Part shown: positions 1 to 64,000 of the stretch, one piece after another
Position numbering within the stretch: the stretch's first letter is position 1
Layout of the letters: each line of letters starts with the position of its first letter
Made by a program: the position numbers and the translations under genes
Assembly (NCBI RefSeq): GCF_009914755.1
Contig: NC_060932.1
Source of the DNA: the human T2T-CHM13v2.0 reference genome, Homo sapiens
DNA length: 64,000 nucleotides
Strand: one strand, 5' to 3'
Notes under the pieces: model-generated
Database searches by the model: none
Told to the model about the DNA's origin: nothing
The model's input: only the letters and a program-made list of their open reading frames with translations

Positions 1-3413
<3,413 letters not shown>

Positions 3414-3949
3414 AGTACTAAAACAATGCTAATTCTAGTAATTTTTTTAGCATTTTTCACCTGTGATGCCTACATTTTTACGAGAAATAACTTTACAACT
3501 ATAATAATTAAAAATTTAAAAAGTTAAATAAGATATAATAATTTGATTTTACAACAATGTAGCTTCTGATGCATATTTCATGTTTTACCCTATTTACGGT
3601 ATTTTTAAACAATATTTAAACATCCTCAGTAAAGTCTCATTCATAGAGAAAATTAAACTTTGAGGACAAAGAAATAAATGATTTTTGTTCAATATTTCTC
3701 AAAAGATAACATTTTTACTGTTATTTTAACACTAGAGTGTGAAATAAAAACCAGAAATATGAATCTGGTTTTTTTTGTTAGTTTGGCTTTATAAAAATCA
3801 TGAACTACATTGGAGCTTCCAAGCTAAAGTACCTTCAAATACAATTAGTTACAGCTAGTCTCTTCAGTTGCATAATGAATATTGGCACTGGGAAACCATT
3901 CATTTTCCACAATGATTTTGTATTTATATAAAGTGGGTCAACTTTGTAT

Positions 3950-4113
3950 CATGTGCAAGTATCCCAACCTCTCAAATCTTCAGCAATCCCATCTGAAAAA
4001 TAGTAAATAATAATCATAACCCCTAGTAGGATTATTAAGAGACTACTGTGAGATAATATGGGTAATACATTTAGCACAGTGCCTGGTACATAAAAGGCAT
4101 TCAACACATATTA
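3950..4113 (+). mobile_element. MIR SINE fragment
   Basis: Resembles the MIR core and 3' end (cccatctgaaaaatag...ttagcacagtgcctggtacata...tattagc). Confidence 0.7.
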
Positions 4114-5076
4114 GCAACTTTGTGTGTCTATCAGTACATATATATAAAGTATATAATAATAAATATCTCTTAATGATATAAACATCTGCAGAGATAATAA
4201 TTTGGTAACTAGAAATATTTTAAAATATTTTTTTCCTAAAATCCTATTAATCAGGTCTGAAAAGTCTGTTCCTTCCAATTGTTCACTTTAAATCAAATTG
4301 CCTATTTTCCTTCTACCTTTTTTAAAAGTTTCAAAAACAAAACAAATCTGCAATCTCTGCAATAGCAGAATTTATAGTCTAAAATAAGACTGATACTTTT
4401 AGTCATTGTAATGCTATGGCAGAAATAATAACATAGAACTTTAACTGGGATGCTTTGCAAGCACACGAACACAGACATCTAATAGCATGGGGCAAGGAGA
4501 CAAAGAAGAAATGCATACTCCAGGAAATAATGTGTAATCCTATCCTTGAAAGATGAGGAGTTGCCATGTGAAGAAAGGGAATAATGAGAGAAATAGCATT
4601 TCAGGCCTAGGGAAAAGAATGTCAAAAACTCTGAAGTGTAAGTGAGCCAGGTAGGGGGCCAGGACCTTCCAATAGCACACTGTTACTAGAACAGTGGTGT
4701 GACATTAACTGAAATTTTAAAGAAATACTTGTGTCTGGGCTTAATCTCATAGGTGATGCTTTGGTGGGGGCTGTGTATGTGTGTGTGTGTATTTGTGTTT
4801 AAATTCCACAGTGCATATTGCTACACGACCCTAGCAGAGGATTTGGTTGGGGTAAGTTTGGGACAGCTGTAGATGATTCTGGGGAGACAGAAAATGACAG
4901 ATCACAGTTAATTTCCTCAGTCATATAACAAACTAAAACTTTATCCTGTAGGTAACAAGACATCAATGACAGCTTTAAGCAGGAGGTTAACATTGACAGA
5001 TTTTCATTTCAAATATATCACTTTCATATCAGAAAGGAAAATGAATTTGAGCTAGATTGGAGGTAGAGGACACAGA

Positions 5077-5634
5077 TGTCAGATACAGTAAGTTCCTCTT
5101 CAAAGGTTTAATTTCTGACTTCCTTGTTCTTTGTTCTCGAGATCAACTTCTTTGTCCCTTCTTCTAAGCTACCTGCTCTGTAAACAACTTCTCCCGCCAG
5201 TCCCAATCTGTAACTCACATCTCTTCCTTATTTGGAAAGAGTCCTCTTTACTCCTGGCTACCCATTCTGTAAACTGCCCCTCCCGCTGAAACTACCCTTC
5301 TCCTGCCTTTGCCGTGCCCTGACAGGCCCAAACATGCCCTGTACCATAAAGGACAGCCTCTCCCTTCCCACCTAACTTGCCATATTCAATTTTAAACAGT
5401 AGCCAATTGGGTCAGTTTAGATTGTGCTGTCCAACTCGAGCAAATGGGGACAGGACACAGAAGCAGGGACTAGCCCTGTTAGGGATAAAACCCCCTTCCC
5501 TCCTTTGTTCGGTGTGCTCTTGCAGTCGTGACTGACACAGGCAGCACCCTTCTGCAGAAGTAAATTTGCCTTGCTGAGAAGTCTTTTGTTTGAGTGCTCA
5601 TTTTCTTTGTGACTCTGAGCTGTTGTTTCTAACA
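5077..5634 (+). repeat. 5' LTR (LTR10B-like)
   Basis: TGTCAGATACAGTAAGTTCCTC...TTTCTAACA; CCAAT box, GATAAAA TATA-like box and AGTAAA poly(A)-like signal; roughly 8-9% different from the 3' LTR by eye. Confidence 0.92.
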
Positions 5635-5637
5635 ATT

Positions 5638-5655
5638 TGGGGACCTGTCCCAGAT
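5638..5655 (+). other. Primer-binding site, tRNA-Pro-like
   Basis: TGGGGACCTGTCCCAGAT lies 3 nt after the 5' LTR and matches the tRNA-Pro PBS TGGGGGCTCGTCCGGGAT at 13/18 positions. Confidence 0.7.
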
Positions 5656-6136
5656 CCCATTCTCCTCTGGGGAAGGGTCTCTAATCACCTCTCGTGAGGA
5701 GACACATCCTGCTGCCTCACTGTGGTGGCCTCAGGGGTAAGGAATCTGGACCCACCCAGTGTGACGAATAAACACAGACTCTCAGCAACGCAGGAAGAGG
5801 AGGCCTATAAATGCCACAGTGATCAGGTAACTCTGTGCACAGACCAATGTAAGAAAAGCCGTGGGGGCAGGGAAGTACTTCCTTGGTGGTTGAGACATCC
5901 TGGAGGTTAAAAGTGTGTGATTGAGACACACAACTGAGTGTGAAGTGAAAGTAGGGGAGTGCAAGAAATTTCCACTCGTGGGGGTTGAGGCTCCAGGGAA
6001 AATGGTGCAAGAAATCTCTAGTAGGAGAGGTTGAGCCCCACAGAGTCTCCAGGGAAAAAGTTGCAAGAAATCTCTAGTAGGAGAGGTTGGGTCCCATAGA
6101 CTCAGAAAACTCTGGGAAACACCTAAAACTTCCAGG

Positions 6137-6820
6137 ATGGGAAATACCCCAAGCAAAGCAGAAAAAAAAAAAAAAAAAAAAAGACAATAAAATTCCCTCC
6201 AATAGCCCACTGAGGAAATACGAGAGATCTAAGGGAAATGATAACTAAAGAAATTAGAGACTTGATGCCCCACACCCAGAATATTACCAAAGCCTTTAAT
6301 ATACAGCAGGGAAAGGATGAAGGACCTGTAGAGTCCTTAGAGAGGCTTGAGGAGCAAAAGAGAAAGTAAGCTGGCCTAAAATTAGAAAACCCCCTGGAAC
6401 AAGGAATGTTAAAACTCCACTTTGTCACCAACAGTTGGCCAGATTTTATAAGAAAATTACAGAAAACAGAGAATTGGAAAGACCATCCCATAGAGGAACT
6501 TTTAAGAAAGGCCCAAAAGGTGTATGTATGGAGGGATGAGGAAAGGCAGAAGCAAAATGCAAAAATTATGCTGTCCACCCTACAACAGGGTGCTCTTCAA
6601 CAGGGAGCCCAGGGAAATAGAGCCTGTAAGCCTTCCAAGAACCAGGCTGCCAGACCCTACACAAGAGGCAAAGGAATCAAGCAGGAAGGCCAGGAAATAA
6701 AAAGGAGAAAAGGACAAAACGAATGTTTCAAATGTGGAAAAATAGGGCACTTTAAAGAGAATGCCTTAAGTGGGAAATAGAAAAGGAAGCCATCCCCCTT
6801 ATGGTTTTTGAGGAAGAATA
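6137..6820 (+). pseudogene. gag: ERV gag remnant; most of MA and N-terminal CA deleted
   Basis: ATG GGA AAT ACC (MGNTPSK, myristoylation-type start); MHR-like QGKDEGPVESLERL; zinc knuckle CFKCGKIGHF; internal stop and frameshifts. Confidence 0.85.
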
Positions 6821-6849
6821 CGGGGGTCAGAGGCTCTGTCTTTTCTACC

Positions 6850-7757
6850 TCTGGTCCCACCAAAAGCCCTTGATAAATTTAGAGGTGGGACCCAACTCTG
6901 AGCTTATTACTTTTTTTAATTGACTCAGGGGTGGCTCGCTCTTCTGTTTGTTATCCCCCATCAGATGTAATTTGTTCACAAGAAGAACTTCATATCTCAG
7001 GAGTAAAAAGAGAAGGATTTAAAGCAAAGATCTTAAAAGAAACAAAAGTTATATATATAAACAAATCAGTTAATATTAAGTTTCTATTAATTCCAGAGGC
7101 AGGAACAAACCTATTACGGAGAGATTTAATACTAGAATTAGGTTTAGGCCTCTATATTAACCAGGGAAAATTTCTCACCTCTCTAAACTTACTACTATAG
7201 ATGAAAAGTATATCCATCCCAGTATCTGGTCAAGAGAAGGTAATTAAGGAAAGCTACAGGTTCCTCCAATCCATGTCAAGTTAAAAATTCCTGGGGAAGT
7301 AGTAAAAAGAAAATAATACCCTATTCCTTTAAAAGCTAGAATAGGTTTAAAACCTATAATTGAAAGCCTTGTCCATGATGGACTCCTTGAACCCTGTTGG
7401 TCCTCTTATAACACTCCCGTATTGCCTGTAAGGAAATGGGACAGGTCATACTGGTTAGTACAAGACCTATGGGCTATTAATCAAATAGTTCAAACCACCA
7501 ACCCTGTTGTTCCCAATCTCAAAAACTACATATTTGGTCTACCCTTCACCCTTTCCTCAGTCAGGACTCAAGGCCTCCTAGTGCAGATTCCACCCCTTGA
7601 ATTCCCAGTTCATCAACACCAGCCTGGAGATTATGTCCTTGTCAGAAGTTGGAGAGAGGGAAAACTCGAGCCCACCTGGGAAGGACCTTACCTGGTGCTC
7701 CTCACAACTGAGATAGAAGTCCAAACTGCTGAAAAAGGGTGGAACTGTCATACCTGA
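6850..7757 (+). pseudogene. pol: ERV pro-pol remnant: protease, RT N-terminus fused directly to integrase C-terminus
   Basis: FLIDSG protease active site (GACTCAGGG 6922-6930) and NLLRRDL; RT start YWLVQDLWAINQIV...PVVPN joined at ~7517 to the IN C-terminal WEGPYLVLLTT (GPY/F motif). Confidence 0.85.
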
Positions 7758-7899
7758 GTCAAGAAGGCTCACCCTCTCCAAAACCATGGACCATTGTCCC
7801 AGGGCCGGCTCCCACGAGAGTAACATTAAAAAGAAAAGCCTAATTTGTCTGCCTCTTTTTCCTCTTCTCTTTCCCTTAACCGCCCCCCATTTTATTCTC

Positions 7900-9399
7900 C
7901 ATTACTATCCCTTTCTCTGGCAACTCTATATGGTCTAGGAGCAGATGTCACTGGAAAAAAAACCCATAGGCTTCTTTGAAATGCTCTTTGTTTCTCCCCC
8001 CTCCAACTACTCCTTCCCCAAGCCCACCAAATTAAACTATTTCCATTTCTTGTTTCTTACCCAATGACAAAACCAAAGTAGTTGCAGTAGAAGCCAAGGA
8101 CTTAAAGCAAACCCTAGCCATAGAAACTTGGCATCAAGATGTAAATGCCTGGCTGGAATGGATTAAATATTCTGTTCGCACCCTAAATAAGAGCAATTGT
8201 TATGCTTGTGCAATGGGCAGGCCAGAAGCCCAAATTGTTCCCTTTCCACTTGGATGGTCCTCAGACCAACAGGGTATAAGCTGTATGGTAGCTCTCTTCC
8301 AAGAACCCACAGCCAGGGGCAATAAGGCATGCTGAACTCTCTCGCTGCTATTCCCAAAAGTTAAAGGCCCTGCAGGTCAGCCCCCAAGAGTCATCTGGCT
8401 TCTGGTTAACAATGTCAATTTTACCTTGTGTCTCTCATGACAAGGGGAAAATCTGGCATTCCTTGGAAGCCTATTGTTATGCAGTGAGTCCAAGCCTTTT
8501 CAGAGCTAACCAATCAGTCTGCCTTTGTTCATACCAGAGCGGATGTATAGTGGTATTGTGGTGAGCCACTATTCGGTACTCTGCCAAGTAACTGAAGCAG
8601 CACTTGTGCTCAAATCCAACTAGCCATCCCTTTCACCCTGGCATTTTATCAACCAAACAAAAAGAACAATCGTAAAAGAAGTGCCCTTCATGGGTCCTTT
8701 GACCCTCACATTTATATGGATGCCACTGGAGTTGCACGAAGGGTGCCAAATGAATTTAAAACCTGAAATCAAATAGCCACAGGATTTGAATTTATATTGT
8801 TTTCATGGGTAACTGTAAAAAAAAAAATGTAGACTGGATAAATCACATTTACTATAATCAATAGCAGTTTATTAATTGTACTAGAGATGCCATAAAAGGG
8901 ATAGCTGAACAATTAGGCCCCACCAGCCAAATAGCCTGGGAAAATAGAATAGCTCTGGAAATAATATTACCTGAGAATGACAGGGTCTGTGTTATGATTG
9001 GAGTCCAATGCTGTACTTTTATCCCTAACAACACAGCCCCCAATGGAACAATCACAAAGGCTTTACAGGGCCTTACCACCCTAGCAAATAAATTGGCTGA
9101 AAATTCTAGAGTAAATGACCATTTCTTTGATCTCATGGAAAAAATGGTTTGGAAGATGGAAAGGACTTATGTCCTCAATCCTTACTTCTCTTGCCATTGT
9201 AATAGGTGTGCTTATTCTTGTAGGATGTTGTATCATACCCTGTGCCTGAAGCCTAGTACAAAGGCTTATTGAAACAGCTCTCACTAAAACCTTTTTCTAT
9301 TCCCCCCTGCCTTATTCAGATAAGCTCCTACTTATAGAAAACCAAGCAGAACAACAGAGTCAAGACATGTTAAAAAGGTTTGAAGAGGAAGAATTATAA
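7900..9399 (+). pseudogene. env: ERV env remnant (partial SU plus TM)
   Basis: Basic cleavage site RKR (8671-8679); immunosuppressive-domain-like WENRIALEIIL; CX6CC motif CVMIGVQCC (8988-9014); multiple stops and frameshifts. Confidence 0.85.
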
Positions 9400-9404
9400 A
9401 AATC

Positions 9405-9418
9405 AAAAGGAGGGGGAA
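9405..9418 (+). other. Polypurine tract
   Basis: Purine run AAAAGGAGGGGGAA immediately before the 3' LTR. Confidence 0.85.
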
Positions 9419-9419
9419 T

Positions 9420-9974
9420 TGTCAGATACAGTAAGTTCCTCCTCAAAGGTTTAATTTCTGACTTCCTTGTTCTTTGTTCTCAAGAGCAGCTTCTTTGTCC
9501 CTTCTCCTAAGCTACCTGCTCTGTAATCAACTTCTCCCGCCAGTCCCAATCTGTAACTCACATCTCTTCTTTATTTGGAAAGAGTCCTCTTTACTCCTGG
9601 CTACCCATTCTGTAAACCGCCCCTCCCGCTGAAACTACCCTTCCTGCCTTTGCCGCACCCTGACATGCCCAAACATGCCTTGTACTATAACAGACAGCCT
9701 CTCCCTTCCCACCTAAAGAGACAGATTCAATTTTAAACAGTAGCCAATCAGGTCAGTTTAGATTTTGCCATCTGACTCCAGCTAATGGGGACAGGACACA
9801 GAGGCAGTGACTAACCACGTTAGGGATAAAAACCCCTTCCCTCCTTTGTTCGGTGTGCTCTTGCTGTTGTGACTGATGCAGGCAGCACCATTCTGCAGAA
9901 GCAATTTGCCTTGCTAAGAAGTCTTTTGTTTGAGTGCTCATTTTCTTTGCAACTCCGAGCTCTTGTTTCTAACA
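9420..9974 (+). repeat. 3' LTR (LTR10B-like)
   Basis: Direct repeat of 5077-5634, followed by the TSD CAGA. Confidence 0.92.
9661..9680. promoter_or_regulatory. Putative p53 response element in the 3' LTR
   Basis: TGACATGCCC AAACATGCCT matches RRRCWWGYYY x2 at 19/20 with no spacer. Confidence 0.7.
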
Positions 9975-10679
9975 CAGAGAACAAATGATTTCAGCAGATT
10001 AGCCAAAAATGATTAGGATCTAACCTAGGGAAGTGAAGGTGGAGATGGAGAAAGGCAAAAAGTGACAGAAATTGATGACTGAGTCCATACGATGAAGTGT
10101 TTAACAGCAGAAGAAATTGTAAACATTAATTTGGATATTTACTTGTTCTAGATAGTGAATTAATATAGCACTGTATTGTGTTGGGTTCCTGGTTTGTGTT
10201 TAGGAAGTCTTAGGTAAGGAAATAGACAATGTTTGAAACTGCTTTGCAAGAGATAATAGATATTGATCAAAGAAATTTTCAAATATTAGCCTGCTATCAA
10301 AATTATGGCACCACCGAGAGAGCTTTGAAAATGTGGTCTAGGTACCTCACTTTATGAAGAACTAGTTTAGAGGAATGGATGTATGACATATTCATTAGGC
10401 TCAAAAAATTGATGTTTTCAGAGACATTTTGGCAATTGCTTCATTGCAATCAATTCATGGCTGGAGAAGAGATAGCCTCATTTCTTTGTTAAAGAAGAAT
10501 TGATGTGCTCTGCAAGAGCTAAAACTGACCTTCTGTCGTGTAAATCAAGGAGCCCAATTTGTAAGGGTCATGTTACTGCCACCTACTGTGGAGTGGAAAG
10601 GTGTTGGAAATAGGGGCCAACATATATATATATGTATATAGTTGAACTCTAAGATGTACTTCATTCCTCTTGCTGCCTG

Positions 10680-11170
10680 GCCAAATTTTGCTCATCTTCA
10701 AGACTGAGATAAGGTGCCGTCTTTCACAGGAAGTCTTCCTTAATTAGAACTTGCCCCCAGCTTAGATTAGGCACTCCTGTTTTGTGCTTCTGTAGTACAG
10801 CATGGATGTCACACCAAACTACAATGTTCTGTTTACTTATATATCTTCATCTCTAGACTGTTGATGGCAAGGAATGTCTAAGTCAATAGCATCTAGCAAA
10901 TGCCTAGCACATGGATGACATTCCATCTACATCCTGCCCTTGGCAATCCTATTTTCCTTTACTCTGTTATTTTCCCAATAGCGGTTATCATCTTTTAATG
11001 TAATGCATAATTTTCTTATATTTTAGTGCTTAATTTTTTATTATCTATTTCCTATAGCAAAATGTAAGCTTCTCAGAGATAGGAATTCTTGTCTTTTATG
11101 TTTCACAGAACTCAGTACTTGGTACATAATAGTTTCTCAGTAAAAAACTCATTATTTGAATGAATGAACT
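10680..11170 (+). mobile_element. L2 3'-end fragments
   Basis: L2-like 3' ends (tgtaagcttctcagagatagg...cttggtacataatag...tgaatgaatgaa). Confidence 0.55.
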
Positions 11171-11799
11171 TATTAGAAGGTTGTTTAACTATATACAAGG
11201 AAATATCATGGTAAAAGGAACTGTCATACCACTTCATTAAATATTTACTAAATAAGTATGAAACTTCACATTCCTGTATTATAGAAATTAGAATAACAAT
11301 TTTGACCCAAAATGTTTCATAAAGATGTCTGAGCTAAATAAAAAAAATTCTACTAGAATATTGACCTTAATTAAAATCACAACCTTACCATATACAAACC
11401 TCCTCTTTCCTCTTTACAGAAGAAAATGTTAATACATCCTTACTCAAATGAGAGCAACTAGATGAAGGCAAAAAAAAAATGCTTTTCAAATATTTGAATG
11501 GATGCCCTGGTTGGTTATTTGCTAATGTTCCCCTAAATATTTCTATTAAACTTCAAACTTTAGGACTTCATAACTTCCAATCTATAATTTTCCATCTATA
11601 TTGCCTCTGATCTCTAATTTTTGCTCTTAAGTTCCCTCTATTTTCATGAATATAGACTTATGTGAGTAGAGACATTTTTGCTACCTCAAAAAACAACCAC
11701 TACTTAGTCAGATGAAAATACATCCCTTAAGTGAGGAGTCAGACTTTACTGGAAGTATAGACACTCCCTTATTCTCAAACACTCTTTTACTTGTGACTT

Positions 11800-13310
11800 T
11801 CTGAATTCCAACTTGGCTAATCACTCCTCTTTGGAGATGTCCAGTGTTCCTCACTTACCTTTGCAAAACTCCATTTCTCTGAATATCCCATAAATATCAG
11901 TGTGTCTCGAATTTTGTTCTAGTCCCCCTTCTTTCACTCTATGTAGTTCTAGAGAATAGTCTCAGCAATTTCCAAGACCTCAACTATTCCTTATATTGAT
12001 GACTCTCACATATTTATGGCAATGGTCTGTCTAAATTCCTATTGTACATGTCCTCTTGTATTGAGCACAAGAACCACAAACTTAAGATGCAAAATATCAA
12101 GCTCATTGTTCAACTCCTACTTTTGAGTGAGAACATGCGGTGTTTGGTTTTCTGTTCCTGTGTTACTTTGCCTGTCTGAGGGATGGGGGACCAGGGGAGG
12201 GATAGCATTAGGAGAAATACCTAATGTAGATGATGGGTTGATGGGTGCAGCAAACTACCATGGCACATGAATACCTGTGTAACAAACCTGCACATTCTGC
12301 ACATGTATCCCAGAACTTAAAGTATAATAAAATAAAATAAAAATCAAGCTCATCTTTCCCTGACTTGCTTTTGTTCATAGGTTTTCTATGTCAATGAAAG
12401 GCATCAAATGTCCAGACAGCTAAGCCACATTTGACATTCCTCTTCATTCCTACATTCAACCAACTGCTAAAGCTTATTAGTTTCATCTTCTAACAAATAA
12501 GAATCTATTTGTTAACGTTTCTTCATTTTCACCATCCAGGATACTATTATCTCATCCTTGGAGCATTGTTTATAATTGTCTTTATCTTATTATTCTCACT
12601 CTTGTATTGCTTTTCTCAAATTTATTTTTTTTCACCGAAGCCCTGTTGATAATTCTAAAAGGCAAATCTTTCTTCCTTTCAGCACTCAGTTGTCCTCCTG
12701 CTGCTTTGCAATGATTTCTGAAATCCTTAAAAAGGTTTGAAGATCCTTTCTAATTTTGCACTGGCTGACTTCTTCAATTTCAATTCTACTGCTCTCTACC
12801 TCACCTTATATAATCCAGTCATACTGAACTTTTAAAAAGTATCTAAAAGCATCTTACTCAATCTTCTTTTCAGACCTTCATACCATTGGGTAAATTGGTG
12901 TATCTCATCTGGGATGATATGCAGATGTGTAATTCTAGCAACATGTAGGAAAAGATTTATTAGACTTCTAGTCCAGCCTATTTGATAAGAAAATCTCAAC
13001 ATGAAGTTAAACACTCATTCTGTTGAAATAATCATAATTTCCATCTTGTCTCATTAACTACTCATTCTTTATATCTCAAATTAGATGTTACTTTATTTTG
13101 CAATCTACTTCCAGTAGATTAGTTACTCCCATGGCATATTTCTGTAGCAGTTTGTATGTCTGTGTCATCATTATATACCTCTAAAATTGCAGAATTTCCT
13201 GAAAGACTGAAGCTCAATAAAGATAAGAATAATGGCTGTCTTTATTATCATATCCCCAGTACTTACAGTGCCAGCACATAGCAGAAGCTCAAGGCATTGT
13301 TGTTGCTGTT
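11800..13310 (+). mobile_element. Degraded L2, interrupted by a short L1PA
   Basis: Pyrimidine-rich L2-like sequence ending in atccccagtacttacagtgccagcacatagcagaagctcaa. Confidence 0.5.
12107..12342 (+). mobile_element. Short L1PA (about L1PA7-8) 3' end with 5' inversion
   Basis: 12107-12170 antisense and 12171-12342 sense L1 3' UTR with A-tail; TSD ATCAAGCTCAT at 12096-12106 and 12343-12353. Confidence 0.88.
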
Positions 13311-14579
13311 GAAAGATTAAGTGATAAATTAAGGGGAAATTTTTGTCTGTCTTCTTTGGAGGATAAAGGGTTTCTGATGACATAAATCAAGAGCAGCCAC
13401 TAATTGTATTTCTCAAATCGACCCCACCAGCTTTATATTATAATAAGGGAAATTCCTCCAAATGTGGCAATAGGTTGTCTCAGAATTAATTTTTTGTAAC
13501 GTCTTCTTCTCTGATTCATGGCTAGTTTTAAAGAAATCTAGAAAGGATTCTTATGGAGACAGATTGCCAGATGTTATTTTAGTCTGAAAGTTGTCTATCC
13601 ATTGATGACGAAGCTTGTGTTTGAGCAATGAACACATTCTTCTCACACTTTCAGTTGAAATGTGCTATCACTTTGGGGCAAAGATGTAGGAATATCTCTA
13701 CCTAATTGTTTATGAAGAAGTCCTGGAAAAGAAGTCTACCAACTGCACAGGGAAATTTATCTGTTTATTCTTGTAAGGATAGGCTTAGTATCCTTGAAAT
13801 GCAGGGTCACTGAATAGGAAAATAATTATCGCAAGAATTAGAACCAAATAAAATGGTGTGAATGAAGGATTGTAACAAGTAATGTTTTATTCTCAATAAG
13901 CCAATTGTACTAATATTGTTATTATCTATCAGTAGATAAAGCTATTCTTGGATAAGATTTTAAAAAATCCTATCTATTTAATGTTCATTAAGAGAATAAC
14001 TGAATAGATATATAGGTAGATAATTGGGAAAGATTTACTTTATAAAAAGAAATACAGTTTGAGCTCCATAAATATTAAAAATCCAGGTCTTCTATAATTG
14101 TTTATCTTCACTTACAAATTTTCTGATATGTTTAAGCATGTAAGGAAAATTCTCTTTATTTTGGTCTAGGACTCAAGAATTTTTCTCATTAAAAAAATTG
14201 AGATAGCAGATGATCAAATTTTATAGCAAAGCCCTTGTTCTTAACAGTCCCGGAAATATAAATCATGTCCGAGTTTCCAGAGTTTTTGCATGTAGAAAGC
14301 AGGTATGAAGAGAAATATAATATCTTCTGGCTTAATGATTTTTCAAGTCAAAGCTTTCTCACATTTTTTTTAATGATAAAATAACTTTGGAAAGATCTAA
14401 AAAAGGGATGATTTTGACACCTTAATAAGAGATGTCCTAGAAATAGGAAGAAGATATCAAATGAGTAATTTCATATATATTTCTTTCTATAAAGCCCTCT
14501 AGAGTTCTTCAGAATCACCTAATTGTTTTTTAAGTTAAAAGAATCACATTGATGTAAGCTAGTATATGGGACAAGAGTA

Positions 14580-15060
14580 TTTTACTGAGTTTGTGTTTTG
14601 TACCAAGCACTGTACAAGCCTTGGAAATGCAAGTGAGTTGAACTGATATAGTCCCTCCCTCTTCTCATGGAGCTAATGCTACAGTAGAAAGGAAAGACAT
14701 AAATAAAATAATCATACAAAAATAAATATGTAATTATCTATGCTATGATTACTGTTAGGAGTTAAAACACTGAACTTTATGAATGCCTATACTGGAGTTC
14801 TGACAGTCCATTTAGGATCTGAAGAGGGACAAGGCATTTCCCAACAGGACTCCAGGCACAAGAAAGTCCTGGAACAATGATAAGGACCATTTTTTATCCA
14901 AGAAAGTGAAAGAAGGCTAATGTGGCTGGGGTACAGAGAGACATGGGGAAAAGGATACAAGATGATGGGATAGAGGTTGGCAGAAGCCAGATCATGCAGA
15001 GCTTTATTGCTATGCATGACTATCAGGTCTTCATCCTAATAATAATGAAAAGCCTTGAAG
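14580..15060 (-). mobile_element. L2 fragment
   Basis: tttactgag...taccaagcactgt...ccctcttctcatggagcta...gccagatcatgcagagc resembles antisense L2. Confidence 0.55.
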
Positions 15061-15829
15061 AGTTTAACTTTATTTTTATTTTTACTTTTTACTGGGGACC
15101 TCCTGATGTGCAGAAAGAGCTTAACATTAAATCAGCACAAGTAAGTATATTATCAGCAGACAGGGTGGAGGGTATAAAATTATTTCTAAAAGTGCTAAGG
15201 AGTAAATCTCTTTTTAGACTTCTCTATTCTTTGATTATATTGTTTATTTCTCCAGTATTTTAATCCAGCTAGCCCCCTCAAAAAATATAGGCAAAGTAGG
15301 TGGAAAAATATTCTTCATGGAAACATACATTGAACAAATCTATCAACAAATACAGATTTAGCATTTTCCAGTGCCTGCATCCATAAAAAAGCCCAGGCAC
15401 TCAGAATAAAAGAGTGAGCAAAACAGACAGAACTACTGCTTTCCTGGGGCTTACAATCTCCCCACCCCCCCCCCAAAAAAAGGGAGTCAAATTCTTGTGA
15501 TCTTATGAACTCTGAATAACAAGGATATCTGGCCAAAGCTAACCAAGAAGCTGGACAATCTTACCCGGAGAGAGTAATCAATATGGATAAAGTATCTAGA
15601 CCTACTTAATAGCATTCATTTTCGAAAACAGATTAATGTGACCACATTGCCCTCTGATTCAGGCATCTTCAACCATTTAGTTGGAGGTTATCATTTATTG
15701 GGTCATTTTGTATTCCACATTGATAAATACTGCATCAGCTTCATCTTAAACTTGACACAGATACTGTTCTATCCTACTCCAACCTAAGTATCACTGTCCA
15801 TCCTTGATGGGGGCAGCAGAGCTGAGTCA

Positions 15830-16018
15830 CTACAGTTGCTCCAGCTGACAGTGACCCAACCCCCAGATATGTGAATGAGCCCAGATAAGAATAGCAAAAC
15901 CACCTACTTGGCCATCAACAGTCCAAACATATGTAATCAATGCTCAATATTGTGTGTCACTGAGGCTTTGTGGTTGTCTTTTAATATGGCATTATTGTGA
16001 AAGCCAATAACTAAAACA
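15830..16018 (+). mobile_element. MLT1 (J/K-like) MaLR LTR fragment
   Basis: cagatatgtgaatgagcccag...cactgaggctttgtggttgt...gcattattgtg...ataactaaaaca. Confidence 0.55.
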
Positions 16019-16159
16019 ATTTAAAGTCAATTTGTATATATGGAGGGCTGTATCCTAGAAATCACCAACAGCATCTTATCTGGCTTCTGTTATTCATACA
16101 GATGGCATCGTTACAGGTGGATTTCCTAGAATCACAGCTTATATTCCCTGCCACCCATG

Positions 16160-17420
<1,261 letters not shown>

Positions 17421-17444
17421 TTAATGTATAAGAAATCTAGAAAT

Positions 17445-17800
<356 letters not shown>

Positions 17801-19262
17801 TTATGGTCATGAAGAATCTGCCTTTGGTTAATTGTGATTTTCCACCATGACAGTTTGAATTAATCCAAAGTATTTTAAAAATGAAAATAAAATAAGCAGT
17901 TAGCTCTAATGGCATACAGGTTAACTGCAGCTTGATGTTAGAGGCATTGGAGATTAAAAGGTGCCATTGCAGGATATGAACCCATACACAATAATAGTTA
18001 CAGATTCAAAGCTGTGATTCCTCAATGTTTGAAGGTTTCTATAGGAACAACACGATTGTGTGTTCTGTTTATAAGCTTAAAATATGTGGTGGCAAGAAAG
18101 TGCTGCTGTAACAACCATGTGAGGATAATTCAAAAGATGAAAGCCTGTAAAAATTAATGATCAGAGAAGAATGTGGCCTAGTAAATCAACAACCACATTA
18201 TTAAAAACAGAGGAAATATAATTGGCCACATATGGTCACACTATAACAAGGCGAGAGTCATTGCATTCTTTAAGCCAGTTACCCATTTACACCTGCACCG
18301 TGATGGCTTATGGAGAGAGCAACAGACACGCCAACAGCCTTGTGGAAATGAAATCATTCTCTTATTAATACCATCAATGACATCCAATTAGCTATTAAGA
18401 AAATGGCTTAGAAGTGCAAACAGGTACCTAAAATGAAACCATCCTAATGAATTACAACCATCACATTTGCTTATAAGTAGAGCAGGTTTTGGAAATAATA
18501 GATTCCAGGATGCAGGGGTTGAGCAGTCATGTAACAATTCAAATAAAATGAAATCACTGTGCATTTGAACTTCACTTAATTGCCTCAGCTTCTCAGGATT
18601 TAAAAAGAGAAAGAAAACAAAACTTACTCTTTACAGGCCACTCTGTTGTTTGAAAAAGAAAAAAACAATACATACCCACAAAAGATCCTTAAAAATATCT
18701 GTGTTCTCTGCAAGTTGCACAATTTTGAAGACTTCTGGTAAAGCTCAAAAAAGATTTAGAGAACCATAAAAATGCTGTTATACATCTTCTGTTTTACCAA
18801 AATGTACCACATCACAAAAGATTTACAGCCTTTTCTGAGGCTAATAATAAACAAGGCTAATTATTAAACAAGGTAAGTTAATAATAAAAAATGGAAAGTT
18901 CTTTTAAAAATTTTTCTTAGGAATTGATTTTCCACAAGTTGATTTTTCTGTCTCCTTTAAGTGAGTAGGATAATGTTAATTGCCTGGCTAGGCCAAATAA
19001 AAACAGCTGATATTTATAGAATACTTGCTATGCATAAGCTTCACTCTTCTTTTTGAATGTTTTTGTTGTTGTTGTTATTCCAGGCAACATGGTGGACAAT
19101 AGCAATTACAAACTCCTGAGTTTCACAGGTTGTAGTTACTTGGGGAGATTAAATTGAGCCTGTCTTATGTCCAGTTCCAAATTTTCAAAGAAGGAACTTG
19201 AACCATGCAGGTTGAGTGCCGAATTCTGAAATTTCCTTTTTGTCTACAGAATAGAGAAAGCA

Positions 19263-19574
19263 GGCCAGGTGTGGTGGATCACACCTGTATTTCCCGCACT
19301 TTGGGAGGCTGAGGCAGGCAGATCATTTGAGGTCAGAAGTTAGAGACCATCCTGGCCAACATGGTAAAACCCTGTCTCTACTAAAAATACAAAAAAAAAG
19401 CTGGGTGTGATGGCACATGCCTGTAGTTCCAGCTACTCAGGAGGCTGAGGCATGAGAATCACTTGAAGCCAGGAGACAGTGGTTGCAGTGAGCCAAGATT
19501 GTGACACTGCACTCCAGCCTGGGTGACAGAGTGAGACTCCCTCTCAAAAAAAACAAAAAAAAAACAAAAACAAA
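19263..19574 (+). mobile_element. AluS
   Basis: Full-length dimer from GGCCAGGTGTGGTGG to an A/AAAAAC tail. Confidence 0.92.
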
Positions 19575-19599
19575 AGAGAAAATTCAAGAAATTTTATAG

Positions 19600-20780
19600 A
19601 TTCTGACCAGTTTTTATCATCTCTACTGCCTTCTCCAGTGGCCTCATACTTCCAAGCACGCTTCTATGCCTGTACTCAGCCAGTGATACTATTAAATACA
19701 TTTTAAATCAAAGCACCCCTCTTCTCTAAACCCTTCATAGGCATCTGATCTTGTTCTGAATAAAAGTCAAATTTCTACAATTTCCTGCAATATCCTATGG
19801 AATCTCCCCCCTTCAGCAACTCATTCCTGGTACATGTCTAATCTTCTGACTTCAACTTTTCTACTACTGTCTTTTTCTCACTTGGTCTGCTCCAGCCACA
19901 CTTGCCTCCTTGCTATTTCTCAATTTTCTAAACACACTCTCACTTTAGATTGTTTGCACTTTATCTGAGATGCTGTTCTCAAAAGCAGCCTTGTATCTGC
20001 CTTCCACGGTTCCTTCAATATTAGACCTAATATCATCACCTTCTCAATGAAGATTTCTCTAATCATTCTATTAAAAAGTCTGATGCCTCTGTGACAGGCT
20101 GACCTTTCAAGTGGCTTCCATGATTCCCACCTTCTGGTGTTCATGACCTCATATAACTCCCTCCCTGAGTGTGGTAGAGACCTGTGACTTGCTTCTAACC
20201 CATAGAAGATGGAAAAGATGATTGGATATCACCCTCATATTTACATCTTGCTAGCAGACTCAGTTCTAGAATCTGTCTTTCCATTATTGACAGTGAAGAA
20301 GCAAGCTGTCATAAATGCTACAACACACAATAAAGTTAATTCTGCCAACAACCTACATGAGCTTGGAAGAAGCCTCTTCCCCACTTGAGCCTCAAGATGA
20401 GAATGCAGCCTTTGTGGATACCTGGATTGCAGCCTTGTGAGACCCTGAAGCAAAAAACTCAAGCCATGCCTGGGCTCCTGACCCACCAAAGCTGTGAGAT
20501 AGTGAGGGAGCATTATTTTAAGCCATAAAATTTGTGGTAGAATGTTACACAGCATAGAAAATGAATACTGCCTCTCTGGTATTCTAGAATTTCTGTATTC
20601 CCGTGTAGTAGATTTCTCTATCTACTTAGCATCTTCGTATATATTTACATTTATTTGTTTATTTGCTAAGTCTCCCTCACATGCATATACAAACACTAGA
20701 ATGCAAGTTCCATGAGAGTGAAATGTTTATCTACATGGTTAGAAAAGTACCTGCTACACAATAAGTACTCAAAAAATGTT
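19600..20780 (+). mobile_element. L2, interrupted by an MLT1 LTR
   Basis: ctccagccacacttgcctccttgc; 3' end cactagaatgcaagttccatgagag...aagtactcaa. Confidence 0.55.
20090..20569 (+). mobile_element. MLT1 (E/F-like) solo LTR
   Basis: tgagtgtggtagagacctgtgacttgcttctaac...gcatagaaaatgaatac; 5-bp TSD GCCTC at 20085-20089 and 20570-20574. Confidence 0.8.
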
Positions 20781-20981
20781 TTAAAATGATGATATCAATT
20801 ATACTTTACAAGCTTAATGAATGTTAGTTTGGAATTCACAATCCATTTAGACACTTGCAAACACATACTCCACACATAATATCTAGTTGAACTCTGCCAA
20901 ATGACATTTATTTTTCTTTTGTACTAAATGCATGGTTTGCATGAGCTCTTCCCTTTCGATAAATAATTTTGACATCATGTA

Positions 20982-21185
20982 CAGCAAGTTCTCACCTAAC
21001 ATGATGGATCAGTACTTGAAATCTGCAACTTTAAACAAAATGACATATAGCAGGTTATCAAATAATGTCATTTTGTTAAACATCTTTTCATTATCATGTT
21101 GATTATAAAAAATGATTTCATTAGACATCTTTTTGCTTAAAGTCACAATTTCCAAGAATCTATTGCCAACATTGAGGATTAACTT
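20982..21185. mobile_element. MER6-type TcMar-Tigger MITE
   Basis: Palindromic element CAGCAAGTTCTCACCTAAC...cttaaagtcacaatttccaagaatctat...gaggatt preceded by TA. Confidence 0.7.
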
Positions 21186-22275
21186 TAGAAGCAGCTTTAA
21201 TTTCTGCTTAAAATAAAACCCATATAAACCACAGCAGGAATATCAGGAAGGCACTAATGATGAGAATTGTTACACACAGACTAGTTTATTGCACAATCTG
21301 TGGAATATTTTTCTTTAGAGAATGTTAAAATTAGGGCTAAGTAGATGTTCATCTCTCTAGGACAATATAATTATAGCTCTGCTGGAAGCTATGGCTATTA
21401 AGATGTCACAAGTTCATTCCATCTGTATGATTTTGTAATTGGTGATTGAGTAAAAGAAACACGGTGATATTCTCTATTGAAATGACAAAAAAGAGAACAC
21501 TTCTGCTTTTGCCCTGAAGAATTAATAAATTGTTATTCTTTTCATTATTTAAGAACTATTAGTAGCCTAGATAGGTCACCATGTTTTCACTATTGCCCAT
21601 CGAGGGAAAACATAAATGTTATAATAAAGTGATGTATAAATATTAATCCTTATATATCAATAAGTGTCCCTATTTTCTCCCCAAATTTGCCACATTTATC
21701 CTTATATACTATGTCACACTATCAGATGAAGTTTTATTATTATTGTTGTAGTTCTCATCAAATAAAAGGCCATTCAAAAGGCAGTTGAAGGGACTTCATA
21801 ACAATAATAAAATATAATGTTTTCTTGTATTTCCCCCAGGTGGTTGATAAACATTTATCTTTTTTGTTCATTCAATAAATCATTTGTTGAATATAATCCA
21901 TGGAGCAGTCAATGTGCTAGTAGCTGGCCACAGACAAATGGACTCAATCATTGTCCCAGAAATCCTTATGGTAAGTTGAGAAGCAGAATAACAGCAGGGT
22001 ACCTTGGGTTCTGCTGGATAAAATTTTTCTGCTTTCCACTGTGAGGACTGCAACAGACCCAAATGAATGTAAATGAGACAGACCATAGCTTCAGTTCTTC
22101 AAAGGTGATTTCTGAGAGTCCCTGTATTTTTACAATAGTTTGATAAGGGTGGACGTCAGTATTAAGATGCGAGGGATAAACTGTCTTCTTACCTCCAGAT
22201 CCACAATGTAGTTGAAGGCAGCTTTCCAACAATAGCGTTGAATTTGTCCAGAATACATTGTGATGCTACAAAGGT

Positions 22276-22590
22276 GATGGGTACTTAATTTTATGTGTCT
22301 ACTTTACTAGATAATGGAGTACCCAGATATTTGGCTAAACATTATTTCTATGGGTATGTCTGAAATGGTGTTTCTGGAAGGCATTAGCATTTGAATTGGT
22401 AGTCACAGTAAAGCAAATTGCTCTCCCCAAGGTGGGTGGGCATTATTCAGTATATCCGGGGCCTAAATAGAACAAAGAGGAGGAAGGGAGAATTTGCTTT
22501 GTCTGACTACCAGAGCTGGAACCTTGGTCTTCTGCCCTTGGACTCCTTGTTTTCAGGCCTTTGAACTCAGACTAGAAGTCTCCACCAGCT
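22276..22590 (+). mobile_element. MLT2 (ERVL) LTR, 3'-truncated
   Basis: ttaattttatgtgtc...cccagatatttggctaaacattatttct...gcattagcatttgaattgg. Confidence 0.75.
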
Positions 22591-23490
22591 TTATGCTTTC
22601 TCTGCAGTAGACTAGTCTGAAATACCCAGACTGGTCTATAATTATAATCTATAATTAAATTGGGCTATCTATTTAAAGCAAATAGTGTATCTTCAAGAAA
22701 GATATTCTTGAATTACTTCAAGGTCTCTAAAGAAGTTAATCATAAACCATTGAAATACAGTGATGAATTTCATAGGATAAAAACAGTATCTTACAAGCAA
22801 TTTGAAATATAGAAATATCTTCCGCTAGTTTCCTTTCCAAATTTCAACAAGATTCTATGTATTTTAAGTATTAAGAGGTGTTTACACCACAGTAGCTGCA
22901 AAACTCAATTTACTTCCAAATGCTCAGTGAAGTTCCTACCTGAAGTTCGTTTAACAGCATTTCTTTTTAAAATATTTGAATACCTACAAGATATCAAAAA
23001 CTATGCAAAACTTTCTGGAGACAAGGATGAGCAAAACAGACTTGTCTCTGAAATAAAGAAACTCAGAAGTGAGACAAATATTTTTATAGAAAGCAGTAAA
23101 TATTATCATAGAGATAAGTTCAGGGTGTTACAGGTGCATAAAGAAGAATCCTTTAGATTAAACATATATTCTAGCTGCCTGGTAAAAAATCAGCAAATAC
23201 CTTTCTTTCCCAAAATAATTATTAATAACTCCTCTTTCACTCTCAATAGTTCCCAGTTTATAGAATAAATTACTTGATCACATTATCTAAAATAGCTCCA
23301 GGTTGGTGGGGTGGTGAGGAAGGTTGAAGCAAAGAAGGCTACCCTGTATTTCCACATTTGAGAACTACAAACATTTTAGCACAGTGGAGTTTTGGGATGT
23401 GATGTGGGTCACAAGCTCCTCTGAAACAAGAAACAATAGGGTTATGCAGAAGCTAGATCATGAAGGCTGTTGCTAAGAAGTTTGGACTTA

Positions 23491-23845
<355 letters not shown>

Positions 23846-24403
23846 TCAAAGAACAGATATACATTATAGAAAAAGGACTATGGCAACCACATGAAGCATA
23901 AATCATGGATCAAAGACAGGGACACCTATTCAATGATAGTTGCAATAGTTCAATCAAGAAATAAGTCTTTAATCTGTGGAAACGGTAATGAAAATAGAAA
24001 GTGAGGTATGGGAATCAAAAAAATATTAGAAAATACAGCCTTCAGGACTTGGGGGTGGAATCAGTATAATGAAGTAATTAGGAAAGGTGAAGACTGTCTC
24101 CCAGGTTCCTTGGAGAGCCATTAGGTAAACATTTACTGTGATAGAAAACACAAGGAGAAGAGCAATTGTATTTACTGCTTTTTGGAAGAAGGACAGTGAT
24201 GAGGTAATATAATGATGGGGTGAGTATGAGATATACTTTTAAGTGGCTTTATAGAACAGGTTTATGGGAGGGCTGTGAGCTACATTTTATTTACCCTGAA
24301 GGAAATACAGTATGTATCCATCTTGTGCAGCAATGTGTCCTTAGTGCCTAACAGAGGGCTTGACAAATAGTGTTGAATAAATTGTTATCAACTGAGTTAA
24401 TGA

Positions 24404-24697
<294 letters not shown>

Positions 24698-24913
24698 TAG
24701 ACTTGGTTTTAAATCCCAATGCGGCTAGATGAAAAAATCAGAGCAAGTTATTCCTATAGGCCTTTTTTTTTTTTCACTGAAAATCAGGATACAATAAAAT
24801 CTGAGTTGCTAAATTATTTGTGTATGTGTGAAAAGCAAGCTATGTATTATATAGAGATGTGCCTTATCACCTATGAAGTAATTTAGAAGTATCAGAAACC
24901 ACTATTATTTCCA

Positions 24914-25487
24914 TATTAGTCACAATTCTCCACAGAGACAGAACCAATAGGGTAGGGAGATAGAGGGCTAGGCAGATATAGATATCTGAGAAAGGATGTG
25001 TTAGGGGAATAGGCTCACGTGATTATGGAGGCTGAGAAGTCTCATGATAGGCTGTCTGCAAATTGGACAAGCAAAGAATTTGTAGCATGGCTCAGTCCAA
25101 GACCAAAAGCCTCAGAACTAGGGTGAAACTCAGTCCAGGTCAAAGACCTGAGAACACAGCAGTTGCTGGTGCAAGTCCAGAAGTCCAAAGGCCAGAGAAA
25201 CTGGAGTTCTGATGTCTAAAAGTAGGGGAAAAGTGTGCCCCAGCTCCAGGAGAGAGAGATCTAGAGAGAGCACATCTGCCTTGCCTTTGCCTTCTTGTTC
25301 TCTGGACCCTTGGCCAATTGGGTGGTGCTGGCCCACACTGAATGAGGGTGGATCTTTTTTACTCAGTTGCTGATTCAAATGCCCATCTCTTACAAAAACA
25401 TTCTAACAGGCATCTACAGAAATAATGCTTTACCAGCTATCAGAGTATCTCTTAATCCAGTCAAGTTGATACCTTAAATTTACCATT
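24914..25487 (-). mobile_element. MLT2 (ERVL) solo LTR
   Basis: tattagtc...cagagacagaaccaatagg...ggctcacgtgattatggaggctgagaagtc...ccagtcaagttgatac. Confidence 0.8.
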
Positions 25488-26033
25488 AGAATCATATCGT
25501 GGGCATTGAAAGATCAAAGCATATAAGTCATCCATTGCTAAACCCAATTATGACATGTCTACCCCATATCACATAAACTCCCAGGACACTTGTCAGCCTC
25601 AGTCTTTACCTCCAAATACTGCCAGACTGGTAGAGGAAATCCATTCCCAACAAGCTACACATGCTCTGAAATTCACAAACGCTCAGTGCAAACTACAAGA
25701 TGACAAACTGCAGTCTTTTCAGATATACATGTACATACTGGAGTATAAGCATGTGCATCCTATACTTCCATGTTGTTTGACCCAACATGAAATCATACCA
25801 TTCCACTTTGGGCTCTCTCCCTAACTTGAGAGTTAAAATTAGGTGTCTTACAAATTACAGCTCCTTATCTTACACCTCAAGACTTATTATGTGTTTCTCT
25901 TGTCTCCTCTGCCCTTTAAGTCTGTATCTTGCACTATATCCAGGAGTGGATACAGAACTCAGTACGGGCCATCTTGGGTTTTTTGCTTTAAGTCACATCA
26001 GCACTTGGTGTGTTAGGAAAGCTATGGCCTTAA

Positions 26034-26369
<336 letters not shown>

Positions 26370-26463
26370 TGAATTAATAAAAAACATAATTTCTTCATAG
26401 TACTCATAATAGGAAAAGCCAGAAAAATTTTACCGTTTGAGGTGGTTATTATAAAACATCCTA

Positions 26464-26757
26464 TGGCTCACACCTGTAATCCCAGCACTTTGGGAGGCTG
26501 AAGCAGGCAGATCACCTGAGGTCAGGAGTTCAAGACCAGCCTGACAAACATAGAGAAACTACGTCTCTACTAAAAATACAAAAAAGCTAGCCAGGTGTGG
26601 TGGCACATGCCTATAATCCCAGCTACTCAGTAGGCTGAGGCAGGAGAATCACTTGAACCCAGGAGGTGGAGGTTGCGGTGAGCTGAGAGCGCACCATTGC
26701 ACCCGAGCCTGGGCAACAAGAATGAAACCTCCATCTCAAAATAAATAAATAAATAAA
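26464..26757 (+). mobile_element. AluSp/Sq-like
   Basis: Dimer with GAGAAAC, TTGCGGTGAGC and GGGCAACAAG diagnostics and a (TAAA)n tail. Confidence 0.9.
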
Positions 26758-27445
26758 ATGGTAAATGAAGGAAAAGAAAGCATTTACCTTTGTTGACCTT
26801 TGTTGATGTATAGCAAACAAACAGCTCCAGTTAATCAGGAAAGCTCTTCTTTACAAAAGGAAAAGCCAATATAATAATGCAGAGGCAAAGGCAGAGCTAA
26901 AAGATCATAACTCTGCAATCTTTATAAAAATTAGACACACACAAGAATTATCAATTGGTGTCAAAAAAAATTTGGAGGGTATGGTTGAGAATGAACCAGA
27001 CATGTGTTTACTTCCACTCCAGCTACTCCATGGATTTCTAGACTCAAGGGGAAAATTGACTGCGTATTGAATGAGCCATTTTGTCATCATTCCATCCTGG
27101 AGTCAATCTTAGTATCACTAATGGTTGGCCTAGCAAATAGTAAAGTGTCTCCTGATATAACACAATATGCAGTATACAATGTCCTCAGGAAGTATTCCAT
27201 CCAATTTGCCTAGTATTAGGCCTGTCTACATTTTCCAATTAACAGGAAATACAGGAATAGAAGGATAAGCCAAGCCTGAGAGGGAAGAAGCAACAAAACC
27301 TGTACTGTTCAATACAATAGCCACAAGCCACGGACGGTGGCTATTTTAATTCAAATTTAACTTAAATTTGAATCTGAATTGAATTAAATTAATCACACTA
27401 GGCAGGTTTCAAGTACTCAACAGCCACATGTGAAAAGTGACTACC

Positions 27446-27990
27446 TTTGATGGTTAATTTTAGTGTCAGCTGGATTAGGGAATACCTAGAAGCCTGGTGA
27501 AGAATTATATTTGGATGTGTCTGTGAGGGCGTTTCTAGAGGAGGTTGCTGTGTGAATCTGGCCAGACTAGGTGGGGAAGATCCATCCTCAGTGTAGATGG
27601 GCACCTTTCAATTGACCAGGGGCCCAGAGAGAACAAAAATATGAAAGGCAAATTTCTCTATCTCCTAGACTTGGAATACACTTGTCCTCTGCTGTTCTTG
27701 GGGATCAAAACTCCAGGCTCCCTAGCCTTTGAACTCCAGGACTTAACACCAGTGCTCCCCAAGGTTTTCAGGCCTTTGGTCTCAAACTAAGAGTTACATT
27801 ATCAACTTCCCTGGTTTTGAAGCCTTTGGACTTGGACTGGCCTCCCAGCGTACCCAGCTTGAAGATGGCTTGTCACGGGACGTCTCAGCCTCCTTAATCC
27901 CATAAGCCAATTCCACCAATAAATCCACTCTCATGTATCTATGTATGTATCCTGTTGGTTCTGTCTTTCAGGAGAACTCTGAATAATATG
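27446..27990 (+). mobile_element. MLT2 (ERVL) solo LTR
   Basis: tgatggttaattttagtgtcag...cctgttggttctgtctttcaggagaactctgaataat; TSD CTACC/TTACC. Confidence 0.85.
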
Positions 27991-28000
27991 TTACCTTGTT

Positions 28001-28854
28001 TTTTTTTATATATATTATACTTTAAGTTTTAGGGTACATGTGCACAACGTGCAGGTTAGTTACATATGTATACATGTGCCATGTTGGTGTGCTGCACCCA
28101 GCAACTCATCATTTAACATTAGGTATATCTCCTAATGCTATCCCTTCCCCCTTCCCCCACCCCACAACAGGCCCTGGTGTATGATGTTCCCCTTCCTGTG
28201 TCCACGTGTTTTCATTGTTCAATTCCCACCTATAAGTGAGAACATGTGGTGTTTGTTTTTTTGTTCTTGCGATAGTTTGCTGAAAATGATGGTTTCCAGC
28301 TTCATCCATGTCCCTACAAAGGACATGAACTCATCATTTTTATGGCTGCATAGTATTCCATGGAGTATATGTGCCACATTTTCTTCATCCAGTCTATCAT
28401 TGTTGGACATTTGGCTTGGTTCCAAGTCTTTGCTATTGTGAATAGTGCCACAATAAACATATGTGTGCATGTGTCTTTATAGCAGCATGATTTATAATCC
28501 TTTGGGTATATACCCAGTAATGGGATGGCTGGGTCAAATGGTATTTCTAGTTCTAGATCCCTGAGGAATCGCCACACTGACTTCCACAATGGTTGAACTA
28601 GTTTACGGTCCCACCAACATTGTAAAAGTGTTTCTATTTCTCCGCATCCTCTCCAGCACCTGTTGTTTCCTGACTTTTTAATGATCGCCATTACGAGAAA
28701 AAAACAAACAACCCCATCAAACAGTGGGTGAAGGATATGAACAGACACTTCTCAAAAGAAGACATTTATGCAGCCAAAAGACACATGAAAAAATGCTCCT
28801 CATCACTGGCCATCAGAGAAATGCACATCAAAACCACAATGAGATATCATCTCA
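28001..28854 (-). mobile_element. L1PA (about L1PA4-5), 5'-truncated with 5' inversion
   Basis: 28001-28692 antisense 3' UTR and ORF2 end; 28693-28854 sense ORF2 (KKTNNPIK...MRYHL); imperfect TSD TACCTT(G/A)TT. Confidence 0.92.
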
Positions 28855-29282
28855 TACCTTATTGTTTAGCATATATATGAAATTTTTCTATCATCATAGA
28901 AAATTCTGTTGAACAACCCTGAAAAAGACAAATTTAGAAGTTAGGGCCTTCTGCAGGATATCTAAGTAGATTTAGTCAACAAATCAGTGTCTTAGGAAAA
29001 CATTATACTAGATTTAAAACCTCAAGTGGCATAACAAACAGATTATATCAAGTTTGCCTTAAAAAAGTATTTTGGGAACATCTGGAGAAATTTATTTAAG
29101 GACTGGATATAGATAAGATCAAAATTTATTAATACGGAAAGGTAAATAAAATGTTAATAGTAATCTCAGGTCAGTGAGAGTATGGTGTTTTTCTTTTCTT
29201 TTTGTTGTTTTTATGTATTTTCCAAATTCCTACAATGTACATTTGATTCATTCTATTGTACAAACTTTTAAAAAAATCATTC

Positions 29283-29395
29283 TAGATGATGGGTTGATAG
29301 GTGCAGCAAACCACCATGGCACATGTATATCTATGTAACAGACCTGCAGGTTCTGCACATGTATCCCAGAACTAAAAGTAAAATTTAAAAAAAGA
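29283..29395 (+). mobile_element. L1PA (about L1PA7-8) extreme 3'-end fragment
   Basis: tagatgatgggttgataggtgcagcaaaccaccatggcac...tatcccagaact. Confidence 0.85.
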
Positions 29396-29436
29396 TTAGA
29401 ATATTACATTCAAAAAACATAAATAAAATAAAATAA

Positions 29437-29610
29437 GGCATATACATTGCTTTAGACTTAATGCCATTGCATACTCAATAGACTACAGTATAGTGTAAGC
29501 ATAACTTTTACATGTACTTGGAAACCAAAAATTCATGTGATTCACTCTATTGTAATATTTGCTTTATTGCAGTTGTAGAACCAGACTTGCAATATCGTCA
29601 ACGTATGCCT
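29437..29610 (+). mobile_element. Tigger1 3'-end fragment
   Basis: aatagactacagtatagtgtaagcataactttta...tgctttattgcag...caatatc...gtatgcct then TA. Confidence 0.75.
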
Positions 29611-29744
29611 ATATATGATAAAGGTTGTATATCAAAGTAGTGTGTAAAACAGGCACTATTCAATGAATTGGATTGAGACAACTGAGTTGCCATGTGATAT
29701 AGAATAAAGGTGGAAACATACAAAAATAAATCAATCTGGTTGCA

Positions 29745-30720
29745 ATTTTTTGAGCAGTTTTAGGTTCACACAAAAATTAAGTGGAAGGTATAAAGATTTT
29801 TCCACATATCTATTGGCTTTACACATGCATAGCCACCCCCACTATCAACATCTGAGCCAGGAGTACATCTACTACAAATGACGAACCTACACGGACACAT
29901 TATTAGCACTAGAGGTCCATAGTTTACATTAGCTTTCACTCTTGGTATTATACATTCTATAGGTTTGGACAAATGTATAATGACATGTATCACCATTGTA
30001 GTATCATACAATATAGTTACACCTCCCTAAAAATCCTCTGTTCTCCACCTAATCATCCCTCTCTTCCCCAAAACCCTAGAAACTACTGATCTTTTTACTG
30101 TCCCCATAGTTTTGCCTTTTCCAGAACATCACATGGTTGAAATCATACAGTATGGAGACTTTCAGGTTGGCTTCTTTCATGTAGCAATATGCATTTACTG
30201 TTCCACTGTGTCTTTTCATGCCTTTATAGCTCATTTCTTTTTATCACTGAACAATATTCCAATGTCTGGTGGTATCACAGTTTATTTATTCAATAACCTA
30301 CTGAATGTCATTTTGGTTGCTTTCAAATTTTGGCAATTATGAATAAAACTGCTATGCACATCTGCGTGCAGCTTTTTATGCAGACATAGGTTTCCACCTC
30401 CTTTGAGTAAATACCAAGGAGTGCAACTGTAAGATCATCAGTAAGAGTATGTTTAGTTTTGTAAAAAACTTTCAAATTTCCTTTCAAAGTGATTGTATCA
30501 TTATGCAGCATTCCCACCAGCAATGAATGAGAGTTCCTTTTGCTCAACATCCTTGCCAGCATTCGGTGTTGTCAGTGTTTTGGATTTTTGCCACCGTAAT
30601 AGATGTATGGTGGTATCTCACTGTTGTTTTAAATTTCCCTCTTGACATGATGTGAAGCCCCTTTTCATATGCTTGCTTGCTATCTGTGTATCTTCTTTGG
30701 TGAAGGGTTTTTAATTTTTT
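29745..30720 (-). mobile_element. L1M (L1MC/MB-like) 3' region
   Basis: gagcagttttaggttcacacaaaaattaagtggaagg...tgtggtggtatctcactgttgttt. Confidence 0.8.
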
Positions 30721-30962
30721 TGAAGTTGCTTTGCTCACCTGCCAAGAAGAAATTTCAATGGCTGCTCTTGACCTAGGTGAACCCTGGCTACATTACTTGT
30801 AGTAAAGAAGAGGAACGCTTTGGGGAGCTCTGGGTAGTCAGGGTCAAAATCCATGGGAGGGCAAGGATGCAAAAGTTTGGAACATAGTGATAAAGTGAAG
30901 CAGGCTTAAAGCATATATTAGAAAACAAAACCTAAGGGGTGGTGATAAAGCAATCAAATGGA

Positions 30963-31170
30963 GTGACTATAGTCAATAATAATTTAATTGTAAATTTTTA
31001 AATTTCTAAAAGAATATAATTAGATTGTTGGTAACACAAAGGATAAATGTTTGAGGTGATGAATACCCCATTTACCCTGATATGATTATTACACAGTATA
31101 TCCCTATACCAAAATATCTCATATACCACATAAATATGTATACCTACTATGTACTCACATAACTTAAACA
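30963..31170 (+). mobile_element. L1MA 3' end
   Basis: gtgactatagtcaataataatttaattgta...cacaaaggataaatgtttgaggtgatgaatacccc. Confidence 0.8.
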
Positions 31171-31439
31171 TTGAAAAGACTGCAGCAAATAGTCAAAGCC
31201 AAACAAACATAAGTGACAGTTATTAGGGGAAGCCAATGGTTAGTTCTACAGAAATATTCAGAATAGATATGTTTCCCTTCTGTTATTCCTCTTGCTGGAA
31301 TATCAGTTACCATACAGATAGATAAATGTCCAATTCAGTGTTCCAACCTTGGAGAGCATCCTTGTCTGTTTTGACCTCGAACTCTGAATTTTTCTAAATT
31401 GCTTTTCAATTAAATTACTTTTTTATCCACACAACATGG

Positions 31440-31910
31440 GTGGGTTCGATTGGTTGGCAGGTGATAGTCCAATGACCACGACCAGGGAGGATATAATAAG
31501 AGAATTTTTATTACTTGCAGCAAACAAGGAGGACAAGGAGGACACTTTCCCAAAGGAGAGCGCCCCCTAACAAGGGTGAAAACATGGCTTTTATTGGACT
31601 GGTGTGCTGCATCATTGCATGTAGAGGTGGAGAAAAGGCGGCACAGGCATGGTCACCCATCATGCTTCTACATACCTTGTGTGTATAGTAAGTAGCGAAT
31701 AAGCTCCTCCCTGGATGTGGATTTTTAGTATGGGGAGAGTTCGCTAAAGTTCATCTCCAACTAAAGCATCTCTGGATCCAATTTTTTTTTTTTTCTTCTG
31801 AGGCTAAGCTTCTTCCTGGAACTTTTTGCAACAATAAGAACTCAAGGTAGAACAGTGGCAAGTGAGTACTTTTTCACAGTGCTTACCAAAAACCCGGGGA
31901 CCCTAAAGTA
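31440..31910 (-). mobile_element. Probable ERV solo LTR, family uncertain
   Basis: tttattacttgcagcaa...tttcccaaag (antisense poly(A)-signal region typical of MER-type LTRs); higher GC than the flanks. Confidence 0.45.
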
Positions 31911-32256
31911 CACTTTCTCTAGTGAGAAATTTGTTCTTGATTGAGTGTTTTCTCCCATCCTCATTCTGCGCTTTCAAGGACACCAGAGGATTTGTCTAAA
32001 CACTTACCTATTTTTGTTGCTGCTACAGATCCTGTTTTCTCAGTACAGCCACAGATGTACATATTAGTTATCAGTTATTGTCAAGGTTATTTTAGGAAAC
32101 TCAGACTCATCAGCCATTCCCTAAGATACTGCCCAATGAATTCTATCACCAGCACCTAACTGCAGTGTGGCACACACCCTTAGCTGCCTACTCAAAATCC
32201 CTTATTTCCTCCTTCCTATAAAAACTTTGATTTTTGGAGTCATAATGTACTCATTT

Positions 32257-32590
32257 TTTTTTCTGTAGTTATTATTTTGTGACATTACTTTTAAGAATAG
32301 TTTATTTTATTTTTTATTATTATACTTTAAGTTTTAGGGTACATGTGCACAATGTGCAGGTTAGTTACATATGTATACACGTGCCATGCTGGTGCGCTGC
32401 ACCCACTAACTCGTCATCTAGCATTAGGTATATCTCCCAATGCTGTCCCTCCCCCCTCCCCCAACCCCACAACAGTCCCCAGAGTGTGATGTTCCCCTTC
32501 CTGTGTCCATGTGTTCTCATTGTTCAATTCCCACCTATGAGTGAGAATATGCGGTGTCATTCTCTGTAAACTATCACAAGAACAAAAAAC
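32257..32590 (-). mobile_element. Short L1PA2/3 with 5' inversion and a 38-bp 3' transduction
   Basis: TSD AATGTACTCATTT at 32244-32256 and 32591-32603; antisense 3' UTR 32301-32557; sense piece 32557-32590; non-L1 segment 32263-32300. Confidence 0.88.
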
Positions 32591-34848
32591 AATGTACTCA
32601 TTTAAAAGAAGGTTATGTTCATTTAAAGGAATCCACCTGCCCAGACTCCCTTGCCTTCTGCAATTTCTAAGTGATCCAGTTTGGTATGAAGCAAGGTAAG
32701 CAACAGTGGCTGGGCTGGACTTCCAGAAAGCCTGTTAAAAGGCCTGTCCCTTCAGTCTTTCTCCCTTTACCTTTCTGTGGGCCTGGATAGCTCTCCATCT
32801 TTGTAAGCAGGAAGATGAAAGCCAGAGACTAAGGATGGTGGAGTGGAAAGACAGTGAGTGCCTGGGGCAGAGAGGGTTTTCTGCTGCTGCTGCAACTGGG
32901 GCTGCCTTCTTTTGGACTCCTCATTATGTTGTTCTTATTTGCCACTTTTCTTGACATGCAAACAAAGGCAATTTCGACTGATACACAAAGAAAGCAAGAA
33001 AGCATCTCACAAGCTGTTTTCAAATCTGATTATTACTATTCAGTAACATAGGCTTTGGCTGGAACTATGGTAGTTGAGAGCTCATTTGTGTTCAGTGTGA
33101 TTGTAAAGATTGTCTGATGTAGGAAGCAGAAATTCATATTTCTAACATTTATGCTGTTTATCTAGAATCTCACAGAAATATAAAACCTGGTTGAGTCAGT
33201 ATTCAAATAGGAAGATAAAATGTACTCCTCTCCTAAGTCAAAATCAAGAATGTAGTACAATTGTAAGAAATAAGAAGACTAATGTGACATTTTGTTTTTT
33301 CCTAATTACCTAATCAGAGTAAAATCACAAACCTGATAAAATGAAATTCAATTCTTACTCTGAAAAATCCATCTGAGTCTCTAAAGTCTAGGATAGCATT
33401 AATATTATCTTAATTAAGCTTTCTAATGCTTACTTAGCTACTGACAATGAAACAAAGAGTAGCATCCATTCCCCTGTATAAAGAAAATTTGAAATGCACA
33501 TTAAAGAAGACTGTCTTCTAGTTTTACTGAATTATTTCAGAATCCTAGACACTGGAAAGGCTTTCAACCCCCCTGAAAATATTGCCTCTATGCTCTGTGC
33601 CATATATAAATACAAATCAATATAAAGTAGATGGTATAGGTATTCTTTACGTCTTTAAAGAAAATGACTTCAAAAAGCTTATAGGTGTATTTCTGTGTAT
33701 TTCTATTTATACAAAAGATGGAAACATGTTTACCTAGTTTGTTGCATTTACAACTGAATTGAATTTCTAATTGTTGGTAAGTGGCAGCTGATTTATAAAT
33801 CACTGTACTGTATTAAAGAGTCTTATCAATGTCTCTGCATCACCAATGCATTACGCATGCTGGCCTTTTGTATCAAATCTTTCATAGATGTGAACTGAAT
33901 ACCTTATAGATTCCCCTTTCTACATTTGCTGTTATAGAAGTTAAATTTGAACGATTATGTACACTCCCTTTTACCATCCAGCTCTGCATAAAGTTTGACA
34001 CTTTTAAATTACAATGGTGAGCCTCTAAGCAATAAAGGTATGGAGGTGGTAGAAGGATACTAAAATAGTCTCTTTCCTCTAGAAAAGTTTTAATGTAAGC
34101 AGGGATACAATAAAATTAGAAATACAATTTCCTACAGCTATGTTTCCTGCACCACACACAAATCTCCAAATTATTAATGATTTCTGGGACAGACTTCATG
34201 TTTCTGCTTTAAAATTTCAAATGCAATGGCATGAAGCACCTGCAAACCTTAGTGAAGGAATCCTGTCAAGGTCCCACATCTACCTGAGTTGGCCAGAAAG
34301 TAATATTTTTAAAACTAACTTACAACAATAAAAACTGTGAGATACATCTAGGGAGTTGAAGAGCTGTTTTTGAACGGGTAGGCTATGGGTGATATGGAGG
34401 ACATGCTGCTGCAACCTTGGACAGGGAGGGGACAGCAAGTGTAGCTAGGAGAGAATAAATAAAACAAAAGCTGATCTAACTCTGCTCTTGCCTTTCCCCT
34501 GTGGCTGCCATGGGACATCACTGGCAGCCTCTCACCGAGGACATCTGCAGCAAAAGTCCCATGGTACACACTCTGTGGGACTAATCAACTTTCTCCATTC
34601 ACTCCTTCCCCTTCTGAGTCCTATGCTCTGGTGAATTTCTATTCTGGACTGCAGCTTCCAAATGGGGGAGGGGAAACTTCTGCCTATTAAGCAAAAATAA
34701 AAAATTGACCTGGGCAGATATTTTGTGCAGTGATATCAAATAGGCATCTTTATTATTTCTTTTTACAATAAAGGAAATGGTACAACCCTTTCCCAAGTAA
34801 AAATGTTTTGAGGTATTGGCTTATATATTTTTTCAACAATAAAAATTA

Positions 34849-37601
34849 CAATAAAGTTTAGATATCTGTCCCCTCCAAGTCTCATGTTGAAATTTAATCC
34901 CCAATATTGGAGGTGGGGTCTAATGGGGGGTTTGGGGGTCATGGTAGCAGATTTTTACATGAACAGATTGGTGCCATCTTTGCAGTAATAAGTGAGTTCT
35001 TCCTCTATTAGTTCCCACAAAAACTGATTGTTAAAAAGAGCCTAGAATCTCCCTCCCCTCTCTTGCCATGTCACACACCAATTCCCCTTAGCTTTCTACC
35101 ATTAGTGGAAGCTTCCTGAGGTCTTTACCAGAAATTGATGCTGGCACCATGCTTTTTGTAGAGTCTGCAGACCGTTATCCAAATAAACCTCTTTTCTTTA
35201 TAAATTACCCAGCCTCAGGTATTGCTTTAAAGCAACCCTAACAGACTAGGACAAAAAATTGGCATGGAGGAGTGGGGCATTGCTATAAAGATAGCAGACT
35301 GTGACAACAGCTTTGGAACTGGGTAATGAGCAGAGGTTGGAAGAGTTTGGAGGGCTCAGAAGAAGATAAGAAGATGAGGGAAAGTTTAGAACTTATCAGA
35401 GACCAGTTAAGTGATTGTGACCAAAATGCTGATATAAATATTTTATCAGTCCATTTTCACACTGCTGATGAAAAGATAGCCTAGACTGAGCAATCTACAA
35501 AACAAAGAGGTTTATTGGATTTACAGTCCACATAGCTGTGGAGGCCTCACAATAATGGCAGAAGGCAAGGAGGAGCAAGTCACATCTTACATGGATGGTG
35601 GCAGGCAAAGAGAGAGCAAACTTGTGCAGGGAAACCCTCGTTTTTAAAACCATCAGATCTTGTGAGACTTATTCACTATCATGAGAACAGCATAGAAAAG
35701 ACTTGCCTTCATGATTCAATTACCTCCCCCCAGTTCCCTCCAACAACATGCGAATTCAAGGTGAGATTTGGGTGGGGACATAGCCAAACCATATCAAATA
35801 TATAGATCAAAGGCCAGACTGTTGAGGTTTTATATGGAAATGAGGAACTTACTGGGAACTGGAGCAAAGGTCACTTTTGTTATGCCATAGCAAAGAACTT
35901 GGCTGCATTGTGCCCATGCCCTAGGACTTTTAAAAGGCTGAACTTAAGAGTGATGATATATGGTATCTGGCAGAAGAAATTTCTAGGCAACAAACTATTC
36001 AAGGAGTGATGTGGCTGCTTCTAACAACTTAAGACTAAGTATGGGAGAAAAGGAATGACCAAAAGTTTGAACTTATGTTTAAAAGGAAGCAGAGTACAAA
36101 AATTTGGAAAATTTACAGGTTGTCCACGTCGTAGGGAAGGAAAGAGCATTTCAAAGGTGCAGCTTAGAAACTCTTTGCTACAGAGATTAGCAGGAATAAA
36201 AGGGAGCCAGGCACTAGTAGTCAAGACAATAGGGAAAAGGCCCTGAAGTCATTTCAGAAATCTTCAAGGCCACCCCTCCCATCACAGACCAACAGGCTTA
36301 GAACAGAATGGTTTGGGGGACCATCCCTGCTGCCCTACGCTGCCATGGGATGCCGCACCCTACATCCCAACCACTCCAGCGGTAACCCCCATGTGGTGTT
36401 AAGTCTGCAGGTATGCAGAATGCAAGAGTAATGGAGGATTGGCAACTTCCACCTACATTTCAGAGGATATATTGGAAAGCCAAGGTGCTCAGGCAGAAGC
36501 CTGCTGCAGGACCAGCACCCCTACAAATAGACTCTACTAGGGCAATGTCAAAAGGAAATGTGGGGTTGGAGCCCCCATGGAGAGGCTCTACTGGGGCACT
36601 GTCTAGTGGAGTTGTGGGAATAGGGCCATCATCCTCTAGATGCCAGAAAGGCAGGGTCACTAGCAGCTTGCAACCTCAACCTGGAAAAGCCACAGGCATT
36701 GGACTCCAACCTGTGACAGTAGCCATGTGGGCTGTGCCCAGCAAAGCCATGGGGGTGAGACTGCCTGAGGCCTTGGGGACCCACCATCAGAACCAGTGTT
36801 CCCAGGATAAAGAACATGGAGTCAAGGGGAATTGTTTAGGAGCTTTAAGATCTAATGTCTCCCCTGCTGAGTTTTGGACTTAAGAAGGGCCTGTTGCTCC
36901 TTTCTTTTGGTTGATTTTACCTTTTAGGAATGAGAATATTTACTCAATGCCTGTACCACCATTGTATCTTAGAAGTAAATAACTCATTTTGATGTGGTTT
37001 TTTAAATTTTTTTATTTTACAGGCTCTCTGTTGTAAGGAACTTGCCTTGAGTCTCAAACGAGGGTTTGGTCTTTGGACTTTTGAACTGATACTGGAACAA
37101 GTCAGGACTTTTGGGGACTATTGGGAAGGGATGATTATATTTTGCAATGTGAGAGGGGCATGAGTTTTGTGGGACCAGGGGTGGAATGATATAGTCTGTT
37201 CCCTTCAAACCTCATGTTGAAATTTGATTGCCAATATTGGAGGCGGGGTTTAATGAGAGGTGTTTGGGTCATGGGAGCAGATCCTTCATGAATGGATTAG
37301 TGCTTTCCTAGATGTAATAAGTGAGTTATTGCTCTATTAGTTCTCACTGAGCTGATTTTTAAAAAGAGGCTAGCACCTCCTTCTCCTCTCTCTTGCTCCA
37401 TTTTTTGCCATGTGACATGCCAGCTCTTCCTCGACATTTCACTGTGAATGGAAGCTTCCTGAAGCCCTTGCCAGAAGCCGATGCTGGTACCATGCTTCTT
37501 GTACAGTCTGCAGAACTGTGAGTCAAATAAACCTCTTTTCATTATAAATTATCCAGACAAATATAATTTGTCTTAGTCCATTTGAACTGCTGTAAAGGAA
37601 T
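34849..37601 (+). mobile_element. MST (MSTB-like) MaLR provirus: 5' LTR 34849-35253, internal 35254-37186, 3' LTR 37187-37556 with its terminus inverted
   Basis: Two similar LTRs (ctcatgttgaaattt...caatattggagg...aaataaacctcttttc); internal begins aaaattggcatggaggagtggggcattgctataaagat and ends ggaccaggggtggaa. Confidence 0.88.
35442..35796 (-). mobile_element. THE1 solo LTR nested in the MST internal region
   Basis: agtccattttcacactgctgat...gagatttgggtggggacatagccaaaccatatca; TSD AATAT at 35437-35441 and 35797-35801. Confidence 0.9.
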
Positions 37602-37791
37602 TATATTATCTATAAAAATATACAAATTTATTATCTATAAATTATGCAAACAAAACTATTAAACATAATGTAAATAACTCAATTCAGTTCAAGTCCATTT
37701 AAGCTGCTATAAAGGAATTATATTATCTATAAATATATACAAATTATATTATTTGTAAATTATGCAAACCAAATTATTAAACATAATATAA
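37575..37791 (+). repeat. Diverged direct duplication of ~100 bp (37575-37673 and 37692-37791)
   Basis: Both copies read AGTCCATTT..CTGCT.TAAAGGAATTATATTATCTATAAA...ATTATGCAAAC.AAA.TATTAAACATAAT.TAA. Confidence 0.85.
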
Positions 37792-38069
37792 TTCAAAATT
37801 TTGATCAGAATGATTAGAGAGTCAAAGTCACTAGAATATAATTTGTCGTGAAATAGTTACACATCTTGTCTGATGGAAATAGTTTAAATATTTACATTCT
37901 CCAATATCTTGCTTTTGATAGAGGTGGCCATTCAATTTAATAGACTTTCTTTTGGCATTGTGGAAGTGGTTTTTAATGAATTATCATTTGGTAAACTATA
38001 TGCTCCACTCTCATAACATGGTTTCTTAAATGCAGTTTTGACCCACTTTTGAGTCTATGGCTAAAGCCA

Positions 38070-38478
38070 ATTAATTATATTTCTTTAGCAGCCAGATAAG
38101 CCAGGTAAGTCCCCACCTGCCAACCACCTCTATAATTGTGCTCACATCCTCCTAAGCACCCACGTTATTTATCCCAGTGCCAGGTATCAGACTACCTAGG
38201 ACAGCCCCTATGGGCCAGAGCTCACTGAAATTATCCAAATAAGCCAATTCTAAGTCCACTTGCCTTTCCTTTTCATGGAAACCACATTAAATTCCATAGT
38301 TCCCCTTTCTCCCTCTGCCTCATAACTGACAGGTGCTTCTCTGAGTGGCCCTGCATGGTGTGCCATGTTCCTCTTTGTGCACTGTGAGTACAACAAAACT
38401 GTAAAACTCTTTCCAGTTTCTCTCTCTTGATCTGCTGCCGGTTTCACCAGACCTCACCCAAGATAACAGTTAAAACAA
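38070..38478 (+). mobile_element. ERVL LTR (MER73/MER74-like)
   Basis: gccaggtatcagac...gacagcccctatgggccagagctcactgaaattat...ggaaaccaca...ggccctgcatgg...ttaaaaca. Confidence 0.65.
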
Positions 38479-40784
38479 TTGTTAACTTATATAAAAATAA
38501 GTTAGCAAAAATAAATAAAAGTAAAGTTAGCAAAATAAATATCCCCTTAGAGCTACAGGAGTATTTGAAAATGTGTGCAGCAGTTTTTTTTTCCTGAAAG
38601 TAAAATGTCATATTTCAAAGGAATCAGGCTTGACATTAGAAAAAAATTTAATGTTTCACTTACTCATGTATCATTGCCTTATCAATCCACCACTCTTTAC
38701 TGAGTTATCATCAGTTTGAGTTAGAATTGCAGTTGTACATAGCAAATATAATTGAAAGAATTGTAATAAACATCTAGAATGCTAAAAAGCCAAAACATAC
38801 ATTTAGCATTTTAAATTTTGAAGGTGAGATTTCTGTATCAAATGTAGAAAAACAATATATTTTAAAGTTTAGTTTTGGATCATAGGTGGGCTGATCATGA
38901 CATTTCAGTCAAAAATGGTTATTTTCCTCCCTCTTAAAATTTTCTAAAAGGAAAAAGTTGAAAGCAATGGCAAGACACTGCAATTCCATTAGCATCAAAA
39001 TATGCTTTTCTTCTTCGTTGCTTCATTTTATTCTTCACATACTTTTCTAATCCCTTTGATACTTTTGAAAATATTATATAATTAAACTTTTGTTTGTGCA
39101 ATATTTCATTTGAAACATTAATATTATTAAAAGCATCATGCTAAATCAATACTTTCAACTATATGTCTTTGGTTTAGCTGCTATAATGTCTCTCTTTATT
39201 AAAATAATCAGTAATTTCTAAATGATTCTAAAGTGCCTCAGAATTTTTTGACATTAGGATTGACTACATTTTTTCATTATGAATTTGACAAGGTTTTGAA
39301 GCTAAAAAAATCGTTTTATAGCTATTGAATACTATATAAAAACCAAGGAATGGATTTTTTGCTACATCATTTTCCACAATTTAAATAATGAGGAGAAATA
39401 ATAATATAAAAAACCTAAAAATTTTTGAACTTTTTCATTGGAAATTGATACTACCATGAATATTTGCATTGTTCTCTCCTTGACCCCTTAAAGAATGCAT
39501 ATTTAATTCAGATTTTAAGTAATTTAAAATGCCTGTATTTCTTCTCAAGAAATATATATGAGATATCACACATATAATGAAAATTATTAATTTATTAATA
39601 TTTAATTGTTATTTTTATTATTAACATTTAATTAATCATTATATTTTAATTGTTAAATAATTAAATGCATTAAATTAGTTATTAATTTCCATTACAATTC
39701 TGAATTATCTGATGACTTATGGAAACATGCAATGCTTATTGTCCACTAAATGGAGATTTTCTATTTATCTTTTTGTCATTTGTTAGGGTAACATTCTTTT
39801 GACATTTGTTGACTTCTGCTTAATGGCTAAGGATAAAATTAATGATCAATTTTAGTAAAATACATGTGCAATACAAAAAGATGTTCATCATACATTTGTA
39901 TATAATTTATTAAATGTTATTTATATTATTCAAATCTTCTATATCTTTACTAATGCTATCTATGCATCCTGTCAGTTACTGAAAGAACTACATTAAATTT
40001 TTTACTATGATTATGGATTAAACTATTTCTCCTTTTATTTCTGTGAATTTTTGCATCATGATCTTTGAGTTGATATAATTGGTGTATAGAAATTAAGAAC
40101 TTTTATTTATTTCTGATGATTGTTCCTTATAGTATAATAAATATTATTCTTTATCTGCAGGAATCCTTCTTTACTTCAACTCTACTTTGACAAGTATTAG
40201 AATAGTTACATCAACTGTCTTTTGGTTAGTGCTTAGAAGCTATATATTTTTTCATACTTTAAATTTCAAACTTTTTGCTATCTTCACGGTCAAAATAAAC
40301 AGCATATGATTATTTTTCCAGTTTAATAATTTTTAATTTTTGTATTTTAATTATACAGGGTCTCCTTAGTCTAGAAATACATATGTATATACATAATATT
40401 ATCAATGACACCTTAAATCTATTTTTAAAAACTGTTTCTAGATATTGTAGTCAGCCTACAGTATTTAATTTATATTTAATGAAATTATTATAACATATGG
40501 ATTTAAATGTACTGCTTTTCTATTGTCTCAGTTTTCTTGTGTTCACTTTTCTCTCTATTCTTGCCTTTTTTTGAGTTAAGTATTCTTATTTTTACCTTAT
40601 TTCAATGTATTATTTTGAATCTATTTTTTATTAGTTTGATAGTTATACATTTTCTAACACAGTCTTCTTTTAATGATTAACATAGAGATTACAACGTGCA
40701 TTTTTAAATTATTAAAGTCTAATTGAAATTTGTACTTTGAAAATTCCCTGGATAATTCAAAAGCCTCATAACCATTTACTCCCT

Positions 40785-41182
40785 TAATATACCTTGGATG
40801 TCCTCTCCAAATCTCACCTTGAGATATAATCCTGAGTGTTGGAGGTGGAGCCTGGTGGGAGATATCGGGGTTATGATAGCAGATTCCCTTATGGCTTGGT
40901 GCTGTCATCGTGATACTGAGTTCTCATGAGACCTGGTTTTCAAAAGCGTGTGGTACCTCTCCCCACCCTCTCTCTTGCTCCTGCTCTCGCCATGTGGTGT
41001 ACCTACTCCCCCTTTTCCTTCTGCCATGAGTAAAAGCTCCCTGAGGACTCCCCAGAAGCCATGCAGATGCCAGTACCATTCTTGTACAGCCTGGAGAACT
41101 GTGAGCCAAATAAACCTCTTTTCTTTGTAAACTACCCAGTCTCAGGTATTTCTTTTTAGCAATGCAAGAACAGTCTAACACA
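40785..41182 (+). mobile_element. MST (MSTA-like) solo LTR
   Basis: ccaaatctcaccttga...ttggaggtggagcctggtgggag...aaataaacctcttttcttt...gcaatgcaagaacagtctaacaca. Confidence 0.88.
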
Positions 41183-42067
41183 ACCCGCCTGATGTATGAT
41201 ATATTATTGTCATGTATTCACCTACATTTTCCACCATTCTATTACGAAAATTTTCAAAATACAGGAAAATTGAAAAATTACGCAGTGAACACTCATATAG
41301 CCACCATTTGGAGTCTATCAATCTTTTTGCTTTATTACAAATATAGCCATATATTCATCCATCTATCAATTCTTTCATCCACCTATTTTTTGTGTATTTA
41401 AAAGTAATTCAGATATCAGTATACCTCATTCCTAAATACTTCAGCATAAATATAAATTACTAGAGTTAAATTTTTGCATATATTTTCTTTTTTTACATGC
41501 ACTAAAATGCATAAATCTTAAGTGTATCATTCAATGCATTTTGATCATTGCATTTATTGCATAATCCAAACCTTTTTAAAGACATAAACCATTACCATTG
41601 CCAGAAATTTTCCCCATGGTTCTTCCCAATAGTCACCTCCCAATCCCACTCCCTACAGTCATACACTGTTCCAATTAATTTAAAATATTCAGAAGATAAT
41701 CTTTCCATGCTGCTTCATTTATTCATCAGCTTCACGCTTCCATCTGCTAATTGTAGATGTTTTCTTTAAAACACCCTTTATCATTTAATTTAGGTTAATT
41801 CTGCCAGTTCGTGCCTTTCCTAGGTTTTTTTTTTGTCTGAAAATGGTCTTATTTTCTCTTTGTTTTCATGAATACTTTTGTTGAATGCAGCAGTCTAGTT
41901 TGACTATTATTTTCTTTTAAAACTTTGAAAATAGCATTGGATTGTTTTTGACTTCATAGTTTCTATTGAATAGTCATCTTTTGGTTCATTATTGCTTTTT
42001 AGAGGGGATCGTGTCATTCTCTTTGGTTGCTTTTAAAATATTTACTTGGTTTCCTTTGGTTTAAATA

Positions 42068-42245
42068 TTGAGTTGCCAAATAAAATACAATTAAATTACA
42101 ATTTCAGATAGACAATGATTTTTTGGTGTAAGTATATACCAGATATTGCATGGAAGATATTTATACCCCAAAATTACTTGTTACTTATTTGAAATTTGAA
42201 TTTAATGGAGCATTCAGTATTTTTTACTTCCTTAATTTAGCACAC
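42068..42245. mobile_element. MER53 hAT MITE
   Basis: gttgccaaataaaataca...aatttcagatagacaatga...tgaaatttgaatttaa...gtattttt. Confidence 0.7.
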
Positions 42246-42477
42246 CTATTTCCAGAAGTATACACTAGTGATTTTAGTTGTGTTTTCTTCTATGTTTATC
42301 TTTCTAGATCTTCTTAAATCTTAGTTTGATGTCTTTCGGCAGTTTTGAAAAAAGTCTCAGACATTGTTTCTTCAAATATTGTTTTATTATGATTCCCTCT
42401 CTCCTTTACTTTGGACTTCCAATTGTATATATGCTAGATCTTTTTACATATTTTACAGGTTGTAAGATCTTTTCTGT

Positions 42478-42657
42478 TTACAAAAATTAGCCACGTGCAC
42501 TACGGATGCACACCCGTAGTCCCAGCTACTCAGGAGGCTGAGGTGGGACGATCACTTGAACCCAGGAGGTCAAGAGGGCTGTGATCATACCATTGCACTC
42601 CAGTCAGAACAATAGAGCAAGACCTTGTCTCAAAAATAAATAAATAAGTGAATAAAA
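42478..42657 (+). mobile_element. Alu right arm (AluJ/FRAM-like)
   Basis: tacaaaaattagcc...gtagtcccagctactcaggaggctgaggtggga...gaccttgtctcaaaaataaa. Confidence 0.85.
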
Positions 42658-43199
42658 AGATTTCCTTCAGTTACTAACTATCTCTTTCTCTGTGCCTACC
42701 TCTTATTAAATTCACCCACTAATTTCAGTTACTAATTTCAGTTACTTTGTTTTTTTAATTATAGAATTGATGTTTGTTTATTTTGTTTATAAAATCTATT
42801 TTTTTGCTAAAATTCTCCATCTTATCATTAATTCCTTGAACACATTAATCATTATTATTGTTTTTAGACTCTACAATAGATTACCTCATTTACTGTATCT
42901 CTTGTGGTTTGCTCTTATTGTCTGTTTTGGACATCAGATTTTGGTTATGTTGAATCTTCTCATATTACTGTTTTCAAACTAAAGCCTGAATATTTTATAT
43001 ACAATTGGAGGCCTAGAACTTAATTAAACACATATGAATGAAAAATATATTTAATAATATTTTACTTGAGCTATGCCATTATGTTAAACTCTACTTTTAT
43101 AGGAAATCATGAACAGCCAAAAATATACATTGTATTCACAATTAATAGAAGGTATCAATAATTAAGTATAATCTACAAATTCATATCTACTAAATCATG

Positions 43200-43430
43200 C
43201 TAATAATACCACCTTAGTGCCTGCAAAATACTTTTACATCTATATTTTATTTAATCTTCAAACAATTCTGAAGATATAGATAGATAGACGGATAGATAGA
43301 TATGTAAATTTCCATTTTAAAGATACAAAAACTGAGTCCCAGAGAGATTAAATAAATCCCCCAACATCATACACTTACCTAATCAGTAGCATAACCAGCA
43401 CTACAATTAAGTTTTCAAATTTAAACTCCT
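43200..43430 (-). mobile_element. MIR
   Basis: atttaatcttcaaacaa...ccattttaaagatacaaaaactgagtcccagagagattaa. Confidence 0.7.
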
Positions 43431-43974
43431 GTTTTTCTTTTTTCTATTATACTATATTTGCCCTTGCCTTCTTTATTTTAGAATACAATACAGTGAAGAA
43501 AGACACTAAAGTCATCCTCCTTTCTTGTTTATAGTCTCTGGGTTGCTTTTGGTTTGAAATTCTCCTTCAAGATGAGAAGCATGCAAATATCACAGAGCCA
43601 AATTGCAAGAAGCATTCAGCTCTTCCTTCATCATATTTTTCGGGTCACTCCAGATTGTTATAACTATAAAATGAATGTATCTGAACTTCTAATCTTCACT
43701 GTAGCAAAGGTGTTAATGGCTTGTTATACATAAGGAACATTCCAACCATATAGGTTTAGAATCCAAGGCCACATTATGTACTTAAGCTCTATACCATCCC
43801 CTGGACATACCTCCTTGGTGGTTTGCTGGGTTGTTTCTATGTATATACTTCCACCATTGTCTTTCAGCAAATCTTCTCAAACTATAACATTCTGTCTTCT
43901 ATAAATACTTAAGAATGGCAGCTGCTTTCTTACTCTATTTTTCTGTTTTCTTTTTCCCCCAGTGAGTATCCATT

Positions 43975-44015
43975 TTAGCTTCCAACAGCAAATGTTAGCT
44001 TCCAACAGCAAAATG
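43975..44015 (+). repeat. 20-bp tandem duplication
   Basis: TTAGCTTCCAACAGCAAATG followed by TTAGCTTCCAACAGCAAAATG. Confidence 0.9.
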
Positions 44016-44116
44016 TGGTTCTTTATCAACCACAGTGCATGTGGTTACATTGGGGTTAATCCCTCTTTCTGGTTCCAGGAGCAGCATAAGAACCAGATAA
44101 GGGCAATCAGAGCTTT

Positions 44117-44130
44117 ACACACACACAGAG

Positions 44131-44163
<33 letters not shown>
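44117..44163. repeat. Interrupted (CA)n microsatellite
   Basis: Directly visible. Confidence 0.9.
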
Positions 44164-45679
44164 ATAGTGATGATACAGGACTAAGCATGTTTTACAATTA
44201 AGGCAATAAACATAGAGCCTGGGACTTCTCTGGAATTATAAGCCGGAAAATTCTCCCTTCTACTAGGTATATTAAAATGGTAAGGTGTACACCTAAAGCT
44301 GTCTCTAGATAAAGAAAGCCTATCTGAGAATAAAGGCAGTAGAAAGAAAAGCATAACTAAAAGACAGAAAGAGAGGCCAAGTTTGAAAGAAATTGTTCAG
44401 AATTCTAAGATTCAGCCTTGTCTGAAGTTGCTACTCCATCCCTGGGATTTCTATGAGCCTTTTTCCTCCATTAATCTTTAAGCCGATTTGACATGGTTTC
44501 CTTAAATGCCATTCTGCCTTGTATTCCCTCTCTCATCTTCCTCATGGAACACCATATTTAAATGGCACACTTTAATATCTCTTTCTCCAAATAGACTATG
44601 AACTCCTGTTAGGCAGAGACAATATTCATCTATAATCTACAAGTGCTTAATAAAGCTTCTGCTTCATAAAACACGCTCAATAAGTGTGGGGAAAAATGGG
44701 GGAAGGAGATAAGGGAAAGGACAGAAGGATCTCCATAGAGTTCAATTTTTAGAGAAAAAGTCATTTCTCCCGTTAGTCTCCTCTCCCAGCAGAGATCAAC
44801 GAAGGAAATCAAGAATTGCACTTTGTATTTTCCAACTGCCCACACTGCCCTCACACAAAAGCTGATAATGTGCCATAAATTTTACTGATGGGAGTAATAT
44901 TATATATTCCATCTAATCGTCAGAACATATGCTGGATGATGCGTCCTCAATATTTTTGATTCAGAAATCATGGACATTGTACTTACTCATTGGCAAAAAC
45001 ATTACACTCACCAAGTAATAAATCTTATCTGTCAGTAGAGCCCACAGGCCAATGCATTTCAGGATGTCATGAAATCCCTGCTGTATTGACCCCAAAGTGT
45101 AGGATTCCTGAGAGTAGTGACAGGCAAGCTGAAATCACTTGAGCTTGTAGAAGTCAGAGGAATGATTAAAAGCTTGGTACCGAAGCTGAAGTAAAATGTA
45201 ACTAATGGAGAAAAAAAATGCTTGCTTTCAAATATAGTTACTGAAAGAGGCTAAATTAAAATGTCAGATGCAATAGCAGAGATAACATTCTCCTTAGTTA
45301 AAATAAAATAACGCATAGAAACCATCCTAGTTATTTGCTAAGATATTCTGTTTTTTTTATTGATCTTTATATTGATCTGCTAGAACAGACCTTGAAGGCA
45401 GGCCAATCCTACTTTAAATGTATCTTCAATTCTCTGCAAGACAGGCATTTCTATGAGAAGGAAGAGCTGTTCTTATATTATCAGCTTTATTATTGTGTTA
45501 GCAAACATTTATAAACATGGTCACAGTGAATATTAAAGCTCACAATTGGAAAAAAAACATGAGTTGAACAGGTTGCAGAAAGTAAATTTGGGCAATTAGC
45601 ATATAGGTTTTTTATTTGCTTCCTTATTATTTAAGGAATTATTAATTAGAAATATTATAGGAAACTAAAACTATCATAT

Positions 45680-45915
45680 AGCTAGTGGTTAGATGATTGG
45701 GCCTTAGAGCTACCCTGTGTGTCTGAAGCCCAGTTCCATTACTATGGGACCTGGGGCAGGCCATGAAACTACTCTGACCCTCAGATTTCCCAGCTTTAAG
45801 ATAAGAGAGGAGATCACAGCACTTACTTCATGGGGTTATGGTAAGGGTGAAACATGCTAATACATGTCAAGTTCTTGGACTATTTCCTGGCCCCAAACAG
45901 GTACTGAATAAATGT
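45680..45915 (+). mobile_element. MIR
   Basis: gacctggggcagg...ctctgaccctcagatttcccagctttaag...cttacttcatggggtt...gtactgaataaatgt. Confidence 0.7.
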
Positions 45916-46387
45916 GAGTTCTTCCTGTGTTCTCTGATTATATCTATATCTGTTCGTCAGTATATGTAGTTATTGCCCTCTCATTATAAATGTTTATCAT
46001 ATATATTACGTACATATGATAAACATATATATATATACAAACCCTATATTATAAAAATCCTATATTATTTTGGAAAGACATGTTAAAACTCTTTTATTAC
46101 TCTCCTCAGACGAACAGGAACCAGAGGCAAAATACAAACCTTGTAAGGATGGGAAAGTCTAACTTGTTCAGCCTATTGAAGCATTCTCCTACTATCCATC
46201 TTTTAAAGAATCCTGAAAATTAATGAATGTACTGACCTTCCTGTGGTTTTATTATGCATTTCTGACAGCCACTGGCCGATTGAAGAGTACAGTCTCTGGA
46301 ACCAGTGACCAGGTCCAAAAATCACCTTGGTGATTGTGCTTCAACGAATAAATTTTGAGAGACACAAACATTCAGATGACAGCACCT

Positions 46388-46520
46388 ACCTGTGCTTCAG
46401 TTTTCACATCTATAAAATGGAGACATTTAAGAATTCCTACCTCATAGCATTGTTGTGAGAATTTAGTGAGTTAACTTATAAACATAGACATTGCTCAGTG
46501 CATAATAAGAACAAATTAAG
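46388..46520 (+). mobile_element. MIR
   Basis: ctgtgcttcagttttcacatctataaaatggag...cctacctcatagcattgttgtgagaattt. Confidence 0.75.
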
Positions 46521-49179
46521 TCATAATTTTAAATACATGCTTATTAACATCACAATATACAGTTCCTTCCTTATCTCTAATTTGAACATTGGATGACTGA
46601 TAATACCACATGTCAGTAAATCTGTGATACTAACAATCTCTCATCATATACAGCCTCCCATATCTTTAAAAATAGGGTGACATTTAAGCAATTTCCAATT
46701 TTCAGTGTATACTAAGAAAAAAATCATAAGTTTCCGACCAGCCCAAAGTAGCCCTTAATTCCATTTACACGGCTAATGGCTTTTAAATAAGCCATTAAAT
46801 GCCATTTGCTGGTATTGTCCTCCATCAGCAGTGAAGCCATAACTCCGTGCTTCAGTGGCAAATTGAAATCCTCTTATCAGAATTGTACAATTTACAGATA
46901 GCAGAGAGGTAAACAAGAACAGTTACCAATGGTTAAAATAAAATCTGTGCTAACATTAATGGAGCCCAAATAGTCAATTCTGTAGACTTTTCTCACTTTC
47001 TCCCTTCCAGCCCTCTCCCCAATACGCTAATGTGAGGTTTTTCCTAGTCAAAGAGAAGCACAAATGATTAACATTTTGCTTCAGCTTTCAGTTGCCATGG
47101 ATATTTTTTTTCTTTGTGATACAACAAAGCATGGGAAATATATTGATTTGTCTCACTCATGAAATAGGAAGAATTTTGCTGAAACTGCGGATAACCTCAC
47201 TTTTATGAGAAAAAGAATTGAGTCAGCTCCACTATTTAGGTCAGAAAAAATTAACCATCAGGAATCATATAGGAGCTTAGGATGTGTGACTGACTGCTTT
47301 ACATGCAGATTTGAAGAGGCAGGCATTAAAATCTAAATCAATAATTAACTTAGTTCTTTAGGCTGTGTTTCATGATTAGTTTATCTTAAAAGGCATCATT
47401 AGAATCAGGAATATGTGGATGGTTGAAAATGAGAATTAAACCAAGTAGTTATTAAATTCATAAAAAACTAGCAGGATACAATGAAAGAACTTTCAAATAC
47501 ACTATTTTATACATTTGGAACACTGACAGAAAGTTTCATTGTTAGCTTGTCAGAAAAGCATGTTCATTCCTAAAAAGAAATATTATTTCCTGGTATTCAA
47601 GCACTCACATGTATTTAAAACGACTGATTTTCCTAAATGAATGGAAGAAGTCTCTGTTGAGGAGCAATTAGTAAAGACAATGAAATTATTTCCAACCACC
47701 TTGTAATTATTTTGTTCAGTTCTGCTTCCAATACCCTATTCTCCATCTTCTTTTTTTATAACATTATGAAGAAACAGGTGAAAATGGTGCTGGGATAAGC
47801 TATGTTCAAATGACTGGGAATACACTTAAAGTAATTTTCTACACTAGTATTTTGCCAGAGCACATTTCATTAAAACTCATATTTTATTTTAGGCATGGCA
47901 AATATTTTAACTGGAATGGAAATTTCTAGAAGCCAGAGTGCCTGCACAACTCAGGGAAGTGAGGGAAAGCCAGCATTACTGGGGATGGCTTCCTTTTCTG
48001 GCTCTCATTTGATTTGGTTGCAATCTGAGGCAGGCCCTGAGAGTAGGACAATACTGCTCCTCAATGAAAAAGCCGATTGAGGAGAAGCGATGATGGTAGA
48101 GAATCGAGCCATGGCCAACAGCTTGCAGAGCTGCTAGTTATAGTTTCAGTAGGTTCAAATCCACACTTGGTGATCTGAGCCTAGTTGTTGCTCTGTTTGG
48201 AAGGTCTGCTATTTCAGGGACTCAATGCTCAGTTGTCTGAAACTTACAATCAGACGTTCCCTTCTTCAGAGCCAACAAATTCCAAAAGTACCACTGATTT
48301 GTCCATAGAGCGGAATAAGGAACCATGACAAACCTCAAATACAATCTTATTGTATAATACTTTCATTTTTTAAAATACTTGCCTGCAATTCCTCTTCATT
48401 TTTAGCATATTTTGGTGACAGGAAAAAAAATGTTGTAATGGCCATGAAAGTACTGTGCTTTACCATCCTGCCCAAGTACATCTGCTCTTCTCTACGTAGA
48501 AAATCGTAAGAGTAAGGAAGAAAGACTTTCAACCCCACTCTACAAACACCACTACTGACGTCCCTGTAACAGACAGCTGTTGTTACACATAGAAGCAAAT
48601 AAGGCAGCCCAGGATTAATAAGCAGGAAAAGATTTTTAATCCCCATATTATAATGTCTTTCTTCTGCTCTCCTATTCTTCAATCTCCAAAGCAACTCATG
48701 TTCCATAATGCACAACAGGAAGGAAAGTTTTTGGTCTTTGCTTTCTATATGCATGAGTTCCCTCTAACACCCAAAGCCTATTTATCTCATATGCAATTAA
48801 GCCACAGTATCTAACCACATCAGCCTCCTAGGGTCGCTAGTAGTATGCTTTGGAGATTCCAAATTATTTAATAATATTTGATTAGGAACTTGGAATAATG
48901 TTTCTTCTTCCTTTACTTTTTGTCTCTACATGAAGGTTATCAAAAATATAACTTCTAAACTTTCAACAGACCTTACATAGTTTCCCTTTTCTCCTCATTC
49001 CTAACTGGACCATCCTTAGCACCCCAAGCCTCTGATACTCTTGTCTTGATCTTGTCTTGGTACTCTTGATCTGTCTCGAGGTTTTTCTGCATCCACTCTG
49101 TTTGTGTACTAATGCCAGGAGAAAGCTTCTAGACTACCACATTCAGTATTTCACTTTTCTATTAAAATAAAAATTTATA

Positions 49180-49499
49180 GGCCGGGCGCGGTGGCTCACG
49201 CCTGTAATCCCAGCACTTTGGGAGGCCGAAGTGGGCGGATCACGAGGTCAGGAGATCGAGACCAGAGACCATCCTGGGTAACATGGTGAAACCCCGTCTC
49301 TACTAAAAATACAAAAAATTAGCCAGTCATGGTGGTGGGCACCTGTAGTCCCAGCTACTCAGGAGGCTGAGGCAGGAGAATGGCATGAACCCAGGAGGCG
49401 GAGCTTGCACTGAGCCGAGATTGCGCCACCGTATTCCAGCCCGGTCGACAGAGCGAGACTCTGTCCTAAAAAAAATAAAAAAAAATAAAATAAATAAAT
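49180..49499 (+). mobile_element. AluY with a 7-bp internal duplication (GAGACCA x2 at 49258-49271)
   Basis: GGCCGGGCGCGGTGGCTCACG start; Y diagnostics GGAGAATGGC and GGAGCTTGC; TSD AAATAAAAATTTAT at 49165-49178 and 49500-49513. Confidence 0.93.
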
Positions 49500-49589
49500 A
49501 AATAAAAATTTATTTTCTTCTACATCAATTGTAATCCTTTAACTTGGTTTGATAGTCCACCAAAATCTGTCCCTATCTCTGACACCAGA

Positions 49590-49602
49590 CTCTCTATCTC
49601 TT

Positions 49603-49650
<48 letters not shown>
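49590..49650. repeat. (TC)n(CA)n compound microsatellite
   Basis: Directly visible. Confidence 0.92.
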
Positions 49651-49652
<2 letters not shown>

Positions 49653-52531
49653 TTCTTACCCAGTATTCCATTGTTCCCTTACTCCGTATATTTCTTAGTA
49701 GGTCTTTTCTTCACCTCGAACACACAGTAGTTAGTTCTATATTTATATCTCCACATCTTTTTTTCATTTTGTTTCCTCTATCCCCTTCTCTAAACTTTCT
49801 GCTTAACCATTCTTCTAGTTCTTCTAGCTAGTCTTCAAGACTCAATTCCTCTGCAAATATTATTTAACTTCCTCAGTTCACCTCAGTTCACCTCTTCTCT
49901 TCAGCAAGTGTCAGTAGCTTATAGGCCAGGATATAATTGTTTTCCAATTGTTTCGTGTGGATCTAACGTGCGTTTTTATTTTAATTGAGAAAGCCTAGAT
50001 TCATTCATTTATTCATTCAGCATTTGATGCCAAGCACTTGTCAGGCATTGTGCAAGGAATGAAAACAGTGGTTCCTAAAAGAACATAGTTGAGGTAACAT
50101 ATGCAAGGCATGCCATCTTCCACTGTTGCATCTGTAGCAGGTATTGCTAATTGATCTTAGCATCCTTTCCCACTAAGCCTGAAGATGGCTTCAGAATCTT
50201 CAAACCCATTATTATCAATCAATTTGACTAAGAAGGAAGTTGAAATCTATTTGATATTCCTGATCAATAATTTAAATAGAAATGTATATGTGATTGTATG
50301 TGTGTATGTATAAAATCAGTCTCAATTCAGTTTTTCAAAAAGTGGGATCAGATTTTACTTTTTAGTTTTATATCCAGTAAAATACTTGGAGAGTTTCAAT
50401 AAAGATGTGAGAATAGTTTACCAAAATGGAAAACAAAGTTTATGTTAATATTCAGGCCTCACATTGTCTACAGCAAAATATGACTTATTCACACTGAGAG
50501 TATAATAAGGACCAGTAGTTCCACATTGATTTATTTCTTCAACCACATTCAGAGATACAGAGCAACATAATTAGCAGCAGTGTCTTCAGACAAAAAGAAA
50601 ATCAACTAGGAATCTTTTAGAATTTTTTTTTATAATGTCCTATCCAATAGACTGTATCTACTATAGAGAAACATAAGTGCACCCTTTCATAATATATATT
50701 GACTAATATTGAAAATGCTACAGAACTTGAAACAGAACCACAACAAACAAACAAATATAATAAAATTATATTACAGTATAATTAAAGAGTAGAAAATGTT
50801 GCTAGTTGAATTCTCAAACAGCAACCTTTTGAATGTGGTTTGTGTGCATATATGAGTTTGTATCAGAGATGAAGCTAAGAAAAAACATGAAGGAAAAAAA
50901 GAGAGCAGGTTGGCAACAGGCACTGGCTGTATATTTGGAGAAAAGAATAATTGGCAACAATATTTCAGAGGCATTGTAGTACACAGGTTCAAGAAGGTTA
51001 TAGTCTAGCATAGTTAAAACAATCAGTAGGTGGTTTTAAGAACTGCTACATAATAGGTATGTCTTTCCACATAAATATCTTGAATTCTTTAAATGACAGA
51101 TGTTTCCTCTATAAAAAGATTAATAAAAAAGCATATGCTTGGCTAGATTTAGTTCTACAAACTATTCTTTAGACTTTAATAGAAAAATAATTTTCATTAC
51201 TCATAATCTTTCTGATTGTTCTCAACCTTCTCATCGGCCTTGGGAGACTGTGAGCCTCCTACTATTAGTTGGAGTGTCATCAACCATCCAGAGTGGATGC
51301 CACAAGTGCCAAAGTAAAGCAGCCTTCTTTATACTTTATTTCAATTTGATGGGAGTATCATGGCTTCGAGACTTTTTACATAATTCTCAATTTTTATGGT
51401 TTGCACAGACATAGATGCATAATTCTGAGTAGCTGCTCTCAGTCACTGTTGTTATCTGAATATGTGATTAACTCTAATGTATGCAGAGCTTTATCCCAAC
51501 TTCTAATGTATATATGTATATCCACATAGATCCAAGAGAATGCATTGTACCCAGTAAGTACTTAACATAAATCTGTGGAAAGTGAAGGTATATAGCCACT
51601 TACTTTTTATTGCTTTGCTTTAAAATCAAGACATAAAAATATAGCACCAAAATTCACCTTTAAAATAAATATTATAATGCTACTTATCTGTAATAATCTG
51701 GTCTCATTCTAAAATTATATGGACAGCAAATGTAGCTATGTCTTTTTTGCTTATAATAACTATTAATCACAAGTACATAAATGAGTAAATTAAATATTTT
51801 ACTCATTTTTCTCTTTATTTTGGTATTTTAACACTGCAAAGAAGTGAGGTGGAAATGGAGAAGAGCCTTAAAAGTTACAGCCACAGACAATTTTAATATC
51901 TCATTTTTTTTCCTTGGTACAGTAAAAACTGACCCACTTTGAAGCTTCTGGAACATCAAAATGCTATTGCAATGTTCTAACCAAGAGGCTTCATAAAACT
52001 AAGTGATTGCAGCACTTCATAATTGAAGTATTTCATGTGAATTTATTGCTGTTTCAGTTTCAGCTCTCAGCTTCGTTGCTATTTTTTTCCAAGTACCCTC
52101 TAGTATAAAAGAAAGAAGAGTTCTATAAGCAAAGGGGTTGGGGGTTTACAAATTGTTGGAAAAAGTGAAAGGAAACGATAGGTTTTTTTTTCAGTCTTCT
52201 TAACATTTGAATATTTGGAGACTAAATAAGTTAGCAGAAATCTTTACTTCAAATGAGAAAACGCTTAGGAACTTAGATTAAGGTAATAAGACTGATGGAA
52301 ACCTTCTGAAGCTCACTTATTAAATCCCAGGTAATGCAAGCTTAAAAGAAAAGATAGCCTAACTCTGAATTTTATATGAGGGAGAATACTTTTGAAATAA
52401 AATGTCCTTCAATTATCAATTATTATTATAGAAAAGCATAAAACTTAAAAGTCCAGATTACTATGTGGTTCTGTTATTTACTAACTTTATAACCTTGGGC
52501 CAATCACTCCATTCCCTGACACTATTTTCTT

Positions 52532-53331
52532 TTTTTTTTAATTATACCTTAAGTTTTAGGGTACATGTGCACAACGTACAGGTTTGTTACATATGTATAC
52601 ATGTGCCATGTTGGTGTGCTGCACCCATTAACTCATCATTTACATTAGGTATATCTCCTAATGCTATCCCTCCCCCCTCCCCCCACCCCACAACAGGCCC
52701 TGGAGTGTGATGTTCCCCTTCCTGTGTCCAAGTGTCCTCATTGTTCAATTCCCACCTATGAGTGAGAGCATGCGGTGTTTGGTTTTTTGTCCTCGCGATA
52801 GTTTGCTGAAAATGGTGGTTTCCAGCTTCATCCATGTCCCTACAAAGGACATGAACTCATCATTTTTTATGGCTGCATAGTATTCCATGGTGTATATGTG
52901 CCACATTTTCTTAATCCAGTCTATCATTGTTGGACATTTGGGTTGGTTCCAAGTCTTTGCTATTGTGAATAGTGCCGCAATAAACATACGTGTGCATGTG
53001 TCTTTATAGCAGCATGATTTATAATCCTTTGGGTATATACCCAGTAATATTGCTTTGCTTTAAAATCAAGACATAAAAATATAGCTGGGTCAAATGGTAT
53101 TTCTAGTTCTAGATCCCTGAGGAATCGCCACACTGACTTCCACAATGGTTGAACTAGTTTACAGTCCCACCAACAGTGTAAAAGTGTTCCTGTTTCTCCA
53201 CATCCTCTCCAGCACGTGTTGTTTCCTGACTTTTTAATGATTGCCATTCTAACTGGTGTGAGATGGTATCTCATTGTGGTTTTGATTTGCATTTCTCTGA
53301 TGGCCAGTGATGATGAGCATTTTTTCATGTG
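52532..53331 (-). mobile_element. L1PA (about L1PA4-5), 5'-truncated, inserted in a MIR and carrying a non-L1 insert
   Basis: 18-bp TSD CCCTGACACTATTTTCTT at 52514-52531 and 53332-53349; antisense 3' UTR and ORF2 C-terminus. Confidence 0.95.
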
Positions 53332-55796
53332 CCCTGACACTATTTTCTTACCATAAAGTAGGGAAGATCATACCTTCTGAATTGACTTCATAGGATCAAG
53401 TAAAGACAGAAGGAGATAAGGTGTGTGAAAACACTTGGAAAACATGAAAAGTTGTATTGAAGCATAAGACTTAGTTAATATTATTATATTGGTCATCACA
53501 AGCCGAACCAAGTGGCAAATATTTGACAATGACATTAACCACAGTGTAGTAATCTGTCATTTTAAAGATGGCACAAAGATAGAGACAAGAAAGAAAAAGA
53601 AAGCACGCATACAATTTGCAACAGTATCCAATCAGTAATATTTTGAAGTCAGCCTTTTGACATATTCAAAGTAACACCAAGACCTATCTCACAGTAGTCC
53701 AAAGAAGGTGAATAGTTCATATTTTCCAACAGTATATAAGAATATTATGACTGAGATTCTCTTCTATTTGAAAAAATAATTCAGCATGGAAAATGTCAAT
53801 AGAGCTTTCATTTGCAAACAACTTCACATTTGCATGCAAATCACTTTTACACACATACACCCTACTGGCTTGACCTCACATACATTTCATAAGAAGCAAG
53901 TAAAGTCAAGAAAGTCAACCATGAGGTAAACAACATCTGTATCAATAGTGTGGTCCCAGTACACTGGCCTCTGAAAACAGAACAGAAAGAGAGATGAAAA
54001 CAATGATCAGGTGCAAAATGGAGAGAAGAGAACACTCTCACCTATCTCAAAGAATATTTCTTCATATCTTTCTTGTTGATTGTACCAGTGGGAAGCTTTT
54101 AAAAGATTGTAGAGCCCTGCTCTCGTACCCAGGTTTATTGCATCTTTGGATTGGCCAAAATTTATCAGAAACCCTGTTGAACTGGAGCCTATAAATGCAA
54201 GCTTGGACCCACATAGAATCATTAGCTTCTTGCTTTGTAGACTTTTGCATCTTTACATATACTAGTTCTCTTCTGTCCCCAGGAAGTCCATTATCATCAT
54301 GACAATGGGGTTTCTTCCTCAAATCTAAGGTGTCCTATTGATATGATAATAGTTTATGCCATCTTTTGAAGGTTAATTTATATTTTTAAAATATAGCCTT
54401 AAGAGGTCAGTGAAAAAAATCTTTAAAGGTGAATCTTCAGATAATATGATCTCCAAATGAGAATATATATTTGGGTAGGGATCTTATTTTTACAAACTAT
54501 ACAACTAATCAAATACAGATAAAAGTAATGTAATGATTACATGTAGATGATCTAGTTGCAACAATATGGTAAAATTAATGTCAAATATTGATGTCCAGAG
54601 ACTGTTAAATACTGCTGAAGTATCTCTGAATCACAAGTATCTATATGAGTATGATTAGTAGATAAACCTAAAATACACAGAGCTGAACAAAAATGAAGTC
54701 ATACAATGATAATTAACTTGCAGCACAAACTCAAGTATGCGTGCAACCACATTTCTTTATTTTTAATAAAAAAAATTAAATCTGCCTTCAAGCCAGAAAA
54801 TCAGTATCAGGCATTAATACTCTATAGCCCTTCTCACTCATATCACCTTATTCAGAACAGAAGAAGGCATCTTTTCTCACTACTCTGATAACTATTGAGA
54901 TCTTTCTGTCCCTGCCTACAGAATTCTTGACGTTTGGTGGCTCTCAGTGCCTATGCAATATTTGAAACTTTGTTCTGAGGCTATGGTTCCTGCCTCATGG
55001 CCAAGCGCACAGGTGCTCTAGAAAACCATCCTTTCTGGAGTCTTGATACCACTCTTGCATGTTGCCACAAAATAGGATGTGAATGAATACTCCTTGTAGA
55101 ATCTTCCAACCCCATCCTCCTACTAGTCTGTCAAAGTCTCTCTATTCCCTTTTGCTGTTCCCAAAGGTACTCTCTCCCTCTTTCTTTTTTCTCCTCCCAT
55201 CTCAGGAACCAAACATAAACTCGTTAGTGTCTATGAGCTTTGCTCTTGGCAAAAGTTCCCAAAACACAAAAGTATAAAAGATCTGGCAATATGCTTGGTC
55301 ATGACCATGAAGAAATAATACAGGAAGTACAACCACAGATTAAAATCTCAATACCTTAATCTTCACCAACATATTAAATGCTGCTTCCCGCCCCCCGCCC
55401 CCACCCCGCCCCACAGAGCTAAAGTTCCATCAACTCTGGATGGCTTACTTTTTTCTTTTTATGACTAAAAACTGCACCTCTAGCACTCGTTAGTGATTTG
55501 AAATAAATGCTACTTTTCTTAACTAGAATAGCACCCTTAGGGCCATGCAAGAGAGGGTCCTGCTAAAGATCCCCTGTTTTAGAGGACCCTAAATATGACA
55601 AACATACAAAACTAAATTATTACTGAATACCTATTTTACTAGGACCTGGTGCTCAGGACTGGTACACTATGACCCAGGACCCTAAAACTGCTGCCTTGAC
55701 TAATACCGTTCAGGCCCAGAGAAATGCTTCTCTATATCTTCCCTTACGTTCTTTTTTTTTTTTTTTTTTTTTTTTTGCAATTAAGATATTTTAACA

Positions 55797-55802
55797 TTTA
55801 TT
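55797..55802 (-). terminator. AATAAA polyadenylation signal of the transduced transcript
   Basis: TTTATT on the + strand, 20 nt from the start of the terminal poly(A) tract. Confidence 0.85.
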
Positions 55803-56051
55803 AATAAAAGCCTAAAGTGTTCATTGTATATCACTCTTGGATCGAATTAGGCAGATTTTAATTAAAAGATTACTACTAACAAATAACAATGATGAGATTT
55901 GCAGGGGCTAATGCTTAAACCAGGAGATTTATGCCTTATTAAAATGAATTCCTCTAGTTTACAATCATTTTCTACAAGTCAGAGCAGCACAAAGAACTGC
56001 CTAAGATCACAGAACATTTTGGATCTAAGCAGACCTTATGACCAATCTTTT

Positions 56052-56532
56052 CTTTTTATTGACACATAAGAGTTATACATATTTATGGGGCACATGTGAT
56101 ATTTTGATACATGTATATACTGTGCAATGATCAAATGAGAATAATTGGGATATTCATCACCTCAAACATTTATCATTTCTTTGTGTTGAGAACATTCCAG
56201 ATTTTTTCTTTTAGCTATTTTGAAATATACAATAAATTCTTGTTAACTATAGTTGCCCCACTCTGCTACAGAAGACTAGAACTTATTCCTTCTATCTAAC
56301 TGTATTTTTGTACCAATTAACCAACCTCTCTTTATCTCTCCCTCCGTGCTCCCCTTCCCAGCCTCTGGTAACCACTATTTTACTCACTGTCTCCATGAGA
56401 TCAATTTTTTATTATTCAGCCGTAAAAAAGAATGAGATCCTGTCATTTGCAGCAACATGAGTGGAACTGGAGGACTTTAAGTGAAATAAGCCAAGCACAG
56501 AAAGAGCAATATTGTACATTCTTACTCATATG
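56052..56532 (-). mobile_element. L1MA 3' end with 5' inversion, inside the transduced segment
   Basis: 56052-56410 antisense L1MA 3' UTR; 56411-56532 sense (tattcagccgtaaaaaagaatgagatcctgtcatttgcagcaac). Confidence 0.8.
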
Positions 56533-56864
56533 ATCATACTTTTCGGTAACTGTGAAAACTGAGATGTATAAGGGTAGCGAATATCAGCGGTGGAATTAGA
56601 TCTCAATTTCCAATTTCCCAACAATTCTGTTTGGAGGTTCTTTTATTACATCAAACAGTTGTAACAGCCCGCAAGGTCTAGGCTGAGTTTTGAAGAGAAA
56701 ATTGTTTTCTCAGAGGCAAATTTCTAGAAAACTGATAAAGTCTATAGTAACTCTCTCCAACTGGTAGAAGAAACTGATGGCATCTAGTGGAGGGAACACT
56801 CAGAGTATGCTAAAGGCTTGAAAGATTAAAGAAACAATGGCTTCTAAATTATGCTGATAACCTA

Positions 56865-56903
56865 TTAGTTGGTGCAAAAATAATTACTTTTGCACCAACC
56901 TAA
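56865..56903. mobile_element. Internally deleted MADE1 (Hsmar1 MITE)
   Basis: TA-TTAGTTGGTGCAAAAATAATTACTTTTGCACCAACCTAA-TA: two TIR ends with TA duplications. Confidence 0.85.
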
Positions 56904-57056
56904 TAGAAGAAATTCTCTTTATTGTTGTAATAGCGCATTGGCCATTAATAGCATTTGTGGTGAAGTTCAAGAAGGGTCAGACTGGTAAATTATAGCAAGG
57001 CTCACGTTGTGTAGGGAGTTGTTTTTTTTTTTTTTTTTTTCCTTGTTGAGGTTTGT

Positions 57057-57088
<32 letters not shown>

Positions 57089-57294
57089 TATTATACTCTA
57101 AGTTTTAGGGTACATGTGCACATTGTGCAGGTTAGTTACATATGTATACATGTGCCATGCTGGTGCGCTGCACCCACTAATGTGTCATCTAGCATTAGGT
57201 ATATCTCCCAATGCTATCCCTCCCCCCTCCCCCGACCCCACCACAGTCCCCAGAGTGTGATATTCCCCTTCCTGTGTCCATGTGATCTCATTGT

Positions 57295-59825
<2,531 letters not shown>

Positions 59826-62606
59826 TAAACACAGCAAAAAAATTGAATGTTAGAAGGTTTTGAGCTAGAGAAAAAACCTTGTCAAATTCTTCCTTTTATA
59901 GAGCATGAATGTAATAGAATATTTCATAATGAAAAATCATTTCCCAGTATGCTGGGCATCCATCTTTTTTTCCTTTTCTTTGTATTCCAAGTCACAATTC
60001 CACAGATATCTATGAATTAATTGAATCTTTACAGCATTTATGCAAGGTAGCCTAGAAACATTTTCAATGTTAATGCATAGTACTCTTAAGTGTATGTGTG
60101 TGTGTGTGTGTATACATATACATATATGTATGTCAGTATAGACATAACATGCAGGAAGCTTGACACCAATTTTTCACATTGGCAATGATAGTACCTACTG
60201 AAAACTAGAATTGTGAGAAGCCTCCTCATAATAAAAAATTCAATAAGAATAAAATTTTCAAAAAATATTAATTTCGTTATTTAAATAACATTAGAATGGA
60301 TATTTATTAATTATAAGTTGTATTTTACTTTTGAATTTCCTCAAAAAATTTGAATACTTGAGAATAAATTAATTTTTAATATGCATGAAAATTATTGTAC
60401 TCTAATTTATAATTTCGTATTTTAAAGTTTATACACTGAACAAAATTATATCTTATTTTTTATCCTTCACATTATCGCTGTTAAAAAAATAAAAGTATGC
60501 AAAAGTATCTATTATAAAACCATAATCGGGCAAGTAAAAAGAATATTATAAATAAATACATAGTAATTTATAAATTATAAGTGTTTACTACTGATTTAAA
60601 CATTGAACTTCTCTTAACAGAATACCTAGTTATGCACAATAAAAGTTGAATTCAAACAGATATATTTTGCTACTTTTTATCCTAAGAAACCATAGCTTTA
60701 CATATATTTTTTCATTTTTTTATTATGAAGGTATATTGTTCAATGAGTTTGATAGAACATGTTTTATTTGACAGTTGGATAGTTTTACACATAGCTTTTA
60801 AATACGTATTTAGACATCTTGTATATGAGAGCCTCTCTTTGGACTCTGGCCCTGACCCCTCATTACTGAAAGCAGGCCTGTAAACTGAAATAGTAAGATA
60901 ATGCAAACAGATCCATTTTCCCAGATTCCGACCTTTAGAAATAGCCAACAGGCCTAGACATGATTGATTTCCTGGCCCCTAAAGGTGAACTGTTGACATT
61001 ACAGGTAAACTTCCAGGACTCATTCTGTTCCTCTCCTGCTTCTTTTAAATTCCTCTTCTATTCTGTTGTTAACTCTTAGTTCTCACCTACAGGTTGTGAA
61101 ATAGCTATTTGTGCATTCTGCATTGTGTTTTGTATTTAGGTTTTGATCTTGGCTTAAGGTTGAGTCACCATGCAATTGCCAGCTTCCCTGATGGCTTGAG
61201 TAGTGAGGCTCAGTCTGGGCCACTTAGGAGCCTGTCCTCGTCTTTGGAGACTCAGCTGGAACCTGGCAGAATTAGCCCAGATTGCATTGTAGGTGGGAAG
61301 TCAGACAATTAACACCAATTCATTATTACCATGGAAACAAGATAAAGAAATCACTTTAATATAGGAAGGAAGAAGTTTTTCTTTGTATATCAAAAACCCA
61401 CATATGCAAAATACTACCAAAAATTCTACATATGTCATCTACACTTACAAATGTGTCAAGGCCTCTCTGTGGAATTCCATTTCTTTACTTAAATTAAAGG
61501 ATGTTTCTATCTCTGAAACAGACATGCTAAATATTATCTGTCACATGTATTTCTGTACCTTGTCTTATTAAATTTTAATGTTTGCTCAGTGAAATAACAT
61601 TGAATAAATCAATGCTAATAAGTATCAACATCTAAAATTCCATGTCTTGCATATATACCTGTCACCTCAGCATTACTATTCTGTACTTTAGAGAAATAAC
61701 AGGTAATTCAATTACCAAAAAACACATGAGAAAAACAAGATAGGAAGTAAATACCACATTTTCTGCGAACACTTTTTATTTTAGCTATTAAGAATTAAAT
61801 CCCTTCACTATTAGCCGCCCAAATACCTTCTGTGTGCAGTCTTGGTCAGAGATTGCATCTTTTCTGTTCTGACAGAAGCTGCAGGCTACAAACTCGCTAA
61901 GCCTTTTCCCATTATTTAACCACAAGTGACCCAAGCTCATCTAATGCACTGCTATTGGATAGAACTTTGGTCTTGAGCTAGAGATGCAGAAGCATGAGAA
62001 ATAATTGGAGGCAAAACTTAATATCCAGCAGTCATGCACCAGTATGGCCCTACTAGGTTTTTAGTTACAGACCATTCAGAGTATTCAGTGTTTGTATTAT
62101 ACAAAGAGATATATATTTTGAAAATTACCTACTCCTAGTTAGAGGTAATTCAACACAGGAACAGTGATAAGTGATGGCAAACTACTCCAGATGCTTAGTG
62201 TATCTTTCCTGCTTCCGTGGATTTGTCTATTCCCTAAACCCTGTCATCTGGGTTTCTACTTATCCTGTGGACACTCAATGCTATTTTGTCTAAAATGAGC
62301 AGGACTGGTCTCCTTTGCTTGCAAGAATATCTCTGTTCTATCCTACAATACAATGCTTCTGAAAAATAACATTTTTAGAGAAGTTTATAATGAAGAATTA
62401 AAGTTGATTAATATTCAAAAATAATCAGAATAACCACAAAATTTAACAATTGTAACAACCATCCCAAGAAATTATCCTAATAAGTAACAATGAAATGCAT
62501 TCATTTGGTGATTTTCAGAGTGCTTTTCCATCTATTACCTTACTTGACAATGGCAACAAGCAAGAGAGACCAGAAGGACAGAAAATGTTATTCCAATTTT
62601 ATGCAC

Positions 62607-62957
62607 TGGTAGGGTTTGGCTCTGTGTCTCCAGCTAAATCTTACCTTGAATTGAAATAACCCCCATGTGTCCAGGGCTAGACAAGTTGGAGATAATTGAA
62701 TCATGGGGCGGTTTCCTTCATGCTGTTCTCATGATGGTAAGTGAGTTCCCACGAGATCTGATGGTTTCATAAGGGTCTTCCCTCTTTGCTCAGCATTCAT
62801 TTTTTCTCCTGCCGCCCTGTGAAGAGGTGTCTTCCATCATGATTGCAAGTTTCCTGAGCCCTCCCCAGCCATGCTAAACTGTGAGTCAATGAAACCTCTT
62901 TATAAATTACCCAGTCTCAGGTATTTTTTCATAGCAGCATGAGAATGGACTAATACA
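62607..62957 (+). mobile_element. THE1 (C/D-like) solo LTR
   Basis: ggtttggctctgtgtctcc...gataattgaatcatgggg...gagaatggactaataca; TSD TGCAC/TACAC. Confidence 0.9.
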
Positions 62958-63680
62958 TACACATACATGATTAGATTGAGAACCAGACATTAATAAGCTT
63001 ACTTTGCCACAGCAATAGTTAGGTACAGGCCTGAGCCAAGAATCCAGCCTCCAGACTGTTGGCCCAGAATTCTTGTAAAGGAAATACAATAAGTTCAATT
63101 TTTCACATGTAATCTGTAAAGGCACAAGCCACATTATCAGCAATTATTGCAATTACATGTGGAAGGAAGGTAAGCAGTTATCCTAGATCTTAGAATAATA
63201 TTTAATTGCTTCACCTGCTTAATGTCTAGTTCACATGGATGGATAAGCACTCCAGCAGCGACCCTGTAGTAGTGTTCTTATTACCCAGTCAGAGTCACTG
63301 GATCATTTGTTAGATAATTTAAAACATTTATTATTTTTCTATAGAGTATATGCAGAAACTTGTATTCAAATGAAACTTTAGACAGATACCCAGAATGTAA
63401 ACAGAGAAGCCCTGATGCTCTGGTTGAAACAAGGACAGTAAGACAAGAGCCCTCCGATCCCCACACTTGTGACCCCTATAACTCAGGACCATGACTCCTT
63501 CAGAAAACTATTGATCTAGCTCTATTCTCATTTTACAAGTGGAAGTATGCAGGCCCAGGTAAATGATGTTGTTTTTGAAGTCAAGCCCCATATAAGAATT
63601 TTATAAAAGACCTGCAGCCCTGATTCACAGAGAAGAGTCTTTTTTCCCAAATTCAGAGGAACATTGGATCTCCAAAGTTA

Positions 63681-64000
63681 TTTTTTATTATTTCAATAGG
63701 TTTTGGGGGAACAGGTGGTGTCTGAGTACATAAGTAAGTTATTTAGTGGTGATTTCTGAGATTTTGGTGCACCCATCACCTGATCAGTGTATATTGTACC
63801 CAATATGTAGTATTTTATTCCTCATCTTCCTCTCATCCTTTCCTCTGAGCCCCCAAAGTCCACTGTATCATTCTTATGCCTTTGCATCTTCATAGCTTAG
63901 CTCCCACTTATGAGTGAGACTATACATTATTTCGTTTTTCATTCCTGAGTTACTTCACTTAGAATAATTGTCTCTAATTATATCCAAGTTGCTGCAAATG
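63681..64000 (-). mobile_element. L1PB 3' UTR; continues beyond the window end
   Basis: ttcaataggttttgggggaacaggtggtg...gattttggtgcacccatcacc...ttagctcccacttatgagtgaga. Confidence 0.85.

What the first reader, a model, noticed from the sequence alone, without database searches (positions are those of the whole stretch)
57022..57089. Second 15-nt tag between poly(A) tracts: evidence for serial transduction
Seen in L1 sense: 3' end, A-tract with one G, CAAACCTCAACAAGG (57041-57055), A19, then the 1.25-kb cargo starting CAACTCCCTACACAACG. Inference: the parent L1 itself carried a short transduction from a grandparent element, so the tail records three loci. Established: short tags embedded in poly(A) define active L1 transduction lineages.
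Basis: partly seen in the sequence, partly recalled or inferred. Interest (0 to 1): 0.7.

Follow-up and report, generated by a model that had tools for sequence, protein, structure and literature searches.

The report
L1 tail recording three genomic loci
A copy of the human jumping gene LINE-1 on chromosome 8 carries a 15-letter stamp from a known active copy on chromosome 9 and a 1,245-letter stamp from another spot on chromosome 9 that holds no copy in this genome, so it is likely the grandchild of the active copy through a missing intermediate.

Summary
Observation confirmed base for base: L1 3' end, A20-G-A13, the 15-nt tag (57041-57055), A19, a 1,245-nt cargo and a final A-tail, all inside one 15-bp target-site duplication. 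The tag is the flank of a full-length, two-ORF L1HS at chr9:124.97 Mb (the known 9q32 source), which sits in an Alu tail; the tag is that Alu's TSD. Two more CHM13 insertions (chr1, chr11) and two published polymorphic ones (chr10, chr13) carry it; the published table calls all four 'solo'. The cargo comes from chr9:83.05 Mb, which has neither tag nor L1 in CHM13, and no parent was found in a table of 3,728 non-reference full-length L1s. Serial 3' transduction through a missing parent is the best reading (0.72). Caveat: the chr8 L1 body shares none of seven derived bases of CHM13's 9q32 allele. An early allele is the likely cause (a tagged chr10 copy also lacks the one I could test), but a chimeric or converted body is not excluded (0.18). 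Known mechanism, apparently unreported pedigree: new member of a known kind, interest 0.42.

The parts
55739..55753 (.). Target-site duplication, copy at the L1 3' side (15 bp)
   Evidence: 100% identical to 59745-59759; pre-insertion site reads TTCTT/GA on +, an L1 endonuclease-type site (consensus recalled)
55754..55776 (-). Final poly(A) tail of the insertion (25 A's counting 2 from the TSD)
   Evidence: not present at the donor, which continues ATAATG
55797..55802 (-). AATAAA in the cargo, 20 nt before the final tail; likely the signal that ended the parent's transcript
   Evidence: 10-30 nt spacing as in PMC13009371
55777..57021 (-). 1,245-nt transduced cargo from chr9:83,045,311-83,046,555 (empty site in CHM13)
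   Evidence: only full-length second copy in the genome search, 5 substitutions in 1,245
57022..57040 (-). A19: inferred poly(A) tail of the missing parent (2 A's also match the donor)
   Evidence: chr11 sibling has an A-tail at the same point
57041..57055 (-). 15-nt tag = TSD of the Alu that hosts the 9q32 L1HS; first 8 nt end the L1's own 20-bp TSD, last 7 nt are true flank
   Evidence: two copies at chr9:124,969,335-349 and 124,975,702-716 around Alu plus L1
57056..57089 (-). A20-G-A13 tract; G-A13 is shared by all six tagged loci
   Evidence: 4 loci in CHM13; 2 published rows
57090..58737 (-). L1HS-Ta 3' part, positions 4368-6015 of the 9q32 element
   Evidence: 7 mismatches in 1,648 to 9q32, 1 mismatch to three other L1HS copies
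58738..59744 (+). Inverted L1 piece, positions 2287-3293; 3294-4367 deleted (twin-priming structure)
   Evidence: 4-nt microhomology with the TSD at the outer junction
59745..59759 (.). Target-site duplication, copy at the L1 5' side

Best explanation
The chr8 insertion is an L1HS-Ta copy whose tail carries a tag from the full-length L1 at chr9:124.97 Mb (9q32) and a cargo from an L1-free site at chr9:83.05 Mb, and it likely arose by two successive 3' transductions through an inferred parent that CHM13 lacks. Step 1 (shown): an old Alu inserted at 9q32 and duplicated the 15-mer; a full-length L1HS later inserted into the Alu's A-tail. Step 2 (product shown in siblings, event inferred): transcripts ran through the L1's tail and were cut just after CAAACCTC or just after the full 15-mer; the AAGAAA made by the G in the tail lies 18 and 25 nt before these two ends and may be the signal (untested). 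Step 3 (inferred): one such RNA inserted, near full length, at chr9:83,046,556, giving a parent with tail A(n)-G-A13-tag-A(n). Step 4 (inferred from shown anatomy): the parent read 1,245 nt further to an AATAAA, and this RNA inserted on chr8 by twin priming. Step 5 (inferred): this happened early, from a 9q32 allele that had not yet gained the variants of the CHM13 allele; the parent has since been lost or is very rare.
For: Tag = Alu TSD next to a 6,015-nt L1 with 338-aa and 1,275-aa ORFs. The locus lies 620 nt from an exon for an SNX7-like PX domain, matching source 9q32-1 in PMC13009371 S1. Siblings chr1:210.25 and chr11:109.06 Mb; chr10 and chr13 rows with one-G tails like chr8. Cargo unique to chr9:83.05 Mb, no tag there, AATAAA 20 nt before the tail, one TSD around everything. 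The tagged chr10 copy shares ORF1 Q133 with 9q32 yet has ORF2 P149 like chr8, where CHM13's allele has A149: tagged offspring without a CHM13-allele variant exist. Two clocks agree: L1 9/2,655 = 0.34% (CI 0.16-0.64) and cargo 5/1,245 = 0.40% (CI 0.13-0.94); 2 versus 7 private changes is not a significant rate difference, p = 0.18. Two-tag cascades and 'proxy' elements are described.
Against: The parent was not seen: empty in CHM13, no TSD or position match in PMC8647825 Table S2 (the hg38 position rests on a recalled offset), no second offspring in CHM13 (1 exact hit; 12 two-mismatch hits against 12 control). chr8 shares 0 of 7 derived bases with CHM13's 9q32 allele, while chr1 shares 7 of 7; no internal base ties the chr8 body to 9q32. 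An untagged full-length L1 at chr5:21.21 Mb shares 4 of the 7 and an untagged chrX copy 3 of the 6 it covers, in a non-nested pattern, which my reading must explain by one allelic recombination. The donor junction is only weakly endonuclease-like: 2 mismatches, as at 24% of local A-run starts.
Confidence: 0.72

Rival explanations
1. The tail (G-A13-tag) is from 9q32 but the L1 body is not: reverse transcriptase switched templates inside the A20 run onto another common Ta-1d RNA, or the body was later gene-converted, in the parent or in chr8. 9q32 would then have been born with 5085G/5086A/5245T/5938T, inherited from an upstream element.
For: 0 of 7 derived bases shared; the chr8 body is 1 mismatch from three unrelated copies. 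chr5:21.21 Mb shares four of those bases, lacks ORF1 Q133 and has its own parent site at chr4:83.30 Mb, whose flank begins AAG and could explain the second G in the 9q32 tail. The tail of chr8 differs from 9q32 exactly upstream of G-A13.
Against: It needs a second chimeric event for chrX, which has the three 3' UTR variants but not 5085/5086/5245. One-G tails also occur in chr10 and chr13. The chr4 parent is absent from CHM13 while 9q32 has no deletion row in the held part of PMC12350158 Table 18, which fits 9q32 being the older.
Confidence: 0.18
2. No L1 ever sat at chr9:83.05 Mb. A cellular RNA ending at the cargo's AATAAA was reverse transcribed first, and the enzyme jumped, using two A's of homology, onto the poly(A) tail of a tagged 9q32 L1 RNA.
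For: The parent is unseen in CHM13 and in Table S2 of PMC8647825; no sibling with the same cargo; the junction fits the endonuclease motif only weakly.
Against: The structure equals ordinary partnered transduction; empty donor sites are common (two proxies in PMC13009371; chr5:21.21 Mb from empty chr4:83.30 Mb, with the same T|AAxAA junction type). Chimeras of this order are rare (recalled; one search found no passage on it).
Confidence: 0.08
3. The tag and A19 are native to the donor locus, or a chance look-alike.
For: A bare 15-mer is expected about 5.5 times per genome.
Against: The donor lacks both. The tag has its own origin as an Alu TSD, and G-A13-tag follows an L1 end at 4 loci against 0 in the control.
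Confidence: 0.01

Closest known systems
Multigenerational L1 transduction cascade and 'proxy' elements (PMC13009371, section 10 and supplement 1 read)
   Same: An offspring keeps the first source's tag plus a second tag from an intermediate; a truncated reference L1 carries the flank of a source missing from the reference.
   Different: Their cascade ends in a tumour and the intermediate is observed; their two proxies (Yp11.2-3, 19q13.31-1) have sources that still segregate. Here the event is germline, old, and the intermediate was not found.
9q32-1 source L1 (hg38 chr9:112,798,107-112,804,159, minus; PMC13009371 S1 row)
   Same: Same strand, length about 6.05 kb, host gene with an SNX7-like PX exon beside it; listed as active in several tumour data sets.
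   Different: The row lists source activity; the germline family chr1, chr8, chr10, chr11, chr13 and the Alu-TSD origin of the tag were not found in my searches. Four members are classed 'solo' in PMC12350158 Table 18.
14-member chr11 transduction family (PMC6425141, passages read)
   Same: Lineage progenitor with several alleles, offspring that became sources in turn, family joined by short 3' tags.
   Different: There each sequenced member shares internal variants with both progenitor alleles; chr8 shares none with the one 9q32 allele I could see.
LRE3, L1RP and AC002980 short-tag lineages (recalled; the paper was not held)
   Same: Short tags embedded in poly(A) mark an active lineage.
   Different: Different source and tag; not compared here.

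Membership tests
Partnered L1 3' transduction | L1 3' end, A-tract, non-L1 sequence and final poly(A) inside one TSD | tested here: met
Partnered L1 3' transduction | Non-L1 sequence maps to another locus, in the L1's sense, ending 10-30 nt after a poly(A) signal | tested here: met
   chr9:83,045,311-83,046,555; AATAAA 20 nt before the tail
Partnered L1 3' transduction | Source L1 directly upstream of the cargo's donor site | tested here: not met
   site empty in CHM13; not in Table S2 of PMC8647825; parent inferred
9q32 short-tag family | Tail carries the sequence that follows the 9q32 L1 | tested here: met
   29-nt exact match G-A13-tag
9q32 short-tag family | Shares derived internal bases with the source | tested here: inconclusive
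   0 of 7 with the CHM13 allele; other alleles not available; the ORF1 marker Q133 lies in the part chr8 lacks
Serial (multigenerational) transduction | Two tags from two loci in the order source-first, each closed by an A-tract | tested here: met
Serial (multigenerational) transduction | Intermediate element observed with both its own TSD and the first tag | not testable with these tools
   needs pangenome or archaic genomes; only CHM13 could be searched (header)
Proxy element (PMC13009371) | Truncated reference L1 carrying the flank of a source absent from the reference | tested here: met
   that the source still makes insertions was not tested
L1HS-Ta | ACA trinucleotide and G near the 3' end (motif recalled) | tested here: met
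   GATGACACATTAG and TAGAGTATAAT
Twin-primed 5' inversion | Inverted upstream piece, internal deletion, microhomology at the target junction | tested here: met
   positions 2287-3293 inverted, 3294-4367 missing
Human-specific insertion | Empty site in apes | not testable with these tools
   no relatives are offered for this genome

The most novel reading that the evidence does not exclude
chr8:79.60 Mb is the only surviving trace of an extinct source L1 at chr9:83.05 Mb, born from the founding allele of the 9q32 hot L1 one to three million years ago. Its tagged and untagged relatives (chr1, chr5, chr10, chr11, chr13, chrX) are dated snapshots of one source locus that has stayed active from early Ta-1d times to present-day tumours while its alleles mutated and recombined.
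Probability: 0.4. Interest if true: 0.62.

Novelty: new member of a known kind. Interest (0 to 1): 0.42.

Why it matters
The mechanism is known, so a specialist would not be surprised by the class. The value is in the pedigree. First, four of four tagged polymorphic insertions in the held part of a 1,019-genome catalogue are classed 'solo', so the germline output of the 9q32 source is undercounted, and a short tail motif recovers it. Second, the chr8 copy predicts a source L1 at an exact base, chr9:83,046,556, which any pangenome can test. Third, offspring that differ in which source variants they carry make the life span and allelic history of one hot L1 testable, and they warn that assigning sources by internal variants can fail where the tail tag succeeds.

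Tried and rejected
Tag native to the donor: rejected. Tag as chance: rejected. Two further hits of G-A13-CAAACCTC (chr12:127.76, chr16:5.38 Mb; 2 of 6 hits, control 1) have no L1 end and no second tail and were dropped as chance. Search for siblings with A-tail plus cargo start: none beyond chr8. The chr8-private base 3214A occurs at 5 other loci; 4 are 95-96% identical older copies and one (chr4:70.62 Mb) is 99.0% over 401 nt with three further differences, so no close relative was identified. chr10 as parent of chr8: rejected, chr8 lacks its ORF2 changes at 244 and 247 (read by eye). chr5:21.21 Mb as a direct child of 9q32: rejected, it carries a cargo from chr4:83.30 Mb. MELT difference strings for chr10 cover only bases 1-419 and were uninformative. 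Rfam: no match in 55000-60500. One search gave no usable result. A recalled ovarian-tumour paper with an 18-nt chr9 transduction could not be checked.

Full report
Observation. The whole insertion spans 55754-59744 between two identical 15-bp copies (55739-55753, 59745-59759). From the L1's 3' side it holds a final A-tail, a 1,245-nt cargo (55777-57021), the tagged tail, L1 positions 4368-6015 and an inverted piece 2287-3293, with 3294-4367 missing: a twin-priming structure. The 3' UTR has the Ta motifs (motifs recalled).

Where the tag comes from. A bare 15-mer is expected about 5.5 times per genome. With five A's in front it has 3 hits against 0 control hits: chr8, chr9:124,969,335 and chr11:109,059,866. 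At chr9 the 15-mer occurs twice, 6.4 kb apart, around an Alu and a 6,015-nt L1 with ORFs of 338 and 1,275 aa. It is the Alu's TSD; the L1 inserted into the Alu's A-tail with its own 20-bp TSD, A12-CAAACCTC. An exon 620 nt beyond the L1's 5' end encodes the start of an SNX7-like PX domain (E 7.5e-07). This fits source 9q32-1 (hg38 chr9:112,798,107-112,804,159, minus, intron of ENSG00000148158; the name SNX30 is recalled) in PMC13009371 S1, a row with non-zero counts in the tag, xTea, PCAWG and Tubio column groups (128 and 6 in the last two by my reading of column order; sub-headers not seen).

The family. A gapped pattern needing the L1 end and the tag start finds 4 loci, control 0: the source, chr1:210.25, chr8 and chr11. 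chr11 is a 30-nt L1 end with the full tag; chr1 ends after CAAACCTC and is identical to the source over 1,649 nt. Both have the source's two-G tail. Table 18 of PMC12350158 (file cut when stored) has the tag in 4 rows, all classed 'solo': chr1, chr11, a 6,087-nt insertion at chr10:60,243,149 and one at chr13:76,791,307; the last two have one-G tails like chr8. G-A13 is constant in all six tagged loci. The AAGAAA it creates lies 18 and 25 nt before the two cleavage ends, whereas the L1's AATAAA lies 37 and 44 nt before them in the source; that AAGAAA is the working signal is an untested inference.

Where the cargo comes from. The only full-length second copy among the 40 candidates scored is chr9:83,045,311-83,046,555, with 5 substitutions. 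It ends 20 nt after an AATAAA. The junction AT|AACAA is 2 mismatches from the endonuclease consensus, which 24% of local A-run starts also reach; a 1-mismatch site lies 3 nt upstream (9% by chance). This is weak evidence. No parent was found in Table S2 of PMC8647825 (3,728 elements by its text) by TSD, by gene name or by position; the hg38 position, about 70.87 Mb in TRPM3, rests on recall. The chr9 insertion rows of PMC12350158 Table 18 appear to lie in the cut part, so that table does not test the parent. No second offspring exists in CHM13. The held part of Table 18 includes deletion rows for chr8 and chr9 and 514 'partnered' hits but no row for the chr8 insertion or the 9q32 L1, which suggests, but does not show, that both are fixed or nearly so.

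The result against the simple reading. chr8 and CHM13's 9q32 allele differ at 9 of 2,655 L1 bases. Seven are derived in 9q32 (2427G, 5085G, 5086A, 5245T, 5906T, 5932C, 5938T): 0 of 29 close copies carry the six in the 3' part (these 29 were the best hits to chr8, so the set is biased) and 0 of 6 carry 2427G. chr1 has all seven; chr8 has none and is 1 mismatch from three unrelated copies. So no internal base ties the chr8 body to 9q32. Three findings bear on this. The tagged chr10 copy shares ORF1 Q133 with 9q32 but has ORF2 P149, like chr8, where the CHM13 allele has A149; its identity is fixed by its TSD. An untagged 1,007-nt copy at chrX:128.71 Mb has 5906T, 5932C and 5938T but not 5085G, 5086A or 5245T. 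An untagged full-length copy at chr5:21.21 Mb has 5085G, 5086A, 5245T and 5938T but not 5906T, 5932C, 2427G or Q133, and carries a cargo from an empty site at chr4:83.30 Mb. The pattern is not nested. It fits stepwise change at one long-lived source with one recombination between alleles, chr8's parent being the earliest offspring. It also fits a 9q32 element born with four of the variants, if chr8 and chrX are both chimeric or converted. I favour the first because it needs one ordinary event instead of two rare ones, and because both clocks agree: 0.34% (CI 0.16-0.64) for the L1 and 0.40% (CI 0.13-0.94) for the cargo, with 2 versus 7 private changes not significant (p = 0.18). At recalled rates of 0.5 to 1 x 10^-9 per base per year this is roughly one to three million years, with wide error.

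Mechanism and odds. Serial 3' transduction, 9q32 to chr9:83.05 Mb to chr8, from an early allele: 0.72. Tail from 9q32 but body chimeric or converted: 0.18. No parent, template jump from a cellular RNA onto a tagged L1 tail: 0.08. Native or chance tag: 0.01. Shown: anatomy, both donor loci, the Alu-TSD origin of the tag, the siblings. Inferred: the parent, the order of variants, the age, the poly(A) signal for the tag.

What is known. PMC13009371 describes a two-tag cascade and two proxy elements, neither on chr8 (section 10, supplement 1 part 1, S1 rows and passages read). PMC6425141 describes a 14-member family whose members share internal variants with the progenitor (passages). Full-text searches found 0 papers with the tag, 0 with the source's coordinates and 0 with TRPM3, L1HS, transduction and retrotransposition together; listings showed no account of this locus. 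Passages of the CHM13 repeat preprint, PMC9311842, PMC13192797 and PMC10883270 did not name it; PMC12016303 had none of my terms. PMC12350158 and PMC8647825 were used through supplement searches (main text of the first not read; cells of the second cut at 400 characters). Supplements I could not see may list this event: Table S13 of the CHM13 repeat preprint, Table 19 and the cut part of Table 18 of PMC12350158, and the tables of PMC9311842. Three papers were not held.

Verdict. It is a new member of a known kind: a germline two-tag pedigree from a known hot source through an unseen parent, with an unexplained lack of shared internal variants that a pangenome look-up can settle. Interest 0.42.

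Noticed in passing
L073/L054 (chr5:21,209,652-21,215,850) and L074 (chr4:83,303,277): Full-length L1HS carrying a 3' transduction of at least 151 nt, 0 mismatches, from a chr4 site with no L1 in the 6.2 kb upstream: a second proxy with an absent parent. It shares four derived bases with the 9q32 allele.
   Followed up: partly
L066+L072 (chrX:128,710,121-128,711,127): Untagged 1,007-nt L1HS with its own TSD that shares the three 3' UTR variants of the 9q32 allele but not the three upstream ones.
   Followed up: partly
L039 (chrX:11.29 Mb) and L049 (chr6:84.19 Mb): Both tails begin with the same 27-nt sequence, in L049 followed by a new A-tract: another short-tag pair, probably a known Xp22.2 lineage (recalled).
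   Followed up: no
L028, L040 tails: chr18:25.68 Mb and chr12:126.31 Mb L1HS copies also have short tags between A-tracts.
   Followed up: no
window 56868-56899: 32-nt near-perfect palindrome in the cargo, MADE1-like (name recalled), plus an old inverted L1 fragment at about 56050-56530; both were moved with the cargo.
   Followed up: no
L016/L017, ORF2 of the 9q32 element: The CHM13 allele has ORF2 changes A149 (endonuclease domain), E1035 and V1088 against P, T and A in chr8; allelic activity differences are possible.
   Followed up: no
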